Of a DNA stretch of 64,000 nt, positions 1 through 64,000 are shown piece by piece. The notes under the pieces are model-generated. The model saw nothing but the letters and a program-made list of their open reading frames with translations, had not been told where the DNA came from and did not search any database. The DNA lies in NCBI GenBank assembly GCA_964343075.1, contig CAYFGT010000006.1, positions 2,016 to 66,015 on the forward strand, given 5' to 3'. Origin of the DNA: an uncultured Dehalococcoidia bacterium (GTDB lineage Bacteria > Chloroflexota > Dehalococcoidia > Lucifugimonadales > UBA3495). A program made the position numbers and the translations under genes. How positions within the stretch are numbered: the stretch's first letter is position 1; every line of letters starts with the position of its first letter.

Positions 1-528
1 CTCCGCACCCAACAGATAATCGCGCACGAATCAGGAATAGCCGATGTTGTAGATCCTCTCGGAGGGTCCTATTACGTCGAGGCCTTGACTAAGGAAATCG
101 AAACTGGAGCACTCGAATACATAAACCAAATAGATGCTATAGGGGGAGCGGTTGCAGCCATTGAAACTGGATTCCAAGCAAATGAAATTGGCGAATCTGC
201 CTACAAACACCAAATAGAAGTAGATAGTAATGACCGCATAGTAGTTGGTGTTAATCAATTCAGTGATCCTACTCCAACAACAGTAGACACCATGGTAATC
301 GATAGTTCCGCAGAGGAGTCCCAAACATTTAAACTCCAAGAATTGAAGAAAACAAGAAAATCAGACGATGTCTCTCAATCTTTGCACAAATTAAGAATAG
401 TGGCACAGGGAACTGAGAACTTGATCCCAGTTATAATTGAATGCGCAGAAAACTTGTGCACCACTGGAGAAATTTCTTCAGTGTTAAGAGAAGTATTTGG
501 GGAACATGATCCGAATAACACTTTCTAG
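1..528 (+). CDS. methylmalonyl-CoA mutase catalytic (large) chain, 5' end outside the window
   Basis: Frame 1 is open from base 1 (LRTQQIIAHESGIADVVDPLGGSYYVEALT...) and runs into the listed 85..528 ORF. The pattern is typical of the C-terminal end of the MCM barrel chain. It stops before any B12-binding domain, which is encoded separately at 10877..11287. Confidence 0.8.
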   Translation, partial: LRTQQIIAHESGIADVVDPLGGSYYVEALTKEIETGALEYINQIDAIGGAVAAIETGFQANEIGESAYKHQIEVDSNDRIVVGVNQFSDPTPTTVDTMVIDSSAEESQTFKLQELKKTRKSDDVSQSLHKLRIVAQGTENLIPVIIECAENLCTTGEISSVLREVFGEHDPNNTF

Positions 529-573
529 CAAACATACCATACGTCCATAAAAACCATTTATTAGGAGGGACTA

Positions 574-1716
574 GTGATACTCACTGAAGAAGAAAAAATG
601 CTCCAAAGCACCGTAAGAGAATTCGCGTTGCAAGAGTTAATACCTAACGCTTTACAAGCAGATCAAACCGAAGAGTTTTGGCATGAATCGTTTAATAAAA
701 TGGCAGAAATTGGCCTGACAGGGATAACCGTCGACTCTGCTTTCGGAGGTAGCGGTGCTGGTTACAGGCAGGCTGCTATCGCAATCGAAGAAGTCGCTAG
801 AGGAGACGCTTCTTCTAGTGTTAATTTAATCGCACACTTATCTTTAAGCACCGCTACACTAAATGAATTTGGCAACCAATTTCAAAAAGACAAATACTTA
901 CGACAGATGGCATCAGGGAAATCTATCGGCGCATGGGCACTGACAGAACCGGGCGGTGGCTCAGATGCGGCAAACATTAGTACCACAGCTACTAGAGATG
1001 GGGATGACTACTTATTAAACGGTAGCAAAATGTTTATTACTAATGCAGATGTTTCAGACTACATGATCGTTTATGCAAAACTAGATAAGGCATCAGATTA
1101 CAAAAGTATCACAGCATTTATCGTAGAAACAAATACCGATGGAATCACTGTGAATCCTCTCAAAGGCAAATTGGGAATGCGATCTTCCACTGCGTCTGAA
1201 ATAGTATTTGATAATGCTAAGGTACCAGTTGAAAACAGATTAGGAGATGAAGGCACCGGATTCAAGAATGCAATGACAATCCTAGATTCAAGTAGAATAT
1301 CTATAGCCGCCCAATGTGTTGGCATTGGACAAGGAGCATTGGACACTGCTATAAATTATGCAAAGTACCGTAACACTTTCGGGAAACCCATCACTCAACA
1401 CCAAGCTATACAATTCATGATCGCCGATATGGCTGCAGCTGTACATTCAGCGCGGGTTGTGACAATGGATGCGGCATCTTTGAAAGATTCTAAATTACCA
1501 TTCTCTAACGAAGCATCAATAGCAAAATTGATTGCATCAGAAATGTGTATTGAAGTTACAAACAAGGCACTACAAATCCATGGAGGTACAGGGTACTTCA
1601 AAGATACTAACATAGAAAGAATATTTCGAGATGCTAGGGTAACAACCATTTACGAGGGCACATCAGAAATACAAAGGTTGATAGTAGCACGGCAGACTCT
1701 TCAACAATATGAATAG
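574..1716 (+). CDS. acyl-CoA dehydrogenase
   Basis: 380 aa with a GTG start. Overall ACAD layout with the C-terminal IYEGTSEIQRLIVAR signature and GGSDAA in the middle domain. Confidence 0.9.
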   Translation: MILTEEEKMLQSTVREFALQELIPNALQADQTEEFWHESFNKMAEIGLTGITVDSAFGGSGAGYRQAAIAIEEVARGDASSSVNLIAHLSLSTATLNEFGNQFQKDKYLRQMASGKSIGAWALTEPGGGSDAANISTTATRDGDDYLLNGSKMFITNADVSDYMIVYAKLDKASDYKSITAFIVETNTDGITVNPLKGKLGMRSSTASEIVFDNAKVPVENRLGDEGTGFKNAMTILDSSRISIAAQCVGIGQGALDTAINYAKYRNTFGKPITQHQAIQFMIADMAAAVHSARVVTMDAASLKDSKLPFSNEASIAKLIASEMCIEVTNKALQIHGGTGYFKDTNIERIFRDARVTTIYEGTSEIQRLIVARQTLQQYE

Positions 1717-1733
1717 GATCAGGATGATTTATT

Positions 1734-2156
1734 ATGGTACATAAATGCGAAATTAATCATATAGACCACGTAGGGATAGCAGTCAAAGATATATATAAAA
1801 GTATCAATTTCTTTACCACAATATTTGACATGCCCAAACCGGAAGTATCAGAAATATTGGACCAACAAGTAAAAGCAACCCTCATTGAAGTAGGGGAAAC
1901 ACGCATAGAATTGCTAGAACCTACACACCCAGACTCACCAGTAGGGAGATTCCTGACCAACAAAGGAGAAGGACTACATCACCTTGCATTAAATGTAGAG
2001 TCTATTTCAGAGAAAATCGACGTTCTGAAACAACTTGATATAGACCTTATCGATCAAACCCCAAGAGAAGGTCTATCAGGAACAATAGCTTTCATCCATC
2101 CTAAAGCTGTCTTTGGTGTTTTAACTGAATTAGTAGAATCGGACATTTCAGAATAA
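1734..2156 (+). CDS. mce: methylmalonyl-CoA epimerase (VOC/glyoxalase fold)
   Basis: 140 aa. HIDHVGIAVKD and GLHHLALNV metal-ligand motifs. Sits next to MCM and ACAD genes. Confidence 0.7.
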   Translation: MVHKCEINHIDHVGIAVKDIYKSINFFTTIFDMPKPEVSEILDQQVKATLIEVGETRIELLEPTHPDSPVGRFLTNKGEGLHHLALNVESISEKIDVLKQLDIDLIDQTPREGLSGTIAFIHPKAVFGVLTELVESDISE

Positions 2157-2160
2157 TCTG

Positions 2161-3102
2161 ATGCCGAGTTTCTTAGTTCATGGGAATGACTTTTTAGTAG
2201 CTCAAGAAGTTAAAAGTATCGAACGAGACTTTGGAGCTGATGACCTTCTAGAGGGTAATAAAACCTTATTTGATTCCTCTAGTTTCAGTATTCCTAATTT
2301 CCAACAAGTAACTCAAGCTTTACCCTTCATGGACGTGATCAGGTTAGTGATCCTCGAGGATGTGGTAAAAAACAATACTACTGTAGGTACTTCTATTATA
2401 GATCAACTTGATAGCTTCCCCGACTCCACTTTGTTAATTATTAAAGAGCACACTAACAAAATTAATTCCTCTTTATCAAAAATTGATCCTAATAAGTTAA
2501 TCGTACGGAATGTACAAGGTCCCTCCAACAACCGAGAACTTCATCAGTGGATCAAAGAACACGCACAAGATCGTGCTATACCCATAAGTCCTTCCGGGAT
2601 CACAGCACTAGCGAATCACGTGGGGCTGAATTTATGGAACATGACTAACGAACTGGAAAAACTCAGCCTGTATACACAAGGATCACAAATTACCGATGCA
2701 GAAGTCAAAGAATTGGTTCATTCCACCGAGGACATTAATTTGTTCGGAACGATTGATGCGGTCATAGAACAGAAACGTGCCATCGCATTTCACAATATAA
2801 ACACATTACTTGAAGATGGCCATGATACAAACAGCATCATACGTCTAATTGGTAGACAATTACGACTAATAGCTACAGCAAAAGCACTGTTAAATTCCAA
2901 CACATCACATACTGACCTGAAACAAAAATTAGGAATCAATTCAAATTTCATCGTAGACAAAGTATTGTCTCAAAGCAAACAAATACCGTTGACTAACCTA
3001 CTTTATATGTTTGAATGCCTTACCCAAGCAGATATAGATATAAAATCTGGAGTTGTCGAAGGACCTGTAGCCATCGATATCTTCCTCAACAAGATTACTT
3101 GA
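2161..3102 (+). CDS. holA: DNA polymerase III delta subunit
   Basis: 313 aa. The N-terminal FLVHGNDFLV, the central ELEKLSLY...ITDAEVKELV and the C-terminal helical region match the usual HolA pattern. Confidence 0.6.
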   Translation: MPSFLVHGNDFLVAQEVKSIERDFGADDLLEGNKTLFDSSSFSIPNFQQVTQALPFMDVIRLVILEDVVKNNTTVGTSIIDQLDSFPDSTLLIIKEHTNKINSSLSKIDPNKLIVRNVQGPSNNRELHQWIKEHAQDRAIPISPSGITALANHVGLNLWNMTNELEKLSLYTQGSQITDAEVKELVHSTEDINLFGTIDAVIEQKRAIAFHNINTLLEDGHDTNSIIRLIGRQLRLIATAKALLNSNTSHTDLKQKLGINSNFIVDKVLSQSKQIPLTNLLYMFECLTQADIDIKSGVVEGPVAIDIFLNKIT

Positions 3103-3107
3103 CGTAA

Positions 3108-3755
3108 TCACAGTACAACAGGCGCAATTTTACCACCTTTCAATCCTTGGATTAAATCTTCCAATTGGTGTACATCATGTTCAAAAAACGTACAAGCCTT
3201 GCCAATATCATTCAAATTATGTGCATCACTTCCACCCGTCATTGGTAAACCTGTAGCCTTTGCCAATTGGGCAGAAAAGGCATTCTCTTCGTTAGTCCCT
3301 CTACCATTAACCCCTTCTATGGCGTCACAAATGTCAAATAGTGGATCACATTTGGCCTCGTTGAGCCGGTAATCTATCAAAGATTGATCCATATCTTTCA
3401 ATAATCTTCGGCGATAAGGATGCGCAGCCACCATTGCTCCACCGACCTTTGACACGCATTGAGCCAAGAAATCAATTTTATGCATTCCAAAAACGTATTC
3501 TCTCAATCCAAATACTAAGACATGCCCATTATCGGTATTGATTTCTGATCCTGGTAGGACTAGCAGTCCGTGTCGTTTACTTAAACGCCTAGCTTCTTCT
3601 GAAGGCCAAAAAGTATCATGCTCTGTCAGACATACAGCGTCAATATTAGCCTGCCTACACAAATCAATCAGAATATCTACACCCAATACACTGTCATCAG
3701 ACTTAGGGAAAGTATGGTTATGCAAGTCGATTAACATCCCCATATTATAAGGCAC
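3108..3755 (-). CDS. PHP-domain metal-dependent phosphoesterase
   Basis: 215 aa with a GTG start. IDLHNHT near the N-terminus, then TEHD and GGSDAH motifs of the PHP fold. Confidence 0.7.
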   Translation of the reverse strand: MPYNMGMLIDLHNHTFPKSDDSVLGVDILIDLCRQANIDAVCLTEHDTFWPSEEARRLSKRHGLLVLPGSEINTDNGHVLVFGLREYVFGMHKIDFLAQCVSKVGGAMVAAHPYRRRLLKDMDQSLIDYRLNEAKCDPLFDICDAIEGVNGRGTNEENAFSAQLAKATGLPMTGGSDAHNLNDIGKACTFFEHDVHQLEDLIQGLKGGKIAPVVL

Positions 3756-3767
3756 GATCCATGAGGA

Positions 3768-5963
3768 TCAGAAACTCATGTTAACCAAACCTTCCTCTTC
3801 AAGTATATTAATAATCCTACTTGCTTTAGTAGACCCAATCCTGAGCTGGCGCTCCAAATGTGAACTGCTTAAACTTGGGTATCTGACTGCCAGTTTTCTC
3901 GATTCATCCAGCAATTTGGTATCTATTACTTCATCGTCATCATCATCAGAGAAATCCATAGGTAAAGGCAAAAGTTCTGGACCATCTTGATTAACCCAAT
4001 ACTTAACCATAGCGTTTATTTCACTGTCTTTAACCAATGTTCCTTGAACTCGCTTAGGTTTAGGTGATGAGTTACTTAGTAATAACATGTCTCCTTGACC
4101 AAGTAGTTTTTCTGCTCCAACAGTATCTAATATCACTCTAGAATCCACATTAGAAGCTACCGCAAATGCAACTCTTCCTGGTATGTTCGCCTTTAATAAC
4201 CCTGTAACAACTTGTACTGACGGTCTTTGCGTTGCTAATACCAAATGAATCCCTGTCGCTCTTCCTAATTGAGCCAATCTAACCAAATTATGCTCTACAT
4301 CCCCCGATGCTGACATCATCAAATCCGCAAGTTCGTCCACAACTAGAACTAGATAAGGCAATTGTTCTTCTTGTTTGGTCTTCTTGTTATAAGCGGTGAT
4401 GTTCCTGCTACCCGCATCTTCCATTAATCTGTATCTTCTGAACATCTCTCGCATCAATCCTTTGAGACCTCCCGATACCTCATCGGTATCTACAATCACC
4501 GGTTTTACAAGGTGTGGAAGCCCATTAAACGGCGTCAATTCAACGCGTTTTGGATCAATCATTAACATTCGCAGCTTATCGGGACCTTGTGTAAGCAACA
4601 GAGAAGCTATCAAGGAATTGATGCACACACTTTTCCCACTACCTGTAGAACCTGCAATAAGTAGGTGTGGTAGTGTAGCTAAATCCAAAGACACAGGTTG
4701 TCCTCCTGTGTCTTGACCCAAAGCTATAGGGAGGCCACCAGACTGTGTCATTTTTACAAATTCCTCTGAAGAGGTAACCAAACTTAATGGTACTTTAGCT
4801 GGTGCAGGGTTAGGCACTTCCAATCCTATAATTGGTTCTCCTGGCACAGGGGCTTCTATTCTTATGTATGGGGTTTGAAGAGCCAGTGCTAAATCTTTTT
4901 CCCTACTAACAATACTTTGCACTTTTACTCTATTTTTCTCTTTTGGATCCATTCCTGGAGATTTCAGAGACCACCCAGGTACCAATCCAAACCGAACTAT
5001 CCGCGGTCCAGCTTTTATATCATTAACCTTAACCTGAACTCCATGATCCAACAAAGTTTGTTCAATTATTTCTTTCATCTTTTCTAGGGGTGCAGTACTT
5101 GTTGTTTTCCGCTCTGGGGATGATAAAAGACTATCATCAGGGGGCGTCCAACCAGATTTTTTATTTGGAACAACACTTTTAGAAGCTGTAGAAATACCAG
5201 TTGAAAGCATGGGTTTTTTAATCAGTTTCCTGTTTTCATTCTGTTTACGCCTAACAACATTTGGGATGACCATATTATTAATAGTTTGATTCGAACTATC
5301 TATGACCTCTTCAGAGTTTGAAGACCCCCTAGATACAAGTTTGGGGGAGGATAAACTAACTTTTTTCATGTCTATACTGCTTATTGTTTTAGGTGTTTTT
5401 ACCCCAATTTTGATGATAACACTAGTCAGCTTCACTCCCCCATTAGTAGCTAGTTTTACGAGATCCAACAATATTTTCGAGCTGACCACACAAGCATTCA
5501 GATATAGCTTAAAAGTATTTCTCCATCGTACCACCATTGGTAGAAGTAACAAGATACCAATAAACAATCCCAACCTCACCAGTGGGTTTACGAGTCCTAA
5601 TTGTATTATCCATCCACCAAAAAAGGTCATATACGACGCATTATCATAATAGGTAGACTGCCACAATGAGGCTAAAGTGTATCCTCCTCCGAACAACACA
5701 ATTGTAAATATCCATATCTTCTTGAATTTCCATGCAAATTTAGGGCTAATTCGTAATACTAGCCCTAGAGATATCGTCCATACCCCTACATAAAACCACA
5801 ACAGCCCAAGAGTATCTAGAAATATAATTTGGACTGGTTGTATAAAAACAATCCCTCCAACTACGACAGCTAATACCACTAACCACAATAAAATTTTCCG
5901 TATGTTAAACACAGAAACAACCTTGCTAACATTTGCCACCGTGTTATTCAATGAACCTAACAT
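3768..5963 (-). CDS. ftsK: DNA translocase FtsK/SpoIIIE
   Basis: 731 aa. N-terminal multi-TM region, low-complexity linker, Walker A GSTGSGKSV, Walker B VVDELADLMM, and a C-terminal winged-helix gamma-like tail. Confidence 0.9.
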   Translation of the reverse strand: MLGSLNNTVANVSKVVSVFNIRKILLWLVVLAVVVGGIVFIQPVQIIFLDTLGLLWFYVGVWTISLGLVLRISPKFAWKFKKIWIFTIVLFGGGYTLASLWQSTYYDNASYMTFFGGWIIQLGLVNPLVRLGLFIGILLLLPMVVRWRNTFKLYLNACVVSSKILLDLVKLATNGGVKLTSVIIKIGVKTPKTISSIDMKKVSLSSPKLVSRGSSNSEEVIDSSNQTINNMVIPNVVRRKQNENRKLIKKPMLSTGISTASKSVVPNKKSGWTPPDDSLLSSPERKTTSTAPLEKMKEIIEQTLLDHGVQVKVNDIKAGPRIVRFGLVPGWSLKSPGMDPKEKNRVKVQSIVSREKDLALALQTPYIRIEAPVPGEPIIGLEVPNPAPAKVPLSLVTSSEEFVKMTQSGGLPIALGQDTGGQPVSLDLATLPHLLIAGSTGSGKSVCINSLIASLLLTQGPDKLRMLMIDPKRVELTPFNGLPHLVKPVIVDTDEVSGGLKGLMREMFRRYRLMEDAGSRNITAYNKKTKQEEQLPYLVLVVDELADLMMSASGDVEHNLVRLAQLGRATGIHLVLATQRPSVQVVTGLLKANIPGRVAFAVASNVDSRVILDTVGAEKLLGQGDMLLLSNSSPKPKRVQGTLVKDSEINAMVKYWVNQDGPELLPLPMDFSDDDDDEVIDTKLLDESRKLAVRYPSLSSSHLERQLRIGSTKASRIINILEEEGLVNMSF

Positions 5964-6046
5964 AAAATCTAGCCAATCACATTTGTTGATATTGATTATG
6001 TTAACAGACGATAATTATCCTAGTCTTACGATTTAATGCCATATTT

Positions 6047-7681
6047 TTACGAAAAAACGACATTACAGACAAGTTTTGGGTAAACTTGGTACATTTTGTA
6101 AATAATATTGCGGATAAATTCATCTAATAAGTCTATATCAGACTCTGAATTATCTATTAATCTGAGTATTTCGTCTTGTTTATCATGAATAGCCATTTCT
6201 ATATCTTGGGTGAATGAAGTTTTATCGTTCTGACGAACAACACCGAATTCCAAACACTCGGGACGTAGTTCATCTTGCCGTGTCACGTTTATGTTAATCA
6301 CACATAATCCGGAATTCGATACAGCGTCTCGTTCTTTCTGAAGACCTGCACACCCATCATACATTCTTCGGCCTTTCGTCCAAACTTCTTTTAAAACTAG
6401 CTTGCCTTCAATCCGAAAACCTGATGAGTCCAGAGCACCGATATCTCCATCAAGCATCAGAAATGCTCTATCATGATTTAATCCTGCATCCTGAGCAATC
6501 TTATGATGTTGAACCAAGTGTTTATGTTCTCCGTGAATTGGCACAAAATATTTAGGTTTAATCGTGTTAATCACCCAAGATAATTCATCTCTTGCAGCAT
6601 GACCGTGAACATGCACTTTCTGTAGTGGTTCATAAACTACATTCTCACAATTGCCAACTAATTTATTGATAATATCCGAAACTTTTTTCTCATTTCCTGG
6701 TATCACACCAGAAGAAAGAATCACCGTGTCATATCTCTCCAGGCTCAATCCATCTAAATCATTATTCGCCAACCTAACCAAAGCAGACCGTGGTTCTCCC
6801 TGACTGCCAGTCATAACAATCACTGCTTCTGAAGCTTTAATTGTCCCCACTCTCTTCAAATTCACCACAGTTCCAGTTTGAGCTTTCAGATACCCATGAG
6901 AAAATGCTATGTCCGTGTATTTGATCATACTTCTACCCACAAAACACACCTTTTTGTTGTATCTTTCAGCAATGTCTATAATCCGTTGTACCCGACGGAT
7001 CAACGAAGAAAAAGTAGAAAAAATACACCTCCCAGGCGCATTCTTTATAATGTCATCCAAAGGTTTCTCTAAGATATCTTCAGACTCTGTTATCCCCGGA
7101 ATTTCTGCATATGTAGAGTCAGACATAAGAAGTGTGACATCTTCTTGCCCCAAACGCTCCAAATACGAACGGTCTGTGATTTGGTACGTATTATCTTCAA
7201 AATCTAATTTGAAGTCTCCTGTGTGAATCATCTTACCTAAAGGAGTTTCCAAACAAATCCCCATAGAATCCGGGATACTGTGGCTCATCGAGAACCACAA
7301 CGCAGAAATATCATCAGTGATTTGATACTCAGTCTTTGGATTTACAACGATGATTTCATTCTTGAATTTAGTTTCTTTATTTAATAATAAAGCGGCAAAC
7401 TTAGGTGCGTATATGCGGCATTTCCAGACAGATTCTAGAAACCTCAAAGCTCCAATATGATCTTCATGTCCATGGGTAATCAACACAGAAATAGGTTTCC
7501 CTGTATCCATCAAGTACTGAACATCAGGTATTATGAGATCAACACCTTTGAGATCTTCCGACGGAAATTGCAACCCACAATCCACAACAACCACTTGGTC
7601 AGGTGTTTCAATTGCCATCATATTCTTACCTATTTCACCCAGTCCACCAAACGGGATTATTTTATACTTTATTTCTGTCAT
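6047..7681 (-). CDS. rnj: ribonuclease J
   Basis: 544 aa. Metallo-beta-lactamase HGHEDHIG motif, beta-CASP region and a C-terminal domain. Confidence 0.9.
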   Translation of the reverse strand: MTEIKYKIIPFGGLGEIGKNMMAIETPDQVVVVDCGLQFPSEDLKGVDLIIPDVQYLMDTGKPISVLITHGHEDHIGALRFLESVWKCRIYAPKFAALLLNKETKFKNEIIVVNPKTEYQITDDISALWFSMSHSIPDSMGICLETPLGKMIHTGDFKLDFEDNTYQITDRSYLERLGQEDVTLLMSDSTYAEIPGITESEDILEKPLDDIIKNAPGRCIFSTFSSLIRRVQRIIDIAERYNKKVCFVGRSMIKYTDIAFSHGYLKAQTGTVVNLKRVGTIKASEAVIVMTGSQGEPRSALVRLANNDLDGLSLERYDTVILSSGVIPGNEKKVSDIINKLVGNCENVVYEPLQKVHVHGHAARDELSWVINTIKPKYFVPIHGEHKHLVQHHKIAQDAGLNHDRAFLMLDGDIGALDSSGFRIEGKLVLKEVWTKGRRMYDGCAGLQKERDAVSNSGLCVININVTRQDELRPECLEFGVVRQNDKTSFTQDIEMAIHDKQDEILRLIDNSESDIDLLDEFIRNIIYKMYQVYPKLVCNVVFS

Positions 7682-7708
7682 AACAATTTCGTCTGATTGT
7701 CACCTTTA

Positions 7709-8293
7709 TTACGGTTCATTTCCTTTGGATAATGCATACAATGTTCTTGGTATATTAGAGATATCGCGTCTCAACCTTTCTCTAAATTCCGTTCTTCTTA
7801 ATGCAGCAGCAGGATGTAATACAGGGTAAATATTTCTTCCTTTAATCTTTTGAACCTGGCCCGCTATCTTAGTTATGGAACCATCAGTTATGAAATAATT
7901 CATGGCAAACCTTCCTAGCGGAACAATCAGCAATGGGTCTATTAATTCTATTTGTTCAGCCAAATAAACCTCACACTGACTGATTTCTATCAAGGAAGGG
8001 TCTCGATTCTTAGGAGGTCGGCATTTAACGATATTAGTGATGAAGACGGACTCTCGTGACAGTTCAATTTCTTCTAGTAAATGAGTCAATAATTTTCCGG
8101 CAGCACCTACAAAAGGCAGCCCCAAAGCATCTTCATTGTAACCTGGAGCTTCCCCAATAAACATCACAGAAGCGTTTACTGCCCCCACTCCAGGAACTGC
8201 ATTGCTGCGATGGTTACATAATTCACAATTCCTACAAATTAGAATTTGCTCTGAGAGATTATTTAGGTATTGTCGTTTAGAATGTTCTGTCAC
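7709..8293 (-). CDS. family 4 uracil-DNA glycosylase (Fe-S type)
   Basis: 194 aa. N-terminal Cys cluster CRNCELC, GEAPGYNED motif A, HPAAALR motif B. Confidence 0.85.
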   Translation of the reverse strand: MTEHSKRQYLNNLSEQILICRNCELCNHRSNAVPGVGAVNASVMFIGEAPGYNEDALGLPFVGAAGKLLTHLLEEIELSRESVFITNIVKCRPPKNRDPSLIEISQCEVYLAEQIELIDPLLIVPLGRFAMNYFITDGSITKIAGQVQKIKGRNIYPVLHPAAALRRTEFRERLRRDISNIPRTLYALSKGNEP

Positions 8294-8310
8294 AACCTAA
8301 AACTAATCAA

Positions 8311-8568
8311 TTAATCGTCTATTCCAGCGTCTTTCAGATATGAAACCGCATCACCAACGGTTAGTATTGTTGCGGCATCTTCATCAGAAATCTCAACCGC
8401 GTTATCATCAGAGGAAAACTCTTCTTCGAAAGCCATAATTAATTCGACCAAATCCAATGAGTCTGCATTTAAATCCTCAACGAAAGAAGCAGATTCAGTG
8501 ATATCATCTTCATCTACTCCAAGCTTATCTGCTACGATATCTTTGATTCTTTCGTAAATACTTGCCAT
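8311..8568 (-). CDS. acpP: acyl carrier protein
   Basis: 85 aa, acidic, with the phosphopantetheine site [11 protein letters not shown]. Confidence 0.9.
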
Positions 8569-8592
8569 GTTTACACCTCAGTTTGAATTTAT

Positions 8593-9018
8593 TTATCCTA
8601 TAATTTCTTCTATTACAGATCCAAGAACTCCGTTTACAAACTTGTATGAGTTCTCACTTCCGTATTTTTTAGCCATTTCAACTGCTTCATTCACTGCAAC
8701 TTTAGTTGGTACACTGTCAATATATATAATCTCTAGAACAGCGATTCGTAGAATATTCTTGTCTACATGAGACAATTTTTCTACTGGCCAAGTCGCAACA
8801 TGTTTGTTTATTATGAAATCTAGATCTTTTTTATTCTCCACTACTAATTTCGCAAGATCAGCGGATAAAAGTTCCCCGACATCATCAGCATGTTTCTCAA
8901 CTTCAGTAGGAAGTTGGGAACTATACGAATCTTTTCTAAATTCCTCCGCGTACAATTTTTGCAGAGTCAATTCTCTAGCTTTTTTCTTGTCTGGTATACT
9001 CGCTCTTGTCATTAACAT
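8593..9018 (-). CDS. nusB: transcription antitermination factor NusB
   Basis: 141 aa. NusB-like helical pattern (REL.LQ.LY....; AVNEAVEMAKKYG). Confidence 0.85.
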   Translation of the reverse strand: MLMTRASIPDKKKARELTLQKLYAEEFRKDSYSSQLPTEVEKHADDVGELLSADLAKLVVENKKDLDFIINKHVATWPVEKLSHVDKNILRIAVLEIIYIDSVPTKVAVNEAVEMAKKYGSENSYKFVNGVLGSVIEEIIG

Positions 9019-9032
9019 TATTTAATTACTTC

Positions 9033-9974
9033 TCATGAACGCGAATCAACGAATTGCTCTAACGTTTTCACACTTGATATAGAGTCCACAGTAACTTCTT
9101 TATTTATGCGCTTAATCAAACTGGACAGAACCCTGCTAGGACCGAACTCAATAAAATTATTTACTCCAGTATCAACCATGTATTGTATTGAATCTTTCCA
9201 TTGCACACAGCTACATAATCCATTTAACAATTCTTGTTTTATGTCCTCTGCGCTGTTTACTGGGAGCCCAGTTGAATTAGCAATTATTGGAATCTGCGGA
9301 TCACAAAATTCCATATCATCTAAAATTTTTGCCAACCCATCACTCGCATATTCCATTAAAGATGAGTGAAACGCCCCACTAACAGGCAGTGAAATCACTT
9401 TTCTAGCTCCCATGTCCGAAGCGGATTGTATGGCATCCTCAACACATCGAACTTCACCGCTTATAACGATTTGGTCACTAGAGTTTATATTAGCTATCTC
9501 AGCGCCAGTTTGATTACATAAGATATCAACTTGTTCTTCATTAAGACCAATTATCGCTGCCATCGTACCAGGTCTCGCTACTGATGCATCATGCATTAAA
9601 CGACCACGCTCTTGCACTAATTTAAGACCATCAGAATAACTTATCACACCAGCCATAACTAAAGAGGTGTACTCACCCAAACTATGCCCAGCAGAACATT
9701 GGACTTTAAGATTGCTCTCGCCTAGCGCTTCGTTCAATACTCTCCAGCACGCAACACTCACCGCCAAGATAGCGGGTTGCGAACAGCTCGTATCTTCTAA
9801 ATCTTTATCTGGACCATTGAACATAAGTTCGGACAACTTATAACCTAGCGTTTCATCTGCTTCCCGAAAAACTTCTTCCGCTATCCTATAGTTGTCATTC
9901 AGATCTTTGCCCATTCCAACTACTTGTGAGCCCTGCCCAGGGAAAACTGTTGACACCAACATTTCAGTTTCCAT
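9033..9974 (-). CDS. fabD: malonyl CoA-ACP transacylase
   Basis: 313 aa. FPGQGSQ and the GHSLGEY active-site serine motif. Confidence 0.9.
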   Translation of the reverse strand: METEMLVSTVFPGQGSQVVGMGKDLNDNYRIAEEVFREADETLGYKLSELMFNGPDKDLEDTSCSQPAILAVSVACWRVLNEALGESNLKVQCSAGHSLGEYTSLVMAGVISYSDGLKLVQERGRLMHDASVARPGTMAAIIGLNEEQVDILCNQTGAEIANINSSDQIVISGEVRCVEDAIQSASDMGARKVISLPVSGAFHSSLMEYASDGLAKILDDMEFCDPQIPIIANSTGLPVNSAEDIKQELLNGLCSCVQWKDSIQYMVDTGVNNFIEFGPSRVLSSLIKRINKEVTVDSISSVKTLEQFVDSRS

Positions 9975-10023
9975 TCATACACTCCATCTGCCATCAATCC
10001 TAAAACACATTTCTTAAGATCAA

Positions 10024-10200
10024 TTAGACTTCGATAACCTGTCTACCTCTATAGTATCCACAATGTTGGCATGCCACATGAGGCAGTTTAGCATTTTGAC
10101 ATCTATTACAACTAATTTTATTAACCCTAGCGAGCCTATAAGAACTAAGTCTCCTGCCTCTTCTGGCTCTAGTTATTTTCTTTTTTGGTAATGCTCCCAT
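10024..10200 (-). CDS. rpmF: 50S ribosomal protein L32
   Basis: Not in the ORF track because it is only 58 aa. My own translation reads MGALPKKKITRARRGRRLSSYRLARVNKISCNRCQNAKLPHVACQHCGYYRGRQVIEV. AGGA lies 7-8 nt upstream and the gene sits directly downstream of yceD, as in most bacteria. Confidence 0.85.
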   Translation of the reverse strand: MGALPKKKITRARRGRRLSSYRLARVNKISCNRCQNAKLPHVACQHCGYYRGRQVIEV

Positions 10201-10214
10201 TTTTCATCCTACTT

Positions 10215-10715
10215 TTATAAATTCTCTTTAGTTAATTCTATCAAAGCGTTCCATCTAGGATCAGTTGGCCGCTCCTCACATTCGCAATCTAACTCATTCA
10301 AACTTATGCCACATAAAGAGCATATCCCTTTACAAGCTGTTGAACAAAGTAATTTTATATCGTTTGCAACTATAGCAGATTGTCGTATTAATTCTTCTAC
10401 ATCCAGTTCATGTTTCTCATCAATCAGAAAGCCATCATGCTCAATTTCGTTCGCTATTAGATCCAAAATTGAAACGAATTCTTGCTCCCCCTGAATATCC
10501 ACGACATATTCGAACTCATTCACGCATCTACTACAAAACCCTTTCATTTTTCCTGTGCCTGTCACATTCACCCAAATACCTTCATGCATTTTGCACATAT
10601 TTATTATCATTCCATTCGAAACAAGAATGTTCTCAATCAAATAATCTTCTTCTGTAACGAATTGAGAAGATGTCCCTGTCGGGCTTAATAACATTTGTGA
10701 TACGTTATATTTCAT
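10215..10715 (-). CDS. YceD/DUF177 family protein (start moved to internal ATG)
   Basis: The conserved position upstream of rpmF and the C-terminal CxxxCxGxC...C.C cluster are typical of DUF177. The first 29 codons of the listed ORF look like a spurious extension, and MKYNVSQ is a plausible N-terminus. Confidence 0.7.
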   Translation of the reverse strand: MKYNVSQMLLSPTGTSSQFVTEEDYLIENILVSNGMIINMCKMHEGIWVNVTGTGKMKGFCSRCVNEFEYVVDIQGEQEFVSILDLIANEIEHDGFLIDEKHELDVEELIRQSAIVANDIKLLCSTACKGICSLCGISLNELDCECEERPTDPRWNALIELTKENL

Positions 10716-10876
10716 GGAGTTTTTTTTAGTGTTAGGTGAACTAACTAAGCCGCCTAAATAAATGTACAAATAGATATTTTCGTGCCTAATCTTACTCTTC
10801 AAGAAACCATTGTCAAGTAAATTAAGGTACTCCTTACAAGGTACTTATCGGGGTTTTTGCGTAAAAGTTCATTTTC

Positions 10877-11287
10877 CTAGCCTGAAATGGTTTTTTCGCC
10901 CGCCTCTTTTATGCAATTAACAATTTGTTCTGTGGCAGTCCCAGGGCCAAAAACTTCATACACTCCCATTTCTTTTAGTAAAGGTCTATCTTGCTCTGGG
11001 ATAATTCCTCCCAATACAATCATGATATCGTCTATATTCTGTTCTGTTAACAAGTCTAGGATCTCTTGCGTCATTTCTAAGTGTGCCCCAGATAATACAC
11101 TCAGGCCCAAGACTTGCACGTCTTCCTGTATGGCAGCTTTCACAATCATTTCCGGAGTCTGGCGGATACCTGTATAGATTACTTCCATTCCCGCGTCTCT
11201 CAGAGCTCGAGCTACTACCTTTGCTCCTCTATCATGGCCATCTAGACCAGGTTTGGCTACTAAAACTCGTGTATTTCTTTTCTGCAT
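10877..11287 (-). CDS. methylmalonyl-CoA mutase B12-binding (small) subunit
   Basis: 136 aa. Cobalamin-binding DxHxxG motif ([11 protein letters not shown]) followed by a Rossmann-like region. Confidence 0.9.
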
Positions 11288-11310
11288 TGTTTCCCTTATC
11301 CGTATCTTAA

Positions 11311-11709
11311 TTATCTCTCTTCAAAAACTTGTTCACATGGCCACAAATAACAAAATGCAAACTCATGCTTAACTTTACCGTCAGCCTGCTTCCATGCCTG
11401 CAATATGATTTCTTCTGAATGATTTTTTAGTTCTCGTTTGGTTAAACCATATTTTAAAGTCGCTTCAGAATCACATCCAATTCCTTCGAGTTCTCCTTTT
11501 ACTCTATCTAACCTTTGTAACACTTTGATACTCAATATTTCATTATTCCTTGCGAAATTATCTTTCCATTTGTGGCCGGTCCAATGATCTGTTAGATGAT
11601 CACAAGTTAGAGACTCAAATGCAACTTGAGTCTCTGAAGTACAAGCCCATACAGTGACCAAAATAAAAGGCACTAAAGCCACCAATATCACTGTTTTGTT
11701 CTTAATCAT
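11311..11709 (-). CDS. hypothetical lipoprotein
   Basis: 132 aa. Signal peptide with a lipobox-like VWAC, then a Cys-containing soluble domain. I recognise no family. Confidence 0.5.
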
Positions 11710-11827
11710 TCATTTTCTCCCCAAGGTTTACAATGCCATTTACAAGGATATCACGTATTATAATCAAATTGCCCAACGTGTTATGCATCATGTCAAAAAT
11801 CCGATATAATACTACACCCTAATAGTT

Positions 11828-11903
11828 GCCCCAGTAACTCAGTGGATAGAGTGACTGCCTTCTAAGCAGTAGGTCGTAGGTTCGAATCCTACCTGGGGTA
11901 CCA
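11828..11903 (+). tRNA. tRNA-Arg (anticodon UCU), CCA encoded
   Basis: Folded by hand. Acceptor GCCCCAG/CTGGGGT, D stem ACTC/GAGT, anticodon stem ACTGC/GCAGT with loop CTTCTAA, T arm GTAGG-TTCGAAT-CCTAC, discriminator A plus CCA. Total 76 nt. Confidence 0.9.
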
Positions 11904-12034
11904 TGAACCAACACTCTCCTTTAACATTACAGCATTTTGGCCACTCAACATGATTGAAATCAGTACTTTTTAAGTTAAAAATAACTTAAATTCGTAAATC
12001 AATCATGAAATTCTCATGATTTTTGCAAGAAAAG

Positions 12035-12062
12035 TTGCAAATAATGCAAAGGGATATATAAT
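12035..12062 (+). promoter_or_regulatory. sigma70-like promoter for the zinc-ribbon gene (TTGCAA-N16-TATAAT)
   Basis: TTGCAA at 12035..12040 and a consensus TATAAT at 12057..12062, about 70 nt upstream of the GTG start. The strong GAGGAGG Shine-Dalgarno lies 7 nt before the start. Confidence 0.35.
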
Positions 12063-12131
12063 GTGAACAATAGAGGGGGCCCACGGGCAAGTTAAACTCC
12101 TCTTGTACAATCAACCCGAGGAGGTCGACAG

Positions 12132-12413
12132 GTGGCACTGTCAGATAAAACATTACAATGCTCAGACTGTGGAGCAGATTTCATATTTACAGTAGGTGAG
12201 CAAGAGTTCTTTAATTCGAGAGGGTTCGTAAATGAACCAAAACGATGTCAGCCTTGTAGGAGCCAACGAAGATCTGAACAAAGATCTAGTGGTCCCCGCG
12301 AGTTGTTCGACATTGTATGTGCCGAATGCGGTGTAGAAGCACAAGTGCCTTTCAAACCAAGAGGTGATAGGCCAGTGTACTGCAGCGATTGCTTTAGCAA
12401 CAACCGAGAATAA
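12132..12413 (+). CDS. small zinc-ribbon protein with duplicated CxxC...CxxC modules
   Basis: 93 aa with a GTG start. LQCSDCGADFIFTVGEQEFF...PKRCQPCR, then a second module CAECG...PVYCSDCF. This resembles the zf-trcl style zinc-ribbon family as I remember it. Confidence 0.7.
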   Translation: MALSDKTLQCSDCGADFIFTVGEQEFFNSRGFVNEPKRCQPCRSQRRSEQRSSGPRELFDIVCAECGVEAQVPFKPRGDRPVYCSDCFSNNRE

Positions 12414-12441
12414 TTCAAGATAAACTCTAAACACAATACGG

Positions 12442-12471
12442 CTTTTAGCACTAAGTACTTAGTGCTAAAAG
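12442..12471 (+). terminator. perfect 30-nt palindrome (13-bp stem, GTAC centre) downstream of the zinc-ribbon gene
   Basis: CTTTTAGCACTAAGTACTTAGTGCTAAAAG is its own reverse complement and starts 29 nt after the stop codon. There is no clean U-tract, so the terminator role is tentative. Confidence 0.4.
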
Positions 12472-12588
12472 TTAAACTACAAGATTGATATTTCCCTCCA
12501 GTAACGTGTCTGCGTCTTAAAACTCCACGTAGACGCCCGCTTCTAGAATGTAATACCATATAATCAGACAAGCTGAAGATATGCGTAA

Positions 12589-14031
12589 ATGAAATACTCA
12601 AACCTTAATGACTATATTCTTGCGTTAGAGAAACACGGCCTACTAAAAAGGATCAGCACCGAAGTCTCAACAGACTTAGAAATAACAGAGATTACAGACC
12701 GAGTTATGACTGATAACGGTCCTGCGTTGCTATTTGAGAATGTAACTGGACACAACATCCCTGTACTCACCAATCTTTTCGGATCCCATCAAAAGATGGC
12801 TTTAGCACTTGGAGTAGATGATGTTAATGAAATAGCTGACAGGATATCTAACTTATTAGGGACAGTTCAAAACCCTCCTAAGACTCTGATATCAAAGCTT
12901 AAACTGTTAGGAGACATGATAAATATCGGCAGGCTCTCACCCAAAACCGTTAAAAAAGCCCCTTGCCAAGACGTAGTGATATCAGGTGATGATGTTAATT
13001 TGCTCAATTTTCCTATACTAAAAAATTGGCCCCTGGATGGCGGGAAATTTATAACCTTGCCTCTTGTGATTACCCAAGATCCCAACAAGTCATCTCAGAA
13101 TTATGGGATTTACCGAATGCAAATCTATGACAAAAACACAACGGGGCTACACTGGCAAACCCATAAAGGAGGCGCTGAACATTATCGCAATACTATTGAA
13201 AAACTGCCTGTATCTGTAGCCATTGGAGCAGATCCTACAACAATTTGGTCCGGATCTGCTCCACTCCCTCCTGATGTTGATGAGATGCTTTTAGCAGGAT
13301 TCATAAGACAGAATCCTGTGGAATTAGTCAAATGTATATCTAATGATTTAAAAGTTCCTGCTAATTCTGAAATAGTGCTAGAAGGATACGTACTAAAAGA
13401 TGAAAGTAGAGTGGAAGGCCCATTTGGGGATCACACAGGATATTACTCAGAAGCTTCTGAGTATCCTGTGTTCCATGTTACCACTATCACTCACAGAGCT
13501 AATCCAATTTACCCGTCTGCATTAGTAGGCAAACCTCCCAAAGAGGACTACTGGATGGGTAAAGTTACCGAAAGAGTCTTCCTGCCTTTAATAAAGTTAA
13601 CCATCCCTGAAATCGTCGATATCAATATGCCTGCAGAGGGGATTTTTCACAATATGTTGATAGTGTCAATTGCCAAGAAATACCCAGGACAAGCCTATAA
13701 AGTGATGAACGGTCTCTGGGGAATGGGTTTATTAAGCCTAACCAAAACGATTATAGTAGTGGACGAATTCGTTGATATTCATAACCTTTCTGAGTTGGCT
13801 TGGAGAGTACTATGCAACGTAAATTACGCTACAGATATGTTGGTTAGCAAGGGACCGTTGGACGATTTAGATCATTCCAACCCATCTAGCAAATTCGGAG
13901 CAAAACTCGGTGTCGATGCTACCCGAAAGATCGCAGGAGAAGGGTACACTTCACACTGGCCGGATGACGTTGATATGAGTGAAGATATAAAACAACTTGT
14001 AGATTCGAAATGGGAGGACTATGGGTTTTAA
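12589..14031 (+). CDS. UbiD-family prenylated-FMN-dependent decarboxylase (menaquinone-type)
   Basis: 480 aa with a full-length UbiD pattern. First gene of a UbiD-UbiA-UbiX-UbiE run. Confidence 0.9.
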   Translation: MKYSNLNDYILALEKHGLLKRISTEVSTDLEITEITDRVMTDNGPALLFENVTGHNIPVLTNLFGSHQKMALALGVDDVNEIADRISNLLGTVQNPPKTLISKLKLLGDMINIGRLSPKTVKKAPCQDVVISGDDVNLLNFPILKNWPLDGGKFITLPLVITQDPNKSSQNYGIYRMQIYDKNTTGLHWQTHKGGAEHYRNTIEKLPVSVAIGADPTTIWSGSAPLPPDVDEMLLAGFIRQNPVELVKCISNDLKVPANSEIVLEGYVLKDESRVEGPFGDHTGYYSEASEYPVFHVTTITHRANPIYPSALVGKPPKEDYWMGKVTERVFLPLIKLTIPEIVDINMPAEGIFHNMLIVSIAKKYPGQAYKVMNGLWGMGLLSLTKTIIVVDEFVDIHNLSELAWRVLCNVNYATDMLVSKGPLDDLDHSNPSSKFGAKLGVDATRKIAGEGYTSHWPDDVDMSEDIKQLVDSKWEDYGF

Positions 14032-14904
14032 ATGACAAAGCGAATATATTTCATACATAAATTCCCAGTATACATGTCCTCAATACGGATTTGGGAATCT
14101 CTGTTCGCTCTTCCTTTCGCATTCCTAGCTATGATCTTAGCTTCCGAAGGCTGGCCAACTATAAACGATCTGATCTGGGTAACTATTGCAATGATAACTG
14201 CTCGAACTTTTGCAATGTCGATGAACAGACTCGCTAATGAAAAAGAAGATTCCCAAAATCCGAGAACCATGAATCGACACTTACAATCTGGCTTGCTAAA
14301 CCACAGAGATATGTGGACATTAATCATACCTAGTGCTATATTTTTTCTATTAGCAGCTTATATGCTCAATATATTTGTCTTCTTTTTAGCACCTTTAGCA
14401 TTAGCCTATATAGCGTTTTATTCGTTTTCTAAATATATAACATGGCTTTGCAATATCATATTAGGATCTTCATTAGCTATAGCGCCAATTGGAGCATGGT
14501 TTGGAGTAACAGGGGTTTTTAGTTTTACAGCTTTGATACTAGGTTTGGCAGTTACTTTATGGGCGAGCGGATTCGATATAATTTATGCATGCCTAGATTA
14601 TGAATTTGATACAAGGTATGGAATCAATTCTATACCCGCTAAGTTTGGCGTTTCTAAAGCCTTAGGAATGGTAAAACTACTTCATGGAGGAGCAATTCTG
14701 ACCTTATTAATGCTGGGAATCATCATGGATTTGAATATCTTATATTTTATTGGATGTAGCATTGCCAGCATACTATTAGCTTATGAAAACATGCTAGTAA
14801 AGCCCCATGATCTGTCCAAAGTCAATATAGCGTTCTTCCGAATCAACGGACTTATATCTTTGGTACTATTAATCTTCACTGGAATTAGCGTGATAATCAT
14901 ATGA
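14032..14904 (+). CDS. UbiA-family aromatic polyprenyltransferase
   Basis: 290 aa, polytopic membrane protein. Asp-rich motifs (NRLANEKED, DIIYACLDYEFD). The ATG directly follows the ubiD stop. Confidence 0.85.
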   Translation: MTKRIYFIHKFPVYMSSIRIWESLFALPFAFLAMILASEGWPTINDLIWVTIAMITARTFAMSMNRLANEKEDSQNPRTMNRHLQSGLLNHRDMWTLIIPSAIFFLLAAYMLNIFVFFLAPLALAYIAFYSFSKYITWLCNIILGSSLAIAPIGAWFGVTGVFSFTALILGLAVTLWASGFDIIYACLDYEFDTRYGINSIPAKFGVSKALGMVKLLHGGAILTLLMLGIIMDLNILYFIGCSIASILLAYENMLVKPHDLSKVNIAFFRINGLISLVLLIFTGISVIII

Positions 14905-15503
14905 CAAGCCAAGAGCCTTACCCATACATAATTGGTATATCAGGTGCGAGTGGCGCAATCATATCTAAAAAGATTGTTAGCGAACTGCTTACTAGAGATC
15001 TTGAAGTAGTAACAATATTCTCTAACGCTTCCAAATTAGTGTGGGATCAAGAGCTTGACTCCTCATATCAAACAGACATTATCGAGTGGTCTGAATATCC
15101 AAATTATAAGAATTATGCAGTAGGTGACTTAACTGCACCAATTGCAAGCGGTAGTTATCACACCAATGGAATGATAATAGTCCCATGCAGCATGAATAGC
15201 GTTGCGAGTTTGGCAAATGGGATCACCAATAATTTACTACTCCGGGCTGCAGACGTGTGCCTGAAAGAAAATAGACCACTGACAATCATACCAAGAGAAA
15301 CTCCATTACACGCTATTCATTTGAACAATTTAGCGAAACTTGCCAGCATGGGCGCCACTATAATGCCAACAGACCCACCTTTTTATCTTAATCTTAAAAC
15401 AACAGACCAAATAGTGGACTATTTCGTTGGAAAAGTTTTAATTCAACTAGGTATTGAAACCGAATTACCAGAACGTTTTAGATATCAAGGAAGGCCTGAA
15501 TAG
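14901..15503 (+). CDS. ubiX: flavin prenyltransferase UbiX
   Basis: 200 aa. GISGASGA N-terminal motif of flavoprotein-family UbiX/Pad1. ATGA overlap with ubiA. Confidence 0.9.
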   Translation: MTSQEPYPYIIGISGASGAIISKKIVSELLTRDLEVVTIFSNASKLVWDQELDSSYQTDIIEWSEYPNYKNYAVGDLTAPIASGSYHTNGMIIVPCSMNSVASLANGITNNLLLRAADVCLKENRPLTIIPRETPLHAIHLNNLAKLASMGATIMPTDPPFYLNLKTTDQIVDYFVGKVLIQLGIETELPERFRYQGRPE

Positions 15504-16213
15504 TGCCGTCAAATCAACGAACAGAACCCGAGCAGTCTTATGTCAATAATGTCTTCCGCAATATCACTAACCATTATGACCGCATGAATACCATAATGAC
15601 GTTTGGAATGCACCATTTATGGAAAACCAAACTCATAAAACTGGTATCCTCAGATCATCCCACTATTTGTGTTGATATAGCTACAGGAACCGGAGACATT
15701 GCTCATAAATTATCTAACATACCATCTGTAAAACATGTGTTAGGCACGGACATATTACCTTCCATGCTGACATTAGCTAAGAATAAAAAGCAACAGAACA
15801 CTAAAAATTCCTACTTCACAAGCACCGCTGTTAAGCTACCTATTAAGTCCAATGTAGCGGACGTAGTCACAGCAGGATTCAGTTTGCGTAATATGCCTGA
15901 CCTAGAAAAATCCATCTCTGAAATGACGCGAATTACAAAACCCGGAGGCGTAGTTTCCACTTTAGAATTAACCCCATATAAATCTCAAATAGTCGGGAAA
16001 TTGATAGGAATATATTTCCATAAAATCGTTCCTATAATAGGGTCATTAGTAAGCAATAATCGGACCGCATACACTTACTTACCACAATCGGTAGATAATT
16101 TCATTGATGCTGAGGAGTTAAAAGCTCTTTTCGAAAAATGTGGTTTGCAAAATGTAAAGTATTCCAAATTAGGCCTAGGAACGATAGCGATACACACAGG
16201 AATAAAGTCTTAA
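15503..16213 (+). CDS. demethylmenaquinone/ubiquinone C-methyltransferase (UbiE/MenG)
   Basis: 236 aa with a GTG start overlapping the ubiX stop by 1 nt. VF..I...YDRMN..MTFGMHHLWK plus the SAM motif DIATGTGD. Confidence 0.85.
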   Translation: MPSNQRTEPEQSYVNNVFRNITNHYDRMNTIMTFGMHHLWKTKLIKLVSSDHPTICVDIATGTGDIAHKLSNIPSVKHVLGTDILPSMLTLAKNKKQQNTKNSYFTSTAVKLPIKSNVADVVTAGFSLRNMPDLEKSISEMTRITKPGGVVSTLELTPYKSQIVGKLIGIYFHKIVPIIGSLVSNNRTAYTYLPQSVDNFIDAEELKALFEKCGLQNVKYSKLGLGTIAIHTGIKS

Positions 16214-16305
16214 TTTTTCCATTCATACAACCTAGATATAACATTGTATATGGATATACATTAAGATAGAATCTATTCTATTCAATTATCACGAAGTGGT
16301 CAGCT

Positions 16306-17385
16306 ATGCCTTCAATATTCGACAAACTTGAAATTATATTGCGCCGTAATGATGAGATAGAAACTCTGATGGCAACGCCTGAAGTAGCTTCTGATTTCAA
16401 CAAGATCCAAGCGTTGGCCAAAGAACGGTCGTCAATTGAGAATTTGGTCAGTATTGGGCGCACCTACGAAGAGCTTGTCACCGAAAAAAATGATTTAGAA
16501 GAATTGGCCAAAGATTCGTCTGACACTGAATTGAGTAATATGGCTAAACAAGAACTATCAAATATCTCTGACCAAATTAAGCATCTAGCTAACGATTTGG
16601 AAGTTGCATTATTACCCAAAGATCCTAACGATGAGCGCGATGTCATAGTTGAAATCCGAGCAGGAACAGGCGGTAGAGAAGCAACATTGTTCGCTGCCGA
16701 CCTATTCAGAACTTACACAAAATACGCACAACTGCATGGATGGAAAACTGAAATCATGGATTCCCATAATGCGGACTTAGGAGGCTACAACAAGATCGTT
16801 TTCGACATCCACGGGCAAGGTGTATACAGCAAATTAAAATTTGAGAAAGGCGTACACAGGGTTCAACGTATACCTGAAACTGAAACCCAAGGCAGAATAC
16901 ACACATCTACTGCAACCGTTGCTGTACTGCCAGAAGCAGATGATGTTGAGGTTAATATACATCAAGATGACTTAAGAATAGACATATTCCACTCTGGTGG
17001 ACACGGAGGGCAAAATGTTAACAAAGTAGCAACCGCTGTACGTATAGTCCATAACCCGACTGGGATAGTGGTAGTATGCCAAGACGAAAGATCACAATAC
17101 AAAAACAAAACGAAAGCTATGTCCATGCTCCGAGCAAAAATATATGAAGTTGAGCAGCAACGACATAGCGATGAAATCAGCCAAAATCGACGAGAACAAG
17201 TCGGTAGTGCAGAAAGATCGGAAAAAATTAGAACCTACAATTTCCCTCAAGATCGCATAACAGATCACAGAATATCTTCGAGTTTCTATGGAGTGAGCAA
17301 AATCTTAGACGGGAACCTAGACGAAATTATAACTTCACTCATGGACTGGGAACGAGCAACTTTAATGGAAGAAGTGAAAGCCTAA
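16306..17385 (+). CDS. prfA: peptide chain release factor 1
   Basis: 359 aa. GGQ motif (SGGHGGQNVNKV) and a PxT-type anticodon tripeptide region (RIPETETQGRIHTS). Confidence 0.95.
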   Translation: MPSIFDKLEIILRRNDEIETLMATPEVASDFNKIQALAKERSSIENLVSIGRTYEELVTEKNDLEELAKDSSDTELSNMAKQELSNISDQIKHLANDLEVALLPKDPNDERDVIVEIRAGTGGREATLFAADLFRTYTKYAQLHGWKTEIMDSHNADLGGYNKIVFDIHGQGVYSKLKFEKGVHRVQRIPETETQGRIHTSTATVAVLPEADDVEVNIHQDDLRIDIFHSGGHGGQNVNKVATAVRIVHNPTGIVVVCQDERSQYKNKTKAMSMLRAKIYEVEQQRHSDEISQNRREQVGSAERSEKIRTYNFPQDRITDHRISSSFYGVSKILDGNLDEIITSLMDWERATLMEEVKA

Positions 17386-17486
17386 TCATACAACAATTAA
17401 CACCATCCAAATTACGCACTTATATCGCAAGGAAACTATCGGTAGCCGGAATTACTGAAAGTGATTTAGAGGCCGATATTATAATT

Positions 17487-18254
17487 ATGGAATCCCTGGA
17501 TATCAGTAAAGTCGATCTTCTAACTGCAACACACTTACACATAAATTCACACCAGTCAAAATATATAGACACCTTACTCAACCGCAGGATAAAACGAGAG
17601 CCCCTAGCTTATATTCTGGGGCATCACTATTTCTTTGGATTAGACTTTCACGTGAATAGTAGTACTTTGATCCCTCGACCTGAAACTGAATTGCTAGTGG
17701 AGCAAGTTTTGTTGCTAGCCGACGAGCGACCCAATCTTTCAATAGCGGACATTGGAACAGGAAGCGGTATCATAGGTATATCACTTGCACTGCATTTACC
17801 CACATCCAAAATATATGCAACAGACTTATCCAAACAAGCCATACAAACGGCTCAAACGAATGCTAAATATCACAAAGTAACAAACAACATCACGTTCAGA
17901 ATCGGTGATCTGTTCGCCAATACCTCCGACACATTCGATATTATTGTGTCTAACTTGCCTTATATCCCATCCGAGCGAATTCCAACTTTAGATAAGGAAC
18001 TATCCTGGGAACCAATTCTAGCCCTCGATGGTGGTATTGATGGGACACAAATAATATCGAACTTAATCTCTAGAAGTAGACCGCACATCAATCCTAATTC
18101 GGTAATATTGCTTGAAATTGATAACTCTCATGGTCATATAGTACGAGAACTGGCACACAAAGTGTTCCCGGCGAGCAATATACAAATTAAGCAAGATTTA
18201 CAAGGATTTGATAGGATACTAATTATCAAGCCCAATAAAGAAACCGAATCGTAA
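17487..18254 (+). CDS. prmC: release-factor glutamine methyltransferase PrmC (listed ATG; true start probably upstream)
   Basis: SAM motif DIGTGSGI and a catalytic motif reading NLPY instead of NPPY. The N-terminal helical domain continues in frame upstream of the ATG (see findings). Confidence 0.8.
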   Translation: MESLDISKVDLLTATHLHINSHQSKYIDTLLNRRIKREPLAYILGHHYFFGLDFHVNSSTLIPRPETELLVEQVLLLADERPNLSIADIGTGSGIIGISLALHLPTSKIYATDLSKQAIQTAQTNAKYHKVTNNITFRIGDLFANTSDTFDIIVSNLPYIPSERIPTLDKELSWEPILALDGGIDGTQIISNLISRSRPHINPNSVILLEIDNSHGHIVRELAHKVFPASNIQIKQDLQGFDRILIIKPNKETES

Positions 18255-18278
18255 TATTTGATATGAAGGGAGATTGTT

Positions 18279-20567
18279 ATGGCTACTAACACAAATATAT
18301 ATACAGAGACTGAATATAACGTAGTTGGAACCAGACCAGTGCGCCACGATGGGTACGAAAAAGTTACAGGAGCAGCCAAATATGGGGCCGATATACAACT
18401 ATCCAATATGCTTTACGGAAAGGTACTTCGGAGTCCTCATCCCCATGCAGTAATAAAATCAATAGATACTACAGCCGCAGAGTCTATGCCTGGCGTAGAA
18501 GCGGTGATGACTCACAAAGATTTTCCAATCATCGAAGACCAAATGATCGACCTCGCAGAAACTAGAGCTAACGCAAGGCTCATGGCCGAACACCTGATGG
18601 CACACAAAAAAGCTCTTTATAAAGGCCACGCAATCGCTGCAGTTGCTGCTACAGACCCCCATACCGCTGAACTAGCACTAGACTTAATAAAAGTAGAATA
18701 TCAAATACTAGAACCAGTACTAACATATAAACAAGCGATCCAACCAGAAGCTCCACTTTTGCATGATGATATGACTACACATTTCAAATCAGAAAGATTC
18801 GCTAGAGGAGATGATTCCGGAACCAAAAGCAATATCGCAAGCCATATACAACACAAATTAGGGGATACTGCTGAAGGTTTTAAAGCATCAGATTTTGTTT
18901 TAGAGAGAGAATTCACAACTGAAACAGTACATCAAGGTTACATAGAACCTCATGCATCGACTGCAACTTGGCCTGGAGATGGCAGAGTGCACATCTGGAC
19001 TTGCACTCAGGGGGCATTCGGAGTCCGATCCGCAACTGCTGCCATATTAGGACTACCCGAATCCATGGTGAAAGTAACACCCACAGAAATCGGTGGAGGA
19101 TTCGGTGCCAAAGCGACGACCTACTTGGAGCCTGTAGCGGCCGTCTTATCACAAAAAAGCGGCAAGCCTGTAAAAGTAATAATGTCCAGAAAAGATGTAT
19201 TTGAAGGGACAGGACCAACTTCTGCAACGTGGGCAAACGCAAAAATTGGATTTATGAATTCTGGAATCATCACTGCCATCGAATTGACAATGTATTTTGA
19301 AGCAGGCGCATATCCTGGTTCTCCTGTCGGAGGCGCCACACTTTGTGCAACAGGTCCTTATAACGTCGAGAATCTACTGATAGACGGATATGACGTTGTA
19401 TGTAACAAACAAAAAGTTCAGGCGTATAGGGCTCCTGGACAGCCTCAAGGTGCATTCGCCATTGAACCAGTCATAGACGAAGCTGCAATTCTTCTCAATA
19501 TGGACCCGATGGAACTCAGGCTATTAAATGCGGTCAAAGAAGGTGATCGCATGCCTAACGGAGTTCGCCACCCAAGAATTGGATGTATAGAACTAGAAGA
19601 AGCCATGAAAGAACATCCTCACTATAATGAAAAATTAAACAAACCCAATCAAGGCAGAGGTATAGCCGTCGGATATCGTTGGCAGGGCGGGCAAGTATCT
19701 TCAGCTACTATAAATGTTAATAATAATGGCACCATAAACCTCATAACCGGCTCTGTGGATATTGGGGGATCTCGGACAGCGGTTGCAATGCAAGCCGCTG
19801 AGGTTTTAGGAATCACCTCTGATGAAGTCTCACCTATCGTTGCTGACACAGATATGGTTGGTTATACCGCCAATACAGGGGGCAGCAGAACCGCTTATGA
19901 TACTGGACTAGCTGCAATCGAAGCTTCCAATCTTGTCATCCAAGAGATGAAATCCCGAGCGTCGCTATTCTGGGAAGTACAACAGGAGGATGTCAAATTT
20001 GAGAATGGTACATTTACATGTATTAAGAATCCAGAAGATACGTTATCTTTCAAAGATATAGCTAGGAGACAGATGGGGAGCGGAGGACCCATAACTTGCT
20101 CGGCATCTGCAACTTCAACAGGAGTCGGGCCCATTATTGCAGGCAATATAATCGATGTGGAAGTTGATCCTGAAACTGGCAAGGTATCCATACTGAAATG
20201 CACTTCATTTTTAGACGTTGGTTTTCCTGCACATCCAAGCTACGTCGAAGGCCAAATACAAGGTGCTACTGTACAAGGCATAGGGTGGGCTTTGAATGAA
20301 GAGTATGTCTATAACGACAATGGAGCAGTGGATAACGCAAGCTTCTTGGATTATCGAATGCCTACTAGCCTTGATGTCCCAATGATTGAGTCTGTTATGG
20401 TTACAGTGCCTAATCCGAGACATCCGTTTGGTCTACGAGGAGTCGGGGAAGCTCCAATAATTCCCCCATTATCTGCTATACACAATGCAATCAACGATGC
20501 GTTAGGTGTGCGGATAAACTCGTTACCTATCACGCCAAACAAAATCCTACAACATCTAAACAAATAA
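18279..20567 (+). CDS. molybdopterin-binding large subunit of a xanthine dehydrogenase/aldehyde oxidase-family hydroxylase
   Basis: 762 aa. GGGFG motif and an active-site loop QAYRAPGQ, which is not the CO-dehydrogenase VAYRCSFR or AYRGAGR loop. No adjacent small or medium subunit genes. Confidence 0.85.
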   Translation: MATNTNIYTETEYNVVGTRPVRHDGYEKVTGAAKYGADIQLSNMLYGKVLRSPHPHAVIKSIDTTAAESMPGVEAVMTHKDFPIIEDQMIDLAETRANARLMAEHLMAHKKALYKGHAIAAVAATDPHTAELALDLIKVEYQILEPVLTYKQAIQPEAPLLHDDMTTHFKSERFARGDDSGTKSNIASHIQHKLGDTAEGFKASDFVLEREFTTETVHQGYIEPHASTATWPGDGRVHIWTCTQGAFGVRSATAAILGLPESMVKVTPTEIGGGFGAKATTYLEPVAAVLSQKSGKPVKVIMSRKDVFEGTGPTSATWANAKIGFMNSGIITAIELTMYFEAGAYPGSPVGGATLCATGPYNVENLLIDGYDVVCNKQKVQAYRAPGQPQGAFAIEPVIDEAAILLNMDPMELRLLNAVKEGDRMPNGVRHPRIGCIELEEAMKEHPHYNEKLNKPNQGRGIAVGYRWQGGQVSSATINVNNNGTINLITGSVDIGGSRTAVAMQAAEVLGITSDEVSPIVADTDMVGYTANTGGSRTAYDTGLAAIEASNLVIQEMKSRASLFWEVQQEDVKFENGTFTCIKNPEDTLSFKDIARRQMGSGGPITCSASATSTGVGPIIAGNIIDVEVDPETGKVSILKCTSFLDVGFPAHPSYVEGQIQGATVQGIGWALNEEYVYNDNGAVDNASFLDYRMPTSLDVPMIESVMVTVPNPRHPFGLRGVGEAPIIPPLSAIHNAINDALGVRINSLPITPNKILQHLNK

Positions 20568-20585
20568 AATTAATCAGAGTGAGAC

Positions 20586-21740
20586 ATGTCTAGCAAATTA
20601 AGTAAATGCCATAACACCAAAGATTTTAGAAAACTTGCAAGAAAACGGATACCGTCACCTATTTTCAATTATCTAGATGGCGGAGCAGATGATGAAACGA
20701 CATTAGCAAGGAATACCGACTCTTTTGAGGCATGTGACCTAGTTCCTAACGTATTACGAAGCGTAGGAACCATAGATACTAGTGTTTCTGTGATGGGCAA
20801 GAAAATCAACACACCTTTGTTCTTCTCTCCTACGGCACTGCAACGCCTATTCCATCATCAAGGAGAAAAAGCTGTAGCAAAAGCGGCAGAAAAATTTGGT
20901 ACTTACTGCGGAATATCATCATTAGCAACAGTTAGTATCGAGGAAATAGCAAAGAACTACTCTTCGCCTAAAATGTTCCAGTTATATGTACACAAGGACC
21001 AAGGCTTAAACAATAGCATGATAGAAAAATGCATTGAGCACAATTTTGACGCTTTAGCAATAACGGTTGATACTATCGTGGCTGGAAATAGGGAACGGGA
21101 TTTCTACACAGGGTTCACTACCCCGCCCAAACTGACACCCAAAAGCATGCTCAGCTTTGCGACCCATCCGGCCTGGACGGCAAACTATCTTTTCCGCGAA
21201 AAATTTGAATTGCCCCAACTACAAAGCCACGTCAAAGAAGGTACAGATGTGAAAGTATCGATTGGAGAATATTTCACGTCACTGATTGATCAGAATATGA
21301 ATTGGGACACTATCAATCAAATCAGTAAGAAATGGGGGAAAGCATTATGTATTAAAGGGATCATGTCAGCTGAAGATGCCAAGAAAGCGGTTGATATCGG
21401 GGCTACCGCAATTATGGTGTCTAACCATGGAGGTAGACAACTTGACGGCTCCCGGGCACCATTTGATCAATTAGCTGAGATCGTTGACGCTGTTGGAGAC
21501 AAAGTAGATGTCATCTGTGATGGCGGTATACGGCGAGGAACCCATGTGCTAAAAGCCCTATCACTGGGAGCAAAAGCCTGTTCTGGAGGGAGAATGTATT
21601 TATATGCATTAGCCGCAGGCGGGGAACAGGGGGTAGAACGTGCTATGCAACTAATGCAAGACGAGATCGAACGAGGCATGAAACTAATGGGCTGTACGAA
21701 CATAAATGAATTAAGCAGAGACAATATAAGGTATAGATAA
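20586..21740 (+). CDS. FMN-dependent alpha-hydroxy acid dehydrogenase (L-lactate dehydrogenase/glycolate oxidase family)
   Basis: 384 aa. SNHGGRQLD and GGIRRG motifs. Starts 18 nt after the Mo-hydroxylase gene. Confidence 0.9.
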   Translation: MSSKLSKCHNTKDFRKLARKRIPSPIFNYLDGGADDETTLARNTDSFEACDLVPNVLRSVGTIDTSVSVMGKKINTPLFFSPTALQRLFHHQGEKAVAKAAEKFGTYCGISSLATVSIEEIAKNYSSPKMFQLYVHKDQGLNNSMIEKCIEHNFDALAITVDTIVAGNRERDFYTGFTTPPKLTPKSMLSFATHPAWTANYLFREKFELPQLQSHVKEGTDVKVSIGEYFTSLIDQNMNWDTINQISKKWGKALCIKGIMSAEDAKKAVDIGATAIMVSNHGGRQLDGSRAPFDQLAEIVDAVGDKVDVICDGGIRRGTHVLKALSLGAKACSGGRMYLYALAAGGEQGVERAMQLMQDEIERGMKLMGCTNINELSRDNIRYR

Positions 21741-21745
21741 GCTTT

Positions 21746-22780
21746 CTATGAAACAGAATTTACATCTATTTTTTCTGTAACAGAGTGAGTAGTGCCGCCA
21801 AAAGTAGGAATCCACGAAGAATGCTTCCCAGGTCCTCCTGTAACACCAATCAATAAATCAGAAGTTTCTCTGACCATCGGTACTGGCCCTTTAGGGATTT
21901 CCCCAAATCGCTCCATAAGAGTATCATGAGTATATCTATCTAAGGGTATTAATGCATGCTTCATAAGCCACTCGATAACATCTTGCTTAGTGAACCCATC
22001 TCTTGCTATAGTTTCTGCATGTTCGGGGCCAAACAACAAAACCGTTTGACCACCAGTATATGCATTGTTAGCTCCTGTCACCCCCATAGCTCCAGCAACA
22101 ATCGTTAATATTTCTTCTGCTGACCTACCTGTATGATCATTTATATTGTGAGGAGATTCTCCTGCAACTACAGTAACTGTACTATCGTCAATATCAAATC
22201 CCATATCTACATGGATCGGTTTCCAAGGAGTCAAGTCTTCATTTTCTCCTATGCAAAACGAAAATTTCCCAGGGGAGCCTTGAGAAGACATATCGCCAAT
22301 ACCGGGATTCCCTCCTCCTACATTTAACAATATTAATCTCATAGCTCTGCCAATCACTGCATTAGCAACGAACCCTGGTCCAAACACTCCGGAAGAACAA
22401 TTAATGTTCAATGCTTCTCTAATAGGACCATTAACAATCATCAATACACCACACGGGTGTGTGGTAGCTTGTATGGCATACAGATTAAATTCCGGCTGTA
22501 TAATAGCTTTTATCGCCGCAATTACTACAGGAAAATGCTCCGTACGACACCCTGCCATAACTGCATTAATGGCAACTTTTTCAATAGTTGCCGCCCCCCA
22601 ATTCGGAGGTATCTCTCCCAATACATGACCACGATCAAATCCGCTAGATGCTATCATAGCGTCTACTCTGTCTGGAGTCGGGGGAATTATAGGAAGCCCA
22701 TCACTCCAACCGTGTTTCGTAAAATAATCGTTGATTGCTTCGGAGGATGATGGCAATGAAATTATTTCATTAGGATCCAT
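21746..22780 (-). CDS. conserved-looking hypothetical protein, partner of the UGSC selenoprotein
   Basis: 344 aa, soluble. The ATG lies 5 nt after the selenoprotein TAA with GGGAG upstream. Cys at positions 78, 110, 128 and 176 (VMAGC, THPCG, INCSSG, FSFCIG). I cannot name a family from memory. Confidence 0.6.
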   Translation of the reverse strand: MDPNEIISLPSSSEAINDYFTKHGWSDGLPIIPPTPDRVDAMIASSGFDRGHVLGEIPPNWGAATIEKVAINAVMAGCRTEHFPVVIAAIKAIIQPEFNLYAIQATTHPCGVLMIVNGPIREALNINCSSGVFGPGFVANAVIGRAMRLILLNVGGGNPGIGDMSSQGSPGKFSFCIGENEDLTPWKPIHVDMGFDIDDSTVTVVAGESPHNINDHTGRSAEEILTIVAGAMGVTGANNAYTGGQTVLLFGPEHAETIARDGFTKQDVIEWLMKHALIPLDRYTHDTLMERFGEIPKGPVPMVRETSDLLIGVTGGPGKHSSWIPTFGGTTHSVTEKIDVNSVS

Positions 22781-22784
22781 GAAG

Positions 22785-23321
22785 TTACGCTCCCATCCAT
22801 CCTTTAATGATTTGATCTACAAAAACGTCTGCTAATTCTTTCACTTCCTTTTTCTCAATGCCTCCAAAGGGATGTTTCCCAATAGCGACTGGTAAATCAG
22901 GCATTCCAAGAGTTTTACTTTCCGAATCCGCAAGTCTGATAAATCTATCAGAACATATTGTGACCGTATTAACATTTAATTTCTCTAGCTCAACCGCGTC
23001 ATGGATACACCATGAAGTGCACGAGCCTCAATCTGCTAAACCTATTATTGCTAAGTCTATTTCTGTAGCCATGATCTCTAATGTTTCTTCGTCAAGAGGT
23101 ATAGAGGCCGTCCATTTACTGTAATAAGTAACATCAGATAAATTCAATTTTGGAACTAATATGCTCTCTAGACTTTTAAATATCACTTCACCATTTGGTT
23201 TGTTATTCCACAAAAATCCAAGCCTCTTACCTTCCAGATTTTCAGTTCGATTAGACAATTCGTTTCGCAGTATTCTGGGTTTCGCGGTAGGATTTAATAC
23301 CGAAATAGTATCTAACATCAT
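22785..23321 (-). CDS. UGSC-family selenoprotein (in-frame UGA = Sec at 23028..23030), 178 aa
   Basis: The listed 97-aa ORF ends at TGA. The same frame continues for 80 sense codons (GSCTSWCIHDAVELEKLNVNTVTICSDRFIRLADSESKTLGMPDLPVAIGKHPFGGIEKKEVKELADVFVDQIIKGWMGA) to TAA at 22785..22787. The motif is ...IIGLAD-U-GSC, and a hairpin follows the UGA. Confidence 0.75.
22988..23026 (-). promoter_or_regulatory. SECIS-like stem-loop immediately 3' of the UGA
   Basis: mRNA sequence GCUCGUGCACUUCAUGGUGUAUCCAUGACGCGGUUGAGC. Apical stem CAUGG/CCAUG with loop UGUAU (contains GU), lower pairings GCUC/GAGC or CGUG/CGCG. It starts 4 nt after the UGA, and the loop lies roughly 21-25 nt after it. Confidence 0.5.
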
Positions 23322-23369
23322 CTACTCCTAATTATTCAGGATGGTTTATACACTGTCGTTGTAATACAC

Positions 23370-23386
23370 TATGATAACCTATCATA
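23370..23386. promoter_or_regulatory. 17-bp palindrome TATGATA-ACC-TATCATA in the divergent selenoprotein/pepP promoter region
   Basis: Perfect 7-bp inverted arms with a 3-nt spacer, centred in the 80-nt intergenic region. Candidate operator. Confidence 0.3.
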
Positions 23387-23401
23387 TGAAAGGATTGTAC
23401 A

Positions 23402-24709
23402 GTGGAACAAAGCATCTATTCGGACAGACGTAACAAATTAATGGACTTCATCGGAGAAGGAGTCGCAATTATAGCCTCTGGAGTAGAAAAAACCCGAAAC
23501 AACGACGTTAACTATATATTCCGACAAGATTCAACGTTTTGGTATTTTACAGGTTTTGAAGAACCTAATTCTGTAGTTGTATTAGCCCCAAATACCGACA
23601 AACCATACACCATGTTCGTACCTCCATACGACGAAAATTACGAGACTTGGGTAGGGCAAAGAGCAGGGATAGAAGGAGCCATCGGTCAGTACTTAGCCGA
23701 TCAGGCATTCCCTATAGAAGACCTTGAAACCCGCCTACCTCAGCTATTATCTGACACCTCTACTCTGTATTTCACTCCTAACCCGGACCATGATCTGGAT
23801 CCCTTAATTAATAAAATACTCTCTTCTCAACGTAGAAATCATTCAAGAGGGGGAGCATTAATCACAAATGTACGAGATCTCTCTAGTATCACATCCAATA
23901 TGCGATTAACCAAAACAGACCAAGAAATCACACAAATCAAAAAGGCAATAGACATAACAGATAAAGGATTTATCAAAGCATTCTCCAATACACTCCCAGG
24001 AAAATATGAATACCAAATTCAAGCAAGCTTAGAATCCCAATTTAGAGACCTTGGTTCGCCCAGAAACGGATATCCTTCGATTGTTGCCGGTGGCTCAAAC
24101 AGCTGCACACTCCACTACATTAAAAATGATGAAGTTCTAGCTGACGGAGACCTTCTTCTTATCGATGCTGGAGCTGAATTTGATTATTACACTGCTGACA
24201 TAACCAGAACATGGCCTATAAACGGCAAGTTCTCAAGCGAACAGCTTGAAACTTATTCAATTGTATTAGCAGCTCAGGAAGCCGCTATAAAATCAATCAA
24301 GCCTGGAATTACCTTTGAAGAGGTTCATCAAGCTGCTCTGAAAATCTTAGTGCAAGGGCTAAAAGATCTAGGGATTCTCAAAGAATCCCTAGATTCTATA
24401 ATAGAAGAAAAATCGTATGCCCCCTATTATATGCACGCGACTTCACACTGGCTTGGTCTCGATGTCCATGATGCCGGGATCTACAGGAACTCCAAAGGAT
24501 CTATCAAACTTGAACGTGGCATGGTTCTAACTGTTGAGCCAGGTTTATATTTTGGGAAACTAGCCCCCAATGTACCTAAACAATTTCAAGGTATCGGAAT
24601 TAGAATAGAAGACAATATCCTCGTTACCGATGTCGGATTTGATAATCTATCACGCAACATACCTAGCCTTCCTAACGAGTTGGAACAATTGATTGGGACG
24701 GGGTCATAA
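23402..24709 (+). CDS. pepP: Xaa-Pro aminopeptidase (M24B)
   Basis: 435 aa with a GTG start. Metal-ligand blocks LLLIDAGAEFDYYTADITRT, HWLGLDVHD and VLTVEPGLY...GIRIED. Confidence 0.9.
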   Translation: MEQSIYSDRRNKLMDFIGEGVAIIASGVEKTRNNDVNYIFRQDSTFWYFTGFEEPNSVVVLAPNTDKPYTMFVPPYDENYETWVGQRAGIEGAIGQYLADQAFPIEDLETRLPQLLSDTSTLYFTPNPDHDLDPLINKILSSQRRNHSRGGALITNVRDLSSITSNMRLTKTDQEITQIKKAIDITDKGFIKAFSNTLPGKYEYQIQASLESQFRDLGSPRNGYPSIVAGGSNSCTLHYIKNDEVLADGDLLLIDAGAEFDYYTADITRTWPINGKFSSEQLETYSIVLAAQEAAIKSIKPGITFEEVHQAALKILVQGLKDLGILKESLDSIIEEKSYAPYYMHATSHWLGLDVHDAGIYRNSKGSIKLERGMVLTVEPGLYFGKLAPNVPKQFQGIGIRIEDNILVTDVGFDNLSRNIPSLPNELEQLIGTGS

Positions 24710-25357
24710 TTCTAGAATCAACCCTCCAGCATCGTATATAAAATAAAGACCAAGCACTCCTATAAAGCCATTCAGTAAAAGCATAACTAAATTATAAATA
24801 TGGTCACTCATTAATCGTTTACCATGATGTATCCCTAGTGATAGGGTACAATTCCAAATATAATCTGACATTATATGACCGATATAGAAGCACATGATGC
24901 CCCCAAAACCATATGTGTAAGACCATAATATGTAAGCTAATCCTACGGTGCTCCACCACACAACAAAGTATGGATTGCATAAACTAACAGCAAACCCCTT
25001 ATATATATAAACAGCAGACCTATTGCCTGGCATCATCGGAAGAGATGTACGAAAAGGTAAAGTAGCCTTATTTTTAAAGCCTTTTACACTCAAATATAAT
25101 AGGAATCCTCCTCCCAAAACTCCGATGAGAATACGTACTGGTCCATAAGACATAAACGGTGCTATCCCAAGTAACAGTACACAAACTATGATTAATTCAC
25201 ATAAAGCATGGCCAGTCGACAATAATACTCCGACTTTTGGCCCATCAATAATAGAGTCTCTAACATTGAGTGCGGTCACCGGGCCAGGGGCTAAAGCTCC
25301 GGAAAAGCCTACTAGTAGTGAAGTCCCAAAAATAACAACAAATACATTACTTAACAT
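24704..25357 (-). CDS. LysE/RhtB-type amino-acid exporter
   Basis: 217 aa with about 6 TM segments. N-terminal G..APGPV motif. Confidence 0.65.
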   Translation of the reverse strand: MLSNVFVVIFGTSLLVGFSGALAPGPVTALNVRDSIIDGPKVGVLLSTGHALCELIIVCVLLLGIAPFMSYGPVRILIGVLGGGFLLYLSVKGFKNKATLPFRTSLPMMPGNRSAVYIYKGFAVSLCNPYFVVWWSTVGLAYILWSYTYGFGGIMCFYIGHIMSDYIWNCTLSLGIHHGKRLMSDHIYNLVMLLLNGFIGVLGLYFIYDAGGLILEL

Positions 25358-25382
25358 ATCTGTATCTAAAATTGGTAGTTTA

Positions 25383-26042
25383 TCATTGTTTCAGAAGTTG
25401 ATAGTCAAAATAAGTTAAATCGTCTAACAAAACTGCAGCAGCTGATACATCTAATCCTAATGTGGAATCAGTTTTCACAGCTATCGTGTAGGCACCCGAA
25501 CTAACCGCACTAGCAATTCCTACAGGAGAATCCTCTACAGCTATACAGTCAATGGGACTTATTCCTAATTTTTCCGCTGACCTCAAATACACTTCTGGAT
25601 CTGGCTTACCATTCGTGACATCATCTCCGCCCATGACTGAATCAAACACGTCATAGAGCCCTATGGCTTTCAATTTTATGTCAATCCATCTATGTTGAGA
25701 GGATGAGGCCACCGCTATAGGTATATGTTGAGATTTACAATAAGCAACCAAGTCTTTCACTCCTGGACGCGCATCGAGGGGGCCTCCAAAAATTTGTAAC
25801 ACATGCTGTTCATAATCGGAAATCAGTTCTTCGACAGATTTGTCCAAACTACGCACCGACTTAATCCGCTCCCATGTTTGATGTATTGTTGTTCCTATCA
25901 AAAATGATCGGTTCTCTTCATCAGTAATCACGTCAACACCGTATTCTATCAGCGAATCGTTTATTGCTTTCAAAAATAATGGTTCACTATCTAATAATAC
26001 GCCATCCATATCAAATAAAATGGCCTCATATACTTTGCCCAT
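25383..26042 (-). CDS. HAD-superfamily hydrolase (beta-phosphoglucomutase-like subfamily IA)
   Basis: 219 aa. LFDMDGVLLDSE motif I, a S/T motif, and K...EDS motif IV. Confidence 0.85.
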   Translation of the reverse strand: MGKVYEAILFDMDGVLLDSEPLFLKAINDSLIEYGVDVITDEENRSFLIGTTIHQTWERIKSVRSLDKSVEELISDYEQHVLQIFGGPLDARPGVKDLVAYCKSQHIPIAVASSSQHRWIDIKLKAIGLYDVFDSVMGGDDVTNGKPDPEVYLRSAEKLGISPIDCIAVEDSPVGIASAVSSGAYTIAVKTDSTLGLDVSAAAVLLDDLTYFDYQLLKQ

Positions 26043-26059
26043 GTACTACCTCTTGATCC

Positions 26060-26776
26060 TTAATCCTTAAGGTGTCTTTCCAAAAATTCTAAAGTTCTTG
26101 GCCATGACATATCTGATGCTCTTTTATTATGTCTCGTTGGATCTGTAAAGTCTAGAAAGGCATGCCCCGCTTCAGGATAAGAATAAAATCTGTAATCTTT
26201 ACCTAATCGCGTCAATTCTTTATCCAAAGTAAGCATATCTTGTTGCGATGGATTATCATCATTTTCCCCAAAATGAAACAAAATCGGACAATCGATATCG
26301 GCAGTTCTGTCAAATGGGGTTACATCATTCTGTCCCCAAGCAGCAAACAAATTACCGCCATAATAAGGTACAGCGGCTTGAAACCTATTACTTACTGCTG
26401 CCATCAACCAAGTTATTCTTCCTCCACAACAGAATCCAGTAATTCCTAATTTATCAGGTTTGGCGAGAGGGTTATCATTTAAAAATCCTAATGTCGCTTC
26501 TACGTCCGATATTATTTGCATATCATCTAGTAATTCTCTCTTTGTCTTTCCTAACGATTCAGACATTTCATCAGAAATAGTATGAAATAAGTCCGGAGCC
26601 ACCGCTAAGTAGCCTTCGCCAGCAAATTTATCACACATACTTTTAGTAAATTCAGCAACTCCAAAAGCATTCATAATCACTACCATTGCAGGGAAAGGCC
26701 CGGTCCCTTCTGGCACACTTGTATAAACATCCATAACATTAGATCCTACAGATACTTGTTCGACCGATGCCTGCAT
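26060..26776 (-). CDS. dienelactone hydrolase family protein
   Basis: 238 aa. Nucleophile motif GFCCGG and a C-terminal GHAF histidine block. Confidence 0.85.
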   Translation of the reverse strand: MQASVEQVSVGSNVMDVYTSVPEGTGPFPAMVVIMNAFGVAEFTKSMCDKFAGEGYLAVAPDLFHTISDEMSESLGKTKRELLDDMQIISDVEATLGFLNDNPLAKPDKLGITGFCCGGRITWLMAAVSNRFQAAVPYYGGNLFAAWGQNDVTPFDRTADIDCPILFHFGENDDNPSQQDMLTLDKELTRLGKDYRFYSYPEAGHAFLDFTDPTRHNKRASDMSWPRTLEFLERHLKD

Positions 26777-26800
26777 ATAATTCCTCCATTCACTTCCAGA

Positions 26801-28132
26801 TTACACTAAATTTTCATTTCTACACTGACGTAACGAGGACTCGAACGCTTCTAGTGTAGTGTCAATATCTTTCTCAGTATGTACCGATGAGACCAAGAAT
26901 GCATTCCTTCCCATCACATCGATACCATGATTTTGTAAAGATCTTTTCAGTTGTATGGTTTTTTCTTCAGCTATAGTATTCTTGATCCGTGTATGATCTC
27001 CCGTGCATATCTCCCGATCACAGTCACAATCATGTAACACTACATGGACCATTGATCCTATACCGTAAGAATGACCACTTATTTCTAATGAGCTAAACAC
27101 GTTATTGAAACCATCTCGGAGCTTGTTACCCATATTATTGGCAAGCGTATTAACCTCCCCACGAGAGATTATTTCTAAGCATTTTGCTCCTGCTACTGCT
27201 GATAGCGGATTTGCATTAAATGTACCAGGATGAGCTACCCTTTCAGAAGCGTTTCTTACAAACTTACCTGTATGAGATATCATGTCGACTATTTCGGCCT
27301 TACCTCCTACAGCACCACCTGGAAGTGATCCAGCGATAATCTTGGCAAAAGTAGTAAGGTCTGGAGTAATGTCATATTTTTGTTGAGCACCTCCTGCAGA
27401 CGCTCTAAATCCTGTCACCACTTCATCCATTATGAAAACTACCCCATAACTGGAAGTCAAATTTCTAACACCTTCTAAATAATTTGGCACATCAAACATT
27501 AATTGCCCGTAATGTGCTCCTGTAGGTTCTAAAATAATTGCCGCAACATCATCATTAGCATTAAGAAATTCATCCAAAGCAATGAGGTCGCCAGCAGGCA
27601 AAACTTTTATCGATCCCCATACTGAACTCGGAACACCAGCGGAAGGGCCCTGCGAATCTGATATAGCATAATCATTCCAGCCATGAAAATGATCTTGCAA
27701 TTTAATCACTATATTCTTACCCGTATAAGCCCTAGCTAACCTCATAGCCATCATAGTAGCCTCAGTTCCGGAACTTTGAAATCTAATCCGCTCCACAGAA
27801 GGAACCAACCTTTTGATATAAGATCCCCATTCCAGTTCTTGATCAGTACAAGCCCCTAAATGAGTGCCAAGTGACATCTGTTTATTAACCGCTTCAACTA
27901 TTTCAGGATGCGAGTGTCCCAAAATCAGAGCCCCATGGCCACACACATAATCAATATATTCATTTCCATCGACATCCCATTTTTTCGAACCATTACCATG
28001 GGTCATATACAGAGGAAATGGAGTAGCATAGCGATTATCGTGAGTGACTCCACTCGGGAAAAGTGATTCTGCCTGTAGGTATTTGCTTCTGGAACCAGGG
28101 TGAGATTCTTCGTATATACTCAATATGCTCAT
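26801..28132 (-). CDS. class III (GSA-aminomutase-like) PLP aminotransferase
   Basis: 443 aa. GHGALILGHSHP, DEVVTGFR and a PLP-lysine region TFAKIIAG. Confidence 0.85.
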   Translation of the reverse strand: MSILSIYEESHPGSRSKYLQAESLFPSGVTHDNRYATPFPLYMTHGNGSKKWDVDGNEYIDYVCGHGALILGHSHPEIVEAVNKQMSLGTHLGACTDQELEWGSYIKRLVPSVERIRFQSSGTEATMMAMRLARAYTGKNIVIKLQDHFHGWNDYAISDSQGPSAGVPSSVWGSIKVLPAGDLIALDEFLNANDDVAAIILEPTGAHYGQLMFDVPNYLEGVRNLTSSYGVVFIMDEVVTGFRASAGGAQQKYDITPDLTTFAKIIAGSLPGGAVGGKAEIVDMISHTGKFVRNASERVAHPGTFNANPLSAVAGAKCLEIISRGEVNTLANNMGNKLRDGFNNVFSSLEISGHSYGIGSMVHVVLHDCDCDREICTGDHTRIKNTIAEEKTIQLKRSLQNHGIDVMGRNAFLVSSVHTEKDIDTTLEAFESSLRQCRNENLV

Positions 28133-28139
28133 ATTGCCC

Positions 28140-29450
28140 TCATTCTATTGACTGAATAGTTAAAGTCGGGGGTTTTCTTATAAAAACAAAACATGCACTG
28201 GCCAGATAAGCGCATATCCCCGATAATAATAATACCATCTGATAGTCTCCTAGGGTATCAAATGCCCATCCTGCGAATAAAGGCGATCCAATTAAAGCCC
28301 AACTATGAGAGAAAGTTATGATTCCTCGCAAACTAGCAAATTTCTCTCTTCCAAAAAAATCTCCTAAGGTAGCCCAAACAAGAATACCTGCTCCGTCTCC
28401 AAGACCTTCAAATACAATAAACATCCATATCAATACCAAACCATAAGCATGCGGTCCAGAATAAAATAAACAGATAAATGCGGTGCCTTCTAAAATCAAA
28501 GTGATCGTCAATATGTATTGCTTGGGAGCAAAATCACCCATATATCCTACAATCATTCTAGATACAAAATTTATTCCAAACATGAGTCCAGTCAAATTAG
28601 CAGCGGTCTGCCTACTGACTCCTTTACTTTCCAGAATCGGTACCACAGTTACCAGAATCCCCATGGTCGCAAGCATACGAAGTCCAGTACCTAGTAGTAG
28701 GAGCCAAAATGACCGGTTAGCAAGTGCTTCCCTGACTGAATAACCCCGTACCTCTGAAGCCTCGCCGCCAACTCCTGTAATTTGCCTAGGGAGTAAATCT
28801 CCATCTGGATACAATCCCATATCTTCAGGTTTATTTCGAAAGAAATAGGTCAATGGCAATATGATTAAAAAATAACACAAACTTGAAACGAATGTAGCTG
28901 CTCTCCAGCCCCTTAAATCAATAAGAAAATTTAATAACGGGACCATAGCCAATCCACCTAATGAAGATATGGCAGCAAGAGTGGAAAGAGCTAAAGATCT
29001 TTTCCGGTTGAACCAGTTGTTGACTCCTGCAAACAAGGCATGTTGAAACCCAGCACTATTCCCAAGAGATATCACTCCTAGATATACCAGTGCAAACGAC
29101 CAATAACTATTCACATATACAGTAAATAACAAATATCCGATCCCTGCTAAAACAACCATAGGGACCAAGATTTTCTTGTTTCCAAATTTATCTATGAACC
29201 ATCCTACAAATGGGCCCTCTAAGCCACCTTCAGACCTGGCAATGGCAAATATTAAATTAGTCTGCATTTGAGAAATTCCCAATGAATCTCTCATTGCAGG
29301 AACAAGAACAGTAAATCCTCTAAAAAAAATACCTGACGCGAAAAATACCATAGCTGAACATGAAGCTATCACCCACCATCCGTAGAATATGGGTTTCTTG
29401 GTTTTGGGATTCAGATTGTAATTCACAATTGCAACTAGACTAAATGACAA
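28140..29450 (-). CDS. MFS transporter (oxalate/formate antiporter-like), paralogue of 38235..39506
   Basis: 436 aa with 12 predicted TM segments. FYGWWV N-terminus and central loop KPEDMGLYPDGDL. Confidence 0.8.
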   Translation of the reverse strand: MSFSLVAIVNYNLNPKTKKPIFYGWWVIASCSAMVFFASGIFFRGFTVLVPAMRDSLGISQMQTNLIFAIARSEGGLEGPFVGWFIDKFGNKKILVPMVVLAGIGYLLFTVYVNSYWSFALVYLGVISLGNSAGFQHALFAGVNNWFNRKRSLALSTLAAISSLGGLAMVPLLNFLIDLRGWRAATFVSSLCYFLIILPLTYFFRNKPEDMGLYPDGDLLPRQITGVGGEASEVRGYSVREALANRSFWLLLLGTGLRMLATMGILVTVVPILESKGVSRQTAANLTGLMFGINFVSRMIVGYMGDFAPKQYILTITLILEGTAFICLFYSGPHAYGLVLIWMFIVFEGLGDGAGILVWATLGDFFGREKFASLRGIITFSHSWALIGSPLFAGWAFDTLGDYQMVLLLSGICAYLASACFVFIRKPPTLTIQSIE

Positions 29451-29520
29451 TTTCTACTTTCGTCAAAGAATTATATACTACGTATCACGAAATACATCTC
29501 AGCGTTAGGACAATTAATTA

Positions 29521-30588
29521 GTGGATAACATTGATTCTTACATTTTACATGCTGATTTAGATGCTTTTTATGCATCTGTAGAGCAAATGTTAAATCCTGA
29601 TTTACAGAACAAACCAGTGGTAGTGGGAGGACGTCCAGAAAACAGAGGTGTTGTAGCAACTGCTTCATATGAAGCCAGAGCTTTTGGCATTCACTCAGCT
29701 ATGCCCATGAGGAGAGCTATACAACTATGTCCTGACGTTATAATTATCCCTACTAATTTTGATCTATATAAGTCTTATTCAAAAAGAGTAATGGCAATCT
29801 TAAAGGAATATTCTCAAATTGTAGAAAATGTTTCTTTAGATGAGGCTTATATTGACATATCTAATAAAGTACATAAGCCGAGTGATGCACTAAGTATCGG
29901 ATTAGACATTAAAAACCAAGTAAGAATCAGGACCGGATTAGTAATATCAATAGGAATTAGTTCAAATAAAACTACGAGTAAAATAGCTTCTGATCTAAAT
30001 AAACCTGACGGCTTAGTTTTTATACCTGCAAATAAAGAACTGGAATTAACAGCACATTTAGGGGTCAATAAAATACCCGGGATAGGACCCAAATCCACTA
30101 AGAAACTAAATCAATTAGGAATTACTACAATTGGTGAATTATCCATTCAATCTTCTGAATTTTTCAGTCGTATATTTGGAACCCAAGGCGAGAAAATACA
30201 TGCGAAATCCTTAGGGGAATACCGGGAAAGTCTTCAATCTGTACGTAAAGCTAAAGCAATAAGCACAGAAACAACCTTCAGGGAAGATTTAGTAGATAAA
30301 CGTATTATCATTCAAGAACTTCAAAAACTAGTAACTAGGCTTTCTCAGAATGCCATAAACAAATCCATTGAAGGAAAAACAGTGCGCATCAAAGTGAGAT
30401 TTAACGATTTTAGTACCCACACTAGTCAACTGACACTCCTTTCTCCCACCAACGAAAATGCGGTTATACAGAATGCTTCAGAAAATTTACTTGAACGAAT
30501 TTTGGATCCAATACAACCTATTCGACTACTAGGAGTTGCATTATCAAACTTTGACGAGAAGCCCAACATTCAACTGAGTCTGCTATAA
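29521..30588 (+). CDS. dinB: DNA polymerase IV (Y-family)
   Basis: 355 aa with a GTG start. ILHADLDAFYASVEQ and SLDEAYIDIS catalytic motifs. Confidence 0.9.
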   Translation: MDNIDSYILHADLDAFYASVEQMLNPDLQNKPVVVGGRPENRGVVATASYEARAFGIHSAMPMRRAIQLCPDVIIIPTNFDLYKSYSKRVMAILKEYSQIVENVSLDEAYIDISNKVHKPSDALSIGLDIKNQVRIRTGLVISIGISSNKTTSKIASDLNKPDGLVFIPANKELELTAHLGVNKIPGIGPKSTKKLNQLGITTIGELSIQSSEFFSRIFGTQGEKIHAKSLGEYRESLQSVRKAKAISTETTFREDLVDKRIIIQELQKLVTRLSQNAINKSIEGKTVRIKVRFNDFSTHTSQLTLLSPTNENAVIQNASENLLERILDPIQPIRLLGVALSNFDEKPNIQLSLL

Positions 30589-31350
30589 CTACCTGAATAG
30601 GTCTTTGTCTGAATCTCTTATAAGCATACTTAGTGAGGCATTTTCCATTTCTTCTATAGCATATCCACGTATTATCGATACAGGGATACCGTCCAATTTA
30701 CCAGTTACTAATTCCGCAGCTGCCGACAGTTCATCAGCTACATTTATTTCACTTGTATGCAACTTGTTGCCATAGTCATCGAATTTTCCCACATAACTGG
30801 CTATCGGGTTGAATCCTGCAACTCCAATTGCTACATTGGTAGCAGCCGTACGCCAAGGTCTTCCAAAAGTATCAGAAATAATAACCCCAACATCGACGCT
30901 TAGATCCTTTTTTATGGTTGCCCTAATATTTCTAGCACTACAGTCCGGGTCTTCTGGCAACAGTGCCACAGACTCTGCCCCTGGTATATTGGAAGCATCA
31001 ATCCCTGCATTAGCACATTTAAACCCATGATGTGTTTCACTGATTATGACCCCACGTTCCATTCGTACTATTCGTTTGGATTCTCTTAAAATAAGTTCCG
31101 TATGGCGAGGGTCTCTTCGATGTCCTTTTGACAACGTATATGCTAATTCTGAAGGGATGACCCCATTTAAATCCACTATACGTCCTTCAGCTTTAGACAC
31201 CACCTTCTGCGCGACTACAATTACATCTGAAGCTTTTATCTCCAGCCCTTGTTGGCGTAATTGCCGTGTAATCATATTACCTAGATTATCTCCAGGTTCT
31301 ATTTCTGGCATGCCTTCCAGCCCGTATATCTGTATGTTTGATTCAATCAT
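30589..31350 (-). CDS. cofE: coenzyme F420-0:L-glutamate ligase
   Basis: 253 aa. PEIEPGDNL...VIVVAQKVVSKAEGR pattern and a C-terminal CofE-like block. Confidence 0.8.
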   Translation of the reverse strand: MIESNIQIYGLEGMPEIEPGDNLGNMITRQLRQQGLEIKASDVIVVAQKVVSKAEGRIVDLNGVIPSELAYTLSKGHRRDPRHTELILRESKRIVRMERGVIISETHHGFKCANAGIDASNIPGAESVALLPEDPDCSARNIRATIKKDLSVDVGVIISDTFGRPWRTAATNVAIGVAGFNPIASYVGKFDDYGNKLHTSEINVADELSAAAELVTGKLDGIPVSIIRGYAIEEMENASLSMLIRDSDKDLFR

Positions 31351-31450
31351 AGATCAGCCACCAAGTCGCTATTCAAAGAAGTATACCTTAAGAATTTAAT
31401 ATGCTAAACTTTTGCTTACCGATACAAAGTTGTCAGAGAGTGAAATACTC

Positions 31451-32026
31451 ATGGACTCAGATTTTAGAAAGAAAGTCTACTCAAAATTTGGTGATAGTGG
31501 AGAAACTAGCCTACTATATGGAGGGCGAGTTTCAAAGAACAATGAGCACACTGAAGCCTACGGGATAACTGATGAAGCAGTTTCAGCTATGGGTCTTGCA
31601 AGATCCCTTTCTGAGGAAGAAGACGTTAAAACTTTACTTAGAGATCTTCAACGTGAATTATTCATAGTAGCAGCCGAACTAGCTACAGACCCAGATAAAT
31701 ACGATCTGTTTCACAAACATTTCACTCCAGTTACAGAACAAATGGTTCTCCATTTAGAAGAGACAATCGATTCGTTGGAACAAAAATGTGAAATGCCTAA
31801 AGTGTTTATACTCCCTGGAGGTAGTCCAGCATCAGCGGCGATAGACCTAGCAAGATCCATTATCCGTACCTCAGAGAGACGCGTTGTTAAACTAGCAGAA
31901 ATCGATAAACTAACTAATCCACTCATAGTAACTTATCTGAATAGACTAGGAGATCTACTCTTTGTCTTAGCTAGATATCAAGACAAAGACATCCCCCTAG
32001 AATATGCTACCGGTGACCGCGCATAG
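31451..32026 (+). CDS. PduO-type ATP:cob(I)alamin adenosyltransferase
   Basis: KVYSKFGDSGETSLLYGGRVSKN...EAYGITDE N-terminal signature. I prefer the ATG at 31451 over the listed TTG at 31412, but the start is uncertain. Confidence 0.8.
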   Translation: MDSDFRKKVYSKFGDSGETSLLYGGRVSKNNEHTEAYGITDEAVSAMGLARSLSEEEDVKTLLRDLQRELFIVAAELATDPDKYDLFHKHFTPVTEQMVLHLEETIDSLEQKCEMPKVFILPGGSPASAAIDLARSIIRTSERRVVKLAEIDKLTNPLIVTYLNRLGDLLFVLARYQDKDIPLEYATGDRA

Positions 32027-32031
32027 TCATA

Positions 32032-32646
32032 ATGAAATCTCCTAGAGTAACCATTATCGATTATGAATCAGGCAACATCCGTAGTGTTGCGCAAGCACTT
32101 CATAAGATAGGTGCCGAAGCTGAAGTAACATCTGATCCAAAACTTATCCAACAAAGCCAGGCAGTAATTTTACCTGGGGTGGGATCTGCGACTCAAGCAA
32201 TGAGAGAACTACACAAACGAAACCTCATTGCTCCGATTAAAAGATTCATATCTACCGGAAAACCTTTCTTAGGTATCTGTTTAGGTTTGCAGATATTACT
32301 AGAAAATTCTCAAGAAGGCGATACAGAATGTATGGGAATCATTCCAGGTACAGTCAAGTATTTCAATACAGAACAAAAAGTCCCTCACATGGGCTGGAAC
32401 ACTGTACAAATACTAACAGAACATCCGTTATTTGATTCGATCGATGATCACGAGTATTTCTACTTTGTTCATAGTTATTTTGCAGCTCCAGACTCCCCGA
32501 ACAACATCTTAGGTGTAACCCAATATGGGGATGTACGTTTTTGCAGTGTAGCTACTAAAGATAATGTAATAGCTACCCAATTCCACCCAGAGAAAAGTGG
32601 TCATGCAGGGCTTACTATATATAAGAACTTTGTAAATCTAGACTGA
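32032..32646 (+). CDS. hisH: imidazole glycerol phosphate synthase glutaminase subunit
   Basis: 204 aa. LPGVGS, GICLGLQ (Cys nucleophile) and FHPEKS. Confidence 0.9.
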   Translation: MKSPRVTIIDYESGNIRSVAQALHKIGAEAEVTSDPKLIQQSQAVILPGVGSATQAMRELHKRNLIAPIKRFISTGKPFLGICLGLQILLENSQEGDTECMGIIPGTVKYFNTEQKVPHMGWNTVQILTEHPLFDSIDDHEYFYFVHSYFAAPDSPNNILGVTQYGDVRFCSVATKDNVIATQFHPEKSGHAGLTIYKNFVNLD

Positions 32647-32717
32647 TCTGGACCGTCGACATATCCATACGACAACAATTATAATCTTGCCCGTGACAAT
32701 AAAAAAAGGGGCGCTAA

Positions 32718-33545
32718 ATGGAAATTATTGACGCGCAGATTCATGTATGGGGTTCTGGCCTACCAAGCAACGATGCACATATTCAAGTCACCTCATTTAC
32801 ACCTGCTCAAGCCATAACCTTGATGGATGAAGCCGGGGTCGATGCCTCTATTATTCATCCCCCAAGTTGGGATCCTAATTCCGTAAATATGGCATTAGAA
32901 GCTACAACCGATTACCCAGAAAGATTCGCAATTATGGGTTCTATAGACCTTAGCAACCCCAAGTCCGTATCATTAATCCCCTCTTGGCGTCAACAAAACG
33001 GCATGCTCGGAATGCGATTTGGTTTTCTAGGCGGGGAAAATCAAAAGCTATTACACAACAAAGACTTGGATTGGTTTTGGGCCGCAGCATCAGAACACCA
33101 AATTCCCATATCTGCACTAGCAACAGACTCTCTTTTAGAACTAGGCAAAGTTAGCCAAAAATACCCAGATCTTAAACTGACCATTGATCACCTTGGAGGG
33201 CGAGGAGGTAATACTCATCTGAAAGACGATGCGTCCATGACCCACATTGAAAATCTTTTAACCATCGGTAAATATCCTAATATTGCGGTAAAGGCCACCG
33301 GTGCTCCAGGATATTCTAGTGGTCCGTACCCTTTCGTCAGCATGCATAAATATCTAAAACAAATTTATGATGTTTTTGGACCGGAACGAATGTTTTGGGG
33401 AACAGATATAACAAAAATGAAATGTTCCTGGAGAGAATGTATCACTATGTTCACAGAAGAACTTCCCTGGTTGGATAGATCTGATAAAACGTTAATTATG
33501 GGGCAAGCAATACGTAATTGGTGGGGCTGGAGTCAAATAACCTAA
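32718..33545 (+). CDS. amidohydrolase-2 family (TIM-barrel metallohydrolase) protein
   Basis: 275 aa. IDAQIHVW N-terminal motif, DHLGG and WGTD blocks typical of the PF04909-type family. Its stop directly abuts the hisA ATG. Confidence 0.75.
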   Translation: MEIIDAQIHVWGSGLPSNDAHIQVTSFTPAQAITLMDEAGVDASIIHPPSWDPNSVNMALEATTDYPERFAIMGSIDLSNPKSVSLIPSWRQQNGMLGMRFGFLGGENQKLLHNKDLDWFWAAASEHQIPISALATDSLLELGKVSQKYPDLKLTIDHLGGRGGNTHLKDDASMTHIENLLTIGKYPNIAVKATGAPGYSSGPYPFVSMHKYLKQIYDVFGPERMFWGTDITKMKCSWRECITMFTEELPWLDRSDKTLIMGQAIRNWWGWSQIT

Positions 33546-34262
33546 ATGCAGATCTTACCAGCAATAGATATATTAAATGGAAATTGTGTTCGCCTGATTC
33601 AAGGAGACTTTAATCAAGAAACTGTATTTAGTACAAATCCTCCTGAAATGGCTAAAACTTGGGAATCTGAAGGTGCTGAAGTTATCCACATAGTTGATTT
33701 GAACGGAGCTAAAACCGGAATGTTGGACAATAAATCAATAATCGAGGACATCGTCAAACACATTAAAATCCCCATACAAGTAGGAGGAGGAATTCGTAGT
33801 CTTGAAATCGCTAAGACCTTGATAGACTGCGGTGTTAGTCGAATAGTACTGGGCACTATAGCAATCAATAACCGTGAGTTATTACAAACCCTAATTTCTG
33901 AACTCGGATCCGACAAAATAATAATAGCGCTGGACGGAAAAGATGGAAACATTGCTATCAACGGATGGCAAGATCAAACAAATCAGCAGGTAACGGACGT
34001 AGCTTGTGATATGAAAGAATATGGAATCCAACGAATAATGTACACCGACATAAGTAAAGATGGAGTACTAAATGGTCCAAATTTAAACACTACACAAGAC
34101 CTAACTCGAATACCTAACTTGAATGTTATAGCTTCAGGAGGAATTTCATCCCTGCAAGACATACAAAGGGTAAAAAACATAGGATGCGAAGGAGCGATAT
34201 TAGGAAAATCTCTTTATGAACGGATATTTACATTGAAAGAAGCTATAGACGCTGCGAATTAA
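33546..34262 (+). CDS. hisA: ProFAR isomerase
   Basis: 238 aa. ILPAIDILNGNCVRL, VGGGIRS and ASGGISS motifs. Confidence 0.9.
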   Translation: MQILPAIDILNGNCVRLIQGDFNQETVFSTNPPEMAKTWESEGAEVIHIVDLNGAKTGMLDNKSIIEDIVKHIKIPIQVGGGIRSLEIAKTLIDCGVSRIVLGTIAINNRELLQTLISELGSDKIIIALDGKDGNIAINGWQDQTNQQVTDVACDMKEYGIQRIMYTDISKDGVLNGPNLNTTQDLTRIPNLNVIASGGISSLQDIQRVKNIGCEGAILGKSLYERIFTLKEAIDAAN

Positions 34263-34867
34263 GACTCATCATCTATCTTAAGGATTACTTCAGATGAAAA
34301 TCCGTTATCAGACCTGAATTCCATCCATTCCATTTCCTTTTCAGGCCAATCTTCTTTTAAAACTTCCATCAGTAAAAAATCCATCGATAATTTTCTTACA
34401 ATTTTAACTGGTTTAAACCCGCTCCTTGCAAAACTTTTTTGAGCTCGTTTATTCCAGTCAAGAGTATGCAAATAAACTTTATTTAAGTTTCTTTCTCTAA
34501 ACATAAAACAAAGCATAGCTGACACTGAATCATAACCGTAAGAATTTCCCCAATAATTCTTATCCCCAATTACTATGCCTAATTCAGCCTGCTTATGGAT
34601 ACTGTCTAAGTCATAATACATACAATTACCTATAAATGTTCCATCTAAATCTTCTATCGCTAGCTGAAGAGATCCAGGAGTAGGGTATTTAAGTTGATCC
34701 TGGTACATTTTCACAAAACGATCATAATTCATAGTCAATGGGTATGTTGCATCCAGTCTTGCTAATTCAGGATCTGAACGCCATGAGTAATCTTTCTCTG
34801 AATCACTAAGCTTCTTTCTTCGGAGTACAACTTTACCTCCTTGAAGCGTATTCATGTAACTAACCAT
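34259..34867 (-). CDS. GNAT-family N-acetyltransferase (RimJ/RimL-like)
   Basis: 202 aa. LRR....D...Y..W..D N-terminal pattern and the acetyl-CoA region NKRAQKSFARSGF. Confidence 0.75.
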   Translation of the reverse strand: MVSYMNTLQGGKVVLRRKKLSDSEKDYSWRSDPELARLDATYPLTMNYDRFVKMYQDQLKYPTPGSLQLAIEDLDGTFIGNCMYYDLDSIHKQAELGIVIGDKNYWGNSYGYDSVSAMLCFMFRERNLNKVYLHTLDWNKRAQKSFARSGFKPVKIVRKLSMDFLLMEVLKEDWPEKEMEWMEFRSDNGFSSEVILKIDDES

Positions 34868-35381
34868 CAGTACGGTCCTTTTGTGTGTCTTTCTCTGCCA
34901 ATTGGGTCATCGCATGAGCAATTACATCTTTTTCGTTATCGTATCCAATCAGCATTAAGGCATCTTCCGGTGACATCCATTTGACTTCATCAAACTCGCT
35001 ATCATGAAAAGTAGAGTCTCCAGAAAGGGCAATCATCAAATAAAAATGTACAGTTTTTTTGTATAAAGTATTTTTTTGGGGGTTTTGAAAAGTATACTGT
35101 ATCTCTTGGAGGTATTGTTTTGTAATAACCTCGTATCCTGTTTCCTCTTTGACTTCTCTCAAAGCTGTTTCTTCCAAGGTTTCACCTGTTTCAGGAGTCC
35201 CCTTAGGCAAATGCCACTGCATATTGGAACCACTTAGGCTCTTTCTTGTGTCTGTTTTTCTTCCACATAACACTATTTCTAGTCTGGGAGATATTCTATA
35301 AACCACTCCTCCTGCAGATACTGGATATTCAATTGTATTTGATTGATTCACCGATGTCCCTCGTTCAGACCCAATACCCAA
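34860..35381 (-). CDS. NUDIX hydrolase
   Basis: 173 aa. Nudix box GTPETGETLEETALREVKEETG. 8-nt overlap with the GNAT gene. Confidence 0.8.
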   Translation of the reverse strand: MGIGSERGTSVNQSNTIEYPVSAGGVVYRISPRLEIVLCGRKTDTRKSLSGSNMQWHLPKGTPETGETLEETALREVKEETGYEVITKQYLQEIQYTFQNPQKNTLYKKTVHFYLMIALSGDSTFHDSEFDEVKWMSPEDALMLIGYDNEKDVIAHAMTQLAEKDTQKDRTDG

Positions 35382-35430
35382 TTATCACATGAATCCAGCA
35401 TTGTGTTAATAGACTTGAGGCACAGAAAAT

Positions 35431-35784
35431 TCAAGACAAGATTTTAGACCCAACGATCGACACTAATCTCCTGATATTAATAATTTCAACATGTTTGAAT
35501 CCAAGAATATTTAGTACCTTGTTGGGTGTGGCATCTTTACCGAGCCTAACAACAGCAGATGATCCTTCAAACAAAGTGAGTCGAAATTGAGAATCGTAGA
35601 GACTCTGGGCAAATGTTTTCACCCAATACATAGACGAAGACAAATTTAATAAATGAGCCAAATCTTGTAGATTGTAACATCTCATATCAATCCGCTTACC
35701 TTCAATATCAATTGAGATTTGAGCATTATCAATCTGAATTTGTAGATGCCCATTAACCAATAATGAAGTTACGTCAGGAATCAT
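35431..35784 (-). CDS. hypothetical protein (117 aa)
   Basis: ORF with an ATG 6 nt after the stop of the upstream small ORF. I recognise no family. The coding call rests on length and operon context only. Confidence 0.4.
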   Translation of the reverse strand: MIPDVTSLLVNGHLQIQIDNAQISIDIEGKRIDMRCYNLQDLAHLLNLSSSMYWVKTFAQSLYDSQFRLTLFEGSSAVVRLGKDATPNKVLNILGFKHVEIINIRRLVSIVGSKILS

Positions 35785-35790
35785 GAAGTA

Positions 35791-36024
35791 TCACGATTCC
35801 CAAGTACGGAGTTTCACACTTCCATTAAGTTTCCACAACGCCCTATCAGGATTGTCTCCTGTGTTCTTAGGAATTGCTATTTCCAGCTCATCAAACCCAT
35901 ACTCAATAGTGGTTTTTCTGCGATTTAAGAAATCATACAATGATTCAAATAACTGAGTCCAAGGAAGTAAATCTTCTAAATTTTTATTCGCGGGTTCAAG
36001 TTGATTATGTTCTACAGTCTTCAC
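35791..36024 (-). CDS. hypothetical small protein (77 aa), faintly amphi-Trp-domain-like C-terminus
   Basis: GTG start with GGAG 6 nt upstream and its own TTGACA-N16-TAGAAT promoter. Ends in alternating hydrophobic residues ...ALWKLNGSVKLRTWES. The family assignment is only a vague resemblance. Confidence 0.4.
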   Translation of the reverse strand: MKTVEHNQLEPANKNLEDLLPWTQLFESLYDFLNRRKTTIEYGFDELEIAIPKNTGDNPDRALWKLNGSVKLRTWES

Positions 36025-36059
36025 GGTAACTCCATTTAGTTAGTAATTTATATGTATAT

Positions 36060-36087
36060 ATTCTACATCATTACACCTAAATGTCAA
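36060..36087 (-). promoter_or_regulatory. sigma70-like promoter TTGACA-N16-TAGAAT for the small-protein pair
   Basis: Read on the minus strand, with -35 at 36087..36082 and -10 at 36065..36060. Lies in the 65-nt gap after DUF952. Confidence 0.45.
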
Positions 36088-36089
36088 TA

Positions 36090-36437
36090 TTATTCTACAT
36101 TATTGCCATTCCGCGATCGCACCAGCGATTGTAAATCAGCCCTCAAATCGTACACTTTTGACACTACCCGTGTGTCAAAAGGTCGGTATAAATGAGGAAA
36201 GAGTTGTCCCCCTCGAGCTTCTTCCCAAACTATATCTTCCATATCAGATGCGTCAATTTCCAAAATAACTCCCATTCTTTTCGGAAAATGTTTCTCAACA
36301 GTGGACTCTAGTAAATTCAGCGGTGAAAAATGTATGAATCCATCCAGCAAATCTATTTCGGAACCTTGAAATACCCCAAGTTTTTGGGAAGTTTCCCATT
36401 CTTCACTCGAACATATTTTGTAGATATATTGTGTCAA
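36090..36437 (-). CDS. DUF952 family protein
   Basis: 115 aa with a TTG start. IYKI....W......G.F.GS..D..DGFIHFS ... FPHLY pattern typical of DUF952. Confidence 0.7.
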   Translation of the reverse strand: MTQYIYKICSSEEWETSQKLGVFQGSEIDLLDGFIHFSPLNLLESTVEKHFPKRMGVILEIDASDMEDIVWEEARGGQLFPHLYRPFDTRVVSKVYDLRADLQSLVRSRNGNNVE

Positions 36438-36438
36438 T

Positions 36439-36711
36439 CTATTCTATCCCACCGGCTATAGCAGCGATGAAATGTATCTCTTTGGCTGTACTCGGGATGG
36501 GTTCCATTAATCCTAACCTGCAAGTCTCTCCATCAATAGCGACAGCCAAGTCTTCCTTAAGCTTGCGGTTGTGGACAAGCCTAGATTTGATCCCTGGGAA
36601 CGACATTTCTAGATTATCAACAACATCTCTAACATAGTTACCAACAGCTTCTATTTGCTGTTCACCATCTGTTAAGTCCAAAAACATTGTTGGGATATAA
36701 ACTATCGCCAT
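36439..36711 (-). CDS. MoaD/ThiS/CysO-like ubiquitin-fold sulfur-carrier-type protein with a GG-IE C-terminus
   Basis: 90 aa. V.IPT....T.G...IEAVG..V.DVVDNLE..FPGIK.RL ... AAIAGGIE. Colinear with my recollection of mycobacterial CysO, but with two residues after the diglycine. Confidence 0.65.
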   Translation of the reverse strand: MAIVYIPTMFLDLTDGEQQIEAVGNYVRDVVDNLEMSFPGIKSRLVHNRKLKEDLAVAIDGETCRLGLMEPIPSTAKEIHFIAAIAGGIE

Positions 36712-36767
36712 TGTTAGAACTGCATTATTATCCGCTTTTACTAAATTTTATACCTATTGGAGGTCTA

Positions 36768-37244
36768 CTATTTAGACCTCATCCTTTCGCCAGCATCAAG
36801 AACTGCTCTAACAATTTTGTCATATCCAGTACATCTACATAAATTGCCTGCCAACCAATGGCGAATTCTCGCTTCATCTGCGTCTGGTTCCCTTTCTAAA
36901 AGCCCTTTTGCAGCCATTATAAATCCTGGGGTACAGATACCACACTGCAAAGCAGCGTTCTCCAAGAAAGCCTGTTGAATAGGATGCAGACCTTCGGCGT
37001 CAGCAACCCCTTCAATGGTAGTTATCTCTTTCCCTTCTGCCTCTACTCCTAAAACCAAACATGAATTTACAATTCGGCCATCTACTGACACTGTGCATGC
37101 TCCACAGTTCCCGTCATTACAGCCTTCTTTTGACCCAGTCATATTAAGAACGTCTCTTAATACTTCTAAAAGACTCTGTCTTGGTTCACAGAGATACTCA
37201 ACAGGGTTCCCATTTATAGTTGTTTTCACATGTACATTGGCCAT
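36768..37244 (-). CDS. [2Fe-2S]-binding small subunit of a Mo-hydroxylase (CoxS-like)
   Basis: 158 aa. GCNDGNCGACTV and CRCTGY cluster motifs. Confidence 0.9.
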   Translation of the reverse strand: MANVHVKTTINGNPVEYLCEPRQSLLEVLRDVLNMTGSKEGCNDGNCGACTVSVDGRIVNSCLVLGVEAEGKEITTIEGVADAEGLHPIQQAFLENAALQCGICTPGFIMAAKGLLEREPDADEARIRHWLAGNLCRCTGYDKIVRAVLDAGERMRSK

Positions 37245-37258
37245 GATTATTTCTCTCC

Positions 37259-38170
37259 TTATGCCTTAGACTCAAAATGCCATAAAGTGTTCATTTCGAG
37301 ACCTTTCGCCCTCGCAATAGACTCTTCTAAGGTTCGTCTTGTAAACACTTCCACCAAGTGCTTTCGCTGATCCACCGTTCCCCTCATATCTGTTATTGGG
37401 GTAGCAGCATTTTTAGCCATTTGTGCTGCTTGGGCTATATTGTCATCATTAATTTCTTTACCAGTCAGAAATTCGCCTGCGTCTGATACGAAGATTGGCG
37501 TAGGCCCAACAGATGCGAGAGCAATCCTAGCTGACTCAAATTTGGTCCCATTGTCGTCAAGCACCACAGATGTACCTACACCAACTACAGCTATATCCAT
37601 TTCATTTCTTGGGATAAAACGCTGGTAGTTAGCTCCAAATCCTTTCGGCGGGATTGGCACAGAAATCGATACTAGAATCTCTCCGTTGTCCATAGCGTTT
37701 CTTCCAGGACCAATGCAAAATTCTTCAACAGACAGTTGTCTGCTACCATTTTTACCAGTGATGTTACAAACTGCATTATGGGCTATCAATGCAGGAATTC
37801 CGTCACCACTTGGTGCTGAATTACATAAGTTCCCGCCAAAGGTAGCCCTGCCTTGTATTTGAATTCCACCAATTAAAGTTGCTGAATCCATTAATCCTGG
37901 GAAGATTCCAACCAGTTCAGGATCCTGATAAATCCGGTACAATTCTACCGCCGCTCCAATTTCTAAACCTTTTGACGAATCAAAAGTATAAGTATTCATC
38001 GCATCAATATTTTTGACATCAACAACTGTATCTAAACTATATCTGCCACCCCTTAACTGGACCAAAAGATCAGTTCCACCAGCTAAAACTCTAGCTTTAT
38101 CGCCTTTGGATGACAAGATTTCAATAGCTTCTTCAACAGTATTAGGTACTGCGTAATCAATAGCTTCCAA
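37259..38170 (-). CDS. FAD-binding medium subunit of a Mo-hydroxylase (CoxM-like)
   Basis: 303 aa with a TTG start preceded by AGGAGGTGA. LAGGTDLLVQL FAD motif. Confidence 0.85.
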   Translation of the reverse strand: MEAIDYAVPNTVEEAIEILSSKGDKARVLAGGTDLLVQLRGGRYSLDTVVDVKNIDAMNTYTFDSSKGLEIGAAVELYRIYQDPELVGIFPGLMDSATLIGGIQIQGRATFGGNLCNSAPSGDGIPALIAHNAVCNITGKNGSRQLSVEEFCIGPGRNAMDNGEILVSISVPIPPKGFGANYQRFIPRNEMDIAVVGVGTSVVLDDNGTKFESARIALASVGPTPIFVSDAGEFLTGKEINDDNIAQAAQMAKNAATPITDMRGTVDQRKHLVEVFTRRTLEESIARAKGLEMNTLWHFESKA

Positions 38171-38234
38171 TTGGTCACCTCCTATCTAACGAAATCATAC
38201 CATATGCTATTCTAACTGTCACACTAAAATATAT

Positions 38235-39506
38235 CTAATTAGCTTCCAGTGGGTGCACTGGTTTTCTTGCAAGCGCAAAACTAATAGCCCCTAATGCAAA
38301 TATCATTCCAAAAGTTACCAAAGAGATCGAATAACTGCCTGTTTCATCTCGGAGCCAACCTGCATAAAGAGGTGTAACGAACATGAATAAATTATGAAAC
38401 ACACTCATGATTCCCATCAACGTAGCAAAACGAGCTTGTCCATAATAATTAGCCAACATGAGCCAATTAGTTGAAGTGATACCTTCGATTAGAGCTATAC
38501 ACAACGAAAAAACGATAGCACCAGCAATATTACCACTAGACCACAAAATAAAAACACCTGCTGAACCAGCGAGCATTCCAGCGCATAAAATTATTCTAGG
38601 AGAAAAAAAATCTGTAGCATATCCCATAAAAAATCTCAATGGCACACCTATTCCCATCGTTAGGCTCCATAACATTGTGGCCATCGAGGACCCTATTCCA
38701 TATAAATTCATTATAGGAAACCAGTGAATTAGCATCGCATTTGTAGCACCCGTCCTACATACCAATCCAATTAATATCAACCAGAAAGGGACAGTGCTTA
38801 AGGCTTCTTTCACATTGAACCCTTCAAATCTTTTCTGACTCTTTAATACTTCACCCTCTTCAGAAATATCAATTTCGGGCAGATCTCCATCAGGTAGAAG
38901 TCCCATATCTTCCGGCTTACTTCTAACCACTAAGGATACTGGTATGGTAAGAAGCATAATAAATATTCCCATAACCAACACCGTGGCTCTCCATCCGTAC
39001 GCATTAATTCCAAAATTGAGTACAGGAACCACGATTGCCCCACCAGCAGCGAATGATGTCATAAGCGTCGACATCGCTATCGCTTTCTTTCGTACAAACC
39101 ATCTGTTAACCAAACCCATAAGAGTTTGCCCTAACCCTGCACTCTTGCCCAAGGATACTAGTCCAACAAACAAGAATATCAACTGCCAATAACTTTGAAC
39201 AAAAGAAACCAAAATCAGCCCCAAACCAGCACACAATCCACCGAAAAATATCATTGGCCTAGCTCCATAATTATCGACTAGCCATCCTACTAACGGGCCA
39301 ACTACGCTGCCTTCAGCTCTTTGCAAACTGAATACTAATGACATTTGTGCATAACTTATGGACAGGTCATTCCGGATAGGTTCAAAAAAACGTGAGAATC
39401 CGTTAGATATTACCCCATTTCCAAACATACCTTGGATAGCTGCGAATAATACTACCCACCATCCATAAAATATTTTTTGTTCACCTTTGGGTTTTGATTC
39501 AGTCAA
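38235..39506 (-). CDS. MFS transporter (oxalate/formate antiporter-like), paralogue of 28140..29450
   Basis: 423 aa. FYGWWVV N-terminus and central loop KPEDMGLLPDGDL. Colinear with the other MFS. Confidence 0.8.
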   Translation of the reverse strand: MTESKPKGEQKIFYGWWVVLFAAIQGMFGNGVISNGFSRFFEPIRNDLSISYAQMSLVFSLQRAEGSVVGPLVGWLVDNYGARPMIFFGGLCAGLGLILVSFVQSYWQLIFLFVGLVSLGKSAGLGQTLMGLVNRWFVRKKAIAMSTLMTSFAAGGAIVVPVLNFGINAYGWRATVLVMGIFIMLLTIPVSLVVRSKPEDMGLLPDGDLPEIDISEEGEVLKSQKRFEGFNVKEALSTVPFWLILIGLVCRTGATNAMLIHWFPIMNLYGIGSSMATMLWSLTMGIGVPLRFFMGYATDFFSPRIILCAGMLAGSAGVFILWSSGNIAGAIVFSLCIALIEGITSTNWLMLANYYGQARFATLMGIMSVFHNLFMFVTPLYAGWLRDETGSYSISLVTFGMIFALGAISFALARKPVHPLEAN

Positions 39507-39537
39507 ATTGACCTACCAACGCAACCGTACTCCTAAA

Positions 39538-40005
39538 TTAATCAGCTTGATCGAATTGCACTATCATTCCATCTGGATCATAAACAAAAAAACTCGAATC
39601 CGTTCCTGCAGCGTTCATTTCACTAGCAAACTTAACACCATTGTCCATCAAATGCTTCCTAGTAGCGGATAAATCGGTCATTGAAAAAGAGAAATGACTA
39701 ATTCCCACTTGATCCAACTTGATAGGTTTTCCATCTACCACGTCGTCAGGGTGTGTGGTCATGATAAAATGAGGGTCTGCATTTTCAGCAAACCGTAACC
39801 TGACTTGACGACGATTGTTTCTACTATGCGCATAAATTGCTGGTAAACCTCCACCAGTCGTGTCTTGAATCCTGTCAAAATCCACTATCATGCCCACAAT
39901 ATCTCGATAAAACTTTAATGACTCATCTATGTCTCTAACACAAAATGCTATATGAGACACTCCTTTACAATCCATAATATACCCCCTCATATATTCACCG
40001 AACAC
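39538..40005 (-). CDS. VOC/glyoxalase-family protein
   Basis: 155 aa (possibly starting at the internal MDCKGVSHIAF). VSHIAFCVRD and GISHFSF paired beta-alpha-beta-beta-beta motifs. Confidence 0.7.
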   Translation of the reverse strand: MFGEYMRGYIMDCKGVSHIAFCVRDIDESLKFYRDIVGMIVDFDRIQDTTGGGLPAIYAHSRNNRRQVRLRFAENADPHFIMTTHPDDVVDGKPIKLDQVGISHFSFSMTDLSATRKHLMDNGVKFASEMNAAGTDSSFFVYDPDGMIVQFDQAD

Positions 40006-40080
40006 AAACGACCAGCATTACAATTGTTCGATATCAACTAAGAATATACTCTAAACTAAGTAATTTTGAAAATCGGCGGG

Positions 40081-40109
40081 TTGACACATAGCAACGACTA
40101 ACTTAAAAT
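40081..40109 (+). promoter_or_regulatory. near-consensus promoter TTGACA-N17-TAAAAT upstream of rplU
   Basis: -35 at 40081..40086 and -10 at 40104..40109. The rplU ATG at 40126 implies a very short leader. Confidence 0.5.
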
Positions 40110-40125
40110 TTTCGTTCGGGTATTT

Positions 40126-40440
40126 ATGAATTACGCAATTATTAAAACAGGTGGCAAGCAATATAAAGTTCAACCAGGCGACGTCTTGGATGTAGAGCTG
40201 TTGTCTGAACAAGAAGGGTCAACTACAGAATTTGACCAAGTTCTTGCTATATCGGATGGGGAGACCATAAACTTCGGAAGCCCCACGATCCCTAACGCCA
40301 AAGTGACTGCTGAAATCCAAAAACACTACAAAGATAAGAAATTAATCGTGTTTAAGTACAAAGCAAAGAATAGATACAGACTTAAAAAAGGGCACAGGCA
40401 AAACTACACACGGATCTCCATAAAAGAAATATCTGCGTAA
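40126..40440 (+). CDS. rplU: 50S ribosomal protein L21
   Basis: 104 aa. MNYAIIKTGGKQYKV N-terminus. Confidence 0.95.
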   Translation: MNYAIIKTGGKQYKVQPGDVLDVELLSEQEGSTTEFDQVLAISDGETINFGSPTIPNAKVTAEIQKHYKDKKLIVFKYKAKNRYRLKKGHRQNYTRISIKEISA

Positions 40441-40463
40441 AGAGCGCAAATTAGGAAATAATT

Positions 40464-40718
40464 ATGGCACATAAGAAAGCGGGTGGAAGCACTAATAACG
40501 GCAGAGATAGTAACGCAAAAAGACTAGGTGTGAAAAAATTCGGAGGAGAAATAGTAATCCCTGGAAACATAATAATCCGACAAAGAGGTACCAAAATCAG
40601 ACCAGGTACTAACGTAGGTATCGGTAAAGATCACACCATATATTCGCTGATATCCGGAAAAGTAAATTTTGAATGGGATACTCGCAAACGGAAACGTGTA
40701 AGCGTGTACCCTGATTAA
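40464..40718 (+). CDS. rpmA: 50S ribosomal protein L27
   Basis: 84 aa. [20 protein letters not shown] signature. Confidence 0.95.
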
Positions 40719-40735
40719 TAGCAGGTTCAACTAAA

Positions 40736-40939
40736 ATGAAACAAGATATCCACCCAGAATTTGTAAACTCCACTGTTACCTGCTCATGCGGTGCAACTAT
40801 AGAAACAGCTTCTACGAAACCTGCTCTACGAATTGAGATATGTGGCACATGCCACCCTTTCTACACAGGCGAGCAACGTATAGTAGATACTCAAGGGCGA
40901 ATAGAACGTCTACGACGTAGATACAGGATGGACGAATAA
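40736..40939 (+). CDS. rpmE: 50S ribosomal protein L31 (Zn-binding type)
   Basis: 67 aa. MKQDIHPEF..., CSCG...CGTCHPFYTG. Confidence 0.9.
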   Translation: MKQDIHPEFVNSTVTCSCGATIETASTKPALRIEICGTCHPFYTGEQRIVDTQGRIERLRRRYRMDE

Positions 40940-41009
40940 TAACCTTCCCTATGGTATTCACAACTTATCCATTCGGGCTACATTCTTCCATCACACCTCT
41001 GAGTTAACG

Positions 41010-41903
41010 ATGCCTAACTCTCCTATAACCACATATGGTGGCCAAGCCGTTATAGAAGGTGTGATGATTAGGGGACAAAAATTTTACTCTTTATCAGTAC
41101 GGCGGCCCGACGGATCAATCACCACAGATGTTGAACCCATAAGTTCACATTTCATTGGAACATTACGAAAAGTCCCTTTTTTACGAGGTATATTAGTTCT
41201 GGCTGAAACATTAACCATTGGAGTAAAAGCTCTCCATAAATCATCATTACTAGCCACTGAAACAGATGAATTATCAGAAAGTACAATCTCTAACATTGCA
41301 TTGATAGGTACAATTGCAATATCTTTGATGATCGGCATAGGTATATTTTTCATATTCCCAGCAGTTGCGTTAGAAAGTGTGGATTCATTCATTAATTCAG
41401 AACTTATTAGTAACATCCTTGAAGGGATATTAAGACTAGCAGTATTAGTAGCATATGTGTCGATCATTGGAATATTTCCAGATATCCAACGAGTTTATCA
41501 ATACCATGGAGCTGAACACATGTCGATTCATGCTCTAGAACATGGAAAACCTTTGACTGTTGATGCCGTACGAGCTTTCCCTACTCCTCACCCTCGGTGC
41601 GGTACAGCATTTTTGCTTACTGTAATGGTCGTATCAATTTTAGTCTTTGCGGCAATTGGAGACTCTGGATTCATCAGTAGAATAATCTCTAGAATACTCC
41701 TTATCCCGGTTATAGCTGCGATCAGTTATGAAATTATCAGATTTGCTGGTACCCACCCTAATTCAATTGTAAGTTCAATAGTGTCTAGTCCCGGATTATT
41801 ACTTCAAAAGATCACTACCAAATCTCCAGATGACTCTCAGATCGAAGTAGCTATTTCAGCAGTACAGGCAGTCATCCAAGCTGACTCATCTTCGAATTCC
41901 TGA
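41010..41903 (+). CDS. DUF1385 family membrane protein
   Basis: 297 aa. YGGQAVIEGVMIRG N-terminus, YHGAEHM and HPRCGT motifs. Confidence 0.8.
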   Translation: MPNSPITTYGGQAVIEGVMIRGQKFYSLSVRRPDGSITTDVEPISSHFIGTLRKVPFLRGILVLAETLTIGVKALHKSSLLATETDELSESTISNIALIGTIAISLMIGIGIFFIFPAVALESVDSFINSELISNILEGILRLAVLVAYVSIIGIFPDIQRVYQYHGAEHMSIHALEHGKPLTVDAVRAFPTPHPRCGTAFLLTVMVVSILVFAAIGDSGFISRIISRILLIPVIAAISYEIIRFAGTHPNSIVSSIVSSPGLLLQKITTKSPDDSQIEVAISAVQAVIQADSSSNS

Positions 41904-43115
41904 TCTCACGAACAAAAGTACGATAGCAGACAATATCCTGACCAAACCCATTAATATAAAGACTAATATCCAATTCCCTAACATTCCTACAATCAAGCTA
42001 ACAATCACGGCTTGAACGCCAGCATAAAAGTAACCATGGGCATCCACAAGTGAGGACGTTGTAGCAGACATGTCTTTGCCAAAAAAGTCTACCGCCATTA
42101 CCGGCAGTTGCGACATACCCAAACTAACGCCACCTACGAGCATCAAAATGGCTCCTAATTTTGTATAACTAGGATCAACCATACAAATACAGAACAACAC
42201 TAGAGCACTACCTATACAAGACACCAATGTCAAAGGCTTTCGATTGCTCGAAAGAAACTTATCTGAAATCAATCCCGCTATAGGAGGAGCCACTGCATAA
42301 CCAATTGGCATCATTATCGTTACAACAATGGTTGAAGAAATATCAAATCCGCCCTTGTCGTAATAGTACAAAGGTATCCATGTCATCAGACCATATCTCA
42401 CCACATTTTCTAGCCCTTTGATATGGCTCACCAAATGGAAATCCTTACTTTTAAATAATAACCAATATTTTTTTTTAAAGCTCTTTTGTTTTTTAACCTG
42501 AACATCATTTGAATCGTAAAATCCCGCAGCTTTAGGATAATCCTTAGTGAAAAACAATACTAACAAAGCAAATAACCCAATCACTATAGGAGGATATCTA
42601 AAAGATGCACGCCATCCCCATGTCGCTCCAATCAAACCTGTTGCAACCCACATCAATAACATAGCGGTACCAGATGCACCTGAAACTACGCCTAATGCGA
42701 AGCCTCGTTCTTGACGATCCCACCAGTGACTGACCATCCCTATCCCGGGTGCCCAACACGCAGCATTGAAAAATCCACATAAAAACCAAGGCAGCAGAAA
42801 GTAAATAAAACCTCCGCTAAAACTAACTACAATATTACAAATAACAGTGAACATTGCTCCGAGCACTATCCATCGTCTGAAACCATACTTCTCTGATAGT
42901 GACCCATGTATCACATCTCCTAGGCAAAAACCCCATAATACCGATGCATTAAGAAGCCCAATTTGTATATGTGACAGAACTAAATCATCTCTAATCAATG
43001 GAGCCATCGGCCAAAAATTAAATCGACCCAAATAGTTGGTAGTGTAAAAAACGGAAAATATTATAAGGACTTTCCATTTCCAAAAACTATACGAATTCAG
43101 ATAATGCGGCATCAA
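41886..43115 (-). CDS. MFS transporter (organophosphate/anion-type)
   Basis: 409 aa with 12 TM segments. The 3' end overlaps the convergent DUF1385 gene by 18 nt. Confidence 0.75.
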   Translation of the reverse strand: MMPHYLNSYSFWKWKVLIIFSVFYTTNYLGRFNFWPMAPLIRDDLVLSHIQIGLLNASVLWGFCLGDVIHGSLSEKYGFRRWIVLGAMFTVICNIVVSFSGGFIYFLLPWFLCGFFNAACWAPGIGMVSHWWDRQERGFALGVVSGASGTAMLLMWVATGLIGATWGWRASFRYPPIVIGLFALLVLFFTKDYPKAAGFYDSNDVQVKKQKSFKKKYWLLFKSKDFHLVSHIKGLENVVRYGLMTWIPLYYYDKGGFDISSTIVVTIMMPIGYAVAPPIAGLISDKFLSSNRKPLTLVSCIGSALVLFCICMVDPSYTKLGAILMLVGGVSLGMSQLPVMAVDFFGKDMSATTSSLVDAHGYFYAGVQAVIVSLIVGMLGNWILVFILMGLVRILSAIVLLFVRSGIRR

Positions 43116-43122
43116 CAGCCAC

Positions 43123-44604
43123 TCATCTGGTACACATATCTTGAACTAATTGAACCAACGTCAACACAGGATGCCCTGTCGCCCCTTTGGTATCACTACC
43201 CCTATCTTGAGTCGTAGTAGATGTTCCAGCAATGTCCATATGAATCCAATTCATCTCACCAGCAAACTTCTCAAGCAATTTAGCAGCTGTGATAGAACCG
43301 GCTTGCCTACCTCCAGTATTTTTCATGTCTGCGACGTCACTTTTTATTAATTCATCGTACTCTTCAAACAATGGAAGTTCCCAAAATTTTTCACCCGTAG
43401 ATTGAGCAGCCTTACGCAATGCTTCACCAAATATAGAACTGTTAGTCATATATCCAGTACACACCTTCCCAAGAGTAACCACCATTGCACCAGTAAGAGT
43501 AGCAATATCTACAACATTCTTTATTCCTTTAGACTCAGCATAAGATAGGGCGTCTGCCAATACTAATCTGCCTTCGGCGTCGGTATTAATAACTTCAATT
43601 GTTTTTCCGTTCATTGCTCGGACCACATCTCCAGGCTTCTGTGCATTACCGCCAGGCATATTTTCTGTAGCTGCAACAATTCCGGTCACATTAATCTTGG
43701 GTTGCAAGTGGGATATTATTTGCATAGCGCCTATCACTGACGCTCCACCTGCCATATCTCCTTTCATACTTTCCATTCCTCCCGGCGGTTTAAGAGATAT
43801 TCCTCCAGTATCAAATGTAATACCTTTACCTATCAAACCAATATTATTGCCAGGGTTTTCCGAATCCCCCGAATACTCCATAACTATCAATTTTGCCGGT
43901 TGTACGCTACCTTTTGCTACTCCCAACAACGATTCCATTCCTAGTTGTTCCATGTCAGATTCTTCTAATATGCTAACCTTCAAATCTGTGTCAGAACCTA
44001 TCCTTGTAGCGACATCTGCCATGTCACTCGGCGTCATCCGGTTAGCAGGTGCATTGGCTAAGTCACGAGCAAGTTCAATTCCTTTTGCAATATTCAACCC
44101 ATTACTAATTGCGTCAAGGTTTTTATCCGTGCCATCTGATATAAAAGTGAAACTTAGACTATCTTCAGTACTATCTTTCTTAGGGGATTTCCATTCTGTA
44201 AACTTATAAAGGCCCAATATGACTCCAACAACAATGCTCTCAATGACACTGTCTGGTTCTTTGTCTATGTTAGGCCTATCGACCATTAGAATTTGAGAGT
44301 CATTTATATTATGTCTAGTCAATAACCTTCCTAGATCACCAGCAACATTTCTCAACATGGAACTGCTGATTTTTTCTACCGGACCCAGTCCTATTAGTAC
44401 AACTCTCCGGTAACCGTCTCCTTCAACAACATTCAGCACTAATGATTGACCTTTTTTACCAGAAAATTGATTTTCTGTTGCTAATTTTTTTAGTAGGCCG
44501 CTCAACTGTGAATTTTCTAATTTTATTTCTTCACCTTCGACAGCTAAGCATATCAACGGCCTTTCTATATTTATCTCAGAGTCAATATTAAAATCACATT
44601 TCAT
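43123..44604 (-). CDS. pepA: leucyl aminopeptidase (M17)
   Basis: 493 aa. NTDAEGRLVLAD signature and GKGITFDTGG. Confidence 0.9.
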   Translation of the reverse strand: MKCDFNIDSEINIERPLICLAVEGEEIKLENSQLSGLLKKLATENQFSGKKGQSLVLNVVEGDGYRRVVLIGLGPVEKISSSMLRNVAGDLGRLLTRHNINDSQILMVDRPNIDKEPDSVIESIVVGVILGLYKFTEWKSPKKDSTEDSLSFTFISDGTDKNLDAISNGLNIAKGIELARDLANAPANRMTPSDMADVATRIGSDTDLKVSILEESDMEQLGMESLLGVAKGSVQPAKLIVMEYSGDSENPGNNIGLIGKGITFDTGGISLKPPGGMESMKGDMAGGASVIGAMQIISHLQPKINVTGIVAATENMPGGNAQKPGDVVRAMNGKTIEVINTDAEGRLVLADALSYAESKGIKNVVDIATLTGAMVVTLGKVCTGYMTNSSIFGEALRKAAQSTGEKFWELPLFEEYDELIKSDVADMKNTGGRQAGSITAAKLLEKFAGEMNWIHMDIAGTSTTTQDRGSDTKGATGHPVLTLVQLVQDMCTR

Positions 44605-44613
44605 CGTTAATTC

Positions 44614-45192
44614 TTAATCTCCAATACGTTCGCTAAGTTCGTTAATGATCCACTCAATCTCTGCGGACGAATCCACTATATAATCACAATTAGGTATATG
44701 TTTCTGATTAGGTTTAAGCATCATATACACACTCCAATCAGCATCAGATTCATAATCATTCTGTCCATGACTTCGCAAAGATAGCCTGGTTTTTATCACC
44801 GATTCATCAGCTTCACATCGAATGATTATACATTCGATGTTATTAGCTTCGGCTATCTTTCTCAAAGGGTTTATGGCGTGTGTATTCAAATTTGTAGCAT
44901 CAAATATTACTCCAAATTTGTTATCAATAACTTCTTTAATATACGAATGACATGCTCTAAACACTCGGTAGTGTTCATTTGACGTATATTTAGGCCGACG
45001 AACCAACGCCTTTCGCACAGCATCACTTGAAATCACAATATAACCTATTTCTGTAGCGATCCTATGAGATAAATACGATTTACCAGTCCCTGGAAGCCCC
45101 GACATTACAATCAGAGGCAACGTTCCTTTATCCATAGGTTTCAGCTTGATATCCTTATATTTACATCGCAACAACTGTAAGTCAGAGGCCAC
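44614..45192 (-). CDS. P-loop kinase-like ATPase (AAA_33-type)
   Basis: 192 aa with a GTG start preceded by GGAGG. Walker A GLPGTGKS. Confidence 0.6.
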   Translation of the reverse strand: MASDLQLLRCKYKDIKLKPMDKGTLPLIVMSGLPGTGKSYLSHRIATEIGYIVISSDAVRKALVRRPKYTSNEHYRVFRACHSYIKEVIDNKFGVIFDATNLNTHAINPLRKIAEANNIECIIIRCEADESVIKTRLSLRSHGQNDYESDADWSVYMMLKPNQKHIPNCDYIVDSSAEIEWIINELSERIGD

Positions 45193-45252
45193 TGTATACC
45201 TCCACTAGCTTATCTAGATATTGGCTTAAACCAGATTCTACCAGTATTACCT

Positions 45253-45534
45253 CTACACAACGCTTTTCAAGGCAGTTTCGATTATTGTTAAAACGATAAT
45301 CGCTATTAATGGGCTAAAATCCAACATTCCTGTACTAGGCAACAATCTTCGAATCGGCCTCAAAACAGGCTCTGTGATTTGTGCCACCACAGTATTTAAC
45401 AACATTATTATAGGATGTACTGAACCGCCTCTCTGCATCATGAATTGAACTATTAGCGACAAAATCACATTAGCTAAAATCGCATAGATTAGAAAATTGA
45501 CTAAACCATAAAGTAATGCAAATATAAATAACAA
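45253..45534 (-). CDS. YggT family membrane protein
   Basis: 93 aa with 2-3 TM segments. ITEPVLRPIRRLLP motif. Confidence 0.7.
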   Translation of the reverse strand: MLFIFALLYGLVNFLIYAILANVILSLIVQFMMQRGGSVHPIIMLLNTVVAQITEPVLRPIRRLLPSTGMLDFSPLIAIIVLTIIETALKSVV

Positions 45535-45564
45535 TATACTGACCTCTTATTCAAAAATTTAAAA

Positions 45565-46365
45565 TTATTTGCCCAATTCCAAAGATTTATTATATGCCGC
45601 TTCTACAGCTTTCATAATCGCATGAGGTACTCCCGCACTCTCTAAAACCAGTAAGCCTGCAGCTGTAGTTCCACCTGGTGAAACCACTCGATCAGACAAT
45701 TCTTTTATATGAACATCACTGGAATCAATTAATTCCGCTGTTCCTTTAACCATCTGGACCGCTAACATTTTTGACATTTCTCTAGACATACCTAATAACA
45801 CACCCGCATCTGCCAATGCGTCAATGACCATCAGTATATATGCCGGACCACTCGCACTTAGTCCGGTTGCCATATCAATATATTTTTCTTCTTGAACTAA
45901 ATATTGCTTCCCGATTCCTTCAAGTACCCTAGTGACTATGTCTTTATGGTCTTCGGGCACTCCAGTAGCACACATCCATACACTCATACCACATTGAACC
46001 TGAGCAGGAGTATTAGGCATCACTCGGATCACTGAATTTGTATTGAATCCCGTCTGCAATTGTGCAACTGCCACTCCTGCAGCGATAGATACTATTGTGT
46101 GCTTCGCCGTTAATTGATTTGATATTCCTTGCCCTACAGAATTTATATCTTGTGGTTTTACTGCAACAAAAATTACTGACCCAAATTCAACTACCGACTT
46201 ATTATCGGCAACTACGTTCACGTCATATGACTTCTGTAGCTGTTCTAATCGACCTTCCGAAATATCGGAAACCATGATGTCAGCTGAAGGGAGTACTTCA
46301 GATTTAATTATCCCGGAGATTATGGCCTCAGCCATAACTCCTCCTCCAATGAAACCTATGCGCAT
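45565..46365 (-). CDS. proC: pyrroline-5-carboxylate reductase
   Basis: 266 aa. IGFIGGGVMAEA NAD(P) motif and C-terminal VVSPGGTT. Confidence 0.9.
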   Translation of the reverse strand: MRIGFIGGGVMAEAIISGIIKSEVLPSADIMVSDISEGRLEQLQKSYDVNVVADNKSVVEFGSVIFVAVKPQDINSVGQGISNQLTAKHTIVSIAAGVAVAQLQTGFNTNSVIRVMPNTPAQVQCGMSVWMCATGVPEDHKDIVTRVLEGIGKQYLVQEEKYIDMATGLSASGPAYILMVIDALADAGVLLGMSREMSKMLAVQMVKGTAELIDSSDVHIKELSDRVVSPGGTTAAGLLVLESAGVPHAIMKAVEAAYNKSLELGK

Positions 46366-46421
46366 ATTTTCCTAACCTTTGAATCTGTAAATCAGTCAGA
46401 TTATATCATTTAACAATTGTG

Positions 46422-47444
46422 CTAACTCGATAACCTCGAACCTGATATCAATCTAGATGCTAACTTGATAGCCTCTATCATACTCAATGGATCTGCTATC
46501 CCTTTTTCTGCTATGTCAAATGCTGTTCCGTGGTCCACAGAAGTCCTAACAAAAGGTAATCCTAAATTGGCAGTTATACTTTCTTCGAATCCATACACTT
46601 TTACAGGAATATGACCTTGATCATGATACATACACAACACTACATCATATTGATCATTTATTGCCTGATGGAATATTATATCTGCAGGAATCGGACCTTC
46701 CACATTTAACCCATTCTTCTTTGCCTCCAACACCGCAGGAAGAATCTCTTCATTCTCTTCAGTCCCTAAAAGACCTCCATCACTTCCGTGAGGATTTAAC
46801 GCAGCCACACCAATCCTGGGATTCTCAAATCCCCATTTTTTAAAATTTTCATCCGTAATTTGTAAATAATCCAAGATCCGATCTTGGGTCACATAATCAC
46901 AAGCTATCCTCAATGACCTGTGCGTTGTTAAATGAACCACTCGTAAATTCTTTGCAATCAACATGGTAGCAACTGTCTTCGAACCAGTTAATTCTTGAAG
47001 CAATTCCATATGTCCGATTGCTTCATAACCTGCTAAACTAGCTGCTTCTTTATTTAATGGGGCGGTTGCGATGCCACCTATCAATCCTCGGATTGCTAAT
47101 TCACCCGCATGAGTCACCCATTCCATTGCAGCCTTCCCGCAAATAGGATTAATTTCTCCTATCGTAACGTCTTCATAATTAAGGTTCCCTATATCTATAA
47201 CATTAATCGCTTTTCTGTCTTTCCCTTGATTCCGACCGATATCAGTTTCAGAGATTTCAGTTATTGTTACATCACACTCCAACATACGCGCAGTATGTTT
47301 AAGAGACTGCTTATTCCCGATAACGACAGGCACACACCAGTCATAAACGCGTGGATCTTGTAATGCTTTAATAACAACCTCAGGGCCAATCCCACAAGGA
47401 TCTCCCATTGTCAGTCCTAAGTGTGGCTTATCATTCATATGCAC
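46422..47444 (-). CDS. pdxA: PdxA-family 4-hydroxythreonine-4-phosphate dehydrogenase
   Basis: 340 aa. LTMGDPCGIGPEV, LNPHGSDGG and VDHGTAFDIA motifs. Confidence 0.85.
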   Translation of the reverse strand: MHMNDKPHLGLTMGDPCGIGPEVVIKALQDPRVYDWCVPVVIGNKQSLKHTARMLECDVTITEISETDIGRNQGKDRKAINVIDIGNLNYEDVTIGEINPICGKAAMEWVTHAGELAIRGLIGGIATAPLNKEAASLAGYEAIGHMELLQELTGSKTVATMLIAKNLRVVHLTTHRSLRIACDYVTQDRILDYLQITDENFKKWGFENPRIGVAALNPHGSDGGLLGTEENEEILPAVLEAKKNGLNVEGPIPADIIFHQAINDQYDVVLCMYHDQGHIPVKVYGFEESITANLGLPFVRTSVDHGTAFDIAEKGIADPLSMIEAIKLASRLISGSRLSS

Positions 47445-47486
47445 CTCTTCAGAGTTACTTGCTTAAGATAGATAATATATCTTTTT

Positions 47487-47528
47487 GCAAAAAAATACCC
47501 CACCCTAATTAGCATTAAAGTGGGGTAT
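47487..47528 (-). terminator. rho-independent terminator of nrdJ
   Basis: Minus-strand RNA forms AUACCCCAC-(16 nt)-GUGGGGUAU followed by UUUUUUUGC. It starts 11 nt after the nrdJ stop. Confidence 0.7.
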
Positions 47529-47538
47529 CACGTTGCCT

Positions 47539-49869
47539 TTAATCACATTTGCTGTAGCCACAAGACATACATTTGTCACACCCTTCTTCCATTATTAATG
47601 TACCATCGCATTCCGGGCAAGGTTTACCTCCTAACCCAATGATACTCTCTAGTGACCAGCTCCGATCTTCAATTTCTTTGGCTCCATCCACATAGTTTCT
47701 TAGCGCTATCGCAACAGCGTCCGGCGTCGATTTTACTAATTCACCTTCATCCCACGCAGGACTGTCATCTGAAATTCCTTTCAATTGCTCGACAATTTCA
47801 TCAGCTCTTATACCTGATCTCAACGCTAGCGATATCAATCTTGATATAGCCTCAAGTTGAGCAGAGTCACTCCCTCCGGCTTTACCGAGTGCACCAAATA
47901 CCTCAAATGGATTGCCTTCTTCGTCACAGTTGATTGTGATATACATATTTCCGTGACCGGTTCTCACTAAATGAGTTGTTCCATTCAAAACCCTTGGTCT
48001 CTCTGCTGCAGTCCTTTCGGTGCTGGCGTCATCAGATTTTGTTAGACTACCCCCAGTGTTCAATGTCTGTCCTGATTTACTTCCGTCTCTATAAACTGTG
48101 ATTCCTTTGCATCCAGTTTCATAAGCTAGCGTATACGCTTCCTTCACGTCAGATACTGTAGCGTCAGAAGGGAAATTGATAGTCTTAGATACGGAATTAT
48201 CTGTGAATTTCTGGAATGCGGCTTGCATTCTGACATGCCATTCTGGGCTAATATCGTGAGCCGTTCTAAAGACTTCTTTCACCCATTCGGGAACGTCCAT
48301 ATCATGCAATGTTCCTTTTTCTGCAAGTTCTTCCATCAGTTCTTGAGAGTAAAATCCTTCACTTCTCGCTACCGCTTCAAAATATGGATTCGCTTCAACT
48401 AGTTTAGTATTATCCATAATGTTTCTAACATAAGACAAGGCAAACAGGGGTTCAATGCCACTCGATGTACCTGCGATGATACTGATAGTTCCTGTCGGCG
48501 CTATAGTTACAGGAGCTGAATTTCTCATCTTGCGTTTGTTAACGCCTTGGTTGTATACACTTTCTTCCCAAGCAGGGAATGTTCCTCTGATTTCAGATAA
48601 CTCACCGGATGCCTTGTACGTCTCTTCTTGTATCCGCTCCATGATAGCTTCTGCCAAACCTACAGCTTCATAAGAATCATACTTGATTCCCAATTGGACC
48701 AGCAGATCAGCAAATCCCATGATACCAACGCCTATTCGCCTGGTTGTTCTACTCATTTCAGCAATCTCTTCGATAGGATAGTTGTTCATGTCAATCACAT
48801 TATCAAGTAAATGAACTGACGATTTGACAGTTGTATTCAATCTATCCCAATCTATCTCTACTACATCACCTTTGAAGTGAACCATATGAGCAAGATTAAT
48901 GGAGCCTAGATTACAAGACTCATAAGGTAACAATGGTTGTTCTCCACATGGGTTGGTACTTTCGATTCTACCAAGTTGCGGATTTGGATTATCTCTATTG
49001 ATACGATCCAAAAACACGATACCTGGGTCCCCTGTCTTCCAGGCCAATTCTGTCATCGAGTCAAAGACCTGTTTCGCATTTAATGTCCCGGCGATAGACC
49101 CATCGTGGGGATTAATCAAATCATAATCTTCATTCGCAGCAACTTTCTCCATGAATTCTTCTGTAATCGCAACAGATATATTGAAGTTATTCAAATGCAT
49201 CCCATCTTCTTTCGAAGTTATAAATTTCATTACATCCGGATGAGTGACTTCCAATATACCCATATTGGCGCCCCTTCGAGTTCCTCCTTGTTTTACTACA
49301 TCAGTAGCAGCATCAAATGCATTTATGAAGCTCACTGGACCAGATGCTATACCTCCGGTTGAGCCCACAGTATCCCCTTCTGGCCTGAGCCTACTGAAAG
49401 AGAATCCTGTTCCTCCTCCACTTTTGTGAATGATTGCAGTGTGGCGCACCCTTTCGAATATAGCATCCAATGAGTCTTCTACTGGAAGAACAAAACAAGC
49501 AGATAATTGTTGCAGATCGCGGCCGGCATTCATTAGAGTCGGAGAATTCGGCAAAAAGTCTAATCTCCTCATCACACTGCGAAATTTTTCTATCGCCTCT
49601 TCTTTGCTTTTTTTCGTATTGCTATAGTTTGACTCTGCTTCAGCAAGATTTTCAGCAACTCTGGTAAACATGTCCTCAAAGTTTTCTAAAACATTCCCAT
49701 TTCGATCTTTACCAAGGTACCGCCTCTCCAACACAACCTTAGAATTATCATATAGTTCCGGAGCGTCACTATTAATCCTTTGTTCAAGGACAGTGCCTAC
49801 TAATGCAGACTTAATAATCCTTTTTATTTCCTGCTGGGCCTCATCAGTGTCTTTTCTTATAATTGTCAT
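47539..49869 (-). CDS. nrdJ: class II (adenosylcobalamin-dependent) ribonucleotide reductase
   Basis: 776 aa, single chain. TNPCGEQPL active-site Cys loop and a C-terminal Cys-rich tail CPECDG...CDKCMSCGYSKC. No nrdB-type partner. Confidence 0.9.
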   Translation of the reverse strand: MTIIRKDTDEAQQEIKRIIKSALVGTVLEQRINSDAPELYDNSKVVLERRYLGKDRNGNVLENFEDMFTRVAENLAEAESNYSNTKKSKEEAIEKFRSVMRRLDFLPNSPTLMNAGRDLQQLSACFVLPVEDSLDAIFERVRHTAIIHKSGGGTGFSFSRLRPEGDTVGSTGGIASGPVSFINAFDAATDVVKQGGTRRGANMGILEVTHPDVMKFITSKEDGMHLNNFNISVAITEEFMEKVAANEDYDLINPHDGSIAGTLNAKQVFDSMTELAWKTGDPGIVFLDRINRDNPNPQLGRIESTNPCGEQPLLPYESCNLGSINLAHMVHFKGDVVEIDWDRLNTTVKSSVHLLDNVIDMNNYPIEEIAEMSRTTRRIGVGIMGFADLLVQLGIKYDSYEAVGLAEAIMERIQEETYKASGELSEIRGTFPAWEESVYNQGVNKRKMRNSAPVTIAPTGTISIIAGTSSGIEPLFALSYVRNIMDNTKLVEANPYFEAVARSEGFYSQELMEELAEKGTLHDMDVPEWVKEVFRTAHDISPEWHVRMQAAFQKFTDNSVSKTINFPSDATVSDVKEAYTLAYETGCKGITVYRDGSKSGQTLNTGGSLTKSDDASTERTAAERPRVLNGTTHLVRTGHGNMYITINCDEEGNPFEVFGALGKAGGSDSAQLEAISRLISLALRSGIRADEIVEQLKGISDDSPAWDEGELVKSTPDAVAIALRNYVDGAKEIEDRSWSLESIIGLGGKPCPECDGTLIMEEGCDKCMSCGYSKCD

Positions 49870-49916
49870 CTTCTACCTTTTACTTATTTTATTGATAATA
49901 ATTTCTTTGTGACTAC

Positions 49917-49960
49917 TACATAATGTATGCTGATACCTATCACATACCACAAATAGTGGT
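49917..49960 (-). promoter_or_regulatory. two NrdR-box-like palindromes upstream of nrdJ
   Basis: TACATAATGTA (49917..49927) and ACCACAAATAGTGGT (49946..49960), 31 bp centre to centre. Both lie just downstream of the putative -10. Confidence 0.5.
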
Positions 49961-49964
49961 TGTA

Positions 49965-49994
49965 ATTTTATGGAGGTGGTTATTCAAAAGTCAA
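49965..49994 (-). promoter_or_regulatory. nrdJ promoter TTGACT-N18-TAAAAT
   Basis: Read on the minus strand, with -35 at 49994..49989 and -10 at 49970..49965. Confidence 0.45.
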
Positions 49995-50056
49995 GCACTT
50001 TAATGCGTAATAATCGAGATCTTTTTTTACCGATACCTACTAGCTTTCCGTTTTTC

Positions 50057-50503
50057 CTACGAATCCAACAGGTCTGAGACGACTTGTTGGAAGCTTTCAA
50101 CATCCTGAAAGTCTTTATATACACTAGCCCATCTGATATACGCTACACGGTCTAATCCTTTCAACTTAACCATTACCAGTTCACCCAAAGCGGTCGATGT
50201 TATCTCGGAAGTCGCTGACTTAACTAATTCATTCTCAATCTGATCGACAACTTCTTCAATTTCAAACATTGTTATTGGTCTTTTAGCGCAGGCCTTGCTC
50301 AATCCGGTTATCAATTTGCTTCGATTGAAGTCTTCTTGTCGACCGTTCTGTTTGGTAACCATTATGTTGGTTGTTTGGATCCGTTCATATGTTGTAAAAC
50401 GTTTTGCGCATTGGCTGCATTCTCGCCTGCGCCGTATAGCATTGTTAACAGATCTGGAATCAGTAACTCTCAAATCATTATTCTGACAGAATGGACATTC
50501 CAT
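50057..50503 (-). CDS. nrdR: transcriptional repressor NrdR
   Basis: 148 aa. MECPFCQNNDLRVTDSR zinc ribbon plus an ATP-cone. Confidence 0.95.
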   Translation of the reverse strand: MECPFCQNNDLRVTDSRSVNNAIRRRRECSQCAKRFTTYERIQTTNIMVTKQNGRQEDFNRSKLITGLSKACAKRPITMFEIEEVVDQIENELVKSATSEITSTALGELVMVKLKGLDRVAYIRWASVYKDFQDVESFQQVVSDLLDS

Positions 50504-50585
50504 GACTCACCTTTTTAATACTTGACTAAAAATCACCTGAATCACCAACAACCTGTCAGAAGTATTTAGGCTCACCGTATCACCT

Positions 50586-50620
50586 AAGCAGGGAAGGCTT
50601 CGAATTTCATTTCCCTGCTT
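50586..50620 (-). other. 10-bp perfect stem-loop between ftsZ and nrdR
   Basis: AAGCAGGGAA-(15 nt)-TTCCCTGCTT. No U-tract on either strand, so the function (terminator or processing site) is unclear. Confidence 0.35.
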
Positions 50621-50656
50621 GCTTCTATACTTAAAGTACCAGGTACCTATGAACCT

Positions 50657-51793
50657 TTATTTAAAAAGACTCCAGCGGCTGCTCGTATTCTGCTTTCGTA
50701 AGAAACTTGGAACATCCAACTCATCTTCCACGGGAGTCACACTCTCTTCTAACAGCTTTTGAAATTCTTCTTCTCGCTGCTTGTAATTATCGTTGTATAC
50801 AGGGAATGATGCAGCCACCATAGTGATTTTGACTTCATCATCTAATTTTGAATCTCTACTAGTTCCAAAAATAATATTAGCCTCGGGATCAGCCATACTT
50901 TGTATCACATTAGCTGCATCTTGCACTTCTCTCAACGTTAACGTTGCTCCGCCAGTGATAACAAACAGTATTTTTCTGGCACCACTCATTTCGATGTCTA
51001 ACAGAGGGCTCTCTGTAGCCTGACGCGCTGCATCTGCTGCACGATTCTCACCTTTACCTTTACCAATCGCAAGCCATGCCTGCCCAGCGTTAGCCAGAAT
51101 GGTCTTCACATCAGCAAAGTCCACATTAATTTCCCCTGGTATCGTAACAACTTCAGATATTGCTTGGATTCCTTGATGAAGCACAGAATCAGCTGTCTTC
51201 AACGCTTCTTCCCAAGTAAAATCTTCATCTTTCAATTCATTTAGTTCCAAGAGTCGATCATTAGGTATAGTAATTAATGTATCTACCTGTTCTTTTAGTC
51301 TCTCAATCCCTTCCTCTGCATTCTTTTTCCGAGCTTGCGACTCAAAGGTGAAAGGTTTACTAACCACAGCAACTGTCAACGCACCTGCTTCTTTTGCTAT
51401 TTCGGCTACAACAGGCGCCGCTCCTGTACCAGTTCCGCCACCCATTCCGACCGCAATAAACACTAGATCGGCATCACTCACCACAGCTTCGATTTCTTTC
51501 CTGCTTTCATCTGCAGCCTGCCGTCCAATTTCTGGCTGAGCACCGGCTCCTAATCCTCGTGTAGCATTAGATCCTAATGCTATGCGATGCGCCACATCAC
51601 ATCTAAACAGATGTTGAGCATCTGTGTTTAATGCGTAATACTCCACTCCGTCCAGTTTATCTTTGAACATGCGACTTACCGCATTACTTCCTCCACCACC
51701 GATACCAATTACCTTTATTCTTGCAGTTTCCCTTGATATTTGTGGCTGAGCTTCTGAATTGTCAATCTCCCACGCCCCGCTATTTTCTGCCAT
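50657..51793 (-). CDS. ftsZ: cell division GTPase FtsZ
   Basis: GGGTGTGAAPV tubulin signature. I place the start at the ATG of MAENSG (51793) because GGGAGG lies 4 nt upstream. The listed ORF starts 18 nt earlier. Confidence 0.95.
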   Translation of the reverse strand: MAENSGAWEIDNSEAQPQISRETARIKVIGIGGGGSNAVSRMFKDKLDGVEYYALNTDAQHLFRCDVAHRIALGSNATRGLGAGAQPEIGRQAADESRKEIEAVVSDADLVFIAVGMGGGTGTGAAPVVAEIAKEAGALTVAVVSKPFTFESQARKKNAEEGIERLKEQVDTLITIPNDRLLELNELKDEDFTWEEALKTADSVLHQGIQAISEVVTIPGEINVDFADVKTILANAGQAWLAIGKGKGENRAADAARQATESPLLDIEMSGARKILFVITGGATLTLREVQDAANVIQSMADPEANIIFGTSRDSKLDDEVKITMVAASFPVYNDNYKQREEEFQKLLEESVTPVEDELDVPSFLRKQNTSSRWSLFK

Positions 51794-51877
51794 TTTACCT
51801 CCCATAATCACAACAATTAATTTATATTATCTATTTATCCGCAAATTTTTAAACTGGGTTCTGTCATGCTTAACCAC

Positions 51878-53104
51878 TCACGCAAGAGCTCGCTCTTTTT
51901 TTCCAAGGATTTTCTTAATCTGAGACCACATATTTTCTTGAGGAAAACTCTGCCTCTCTCCTTGATGCTTAACCGCCCACAGTAACAATCCTACTGCAGA
52001 TGAATATTCAGGCTTCTGCAGTTGAGTGGGCAAACCTTTTATACCTGCAGGATAAGCCATCCTTATTGGTATATCTAAATTATCATTGATTAATTCTGCA
52101 AGACCATTTAATTTTGATCCTCCACCAGTAATTACCAAACCTCCATTAGGTATAGCTCTCAATCCAGACGCTGAAATTGATTGGGTAATCAATCGAAGCC
52201 ATTCAAGCATTCGAGACTGTATAGGCACTGAAACATCTCGCTTTAAAACTGTTTTCCGATCATCTCCTTGAAATCCAGGAACGACGATTTCTTCATTGGA
52301 ATTAATCATAGACGGCATACAATTCCCATACTTGATTTTTATTTCTTCTCCAGCCCGGAACGGTACTCCTAGTGCAGCCGAAATATCCCGAGTGACCATA
52401 TTACCTCCTATCGGCACCACTGTTGAATACCAGGGACTCCCTTCCTTAAAAACAACAATATCAGTTGTAGATTCTCCTATATCAATCAGAACCGACCCTA
52501 TTTCTCTTTCATCGCCTGTTATTACAGATTCAGCCGCTGCCAAGCCTTGAAATACAGCACCATTCACAGGCATTTTATTCGATGTAACTGATTTAAGAGT
52601 GTTCCTAAGATCGATTGAATTCATGCTTACAACATGAGATTCCACTTCCACAGTTCGAGCATGCAATCCTAAGGGATTTCTCGTTTTGTTATACCCGTCG
52701 ATATTAAATCCGACGGGTATAACATGAAGAACATCGTTAACAGGATCGCTTTCGGGATAACAAGACTCTATTAATTGCCTGATTTTAGAGGCACTGATAA
52801 TTTCTTTTTCGCTTTTGTTCAGAGCAAGATTCATAACATTCTTGGATGAGATCCCTTGACCTGTAACACCTACATAAGCACCTGACAAATTACTCCTACC
52901 GGTATACTCTTCAGCATTTTCTAATGCTAACCTAACGGTTTCCTTTAGCTCGGCTACATCGTCAACCAAACCTTTGTTCAAACCTTTTGTAACCGTACGC
53001 CCCATGCCAACTACTTTAAGCTCTCCTTCTGAGCCAACCCTGCCAATAATTACAGTAGTGTAACCGGATCCTATGTCTATACCGATATGAAACTTATCTT
53101 TCAT
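51878..53104 (-). CDS. ftsA: cell division protein FtsA
   Basis: Actin-fold motifs GIDIGSGYT and DIGESTTD. I prefer the start MKDKFHIG (53104), which has GGAGG 8 nt upstream. The listed TTG start is at 53119. Confidence 0.9.
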   Translation of the reverse strand: MKDKFHIGIDIGSGYTTVIIGRVGSEGELKVVGMGRTVTKGLNKGLVDDVAELKETVRLALENAEEYTGRSNLSGAYVGVTGQGISSKNVMNLALNKSEKEIISASKIRQLIESCYPESDPVNDVLHVIPVGFNIDGYNKTRNPLGLHARTVEVESHVVSMNSIDLRNTLKSVTSNKMPVNGAVFQGLAAAESVITGDEREIGSVLIDIGESTTDIVVFKEGSPWYSTVVPIGGNMVTRDISAALGVPFRAGEEIKIKYGNCMPSMINSNEEIVVPGFQGDDRKTVLKRDVSVPIQSRMLEWLRLITQSISASGLRAIPNGGLVITGGGSKLNGLAELINDNLDIPIRMAYPAGIKGLPTQLQKPEYSSAVGLLLWAVKHQGERQSFPQENMWSQIKKILGKKERALA

Positions 53105-53125
53105 CTCCATTCCCTCCAACTAGAT

Positions 53126-54046
53126 TTAAACTATTTTCTCAGCTATGCGCAGGCGGGCACTCCGGCTCCGCCTATTTCCATCAATTTCCTCTTTACTTGG
53201 CGTGATGACTTTTCGATTAATCAAGCGTAATTCAGGTTCTAGATCACAAACACAAACAGGAATGTTCTTGGAACATTCACAGAATTGCGAATTATCCCTC
53301 ATGAAGTTTTTAACTATGCGATCTTCTAGGCTGTGATAGCTTATAACCGCCATACGACCGTTTTTCTCTAACAAACTCAATGCGCCGACAAGTCCTACCT
53401 TCAAGTCGTCCAGTTCACCATTAACCTCGATTCGTAGCGCTTGAAAAACTCGAGTTGCAGGATTTCTGTTCACGGAGCCTGGGATGCATTGCTTGACTAA
53501 ATCTGCCAAGTCACTAGTGGTACGTAAAGGTCTATCAGACACTATCCGTCTTGCTATGCGTTTAGAGTATCTTTCTTCTCCATATTCTCGGAAGATCTGA
53601 CACAAAATCTCGTAAGGATACTCATTTACTACATGCATTGCTGTTAAGGTTTCTGATTTATCAAAACGCATATCCAAATCTTCTGATTTATTGAAACTAA
53701 ACCCATAGCCTGGTAGTTCGACTTGCCTAGATGAAATTCCAAGATCCAGTAAGACCCCACTTACTGAACCAACATTTTCGTCCGCCAGCTTTTCCATCAT
53801 ATTTGCGTATGAACCTTGAATCAATTTGAATCTTCCCCTATACGAATCCAATACTTGTTCTGCAGTTTTCAATCCTTGCAGGTCTTTATCGAATCCCACC
53901 AAGTATCCTCCAGGACCGGTATGTTCCAAAATGATCCTTGAATGACCTCCATCCCCAACCGTACCGTCTAACCAATTTCCGCCAGACCTCAACTGCAAGC
54001 CGTCAACAATTTCATTGACCATCACGGGAATATGTATGGAATTCAA
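53126..54046 (-). CDS. rsmH: 16S rRNA m4C1402 methyltransferase RsmH
   Basis: HIPVMVNEIV...DGTVGDGGHS signature. The listed 355-aa ORF carries a Cys/Phe-rich 49-aa extension that overlaps a terminator hairpin, so I start at TTG 54046 (uncertain by a few codons). Confidence 0.85.
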   Translation of the reverse strand: MNSIHIPVMVNEIVDGLQLRSGGNWLDGTVGDGGHSRIILEHTGPGGYLVGFDKDLQGLKTAEQVLDSYRGRFKLIQGSYANMMEKLADENVGSVSGVLLDLGISSRQVELPGYGFSFNKSEDLDMRFDKSETLTAMHVVNEYPYEILCQIFREYGEERYSKRIARRIVSDRPLRTTSDLADLVKQCIPGSVNRNPATRVFQALRIEVNGELDDLKVGLVGALSLLEKNGRMAVISYHSLEDRIVKNFMRDNSQFCECSKNIPVCVCDLEPELRLINRKVITPSKEEIDGNRRSRSARLRIAEKIV

Positions 54047-54092
54047 ATCTATATCAACACTTTTCCTCAGAAGTATGAGTGTGCAGAATAAG

Positions 54093-54126
54093 AAAAACCG
54101 GCCTGCAGGCAATCTACAGACCGGCC
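54093..54126 (-). terminator. orphan rho-independent terminator upstream of rsmH
   Basis: Minus-strand RNA forms CCGGUCUG-(11 nt)-CAGGCCGG followed by UUUUUCUUAUUCU. It is GC-rich in an AT-rich region, and no gene lies upstream on this strand. Confidence 0.55.
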
Positions 54127-54182
54127 ATTCAATTATGATGAGAATATAATTACACCACCCCGCACAACACCCTACAAAGGAT

Positions 54183-54212
54183 AGAATAAACATCCAACAA
54201 CGTTCCAGTCAA
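54183..54212 (-). promoter_or_regulatory. candidate promoter TTGACT-N18-TATTCT driving the leader/sRNA that ends at the orphan terminator
   Basis: Read on the minus strand, with -35 at 54212..54207 and -10 at 54188..54183. This would give a roughly 85-nt transcript up to the terminator. Confidence 0.35.
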
Positions 54213-54411
54213 TTTAAAAAGTAACCAAAATTGGTCATTTTTTATGATTTTTATAAAAAAAGAACCAAAACTTCGATTCTAGGATTTTTCCAGAACTTCA
54301 GATGAGTGTTTTTAACACATTCTAACTTCCCCATAAATATTAAATATGCTATACTCGCTAACCGATATTCTATACGGGAGACCACCATACACCCTATATA
54401 CGGAGTTTTTT

Positions 54412-55740
54412 GTGGAAATACAAACTGAAAGCGAGCAAATTGGAGAAATCATTGTCACTGTGACTTTAACAGAACAAGATGAAGATCCCTACTTGGATCG
54501 ATCCTACAAACGTCTTGTGAGCCGACTTAAGGTTCCGGGATTCAGACCTGGAAAGGCACCTAAAAGTATCGTAGAGTCAATGGTAGGCCGAGTGGGGTTA
54601 GTAAATGAAGCCATCGAATTCATGATTCCCGAATCCTTGGATCAGGCCCTAAAGGAAAATGATATCGCTGCGTTCGCTGAACCGCATATTGAACTACTTG
54701 CCATGGAACCCACCCAGTTTAAAGCCACTGTACCATTAGAACCTGTTGTAGTCTTAGGTGACGCTAAAGAAATACAAATACAACGCGACCCTGTAGAAAT
54801 CACAGATCAACAAGTAACAGACGTGATCGAAAGAGTGAGGAATGAACAAGCAAGTTGGGAACCTGTAGAACGAGATGTGCAGTATTCAGATTTGTTAAAT
54901 ATCAATGTACAAGGAACTATTGAAGGCGAATTAGTAATAGACGATTCGGAAATAGACTTCATTCCTATTGAAGATTCAGTATTACCGTTCCCTGGTTTTG
55001 CTCCCAACTTACTAGGGCATAAAGAATCTGAATCCCTGAGTTTTGAGATCACAATTCCTGAAGATTACGCTAGGAAAGAATATGCTGGCAAAAAGTGTGA
55101 TTTTGACGTAACCATCCTGTCTGTGAAAGAAAAAAATCTGCCAGACATTGACGACGAATTTGCAAAAGGAATTGGAGAAGGTTTCGAAACCTTAGACGAT
55201 TTCAAAACAAATTTAATGGATCAACTCACTACAGAAGCAGATTCTCAGGCAGCATTAAAATTGCAAGAAGACAGTCTGAATCAACTAGTAGAAATATCAG
55301 ATATACAAGCGTCTGCCTTATTATATGAAAGGGAAGTCGATTCTTTGAGGCGCGAGCGGGAACAAGCCTTATCAAATCAACAAGTGGACCTGGACACATA
55401 TCTAACATACATCGGCAAATCACCCGAAGAATTTACAAAAGAACTTGAGCAATCCGCAAGCGAACGGCTGAATAGATTCTTAGTACTAAAGCAGTTCTCT
55501 CAGGACGAAGAGATTGAAGTCACTGAAGATGATGTACAAACAGAAATAGATAATATGTTAAAATCTTATGAGGAATCAGACGAAACTCGGGAGAGGATGG
55601 AATCATTCTTTAATACCGAGAGTACAAAAGATTCCATACGGTCTTCCATGTTTAACCGCAAGGTTTTGGAAAGGCTAGTACAGTTAACTGAGGTAACCTC
55701 AGATGATGCACCTGACAACACTGATAACGGATCTGAGTAA
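54412..55740 (+). CDS. tig: trigger factor
   Basis: GFRPGKAP ribosome-binding motif. I prefer the GTG start at 54412 (GGAG 8 nt upstream) over the listed ATG at 54346. Confidence 0.85.
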
Positions 55741-55775
55741 GTACCAAACAACAAATCGAGAACAGGAGCCGCACG

Positions 55776-56426
55776 ATGTTAATTAATCCCTTCGAATCCT
55801 ATGAAAGAAGTATCAGAGATCAAGAACCAGAACAAAACATTGTTCCAATGGTAATTGAAACAAGTAATCGAGGTGAACGCGCTTTTGACATTTATTCCCT
55901 ACTGCTAAAAGAAAGAATCGTCTTCTTAGGGACTCCCATAGCAGATCCAGTAGCCAATCTGATTGTAGCTCAGCTCCTGTATCTAGAGAGAGAAGATCCT
56001 GATCGTCCGATTAGTATGTACATTAATAGCCCAGGGGGAGTAATTAGTGCCGGTTTAGCTATCTATGACACTATGCAAATGATCAAACCAGAAGTCTCTA
56101 CGGTATGCCTAGGTATGGCCGCTAGTATGGCAACAGTCCTACTATGTGGCGGTGCCAAAGGTAAACGATACGCACTGCCTAGTTCTACAATCCATATGCA
56201 TCAAGCATTAGGCGGAGCACAAGGACAGGCCACCGATATAGAAATAGCAGCTAAAGAGATACTCAGATTACAAGACAAACTCAGAACGATATTGTCTACT
56301 CAAACTGGTCAAACATATGAAAAGATAGCGCAAGATAGTGATCGCGACTACTACCTTACATCGGACCAAGCAGTAGAGTATGGATTGATTGACGAAATTT
56401 TAGGATCCAGCTCAAACGACTCCTGA
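55776..56426 (+). CDS. clpP: ATP-dependent Clp protease proteolytic subunit
   Basis: 216 aa. Catalytic GMAASMA (Ser) and HQALGG (His) blocks. Confidence 0.95.
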
Positions 56427-56443
56427 AGTAACCATCAAAACAC

Positions 56444-57706
56444 ATGACTACTAACAGAAATCAACGCTGTTCATTCTGTGAGAAAACCCAGCAGAGGTCC
56501 AATCTGATTGTCGCAGGGCAAGGCAGGGCGTCCGTCTGTTACGAATGCATTCGAGTGCTTAATCAACTGATTGACACCGATAAAGCCTTTCAAGATGACG
56601 ACATAAGACCGGACATACCGTTAATACCTCGCGAAATATCCACCTTATTAGACCAATATGTGATAGGGCAACAGACAGCTAAGAAAACGATCAGCGTAGC
56701 AGTTTACAATCACTACAAGAGGTTATGGGGAACGGAAACAGATAACGACGTAAAATTACAAAAATCCAATATGCTACTAATAGGTCCAACAGGATCAGGT
56801 AAGACCTTAATAGCTGAAACCCTAGCCACTCTACTAAACGTGCCGTTTGCGATATGTGATGCAACATCTTTGACGGAATCCGGTTACGTAGGAGAAGATG
56901 TAGAAAACATACTTTTGAGACTTATAAAATCGGCCAATTGGGACGTTGAGCGTGCAGAAAAGGGAATAATTTACATTGATGAACTTGACAAAATAGCCAG
57001 AAAAGAAGGAATTAACAGATCCATCACGAGAGATGTTTCAGGCGAAGGAGTGCAACAAGAACTTTTAAAGATTATTGAAGGGACTGTAGCCAACGTTCCA
57101 GCCCAAGGGGGACGTAAACATCCTCAACAAGAATTCATTCAATTGAACACAAAAGACATTCTATTTATATGTGGAGGGGCTTTTGATGGTCTTAAAGAAA
57201 TCGTAGAGAATAGAATGACAAAAGGGGCGAATCTGGGTTTCTTAGCTACTAAATCATCAGAAGCCGAACTATCTACAGAAGTCGGTACCGAAGATATTCT
57301 TAATTATGGTTTTATACCAGAACTTGTAGGAAGGCTACCCATATTGGCCACTTTAGAAGCGTTAGACATCGACAGCCTCATCAGAATATTAACCGAGCCT
57401 AAGAATTCCCTAACAAAGCAATATCAACATCTATTTGAACTCGATGGTGTAGAACTAGAATTTACTGCAGAATCCCTATCTATAATTGCTCAAAAATGCA
57501 TCGAAAGTCAAACAGGCGCGAGATCCTTAAGGCAATATGTTGAAGAGATCCTATTGGATGTAATGTACGAATTGCCGTCTATATCAGACGTAACAAACTG
57601 CACAGTAGATGAACAAGCCGCTTTAATGAATCGAGGCCCACTTCTCACTGACTCCTCCGGAAACTCAATCAATCTAGAAGACGACGAAATCAAAAAATCA
57701 GCCTAA
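56444..57706 (+). CDS. clpX: ATP-dependent Clp protease ATPase subunit ClpX
   Basis: 420 aa. Zinc-binding CSFCEK...CYEC, Walker A GPTGSGKT and IYIDELDK. Confidence 0.95.
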
Positions 57707-58444
57707 TAATTGCCTGGATACTGAAAGAGTCATACTAATCGGCAAAGTATAAATATTACCGCCACTTTCATACGTACAACTAGACAAATCCACTTCACCG
57801 CTAGCTATCTTAGCTATGGTATCTGATAATAGGATCGGTTCGTGGGCAAATTGTCTTTGCCTAATTTCCTCAAACAGCCAATTTTCTCCTGTTTGTAATT
57901 CCACATGACGATCCCACAAATCTTCCAGATAACATTCACTAAAACTTATACAAGGACCTCTATCCACATCATCGCTGATCACATGGACCATGGTACCTGT
58001 AACAAGACTTTTTTCACGGATTAATGCTTCAATTACTTGCCTCCAAGAACCTTTAGGACCGTCTGGTAACGCGGGATGCAAATTAATCATCTTATAATCA
58101 TCGAATAATTCTTTCGAAACAATAAGCATGTAGCCTGCTAACACAATCAAATCGATATCATATTTAGATATGATATTCTTTACTGCACGATCATATTTTT
58201 CTCTGTCAAAACGGTTTAAGCTATCTATAAAATTCTTGTTTGATAAAGTTTCCAGCACCAAATCATATGATCTAACCAGGTCGAACATTTTATCGCTTTC
58301 TCGAGCATCGCCAGGGTCTCTGTTTGAAAACACTACTGATATATCAGCATCCAGCAATCCATCCTTAATCTTTGAATAAAAATGGGTTAATAAATCTCTT
58401 GAGCCTTGGCCTGTACCTGTGGAGAACCATCCTAATTTCATCAT
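57698..58444 (-). CDS. formyltransferase-family protein (PurN-like)
   Basis: 248 aa. INLHPALP and [12 protein letters not shown] (His...Asp) motifs of the formyl_trans_N fold. Substrate unknown. Confidence 0.6.
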
Positions 58445-58447
58445 CTG

Positions 58448-58657
58448 TCAGGAGGGGTTGCTTATATCTTTAATAACTATTTCGGCCTTGTCCAAATAAT
58501 CGTTACATTTTGCAATCATCTGCATACATTGCTTATACAATTCGATAGATTGATCTAGGCTCAGATTTCCTGACTCCAACGACTTAATACCGTCGTTCAG
58601 TTTAGTAACCAGGTCTTCATAGGATATTTCTTCATTTGAGTTTTCTGAATCAGACAT
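58448..58657 (-). CDS. xseB: exodeoxyribonuclease VII small subunit
   Basis: 69 aa. Helical LE.G.LSLD.S...Y pattern. Lies directly after xseA. Confidence 0.8.
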   Translation of the reverse strand: MSDSENSNEEISYEDLVTKLNDGIKSLESGNLSLDQSIELYKQCMQMIAKCNDYLDKAEIVIKDISNPS

Positions 58658-58663
58658 GTCACC

Positions 58664-59845
58664 TCAATCTATAACTTCAGCCGATTTTTGTCCATCATCG
58701 AACGTTAATCTAATCATATCTCGCGGAGCAAGTTCTCTACTAGACCTGATTGGCAATCCATCAGAAGCGTTCTGAACATACGCAAACCCTCGAGCCAATA
58801 CGCTACTAAAATCTAGTATCCTAAGCTGACTCTCAGCAGCACCAATTACATTTCGTCTTTCTCGTATAGCTGATTCATACACATCACAAAATCTTTGAAA
58901 ATATTCGTCAATAGATCTCCTATGTTCGTCCAAATTAGGAGCCGCTCTATTTACATTATCTGTCAGAGTCATTAATTTATACTTGTTCATGCTAAGCGAA
59001 TTGTTTAAATTCTGGATAGCCCTATTAGTGTAGGTATTCAGATCCAGCCGTAAATTATCGACATCGGGGGCTATCAATTCTGCCGCCGCTGAAGGTGTGG
59101 GTGCTCGCATATCAGCCACCAAATCAGCTATCGTGATATCCGTTTCGTGCCCCACCCCAGATACGATTGGAATTTTACTGGCAAAAATTGCTCTTGCCAA
59201 TTGCTCTTCATTAAATGGCCACAAATCCTCCAGTGATCCACCTCCGCGAGCTAATATTATGACATCGGACCTACCTTCTAGGTTTAGAATTTCTATAGCT
59301 TCACGAAGCTCTTCTGCCGCATCCACTCCTTGCACAGACGAATGGGACAACAATAATTCACATAATGGATATCTTCTCCTGAGAACATTTTGTATATCTT
59401 GCCATACCGATCCGGACGCAGACGTCACTACTCCAACAACTTTTGGAAACATTGGTAGATCCCGTTTTCTGTTTAGGTCGAACAAGCCTTCAAGTTCCAA
59501 TTTAGCTTTAAGACGTTCAAATTCCACAGACAATGAGCCTTCACCTAAAGGAACAACAGAATCACTCTGGAAATTGCAATTCCCTCCTCTCCCATAAAAC
59601 GTCATTTTACCTGTAGCGAGTACTTGTTCTCCTTCTCTCAGGTATTCAATCCCAGGTCTATTAGCCCACATGACTGCCTGAACAACATTTTGCGCATCTT
59701 TTAATCTAAAATATCTGTGCCCAGATGGAGGTGAGCTTAAATTAGATACTTCTCCAACAACCGACAAATTGGTTAAGTTCAGATCATTTTCCAACGCCTG
59801 TTTCAAGTACCCTGTGAGTTCAGTAACACTCCAAGAGTGGTTCAT
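58664..59845 (-). CDS. xseA: exodeoxyribonuclease VII large subunit
   Basis: 393 aa. N-terminal OB fold (SVTELT..LK..LE), then GVVTS..G....D and ARGGGS.EDLW.FN. Confidence 0.9.
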   Translation of the reverse strand: MNHSWSVTELTGYLKQALENDLNLTNLSVVGEVSNLSSPPSGHRYFRLKDAQNVVQAVMWANRPGIEYLREGEQVLATGKMTFYGRGGNCNFQSDSVVPLGEGSLSVEFERLKAKLELEGLFDLNRKRDLPMFPKVVGVVTSASGSVWQDIQNVLRRRYPLCELLLSHSSVQGVDAAEELREAIEILNLEGRSDVIILARGGGSLEDLWPFNEEQLARAIFASKIPIVSGVGHETDITIADLVADMRAPTPSAAAELIAPDVDNLRLDLNTYTNRAIQNLNNSLSMNKYKLMTLTDNVNRAAPNLDEHRRSIDEYFQRFCDVYESAIRERRNVIGAAESQLRILDFSSVLARGFAYVQNASDGLPIRSSRELAPRDMIRLTFDDGQKSAEVID

Positions 59846-60411
59846 TAACTTACCCTTTCTGAATATTCGCCTGTACGAGTATCTACTTTAATTACGGTAC
59901 CAGGGGTGATGAACATAGGGACTGTTATTTTTAAGCCAGTTTCAAGAGTTGCAGGTTTGTTGCCTCCTTGGGCAGTATCTCCTTTAAATGCGGGAGGAGT
60001 TTCCGACACAGTTAATTCGACATGAGTTGGAAGGATCACATTGATCGCTGACCCTTTGTAGAATATCACTTCAAGTATCATCCCTTCGGTCACATAATCA
60101 ACAGCATTCGATAATTGGGATTCCACTAATTCGTATTGTTCGAAAGAATCTTGATCCAAAAAGTAATAATATTCCCCATCAGTATATAAATATTGAGCTT
60201 CTTTATTTTCTACCTCTGCTAGCTCCATTCCTGTGTCATCTCTTTGGAATGATTTCTCTACAACAGATCCTGTAATCATATTCTTCATCTTAATCTTGGT
60301 AACCGGCGCACGCTTTTGCATTTTGTGTCTCTCGTAATCCAAGACCTCCCATGGTTGGGATTCCAGTTCCACTACTAGACCTCTGCTCAAATCACTGAAA
60401 TTAATCGCCAT
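59845..60411 (-). CDS. efp: elongation factor P
   Basis: 188 aa. Three-domain EF-P pattern with C-terminal GDTAQGGNKPATLETG. The modification loop reads KMQKRAP instead of KPGKGQA. Confidence 0.95.
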   Translation of the reverse strand: MAINFSDLSRGLVVELESQPWEVLDYERHKMQKRAPVTKIKMKNMITGSVVEKSFQRDDTGMELAEVENKEAQYLYTDGEYYYFLDQDSFEQYELVESQLSNAVDYVTEGMILEVIFYKGSAINVILPTHVELTVSETPPAFKGDTAQGGNKPATLETGLKITVPMFITPGTVIKVDTRTGEYSERVS

Positions 60412-60434
60412 AATCTACACTCCTTCAATAAAGC

Positions 60435-60869
60435 TTATTGATGCTCTATCAGAGCATCAATCGCCAACTTATAACTTCTCCATCCAAATCCGGAGACAAT
60501 TCCAATCGCTATATCCGCTATTACTGAATGACGTCTCCATTCTTCTCTTCCATAAGGATTACCAACATGAACTTCTACAACGGGAACAGCAGCATCAATT
60601 AATGCATCTTTTAGAGAATAGCCGTAATGAGTTAAGGCTCCTGCGTTTATGGCTATCCCATCCACTGCACCGTGATGTTGTTGAATTATATCAACCAGTT
60701 CTCCTTCATGATTAGACTGGAAAAACACTAATTCTATGTCTTTCTCCTTCACAGAGGTTTTAATTTTATCTTCGACTTCAGTTAAAGTATCTGCCCCATA
60801 TATATCGGGGTTACGTTTCCCCAAAAAATTTAAATTCGGGCCATTAATCACCAATATTTTACTCATCAT
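60435..60869 (-). CDS. aroQ: type II 3-dehydroquinate dehydratase
   Basis: 144 aa. ILVINGPNLN.LG.R.P.IYG and FQSNHEGE motifs. Confidence 0.9.
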   Translation of the reverse strand: MMSKILVINGPNLNFLGKRNPDIYGADTLTEVEDKIKTSVKEKDIELVFFQSNHEGELVDIIQQHHGAVDGIAINAGALTHYGYSLKDALIDAAVPVVEVHVGNPYGREEWRRHSVIADIAIGIVSGFGWRSYKLAIDALIEHQ

Positions 60870-61815
60870 GTTCCTTTATAGATCTTGGATGAAAGCTCAT
60901 ATATGATTTACGAGCCTCATTCTTCGTAACATGGGCGTATATTTCCGTAGTAGTAGGACTTGCGTGCCCAAGTAATTCTTGAATCACTCTAAGATCTGCC
61001 TCACCTTCAAGCATATGAGTTGCAAAACTGTGGCGTAAGGTGTGTGTATGAATTCCTTCCCGCAGTCCCGCTATTTTTGCGTACTTCTTAACAACTAATT
61101 GTATACTTCTTTTAGACAATCTTTCCCCAAACCGATTGATCAATAGAGCTTTGGACATCGTACCGTTTCGTACATTATACAAATAATCTTCGATTGCTAC
61201 TTGACTCCCATCTCCAAATAATACTATCCGTTCCTTATTGCCCTTACCATTAACTTTTATTTCTTGCCGCTTTAAATTAACATCATTAATATTCAGTCCA
61301 TGTAATTCACTCAGTCGCACCCCACATCCATACAATAGTTCTAAAATTGCCTTATCTCTCTTGCCTTGTAAAGTCATAGAATTCGGAGCATTCAATAATC
61401 GAAAAATCTCACTCTTAGACATGAATATAGGAATTGATTTTCCAATTTTCATACTTAGAGTCTTAGCTTGAGGTATAGGATTAGAATCAAAATCGCCCAA
61501 ATAGACTAGATAATCAAAATACGACCGCAGGGCACTCAATTTCCTAACGATACTGGTTCTTTTGTACCCTTTAGTATTAGATGAATCAGAATTATTTGTA
61601 GAGTTTCTGGTATATGAAGCCAACCAGACCAAATACTCTCTTGTAGTACGAAGATTCATATCCTTCTCTGAATAGCCATATTCATGCAAGAATTGGGAAA
61701 AAGTCTGTACATCTTCGCGATACACTCTACTAGTGTTTTCAGATACCATTTTCTGTGACTTCAAATACCTGGCATATTTGTCAAGATAGCTATCTTTATT
61801 CACAAATCCACTCAA
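60859..61815 (-). CDS. tyrosine recombinase XerC/XerD-like
   Basis: Catalytic residues in GCGVRLSEL, HTLRHSFATHML and LGHASPTTTEIYAHV. The start is uncertain. TTG 61815 overlaps the topA stop, GTG 61803 is the alternative, and the listed ATG 61869 would overlap topA by 58 nt. Confidence 0.85.
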   Translation of the reverse strand: MSGFVNKDSYLDKYARYLKSQKMVSENTSRVYREDVQTFSQFLHEYGYSEKDMNLRTTREYLVWLASYTRNSTNNSDSSNTKGYKRTSIVRKLSALRSYFDYLVYLGDFDSNPIPQAKTLSMKIGKSIPIFMSKSEIFRLLNAPNSMTLQGKRDKAILELLYGCGVRLSELHGLNINDVNLKRQEIKVNGKGNKERIVLFGDGSQVAIEDYLYNVRNGTMSKALLINRFGERLSKRSIQLVVKKYAKIAGLREGIHTHTLRHSFATHMLEGEADLRVIQELLGHASPTTTEIYAHVTKNEARKSYMSFHPRSIKEHDE

Positions 61816-64000
61816 TCTGCTACAGGGACTTCGCTCTCGATAGTAGAAGGGCAGGATATGCATGACCAAACTCCCGGTTTATCTACCACCATAAGTCCTC
61901 CGCATTCTCTACACTTTTCTGAAACCGGTTTTTTGTTAGTCAAGAAATCGCATTCAGGATATGCCGAACAACCATAGAATGGCCTTCCACGGCTCCTAGA
62001 TTTCCTTTGTATAAGATCTTGTCCGCATCTCGGACAGGCCACCCCAGTAGTCTCAACAATTCGTTTGGTATTCCTGCAGTCAGGAAATCCTGTACAAGCA
62101 ATAAATTTACCGTATCGTCCGGTTTTGATCACCATCGGACTTTCACATTTTTCACATATTTCATCTGTAGGTTCTTCGATTTTCCGATATGGCATGTTTT
62201 CTGTAGCATTATCTAAGGACTTCATGAAAGGTTGATAAAATTGTTCAAGTACTTCAATCCATTCCTTCTCGTTACTAGCTATATCATCCAGATAGTTTTC
62301 CATCTCTGCCGTGAAATCTAAGTCCAGTATTTTTGTGCCATCATCTACATTATGAGTGCCAACATATCCTACAGATTCACCTTTCTGTTCAATTTTTGTC
62401 GAACCAAAGTAATCAATCAATTCATCGGACACAGTAATTCCTAACACTGTAGGTTTAAGTCTGGATTGATCTCGTTCAATATAATTGCGATCCAATATGG
62501 TTTTTATTGTTGGCGCATAAGTGCTTGGTCTACCAATCCCATTTTCTTCCATCGCTTTTACCAAAGAAGCTTCAGTGTACATAGGAGGTGCCTGTGTGAA
62601 GTGTTGAATCGGAGTAATGCTATCAGATATTAATGACATCCCTTCTTTTAATTCAGGTAATAATTTCGACTCTTTATCTTCATCGTCTTTGTCAGTCGAT
62701 TCTTCATAAAGCTTCTTAAATCCATCAAATATTTGTATCGAGCCGTTCGATCTTAATTCATAATCTGTATCACTTAGTGCGTCAATATCTACACGAGTCG
62801 ACTCTGTGACACTATCAGCCATTTGACTCGATACCATTCTTGACCAAATTAACCGGTACAACTTCATTTGATCGTCATTTAAATAACCACTCAATGCCTG
62901 AGGATCTCTTTTAATAGAAGTTGGCCTTATAGCTTCATGAGCTTCTTGGGCATTTTTACTCCGAGATTTGTACAAACGAGGAGTCGCAGGTACATAATTT
63001 TCACCATACATAGTTTTAACGTAATCCCTTGCTTCATTAATAGCAATCGAACTCACTTGAACTGAGTCGGTTCTCATGTATGTAATAAGTCCGACAGATT
63101 CTCCACCGACGTTGATTCCTTCATAGAGTTGTTGCGCTATACTCATCGTCCTCTGGGTACTGAACCGCAATTTCCGACCCGATTCCTGCTGCAAAGTGCT
63201 TGTAGTAAAAGGAGCCGAAGGTCGATTCTTCACTTGCCTAGACTTTATAGCGGTCACATTAAATTGTGCATTACTTAGAGAGTTCTTGATACCCGTAGCA
63301 GTTTCTTCAGTAGATATGTTAATTCTACCTTTTTTACCTTTTTCATTTTGCAAAATAGCTTTCATGGTGGTCCGGTCGTTATTATTAATAGCATCCAACA
63401 TTTCAAGTTCTATGGACCAATACTCTACAGGAATAAAACAATCAATCTCTTTTTGGCGGTCTGTTACCATCCGTAAACACACAGACTGTACCCTCCCTGC
63501 AGATAATCCTCGTTGCACTTTCCGCCACAATAGAGGACTCAACTGAAATCCGACTAATCTATCCAAAATTCTTCTGGTTTGCTGAGCGTCCACTAATCCC
63601 ATGTCTATAGTTCTAGGATGTTCGAACGCTTCTTCTACAGCTTGCTTGGTAATCTCATGAAAAACAACGCGTTTAAATTTAATATCAGTATCAGGTATCC
63701 CTGATGCTTGCTGAAGATGCCAAGAAATGGCCTCCCCTTCCCTATCAGGATCAGTTGCTAAATAAATTTCAGAGGCCTGGCCACATGCTTTCTTCAAAGC
63801 GTTCATTAATTTAGTTTTATCTCTTGTGACAACATACGACGGCTCAAAATCATTATCGATATCGACCCCCAATTTGCCTTTAGGTAAATCTCGCACATGC
63901 CCTTGTGATGCAACTACAACATACTTTTTGCCGAGAATCTGCCCCACAGTTCTAGCCTTAGCTGGAGACTCCACTATCACTAGTTTCTTTCCATTAGCTG
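61812..64000 (-). CDS. topA: DNA topoisomerase I, 5' end just outside the window
   Basis: VESPAKA Toprim start, active-site YMRTDS, and four C-terminal Cys4 zinc ribbons. The frame stays open upstream of the listed GTG (..ANGKKLVIVESPAKA) to the window edge. Confidence 0.9.
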   Translation of the reverse strand, partial: ANGKKLVIVESPAKARTVGQILGKKYVVVASQGHVRDLPKGKLGVDIDNDFEPSYVVTRDKTKLMNALKKACGQASEIYLATDPDREGEAISWHLQQASGIPDTDIKFKRVVFHEITKQAVEEAFEHPRTIDMGLVDAQQTRRILDRLVGFQLSPLLWRKVQRGLSAGRVQSVCLRMVTDRQKEIDCFIPVEYWSIELEMLDAINNNDRTTMKAILQNEKGKKGRINISTEETATGIKNSLSNAQFNVTAIKSRQVKNRPSAPFTTSTLQQESGRKLRFSTQRTMSIAQQLYEGINVGGESVGLITYMRTDSVQVSSIAINEARDYVKTMYGENYVPATPRLYKSRSKNAQEAHEAIRPTSIKRDPQALSGYLNDDQMKLYRLIWSRMVSSQMADSVTESTRVDIDALSDTDYELRSNGSIQIFDGFKKLYEESTDKDDEDKESKLLPELKEGMSLISDSITPIQHFTQAPPMYTEASLVKAMEENGIGRPSTYAPTIKTILDRNYIERDQSRLKPTVLGITVSDELIDYFGSTKIEQKGESVGYVGTHNVDDGTKILDLDFTAEMENYLDDIASNEKEWIEVLEQFYQPFMKSLDNATENMPYRKIEEPTDEICEKCESPMVIKTGRYGKFIACTGFPDCRNTKRIVETTGVACPRCGQDLIQRKSRSRGRPFYGCSAYPECDFLTNKKPVSEKCRECGGLMVVDKPGVWSCISCPSTIESEVPVAD

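What the first reader, a model, noticed from the sequence alone, without database searches (positions are those of the whole stretch)
21746..23401. Candidate undescribed two-gene Sec-dependent module: UGSC selenoprotein plus a 344-aa Cys-rich partner
The selenoprotein gene is followed 5 nt later, with its own GGGAG, by a 344-aa soluble protein beginning MDPNEII...HGWSDGLPIIPPTPDRV. It contains VMAGC, ATTHPCG, INCSSG and FSFCIG, and I cannot assign it to any named family. The pair forms a compact operon with its own divergent promoter region, convergent on a Mo-hydroxylase large subunit plus FMN-dependent 2-hydroxyacid dehydrogenase operon. The arrangement of a small UxxC selenoprotein coupled to a larger Cys-bearing protein resembles known Sec reductase systems such as the glycine and proline reductase components, though I see no sequence similarity to them. 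My hypothesis is a thiol/selenol redox or reductase system of unknown substrate.
Basis: inference. Interest (0 to 1): 0.8.

Follow-up and report, generated by a model that had tools for sequence, protein, structure and literature searches.

The report
UGSC selenoprotein and obligate partner enzyme
A small selenocysteine protein from a named but functionally unexplained family (UGSC) lies next to a 344-residue protein from an uncatalogued family; across hundreds of bacterial and archaeal genomes the two are almost always adjacent or fused, so they are probably two halves of one uncharacterised redox enzyme.

Summary
On the minus strand, a 178-aa gene (23321..22785) with an in-frame TGA (Sec98, motif D-U-G-S-C) is followed 4 nt later by a 344-aa gene (22780..21746).

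The selenoprotein is not new. It belongs to the UGSC family (NCBIfam NF041046, Pfam PF24696), known since 2007-2008 and still without a function. The partner matches no Pfam or NCBIfam model and no solved structure, yet it has more than 5,000 clusters of relatives at 50% identity.

The pairing is close to obligate:
- Seeded on the partner, 75 of 80 genome loci carry UGSC. Three of the five exceptions are cut by a contig end.
- Seeded on UGSC, 73 of 83 informative metagenome loci have the partner immediately downstream.
- Fusions occur in both orders.
- 76 of 77 in-frame stops at the Sec position are TGA, each followed by a conserved SECIS hairpin.

Partner domains are also fused to thioredoxin-reductase-like, thioredoxin-fold and ferredoxin:thioredoxin-reductase domains. 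trxB-like genes share the operon in 12 of 80 loci.

Best reading: a two-subunit selenol/thiol reductase of unknown substrate. UGSC is a distant PrdB/GrdB-like Sec subunit, and the partner is a catalytic subunit with no solved structural relative. The reductase chemistry is inferred, not shown.

The parts
22785..23321 (-). UGSC-family selenoprotein gene: 178 codons plus TAA, with Sec at codon 98. The real start may be the second ATG at 23318.
   Evidence: Translation. NCBIfam NF041046 scores 126.1 bits against a cut-off of 125, and Pfam PF24696 gives E 1e-43.
23028..23030 (-). In-frame TGA read as selenocysteine (U of D-U-G-S-C).
   Evidence: The same position is TGA in 76 homologues, TAG in 1 and Cys in 3. 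Natural fusion proteins carry CGSC at this site.
22987..23027 (-). SECIS-type hairpin starting directly after the TGA. The apical stem is 23015-22999 and the loop UGUAU is at 23009-23005.
   Evidence: Folds at -16.8 kcal/mol, z -2.0. The family-wide hairpin is more stable than control windows, -17.3 against -12.2 kcal/mol, p 3e-13. In register, 92% of base-pair cells are paired, the loop is GUN in 157 of 177 sequences, and there are double-sided changes.
22790..22794 (-). GGGAG ribosome-binding site for the partner gene, inside the 3' end of the UGSC gene. A 4-nt spacer (22784-22781) lies between the UGSC stop and the partner ATG.
   Evidence: Read directly from the sequence. Tight spacing or 4-nt overlaps are common in homologous pairs.
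21746..22780 (-). Partner gene: 344 aa, an uncatalogued family. Conserved residues are D27, C78, T107, N140, R145, C176 and E179.
   Evidence: No Pfam, NCBIfam, PADLOC or PHROGs hit. Relatives: more than 7,491 homologues and 5,339 clusters at 50% identity. Conservation. The AF2 model has pLDDT 94.1 and no PDB neighbour.
23322..23401 (.). 80-nt divergent intergenic region. It holds AGGAG (23329-23325) and promoter-like hexamers for both directions (minus strand 23359-23331, plus strand 23347-23375).
   Evidence: One search gives consensus matches only, no more frequent than in shuffles. Sequence read.

Best explanation
The two genes encode the two subunits of one selenoenzyme.

Shown:
- UGA98 of the first gene is recoded to selenocysteine with the help of a SECIS hairpin that lies directly downstream, inside the coding sequence.
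- The two families are near-obligately linked, and partner domains occur fused to disulfide-reductase modules.

Inferred:
- UGSC is a small flavodoxin-like alpha/beta domain. Its U-G-S-C motif sits at the N-terminus of a helix. It is distantly related to the Sec-bearing core of the PrdB/GrdB 'selenoprotein B' proteins. It forms a fixed complex with the 344-aa partner.
- The partner supplies the substrate pocket: invariant R145 and E179, near-invariant D27, N140 and T107, and a nucleophilic Cys78 at a helix N-cap, with Cys176 in most members.
- The selenolate of Sec98 attacks either an oxidised or adducted Cys78 of the partner, or the bound substrate itself. Cys101 then resolves the intermediate into a selenenylsulfide.
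- That selenenylsulfide is re-reduced by a thioredoxin / thioredoxin-reductase-type donor using NAD(P)H.
- The net reaction is reduction of a small organic substrate. The substrate probably differs between the many paralogues. Gene neighbourhoods hint at carboxylic acids or their CoA esters.
For: Family assignment and Sec:
- UGSC is assigned by curated HMMs.
- The TGA and the SECIS hairpin are conserved.

Pairing:
- 75 of 80 partner-seeded genome loci from many bacterial phyla plus haloarchaea contain UGSC. Three of the five exceptions are cut by a contig end.
- Gene order among the 84 UGSC genes found: 51 separate with the partner immediately downstream, 19 fused through the TGA, 6 in reverse order.
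- Reciprocal test: 118 of 120 metagenome seeds fall in UGSC genes. Of 83 with enough downstream DNA, 73 have the partner downstream, 2 upstream and 2 elsewhere in the locus. The 6 with none all have less than 550 nt of upstream sequence.
- Fusions exist as UGSC-partner (P0127, P0130, P0133, P0137) and partner-UGSC (P0126, P0155, P0240, P0242).
- UGSC and partner distance matrices correlate, Mantel r 0.87 against a permutation maximum of 0.19.
- The AF2 model of the natural fusion P0127 has pLDDT 93.6 and pTM 0.93 despite a low-confidence linker, which implies a defined domain arrangement.

Redox wiring:
- Partner::TrxR-like fusion P0159, encoded directly after a Sec-UGSC gene.
- TrxR-like::UGSC fusion in L049.
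- FTR-beta::partner fusion P0259.
- Thioredoxin-fold CxxC::partner fusions P0246 and P0258.
- trxB-like genes in 12 of 80 genome loci and in the Variovorax plasmid operon.

Sec is important:
- 76 Sec forms against 3 Cys forms here, and 255 against 21 in GOS (PMC2398784).

Remote link to selenoprotein B:
- 6 of 15 UGSC sequences hit TIGR01917 across its Sec region.
- hhalign against PrdB-like proteins gives E 9e-4 and aligns U-G-S-C with C-P-V-C.

Context:
- Multiple paralogous pairs occur in one locus. Neighbours vary: TctC binding proteins, family III CoA-transferases, enoyl-CoA hydratases, SDRs, acyl-CoA dehydrogenase and ligase.
Against: - No biochemical data exist for either family, so the reductase chemistry and the direction of electron flow are inferred.
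- The hhalign probability for the PrdB link is only 22%.
- The window itself has no trxB-like gene, and most loci lack one.
- Some family members lack the resolving Cys101 (L066, L067, L075). Some have a degenerate UGSC domain with neither Sec nor Cys (L019, L032). One lacks C78 (L059). The scheme therefore cannot be universal in detail.
- Two partner genes have no UGSC within 5 kb (L043, L068).
- Neighbourhoods are too variable to name a substrate.
Confidence: 0.58

Rival explanations
1. Stickland-type reductase analogue. UGSC plays the role of PrdB/GrdB, and the partner plays the role of PrdA/GrdE. The partner would cleave itself at the invariant G77-C78 bond to make an N-terminal pyruvoyl group. 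That group would bind an amine substrate, and Sec98 would then attack it to cleave a C-N or C-X bond reductively.
For: - UGSC shows weak, Sec-aligned similarity to selenoprotein B and PrdB-like profiles.
- G77 is at least 95% conserved and C78 is 94% conserved.
- Sec is strongly preferred over Cys (PMC2398784), as in Grd/Prd.
- From established knowledge: PrdA and GrdE form pyruvoyl from a Cys.
Against: - The partner has no detectable similarity to any Pfam family, including the Gly_reductase family, at E up to 1.
- In the AF2 model C78 lies between two helices, at a helix N-cap. That position is typical of redox or nucleophilic Cys rather than of a strand-turn self-cleavage site.
- Fusions to Trx-fold, FTR-beta and TrxR modules fit disulfide exchange with the partner.
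- No PrdA or GrdE sequence was available for a direct profile comparison.
Confidence: 0.1
2. The partner is a non-redox enzyme, for example an isomerase, lyase or hydrolase that uses Cys78. UGSC would only be a dedicated redoxin that keeps the catalytic Cys reduced or regulates the enzyme. No net reduction of substrate would occur.
For: - There is a single strongly conserved Cys plus invariant Arg and Glu.
- Foldseek gives weak hits to hydro-lyases and cyclic amide hydrolases.
- A few orphan partners and degenerate UGSC domains exist.
Against: - A mere protective redoxin rarely shows near-obligate adjacency, fusion in both orders, and near-universal use of costly Sec.
- The Foldseek hits have TM of 0.28 or less, and the fumarase lead fails at sequence level.
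Confidence: 0.15
3. Antioxidant or repair system. The pair would reduce an oxidised cellular metabolite or a protein modification (peroxide, sulfoxide or disulfide type), like Prx/Msr-thioredoxin systems.
For: - UxxC motif and Trx/TrxR linkage.
- Most prokaryotic selenoproteins are assumed to be redox or antioxidant proteins (PMC13188914).
Against: - Several paralogous pairs occur per genome, and up to three in tandem (L060, L032, L001).
- The pairs sit among transport and catabolic genes and sometimes on plasmids. That pattern points to substrate-diverse metabolism rather than a housekeeping defence.
Confidence: 0.1
4. The TGA is a true stop codon. The locus would then hold two small unrelated ORFs or a pseudogene, and the adjacency would be accidental.
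For: Gene callers split the gene at the TGA.
Against: - Both halves match one Pfam model in frame.
- 76 homologues share the TGA and 3 have Cys at that position.
- The SECIS hairpin is conserved.
- Adjacency statistics.
Confidence: 0.01

Closest known systems
UGSC family (seleno)protein (NCBIfam NF041046, Pfam PF24696); 'UGSC-containing protein' of Zhang and Gladyshev (PMC1976440, PMC2398784)
   Same: The window protein is a member. It passes both curated HMMs, has the D-U-G-S-C-T-S-W motif and the family SECIS hairpin, and comes from a marine organism.
   Different: Nothing differs for the selenoprotein itself. The literature gives no function. It guessed a thioredoxin-like fold, but the AF2 model and Foldseek hits point to a flavodoxin-like alpha/beta domain.
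UGSC/'Unknown_1' fusion reported in GOS reads (PMC2398784, Fig. S1A)
   Same: A UGSC domain is fused to a conserved domain of unknown function that has a conserved Cys and is found in aquatic organisms. This is very probably the partner family, because UGSC-partner fusions are common.
   Different: I could not verify identity: the figure is held only as an image, and the UGSC part of the dataset is cut off. The paper did not report the near-obligate operon pairing, the reverse-order fusions, the TrxR/Trx/FTR fusions or the taxonomic breadth.
Selenoprotein B type subunits with their pyruvoyl partners (GrdB/GrdE of glycine reductase, PrdB/PrdA of D-proline reductase)
   Same: - A Sec subunit with a UxxC motif is paired with a larger substrate-specific subunit.
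- Sec is strongly preferred over Cys.
- UGSC gives weak profile similarity that aligns Sec with the Sec/Cys of the B proteins, and also aligns the following E..G-I/V-P-T-V and P-x-G-G/N-P segments.
   Different: - UGSC is far below the family cut-offs (15 bits against 602) and covers only the C-terminal core.
- The partner shows no similarity to any Pfam family.
- No GrdA, GrdC or GrdD homologues turned up among the loci's recurrent neighbours, though no targeted search for them was run.
- The hosts are mostly aerobic or facultative lineages rather than Stickland fermenters.
Thioredoxin-dependent single-Cys or two-Cys reductases with dedicated or fused redoxins (MsrA/B-Trx fusions, peroxiredoxin-AhpF, ArsC-Trx)
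   Same: The logic of a catalytic domain with a nucleophilic Cys, recycled by a CxxC/UxxC redoxin and an NAD(P)H flavoprotein, with variable fusions among the three modules.
   Different: - No sequence or structural similarity of the partner to any of these.
- The redoxin is not thioredoxin-fold.

Membership tests
UGSC family (NF041046 / PF24696) | Score above the curated HMM cut-offs | tested here: met
   NF041046 scores 126.1 bits against a cut-off of 125. PF24696 scores 150 bits against 25 and covers residues 8-176.
UGSC family (NF041046 / PF24696) | U/C-G-S-C motif, with Sec encoded by an in-frame TGA | tested here: met
   A-D-U-G-S-C-T-S-W at codons 96-104, with TGA at 23030-23028. The column is conserved in 67 of 69 paired homologues.
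UGSC family (NF041046 / PF24696) | Bacterial SECIS hairpin directly downstream of the UGA | tested here: met
   Window hairpin. Family-wide pairing is 92% in register, with a GUN loop. No Rfam model exists for it.
Selenoprotein B (GrdB/GrdF/GrdH/PrdB; TIGR01917, TIGR01918) | Score above the curated HMM cut-off over the full length | tested here: not met
   15.2 bits against 602.2. Only model positions 327-408 of 431 are matched. 6 of 15 UGSC sequences give weak hits, the best at E 7.6e-4.
Selenoprotein B (GrdB/GrdF/GrdH/PrdB; TIGR01917, TIGR01918) | Homologous Sec-bearing UxxC core | tested here: inconclusive
   hhalign of UGSC against PrdB-like proteins gives E 9.4e-4 but probability 22%. The alignment puts U98 on the first Cys of CPVC. 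Pairwise BLASTP gives E 0.52.
Selenoprotein B (GrdB/GrdF/GrdH/PrdB; TIGR01917, TIGR01918) | Adjacent pyruvoyl proprotein of the GrdE/PrdA family | tested here: not met
   The partner, and 103 relatives and fusions, hit no Pfam family other than UGSC and redox add-on domains at E up to 1. I could not run a direct profile comparison with GrdE/PrdA because no sequences were in reach.
Thioredoxin-fold redoxins | Thioredoxin fold around the UxxC motif | tested here: not met
   The AF2 model of the UGSC domain is a parallel beta-alpha-beta sandwich. Foldseek hits are lumazine synthase, PurE and GH3 alpha/beta domains.
Partner family (unnamed; RefSeq 'hypothetical protein') | Full-length homology with the motifs DGLP..PPT, NAVMAGC, GPG.RANATIGRA, AENE..PW, VAGGPG.HS | tested here: met
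   Full-length hits at 62-82% identity. Motif conservation. Plasmid copies are annotated as hypothetical protein.
Class I (Fe-S) fumarate hydratase / Toblerone-fold hydrolases (best Foldseek hits of the partner) | Shared fold or detectable sequence homology | tested here: not met
   TM-scores are 0.28 or lower with rmsd 13-17 Å. hhalign of the partner profile against E. coli FumA gives E 0.39.

The most novel reading that the evidence does not exclude
The partner family is a new enzyme class, with no solved structural relative. Together with the PrdB-like UGSC subunit it would form a widespread Sec-dependent reductive bond-cleaving system: an aerobic counterpart of the Stickland reductases. 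Its paralogues would each handle a different small organic acid, amine or CoA ester in oligotrophic marine (SAR202-type Dehalococcoidia), soil and groundwater bacteria and in haloarchaea. That would explain why UGSC is one of the most abundant selenoproteins in ocean metagenomes.
Probability: 0.2. Interest if true: 0.85.

Novelty: new variant of a known kind. Interest (0 to 1): 0.6.

Why it matters
UGSC has been listed among the most abundant prokaryotic selenoprotein families in ocean metagenomes since 2007-2008. Reviews up to 2026 still give it no function (PMC2398784, PMC13188914).

This work gives the problem a concrete handle:
- UGSC is almost never alone. It comes with one specific protein family that is uncatalogued, highly conserved and has no solved structural relative.
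- Both are wired to thioredoxin-reductase-type modules.
- The enzyme to purify is therefore the pair or a natural fusion, not the small selenoprotein by itself.

Several cultured organisms carry the module. Robertmurraya sp. 2P01SA, Vineibacter terrae and Blastococcus sp. carry TGA- or TAG-interrupted (Sec-type) copies. Natrialba asiatica, Natrinema and Variovorax sp. SRS16 have natural Cys forms that can be expressed without Sec machinery.

The result also shows a gap in Pfam and NCBIfam: more than 5,000 clusters at 50% identity, all annotated as hypothetical.

Tried and rejected
- **Single-protein genome scan:** using the partner protein alone found nothing. The alignment-based scan worked.
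- **Structure of the window's own pair:** I tried to predict it as a synthetic concatenation. Coordinates are not returned, so I could not measure the Sec-Cys78 distance.
- **Partner fold:**
  - Foldseek against PDB gave only low-TM hits to class I fumarases and Toblerone-fold hydrolases.
  - The PDB sequence profile search was empty.
  - hhalign against E. coli FumA was negative. This lead is rejected.
- **UGSC structure:** the UGSC profile found nothing in PDB.
- **Rfam:** no SECIS match.
- **Defence or phage origin:** PADLOC and PHROGs gave no hits. Rejected.
- **'Unknown_1' of PMC2398784:** I could not verify it against the partner. The figure is an image and the dataset text is truncated.
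- **Protein downstream of Bradyrhizobium PrdB-like genes:** the 436-aa protein is not related to the partner, hhalign E 0.6.
- **Window's flanking genes:** FMN_dh, Mo-hydroxylase, M24 peptidase and LysE are not conserved neighbours, present in 1, 4, 0 and 0 of 200 loci. They say nothing about function.
- **Source contig:** an exact-sequence lookup failed. Cluster members place the protein in Tara Oceans and marine Dehalococcoidia data.
- **Literature:** searches for UGSC and DUF6282 found no functional work.
Full report
**What is in the window.** Both genes lie on the minus strand.
- The first ORF starts at ATG 23321, with a second ATG at 23318. It has one in-frame TGA at 23030-23028 and ends at TAA 22787-22785. 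Read through the TGA it gives 178 residues with A-D-U-G-S-C-T-S-W-C around residue 98.
- Four nucleotides later, preceded by GGGAG at 22794-22790, a 344-codon ORF runs from 22780 to 21746.
- The pair is convergent on an FMN-dependent dehydrogenase gene (20586-21740) and a Mo-hydroxylase large subunit gene (18279-20567).
- It is divergent from an M24 Xaa-Pro aminopeptidase gene (23402-24709) across 80 nt.
- Promoter-like hexamers occur in that gap but are no more frequent than in shuffled sequence. No terminator-like hairpin was found.
- The window has about 40% G+C. The closest relatives of the partner are from marine Dehalococcoidia MAGs and Tara Oceans data.

**The selenoprotein is a known family.**
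- It passes the curated NCBIfam model NF041046, 'UGSC family (seleno)protein' (126.1 bits, cut-off 125), and Pfam PF24696 (E 1e-43).
- The family was named 'UGSC-containing protein' in 2007-2008. [quoted passage not shown] Its function was unknown (PMC1976440, PMC2398784).
- Reviews from 2022 and 2026 still list it as uncharacterised (PMC9312934, PMC13188914).

**The TGA is a real Sec codon.**
- Among 84 UGSC genes recovered from 80 genome loci, the aligned position is TGA in 76, TAG in 1 and Cys in 3.
- Directly downstream there is a hairpin. In the window it folds at -16.8 kcal/mol, with a 6-bp apical stem and a UGUAU loop.
- Across 77 homologues the 45 nt after the UGA fold at a mean of -17.3 kcal/mol, against -12.2 for control windows in the same genes (Wilcoxon p 3e-13).
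- In 177 unique sequences the eight stem pairs are formed in 92% of cells, against 19-51% when the register is shifted. The loop is GUN in 157 of them, and several pairs show double-sided changes.
- Rfam has no model that matches.

**The partner is uncatalogued but very large and conserved.**
- It hits nothing in Pfam, NCBIfam, PADLOC or PHROGs.
- It has more than 7,491 relatives in the 90%-clustered collection, all 'hypothetical', and 5,339 clusters at 50% identity.
- RefSeq annotates plasmid copies as 'hypothetical protein'.
- Over 141 diverse domains, R145 and E179 are invariant. D27 and N140 are 97% conserved, C78 (VMAGC) 94%, T107 94% and C176 (FSFC) 80-90%. C110 and C128 are not conserved.
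- AlphaFold2 gives a confident model (pLDDT 94.1, pTM 0.93). It has no real neighbour among solved structures: the best TM-score is 0.28, to class I fumarases and Toblerone-fold hydrolases.
- A sequence profile finds nothing in the PDB, and hhalign to E. coli FumA is negative.

**The pairing is close to obligate.**
The 80 loci kept come from Dehalococcoidia, Binatia, Burkholderiales, Rokubacteria/Methylomirabilota, Acidimicrobiales, Alphaproteobacteria, Actinomycetota, a Bacillaceae isolate and haloarchaea.
- Seventy-five of the 80 contain a UGSC homologue. Three of the other five have the partner at a contig end.
- Of the 84 UGSC genes, 51 are followed directly by a separate partner gene, about a third of them with a 4-nt overlap. 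Nineteen are fused to it in one frame through the TGA. Six have the partner upstream. Four are separated by another gene, usually a DUF6282 gene.
- For the reciprocal test I seeded metagenome contigs with a DNA pattern for D-U-G-S-C-T-S-W. Of 120 matches, 118 were UGSC genes. Of 83 with at least 600 nt downstream, 73 had the partner downstream, 2 upstream and 2 elsewhere in the locus. The 6 with none all had less than 550 nt of upstream sequence.
- At the protein level there are UGSC-partner fusions with CGSC (P0127, P0130, P0133, P0137), many ORFs that start just after the Sec codon and run into the partner, and partner-UGSC fusions in the reverse order.
- UGSC and partner distances correlate strongly across 69 pairs, Mantel r 0.87 against a permutation maximum of 0.19.
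- A model of the natural fusion P0127 has pTM 0.93 although its linker is low-confidence, which implies a defined arrangement of the two domains.
- The window's own flanking genes are not conserved neighbours.

**Evidence for redox wiring.**
- Partner domains are also found fused to a C-terminal thioredoxin-reductase-like flavoprotein (P0159), an N-terminal ferredoxin:thioredoxin reductase catalytic subunit (P0259), and N-terminal thioredoxin-fold CxxC domains (P0246, P0258).
- P0159 is encoded immediately after a Sec-UGSC gene, so all three modules sit in one operon.
- In Blastococcus the TrxR-like protein is fused to UGSC instead.
- trxB-like genes lie in 12 of 80 genome loci, often directly upstream of UGSC, and in the Variovorax SRS16 plasmid operon.
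- The window has no such gene and no second copy of the pair.

**What UGSC resembles.**
- In the fusion model the UGSC domain is a parallel beta-alpha-beta sandwich, with the Sec at the start of a helix.
- Foldseek matches flavodoxin-like domains such as lumazine synthase and PurE, not thioredoxins. This disagrees with the 2008 guess of a thioredoxin-like fold.
- Six of 15 UGSC sequences give weak hits to the glycine reductase selenoprotein B model over the region that carries its Sec.
- hhalign against PrdB-like proteins aligns U-G-S-C with C-P-V-C and the following segments, at E 9e-4 but only 22% probability.
- I read this as a plausible remote relationship to the Sec core of the Grd/Prd B proteins, not as membership.

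**Most likely mechanism.**
- Shown: Sec recoding, family membership of UGSC, near-obligate genetic linkage and fusion with the partner, and linkage to disulfide-reductase modules.
- Inferred:
  - The two proteins form a complex.
  - The partner binds the substrate with R145, E179, D27 and N140 and uses Cys78.
  - Sec98 attacks an oxidised or adducted Cys78, or the substrate itself.
  - Cys101 resolves the intermediate to a selenenylsulfide.
  - A Trx/TrxR-type donor re-reduces it.
- Paralogue multiplicity (up to three tandem fusions in L060) and variable catabolic or transport neighbours suggest substrate-diverse metabolism. Those neighbours include TctC and NMT1 binding proteins, family III CoA-transferases, enoyl-CoA hydratases, SDRs, acyl-CoA dehydrogenase and ligase, and amidohydrolases. 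Possible substrates are organic acids or CoA esters.
- Rivals are a pyruvoyl-based Stickland-like reductase (G77-C78 cleavage), a non-redox enzyme with a guardian redoxin, and an antioxidant or repair system. None is excluded. The first two are separable by simple protein chemistry.

**Novelty and score.**
- The selenoprotein family is known, and a fusion of UGSC to an unknown domain was noted in 2008. 'Undescribed' is therefore too strong.
- I found the following described nowhere in the searchable literature:
  - the identity and size of the partner family;
  - its near-obligate pairing with UGSC in both directions;
  - the alternative fusions to TrxR, Trx and FTR modules;
  - the non-thioredoxin fold of UGSC;
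  - the absence of any solved structural relative of the partner.
- I rate it a new variant of a known kind, namely a selenol/thiol reductase with a dedicated redoxin subunit. Interest is 0.6: not astonishing to a selenoprotein specialist, but it makes a long-standing open question directly testable.

Noticed in passing
L049 2983-4983 (Blastococcus sp. CT_GayMR19, NZ_SPQL01000008): A TrxR-like::UGSC fusion ORF has TAG instead of TGA at the Sec position, although the SECIS hairpin is intact. This could be a pseudogene, a sequencing error or something else.
   Followed up: no
L039; L004, L023, L066: Contigs labelled 'Candidatus Nitrosocosmicus' (a thaumarchaeon) and 'Bordetella parapertussis' MAGs carry bacterial-type Sec-UGSC/partner pairs. 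The bin labels look doubtful.
   Followed up: no
L008 1061-1921; L015 7935-8834; L026, L032, L044, L195; L206 6020-6871: A DUF6282 gene recurs inside or next to the UGSC-partner pair. In a Natrinema plasmid the operon is UGSC - partner - DUF6282 - NAD(P)-binding protein - MFS transporter. It may be a third component in one subfamily. No literature mentions DUF6282.
   Followed up: partly
L202 6001-8183 (Bradyrhizobium sp. AZCC 1719): A PrdB-like Cys protein (291 aa, annotated D-proline reductase PrdB or glycine reductase) is followed, with a 4-nt overlap, by a 436-aa protein with no Pfam hit. That protein is unrelated to the UGSC partner (hhalign E 0.6). This may be another 'PrdB-like subunit plus unknown large subunit' module in aerobes.
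   Followed up: partly
L066 4287-4853, L067 4356-4967, L075 4419-6038; L019 3029-4741, L032 8378-10099; L059 2367-3959: Variant modules exist. Some UGSC have Sec but no resolving Cys (GH-U-GSS, GD-U-GTS). Some degenerate UGSC domains with neither Sec nor Cys are still fused to a partner that keeps C78. One partner has Ala in place of C78.
   Followed up: partly
window 23316-23329: The UGSC gene has two tandem ATG codons. AGGAG at 23329-23325 is 3 nt from the first and 6 nt from the second, so translation may start at 23318, which would make the Sec residue 97.
   Followed up: no
L205 6081-6590 (Variovorax sp. SRS16 plasmid 3): A Cys-form UGSC homologue (…VAMCGSCTAAT…) downstream of the partner is annotated only as 'hypothetical protein' in RefSeq. 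trxB lies in the same gene cluster. The NCBIfam cut-off therefore misses divergent UGSC members.
   Followed up: partly
P0145 (717 aa), P0152 (741 aa): These proteins consist of two tandem partner domains with no UGSC domain.
   Followed up: no
window 21740-21746: The FMN_dh gene on the plus strand and the partner gene on the minus strand end only 5 nt apart. No terminator-like hairpin was detected between them.
   Followed up: no

What the first reader, a model, noticed from the sequence alone, without database searches (positions are those of the whole stretch)
22785..23321. Mis-split selenoprotein: in-frame UGA inside a U-G-S-C motif
The ORF track ends a 97-aa ORF at TGA 23028..23030. My hand translation shows the same frame runs on for 80 sense codons to TAA 22785..22787. 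That is a long open stretch for such AT-rich, stop-prone DNA. The junction reads ...EIDLAIIGLAD-U-GSCTSWCIHDAV..., so the UGA sits in a UxxC(xxxC) redox-type motif right after a beta-strand-like segment. From memory, UGSC/CGSC is the defining motif of the 'UGSC family (seleno)protein', a family with no assigned function. The next gene starts 5 nt after the TAA, not after the TGA. Without recoding, 243 nt would be dead space in an otherwise gap-free operon.
Basis: partly seen in the sequence, partly recalled or inferred. Interest (0 to 1): 0.85.

Follow-up and report, generated by a model that had tools for sequence, protein, structure and literature searches.

The report
UGSC selenoprotein gene, wrongly split
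The 97-codon ORF and the 243 "empty" bases after it are one gene for a selenocysteine protein of the already described UGSC family. Its in-frame UGA fools gene finders. The gene is an ordinary family member, but it always sits next to a large, unnamed partner protein family whose function is still unknown.

Summary
On the minus strand, ATG 23321 (more likely 23318) runs through an in-frame TGA (23030..23028) and 80 more sense codons to TAA 22787..22785.

- **Family match:** the read-through protein matches Pfam PF24696 (150 bits, both halves) and NCBIfam NF041046 "UGSC family (seleno)protein" (126.1 bits, cut-off 125).
- **Conservation:** all 85 related loci I fetched keep TGA at this codon. 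More distant homologues have Cys there.
- **Selection:** the 80 codons after the TGA are under strong purifying selection (dN/dS 0.07-0.11).
- **Recoding signal:** a conserved hairpin with a GU-containing loop starts 10-12 nt after the UGA, and one pair shows a compensatory change.
- **Genetic code:** TGA is an ordinary stop elsewhere in the window.
- **Prior knowledge:** the family has been described since 2007-2008, with function unknown.

Beyond the finding:
- UGSC is almost always followed by, or fused to, the 344-aa downstream gene. That gene belongs to a very large family with no Pfam or NCBIfam model and no structural match in the PDB.
- UGSC is a distant homologue of the Sec-bearing C-terminal part of GrdB/PrdB reductase selenoproteins.
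- UGSC is predicted to have a flavodoxin-like fold, not a thioredoxin fold.

The Sec-decoding machinery could not be checked.

The parts
22785..23321 (-). UGSC-family selenoprotein gene. It encodes 178 codons from ATG 23321, or 177 from the likelier ATG 23318, and includes the in-frame UGA and the TAA stop.
   Evidence: Translation. Pfam PF24696, 150 bits, residues 8-176. NCBIfam NF041046, 126.1 bits against cut-off 125. dN/dS after the TGA is 0.07-0.11.
23325..23328 (-). GGAG Shine-Dalgarno-like motif, 6 nt upstream of ATG 23318 and only 3 nt upstream of ATG 23321.
   Evidence: Read from the sequence. Orthologues conserve only the second ATG. The public gene call is the 96-aa version.
23028..23030 (-). 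In-frame UGA, read as selenocysteine within the D-U-G-S-C motif.
   Evidence: TGA is at the homologous codon in all 85 related loci. Cys occupies this position in distant homologues. TGA is a normal stop for 17 of 60 long ORFs in the window.
22987..23027 (-). SECIS-like stem-loop inside the coding sequence. The core hairpin is 22999..23015 (UCAUGG-UGUAU-CCAUGA), starting 12 nt after the UGA. A lower stem pairs GGCUC with GAGCU.
   Evidence: Folds. The same hairpin is found in 53 distinct relatives (CGUCGUGGA-GUA-UCCACGACG), with 6 core pairs invariant. One pair switches G-C to A-U in 5 sequences and is broken in 1.
21746..22780 (-). Partner gene (344 aa), 4 nt downstream in the same operon. 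It belongs to a large, uncharacterised, highly conserved family.
   Evidence: No Pfam or NCBIfam hit. More than 7,491 90%-identity clusters and 5,339 50%-identity representatives. It lies downstream of UGSC in 60 of 65 loci with room for it. It is fused to UGSC in 52 of the 150 best representatives.

Best explanation
Window 22785..23318/23321 (minus strand) is one gene for a UGSC-family selenoprotein.

Shown or strongly supported:
- The in-frame UGA at 23030..23028 is decoded rather than used as a stop. By comparison with Cys-containing homologues, it is decoded as selenocysteine.
- A stem-loop 12 nt downstream, inside the coding sequence, is the likely recoding signal (bacterial SECIS type).
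- The gene is co-transcribed with the 344-aa gene 4 nt downstream.

Inferred mechanism:
- The two proteins form a complex. In many organisms they are a single fused chain.
- The UGSC subunit is predicted to have a flavodoxin-like fold, with Sec at the N-terminus of the helix after strand 3 and Cys three residues later. It supplies a selenol/thiol redox pair (U-x-x-C).
- The partner has nearly invariant Cys78, Cys176, Glu179, Arg145 and a DGLP motif, and supplies the substrate site.
- UGSC is a distant homologue of the Sec-bearing C-terminal part of GrdB/PrdB. The likeliest chemistry is therefore a reductase cycle: the selenolate attacks a substrate, or an oxidised cysteine, on the partner. The neighbouring Cys then resolves the adduct to a selenenylsulfide. 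A thioredoxin-reductase-type system re-reduces it.

The substrate is unknown. I put about 0.9 on the identity (a translated UGSC selenoprotein gene) and about 0.4-0.5 on the two-subunit reductase mechanism.
For: Identity:
- Pfam PF24696 at 150 bits over residues 8-176, and NCBIfam NF041046 at 126.1 bits against cut-off 125.
- TGA at this codon in 85 of 85 related loci.
- CGSC in full-length homologues.
- dN/dS 0.07-0.11 after the TGA.
- Conserved hairpin 10-12 nt after the UGA with a GU-containing loop and one compensatory pair.
- TGA is otherwise a stop in this window.
- The family is described as a selenoprotein family in PMC1976440 and PMC2398784 (255 Sec and 21 Cys members in the GOS data).

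Complex:
- The partner lies directly downstream on the same strand in 60 of 65 loci, or 57 of 62 if the three loci fetched through the partner are excluded.
- Cys-form UGSC genes in a haloarchaeon and in a Pseudomonadota MAG have the same neighbour.
- 52 of the 150 best partner representatives carry UGSC sequence in the same chain, in both domain orders. Many of these are cut exactly at the Sec column.

Redox and reductase:
- 36 of 61 UGSC members hit the GrdB model TIGR01917 (best E 4.5e-7). UGSC residues about 77-170 match profile positions 331-420 of 431.
- One partner homologue is fused to a thioredoxin-reductase-like domain with a CAVCD motif.
- The AlphaFold model (pLDDT 93.8) places the Cys/Sec between strand 3 and helix 3.
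Against: - No selA, selB, selD or tRNA-Sec was found in the window or in reachable flanks, so Sec decoding in this genome is inferred only.
- The window's own hairpin is not thermodynamically unusual (z -0.7 to -1.6), and no Rfam family matches it.
- Most of the stem is fixed by the conserved peptide TSW[SC]IHD, so covariation rests on one pair.
- Some fused UGSC domains have lost one or both Cys: P0253 EIGGSLF, P0259 DIGAAMSW, P0289 WSGVYTIW. The redox pair is therefore not needed in every family member.
- The partner shows no homology to GrdB N-terminal regions, GrdE or PrdA and no fold match. The substrate site is conjecture.
- Genomic contexts vary.
Confidence: 0.85

Rival explanations
1. 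The TGA is a genuine stop caused by a nonsense mutation, a pseudogene or a sequencing error. Only the 96-97-aa fragment is made, and the 243 nt after it are decaying sequence.
For: Gene callers in public collections call only the 96-aa fragment. No Sec machinery was seen in the window.
Against: TGA is at the same codon in 85 of 85 independent related loci from many samples. The downstream 80 codons stay open in all of them, with dN/dS 0.07-0.11. Cys homologues are single full-length chains.
Confidence: 0.02
2. The UGA is read through, but as a standard amino acid (Cys, Trp or Gly via near-cognate or suppressor decoding) and not as selenocysteine.
For: The Sec machinery was not demonstrated for this genome. 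The hairpin in this AT-rich copy is weak.
Against: TGA terminates 17 of 60 long ORFs here, so there is no code reassignment. A Sec/Cys pair in a UxxC motif together with a positioned hairpin is the signature of Sec decoding. The family is an accepted selenoprotein family with mostly Sec members in marine data (PMC2398784). Strict retention of TGA over the one-step TGC/TGT alternative in 85 loci implies that the codon encodes something Cys cannot replace cheaply.
Confidence: 0.05
3. Mechanistic rival: UGSC is not a catalytic subunit. It is a dedicated thioredoxin-like electron carrier that only re-reduces a disulfide or sulfenate formed on the partner's own Cys78/Cys176 after the partner has done the chemistry.
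For: UxxC at a helix N-terminus is the classic carrier geometry. The partner has two nearly invariant Cys. A partner-TrxR-like fusion exists. Some fused UGSC domains lack the Cys pair, which is easier to tolerate for an accessory carrier.
Against: Free-standing carriers are rarely fused to their client in a third of family representatives and in both orders. The homology is to GrdB/PrdB, where the Sec subunit is part of the catalytic machinery. The fold is not thioredoxin-like.
Confidence: 0.3
4. The two halves are separate small proteins: an N-terminal fragment ending at TGA, and a C-terminal fragment started independently.
For: Gene callers in other genomes list two ORFs, both hitting PF24696.
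Against: In the window, the first in-frame start codon after the TGA is the ATG at residue 140, leaving only 39 codons. The Pfam and NCBIfam models and all Cys homologues span the junction as one domain, and the predicted fold is a single five-stranded sheet built from both halves.
Confidence: 0.01

Closest known systems
UGSC family (seleno)protein (NCBIfam NF041046; Pfam PF24696). Called the 'UGSC-containing protein' by Zhang & Gladyshev (2007) and Zhang et al. (2008).
   Same: Same motif (D-U-G-S-C-T-S-W), same length, and both models are matched above their cut-offs. Sec and Cys forms both occur. The family is abundant in marine metagenomes and has been reported fused to an unnamed domain ('Unknown_1').
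   Different: Nothing essential: this is a member. The published guess of a thioredoxin-like fold is not borne out by the model made here, which is flavodoxin-like.
Selenoprotein B of glycine/sarcosine/betaine/D-proline reductases (GrdB, GrdF, GrdH, PrdB; TIGR01917, TIGR01918; Pfam PF07355).
   Same: Significant but distant sequence similarity of UGSC residues about 77-170 to the Sec-bearing C-terminal 90 residues. The layout is the same: hydrophobic strand, U-x-x-C at a helix start, then a '...G-[IV]-P-T-V' strand and a P-x-G loop. Both work with a second protein.
   Different: UGSC lacks the roughly 330-residue N-terminal part of GrdB, and its scores are far below the family cut-offs (15-29 bits against 602). 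There are no GrdA, GrdE or PrdA (pyruvoyl proprotein) genes nearby. The partner is unrelated to them. The organisms are aerobic marine and halophilic heterotrophs, not Stickland fermenters.
Thioredoxin-fold UxxC/CxxU selenoproteins (Trx-like, Prx-like, SelW-like, AhpD-like).
   Same: A redox motif with Sec and Cys two residues apart at the N-terminus of a helix, and Sec/Cys interchange among homologues.
   Different: The predicted fold is a five-stranded parallel alpha/beta (flavodoxin-like) sandwich. No thioredoxin-fold protein appears among the top 50 PDB matches.
Bacterial SECIS element (E. coli fdhF type).
   Same: A hairpin inside the coding sequence that starts 10-12 nt after the UGA, with a small apical loop containing G-U.
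   Different: No curated RNA model matches it. In this AT-rich copy the stem has only 6 pairs with a 5-nt loop, and its stability is not above that of shuffled sequence.

Membership tests
UGSC family (seleno)protein (NF041046 / PF24696) | Scores above the curated cut-offs of the family models over the whole domain. | tested here: met
   NF041046 gives 126.1 bits against cut-off 125 (a narrow margin). PF24696 gives 150 bits against cut-off 25, over residues 8-176 of 178. The protein was scored with U written as C.
UGSC family (seleno)protein (NF041046 / PF24696) | U/C-G-S-C motif at the conserved position. | tested here: met
   D-U-GSCTSW aligns with D-C-GSCTSW of the Cys homologues. These residues are invariant or at least 90% conserved in alignments A2 and A3.
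Bacterial selenoprotein (Sec-decoded UGA) | The in-frame UGA is conserved among orthologues, and Cys is aligned at that position in other homologues. | tested here: met
   85 of 85 loci have TGA. More than 100 full-length homologues have Cys.
Bacterial selenoprotein (Sec-decoded UGA) | The sequence after the UGA is translated (purifying selection). | tested here: met
   dN/dS is 0.07-0.11 for the 80 codons after the TGA against four orthologues, with dS above 1.
Bacterial selenoprotein (Sec-decoded UGA) | A SECIS hairpin shortly downstream of the UGA with G/U in the apical loop. | tested here: met
   A conserved hairpin lies 10-12 nt after the UGA, with loop GUA (UGUAU in the window). Six core pairs are invariant and one is compensatory (G-C in 47, A-U in 5, broken in 1). 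Caveats: the stem overlaps a conserved peptide, the window's copy folds no better than shuffles, and there is no Rfam match.
Bacterial selenoprotein (Sec-decoded UGA) | The genome encodes selA, selB, selC (tRNA-Sec) and selD. | not testable with these tools
   None is in the 64-kb window, its about 20 kb of reachable flanks, or the fetched loci.
Bacterial selenoprotein (Sec-decoded UGA) | Selenium is physically present in the protein. | not testable with these tools
   This needs 75Se labelling or mass spectrometry.
GrdB/PrdB selenoprotein B family (TIGR01917/TIGR01918, PF07355) | Full-length match above the family cut-off (about 430 aa, N-terminal substrate domain plus Sec region). | tested here: not met
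   The window protein scores 15.2 bits against cut-off 602, and the best UGSC member scores 29.1 bits. Only profile positions about 331-420 are matched. PF07355 was not hit by any of the 61 members.
GrdB/PrdB selenoprotein B family (TIGR01917/TIGR01918, PF07355) | Homology of the Sec-bearing region, with Sec in register. | tested here: met
   36 of 61 UGSC members hit TIGR01917 (best E 4.5e-7), 17 hit TIGR01918, 13 hit GrdF and 11 hit GrdH. hhalign against five GOS PrdB/GrdB reads puts the Cys/Sec in register, but only at probability 11% and P 0.0028.
GrdB/PrdB selenoprotein B family (TIGR01917/TIGR01918, PF07355) | Accompanied by a pyruvoyl proprotein (GrdE/PrdA) and GrdA. | tested here: not met
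   No such genes are in the window neighbourhood or in eight annotated loci. The partner has no similarity to any NCBIfam or Pfam model.
Thioredoxin-fold redox selenoproteins | Thioredoxin fold. | tested here: not met
   The AlphaFold model of Cys homologue P0125 (45% identical, pLDDT 93.8) has a beta-alpha x5 topology. The best PDB matches are lumazine synthase, flavodoxin domains and TIR/receiver-like folds at TM about 0.5. No Trx, Prx or Grx appears.

The most novel reading that the evidence does not exclude
UGSC and its 344-aa neighbour together form a very widespread, so far uncharacterised two-subunit (or fused) seleno/thiol-dependent reductase found in bacteria and archaea. Its Sec module is an evolutionary sibling of the GrdB/PrdB Sec domain. 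Its catalytic subunit has a fold with no solved relative and no family model. Electrons arrive through a thioredoxin-reductase-type flavoprotein. That would make it a new enzyme class, abundant in marine heterotrophs.
Probability: 0.4. Interest if true: 0.65.

Novelty: new member of a known kind. Interest (0 to 1): 0.35.

Why it matters
For this genome the result is an annotation fix. Two apparent features, a 96-aa orphan ORF and a 243-nt gap, become one selenoprotein gene. It also means this marine Dehalococcoidia lineage should carry Sec-decoding machinery.

More broadly, UGSC proteins are among the most abundant selenoproteins in ocean metagenomes and still have no assigned function. Four observations from this work turn "function unknown" into a two-protein system that can be tested biochemically:
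- UGSC is essentially always paired or fused with one specific, extremely conserved family that has no family model.
- The Sec region is related to GrdB/PrdB.
- The predicted fold is flavodoxin-like rather than thioredoxin-like.
- A thioredoxin-reductase-like fusion of the partner exists.

Tried and rejected
- **First protein word-index search** with the read-through protein found only one homologue, because Sec forms are split in the database. An alignment query was needed.
I used that job for the partner instead.
- **PDB sequence searches** for both proteins found nothing meaningful.
- **Fold search of the partner model** gave a best TM of 0.26 (class I fumarate hydratase, Toblerone-fold hydrolases, PrpD). 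I rejected these as non-significant.
- **Family-model searches for the partner:** Pfam at E up to 10 on 39 members, NCBIfam at E up to 1 on 65 members, and hhalign against GOS PrdB/GrdB reads all returned only noise.
- **Pfam GRDB (PF07355)** was not hit by any UGSC member. The GrdB link rests on NCBIfam models only.
- **Rfam**, at gathering and at relaxed thresholds, gave no SECIS family.
- **Search for other selenoprotein genes in the window** (in-frame TGA with at least 40 codons on both sides) found only UGSC as convincing. The other candidates are antisense to real genes or are adjacent genes such as xseB.
- **Search for sel genes and tRNA-Sec** in the window, the contig flanks and all loci found none.
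- **Figure S1A of PMC2398784** (the UGSC/Unknown_1 fusion) is held only as an image, so I could not confirm that 'Unknown_1' is the partner family.
- **Mo-hydroxylase link considered:** I looked for a link to the nearby Mo-hydroxylase gene. It recurs in only 12 loci, and my reading of which loci these are (not tabulated) is that most belong to the window's own clade. I dropped the idea.
Full report
**1. The observation**

On the minus strand the sequence reads ATG ATG TTA ... GCA GAT TGA GGC TCG TGC ACT TCA TGG ... GGA GCG TAA. Translating 23321..22785 gives 97 codons, a TGA at 23030..23028, 80 sense codons and TAA 22787..22785. The junction reads EIDLAIIGLAD*GSCTSWCIHDAV. The mechanical ORF list stops the 97-aa ORF at that TGA. 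The next listed gene (21746..22780, minus strand, 344 aa) starts 4 nt after the TAA. The window has 39.9% G+C, and only 1.9% of inter-stop segments in its six frames reach 80 codons.

**2. Identity**

With the UGA written as Cys, the 178-aa product matches two family models:
- Pfam PF24696 'UGSC family', 150 bits over residues 8-176, which covers both halves.
- NCBIfam NF041046 'UGSC family (seleno)protein', 126.1 bits against a curated cut-off of 125.

Two genome contigs of marine Dehalococcoidia/Chloroflexota MAGs (L001, L002; 79% identity) have the same gene with TGA at the same codon. A metagenome scan returned 80 more loci at 44-80% identity. Every related locus fetched (85 of 85) has TGA there, and in the 84 loci whose sequence reaches the end of the gene a further 79-100 open codons follow it. 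One of these loci carries a U-G-A-C variant of the motif.

More distant homologues are single chains of 170-230 aa with C-G-S-C at that position. They come from haloarchaea, Pseudomonadota and many metagenomes, and some are named 'UGSC family (seleno)protein' by NCBI.

Against four orthologues, the 80 codons after the TGA have dN/dS of 0.07-0.11 with saturated dS, the same as or lower than the N-terminal half. TGA is the stop codon of 17 of 60 long ORFs in the window, so the genetic code is standard. Public gene calls contain only the 96-aa N-terminal fragment of this exact gene, seen in Tara Oceans and other assemblies. In other genomes the gene is called as two ORFs that both hit PF24696. 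'Mis-split' is an accurate description.

**3. Recoding signal**

Downstream of the UGA the window folds into a lower stem (GGCUC with GAGCU) and a hairpin, UCAUGG-UGUAU-CCAUGA. The hairpin starts 12 nt after the UGA.

The 53 distinct relatives have the same element, usually as CGUCGUGGA-GUA-UCCACGACG starting 10 nt after the UGA. Counting pairs on that alignment gives these results:
- Six of the upper-stem pairs are invariant.
- One pair is G-C in 47 sequences and A-U in 5, through two synonymous changes (TCG/CAC to TCA/CAT). It is broken in only 1 sequence.
- Overall, 84% of cells are paired, against 32-40% for slid controls.

The spacing and the G-U in the apical loop fit what I recall of the E. 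coli fdhF-type bacterial SECIS; that is prior knowledge, not something tested here.

There are caveats. The stem is encoded by the conserved peptide TSW[SC]IHD, so most positions cannot vary freely. The window's own copy is no more stable than shuffled sequence (z -0.7 to -1.6), while G+C-richer relatives reach z -2.2 to -2.7. Rfam has no matching family. In three Cys-form genes the corresponding codons do not form the 9-bp stem with a GUA loop. That is anecdotal support that the hairpin is specific to Sec forms.

**4. What could not be shown**

I found no tRNA-Sec, selA, selB or selD. I looked in the window, in about 20 kb of flanking contig reached through identical proteins, and in all fetched loci. 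Sec decoding in this organism is therefore inferred from comparative evidence only.

**5. Surroundings**

The UGSC gene and the 344-aa gene form a two-gene unit:
- An 80-nt upstream region is shared with a divergent aminopeptidase P gene.
- The 3' end converges on an FMN-dependent dehydrogenase gene, which is preceded by a Mo-hydroxylase large-subunit gene.
- There is no promoter-like or terminator-like site between the two genes.

The same synteny holds in L001.

The 344-aa protein has no hit in Pfam or NCBIfam, even at permissive thresholds and across 39 and 65 diverse members. It has no PDB sequence match. Its AlphaFold model (pLDDT 82.5) has no significant structural match (best TM 0.26).

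Yet the family is very large and very conserved:
- More than 7,491 clusters at 90% identity match it.
- 5,339 representatives at 50% identity match at E no greater than 1e-3, and 1,343 at E no greater than 1e-30.
- Mean column identity is 78% among 39 members from unrelated contigs.

Across 65 representatives of 37-48% identity, these features stay invariant or nearly so: D27-G-L-P, N-A-V-M-A-G-C78, T107, G144-R145, C176, E179 and P185-W186.

**6. The pair is obligate**

- In loci fetched through UGSC with more than 400 nt of downstream sequence, the partner lies next on the same strand in 57 of 62. The count is 60 of 65 when three loci fetched through the partner are included. The five misses have only 444-665 nt of room, and in several of the marine clades the spacer between the two genes is about 470-510 nt.
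- Partner homologues of only 62-64% identity, on 2.5-3.4-Mb contigs, are preceded by a split Sec-form UGSC.
- Cys-form UGSC genes have the same 350-370-aa no-Pfam neighbour. This holds in Salinigranum rubrum, in a Pseudomonadota MAG and on a third contig. The third contig carries two pairs, one in reversed gene order.
- Among the 150 best partner representatives, 52 contain UGSC sequence in the same chain. Of these, 17 have a complete N-terminal UGSC domain. Another 31 begin just after the Sec column, which is what a gene caller leaves of a Sec-containing fusion. The remaining 4 end in '...GD' exactly before the Sec column, indicating a reversed-order fusion cut at the UGA.

The 2008 GOS paper had already noted a UGSC fusion with an unnamed 'Unknown_1' domain (PMC2398784). 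I could not verify that it is the same domain, because the figure is held only as an image.

**7. Clues to mechanism**

(a) The AlphaFold model of the closest full-length Cys homologue (P0125, 45% identical, 61-sequence alignment) has pLDDT 93.8. It shows a beta-alpha x5 three-layer fold, with the Cys/Sec between strand 3 and helix 3. PDB matches are flavodoxin-like folds at TM about 0.5: lumazine synthase, flavodiiron flavodoxin domains and TIR domains. No thioredoxin-fold protein appears among the top 50. The thioredoxin-like fold suggested in 2008 is therefore not supported.

(b) The window protein weakly hits the GrdB model TIGR01917 (E 0.0078). Across 61 family members, 36 hit TIGR01917 (best E 4.5e-7), 17 hit TIGR01918, 13 hit GrdF and 11 hit GrdH. 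In every case UGSC residues about 77-170 match profile positions about 331-420 of 431, which is the Sec-bearing end of selenoprotein B. GOS PrdB/GrdB-like reads show the same layout: hydrophobic strand, U-x-x-C, helix, then '...IPTV'. hhalign puts the Cys in register with them, but only weakly. Pfam's GRDB model is not hit. UGSC is thus a distant relative of that module, not a member of the GrdB family.

(c) One partner homologue (P0279) is fused to a low-Mr thioredoxin-reductase-like domain with a CAVCD redox motif.

(d) Against a universal redox role, several fused UGSC domains have lost one or both Cys.

(e) Gene neighbourhoods vary. They include a TPP-dependent enzyme directly upstream in 30 loci of one marine clade and in L003. 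Others hold MmgE/PrpD, aconitase-like, PrpF, CoA-transferase, acyl-CoA dehydrogenase, enoyl-CoA hydratase, Amidohydro_2 or enolase-superfamily genes. In the window the neighbours are aminopeptidase P and FMN_dh. This points loosely to small-organic-acid catabolism and gives no substrate.

**8. Most likely working**

The two proteins form a complex. In what follows, the association and the redox motif are supported by data, and the catalytic cycle itself is inference by analogy with established knowledge of D-proline and glycine reductases. I propose that:
1. The UGSC subunit's selenolate attacks a substrate, or an oxidised cysteine, held by the partner.
2. The Cys three residues later resolves the adduct to a selenenylsulfide.
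3. A thioredoxin-reductase-type system restores the reduced state.

The main mechanistic rival is that UGSC only recycles the partner's own cysteines, as a dedicated electron carrier.

**9. Comparison and novelty**

The gene is a regular member of a selenoprotein family that has been known since 2007-2008. That family is listed in recent reviews as being of unknown function (PMC1976440, PMC2398784, PMC9312934, PMC13188914). Mis-splitting at UGA is the expected artefact. As a finding it is correct but ordinary, a new member of a known kind.

What this follow-up may add is fourfold. I did not see any of these points in the papers I read, but I cannot exclude that they have been noted elsewhere:
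- the near-obligate pairing with a huge family that has no model;
- the homology to the GrdB/PrdB Sec module;
- the predicted non-thioredoxin fold;
- the fusion of the partner to a thioredoxin-reductase-like domain.

Noticed in passing
window 35431..36024 (minus strand): A 77-aa ORF ends at TGA 35791..35793, and the same frame continues for 119 more codons. The listed 117-aa ORF (35431..35784) lies within that stretch; the junction reads ...KLRTWES*YFMIPDV.... There is no Cys near the TGA, and the read-through product has no Pfam hit. It is probably two adjacent small genes or a decayed gene rather than a selenoprotein.
   Followed up: partly
L038-L085 (for example L046:1148-2758) and L003:3061-4698: A 536-545-aa TPP-dependent enzyme gene (TPP_enzyme_N/M/C) lies directly upstream of UGSC on the same strand in 30 loci. 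My reading is that most belong to one marine clade, plus a more distant locus. This association is absent from the window's own clade.
   Followed up: partly
L046:3516-3970 and similar loci: In several marine clades a 430-510-nt spacer separates UGSC from the partner. In the one locus examined (L046) it holds an antisense 83-aa ORF. In the window the spacer is only 4 nt.
   Followed up: no
P0279 (695 aa; partner family representative): A partner domain (residues 25-353) is fused to a thioredoxin-reductase-like Pyr_redox_2 domain (387-677) with a CAVCD motif.
   Followed up: partly
P0253, P0259, P0289, P0260, P0363 (UGSC-partner fusion proteins): The U/CGSC motif is degenerate in these fusions (EIGGSLF, DIGAAMSW, WSGVYTIW, HCGASSSW, DCGTSTSM). 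Some fused UGSC domains can therefore no longer form the Sec/Cys-Cys redox pair.
   Followed up: partly
P0265 (717 aa), P0272 (741 aa): These representatives match the partner in two or three stretches and have no Pfam hit. They appear to be tandem duplications of the partner domain.
   Followed up: no
L088:4907-8216: Two UGSC-partner pairs (Cys forms) lie back to back on one contig. One is in the order partner-UGSC and the other UGSC-partner. They sit next to enolase-superfamily, alpha/beta-hydrolase and RraA-like genes.
   Followed up: no
L053:458: A Sec-form relative carries the motif variant D-U-G-A-C-T-S-W (Ala instead of Ser) with the same downstream hairpin.
   Followed up: no
window 21738..21748: The partner gene and the convergent FMN-dependent dehydrogenase gene end 5 nt apart. 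No terminator-like structure is detected between them.
   Followed up: no
partner protein residues 103-109 and 159-171 (window 21746..22780): The two lowest-confidence segments of the AlphaFold model (pLDDT below 50) are among the most conserved sequence stretches (TTHPC and PGxGDMSxQGxPxK). They may be mobile active-site loops.
   Followed up: no
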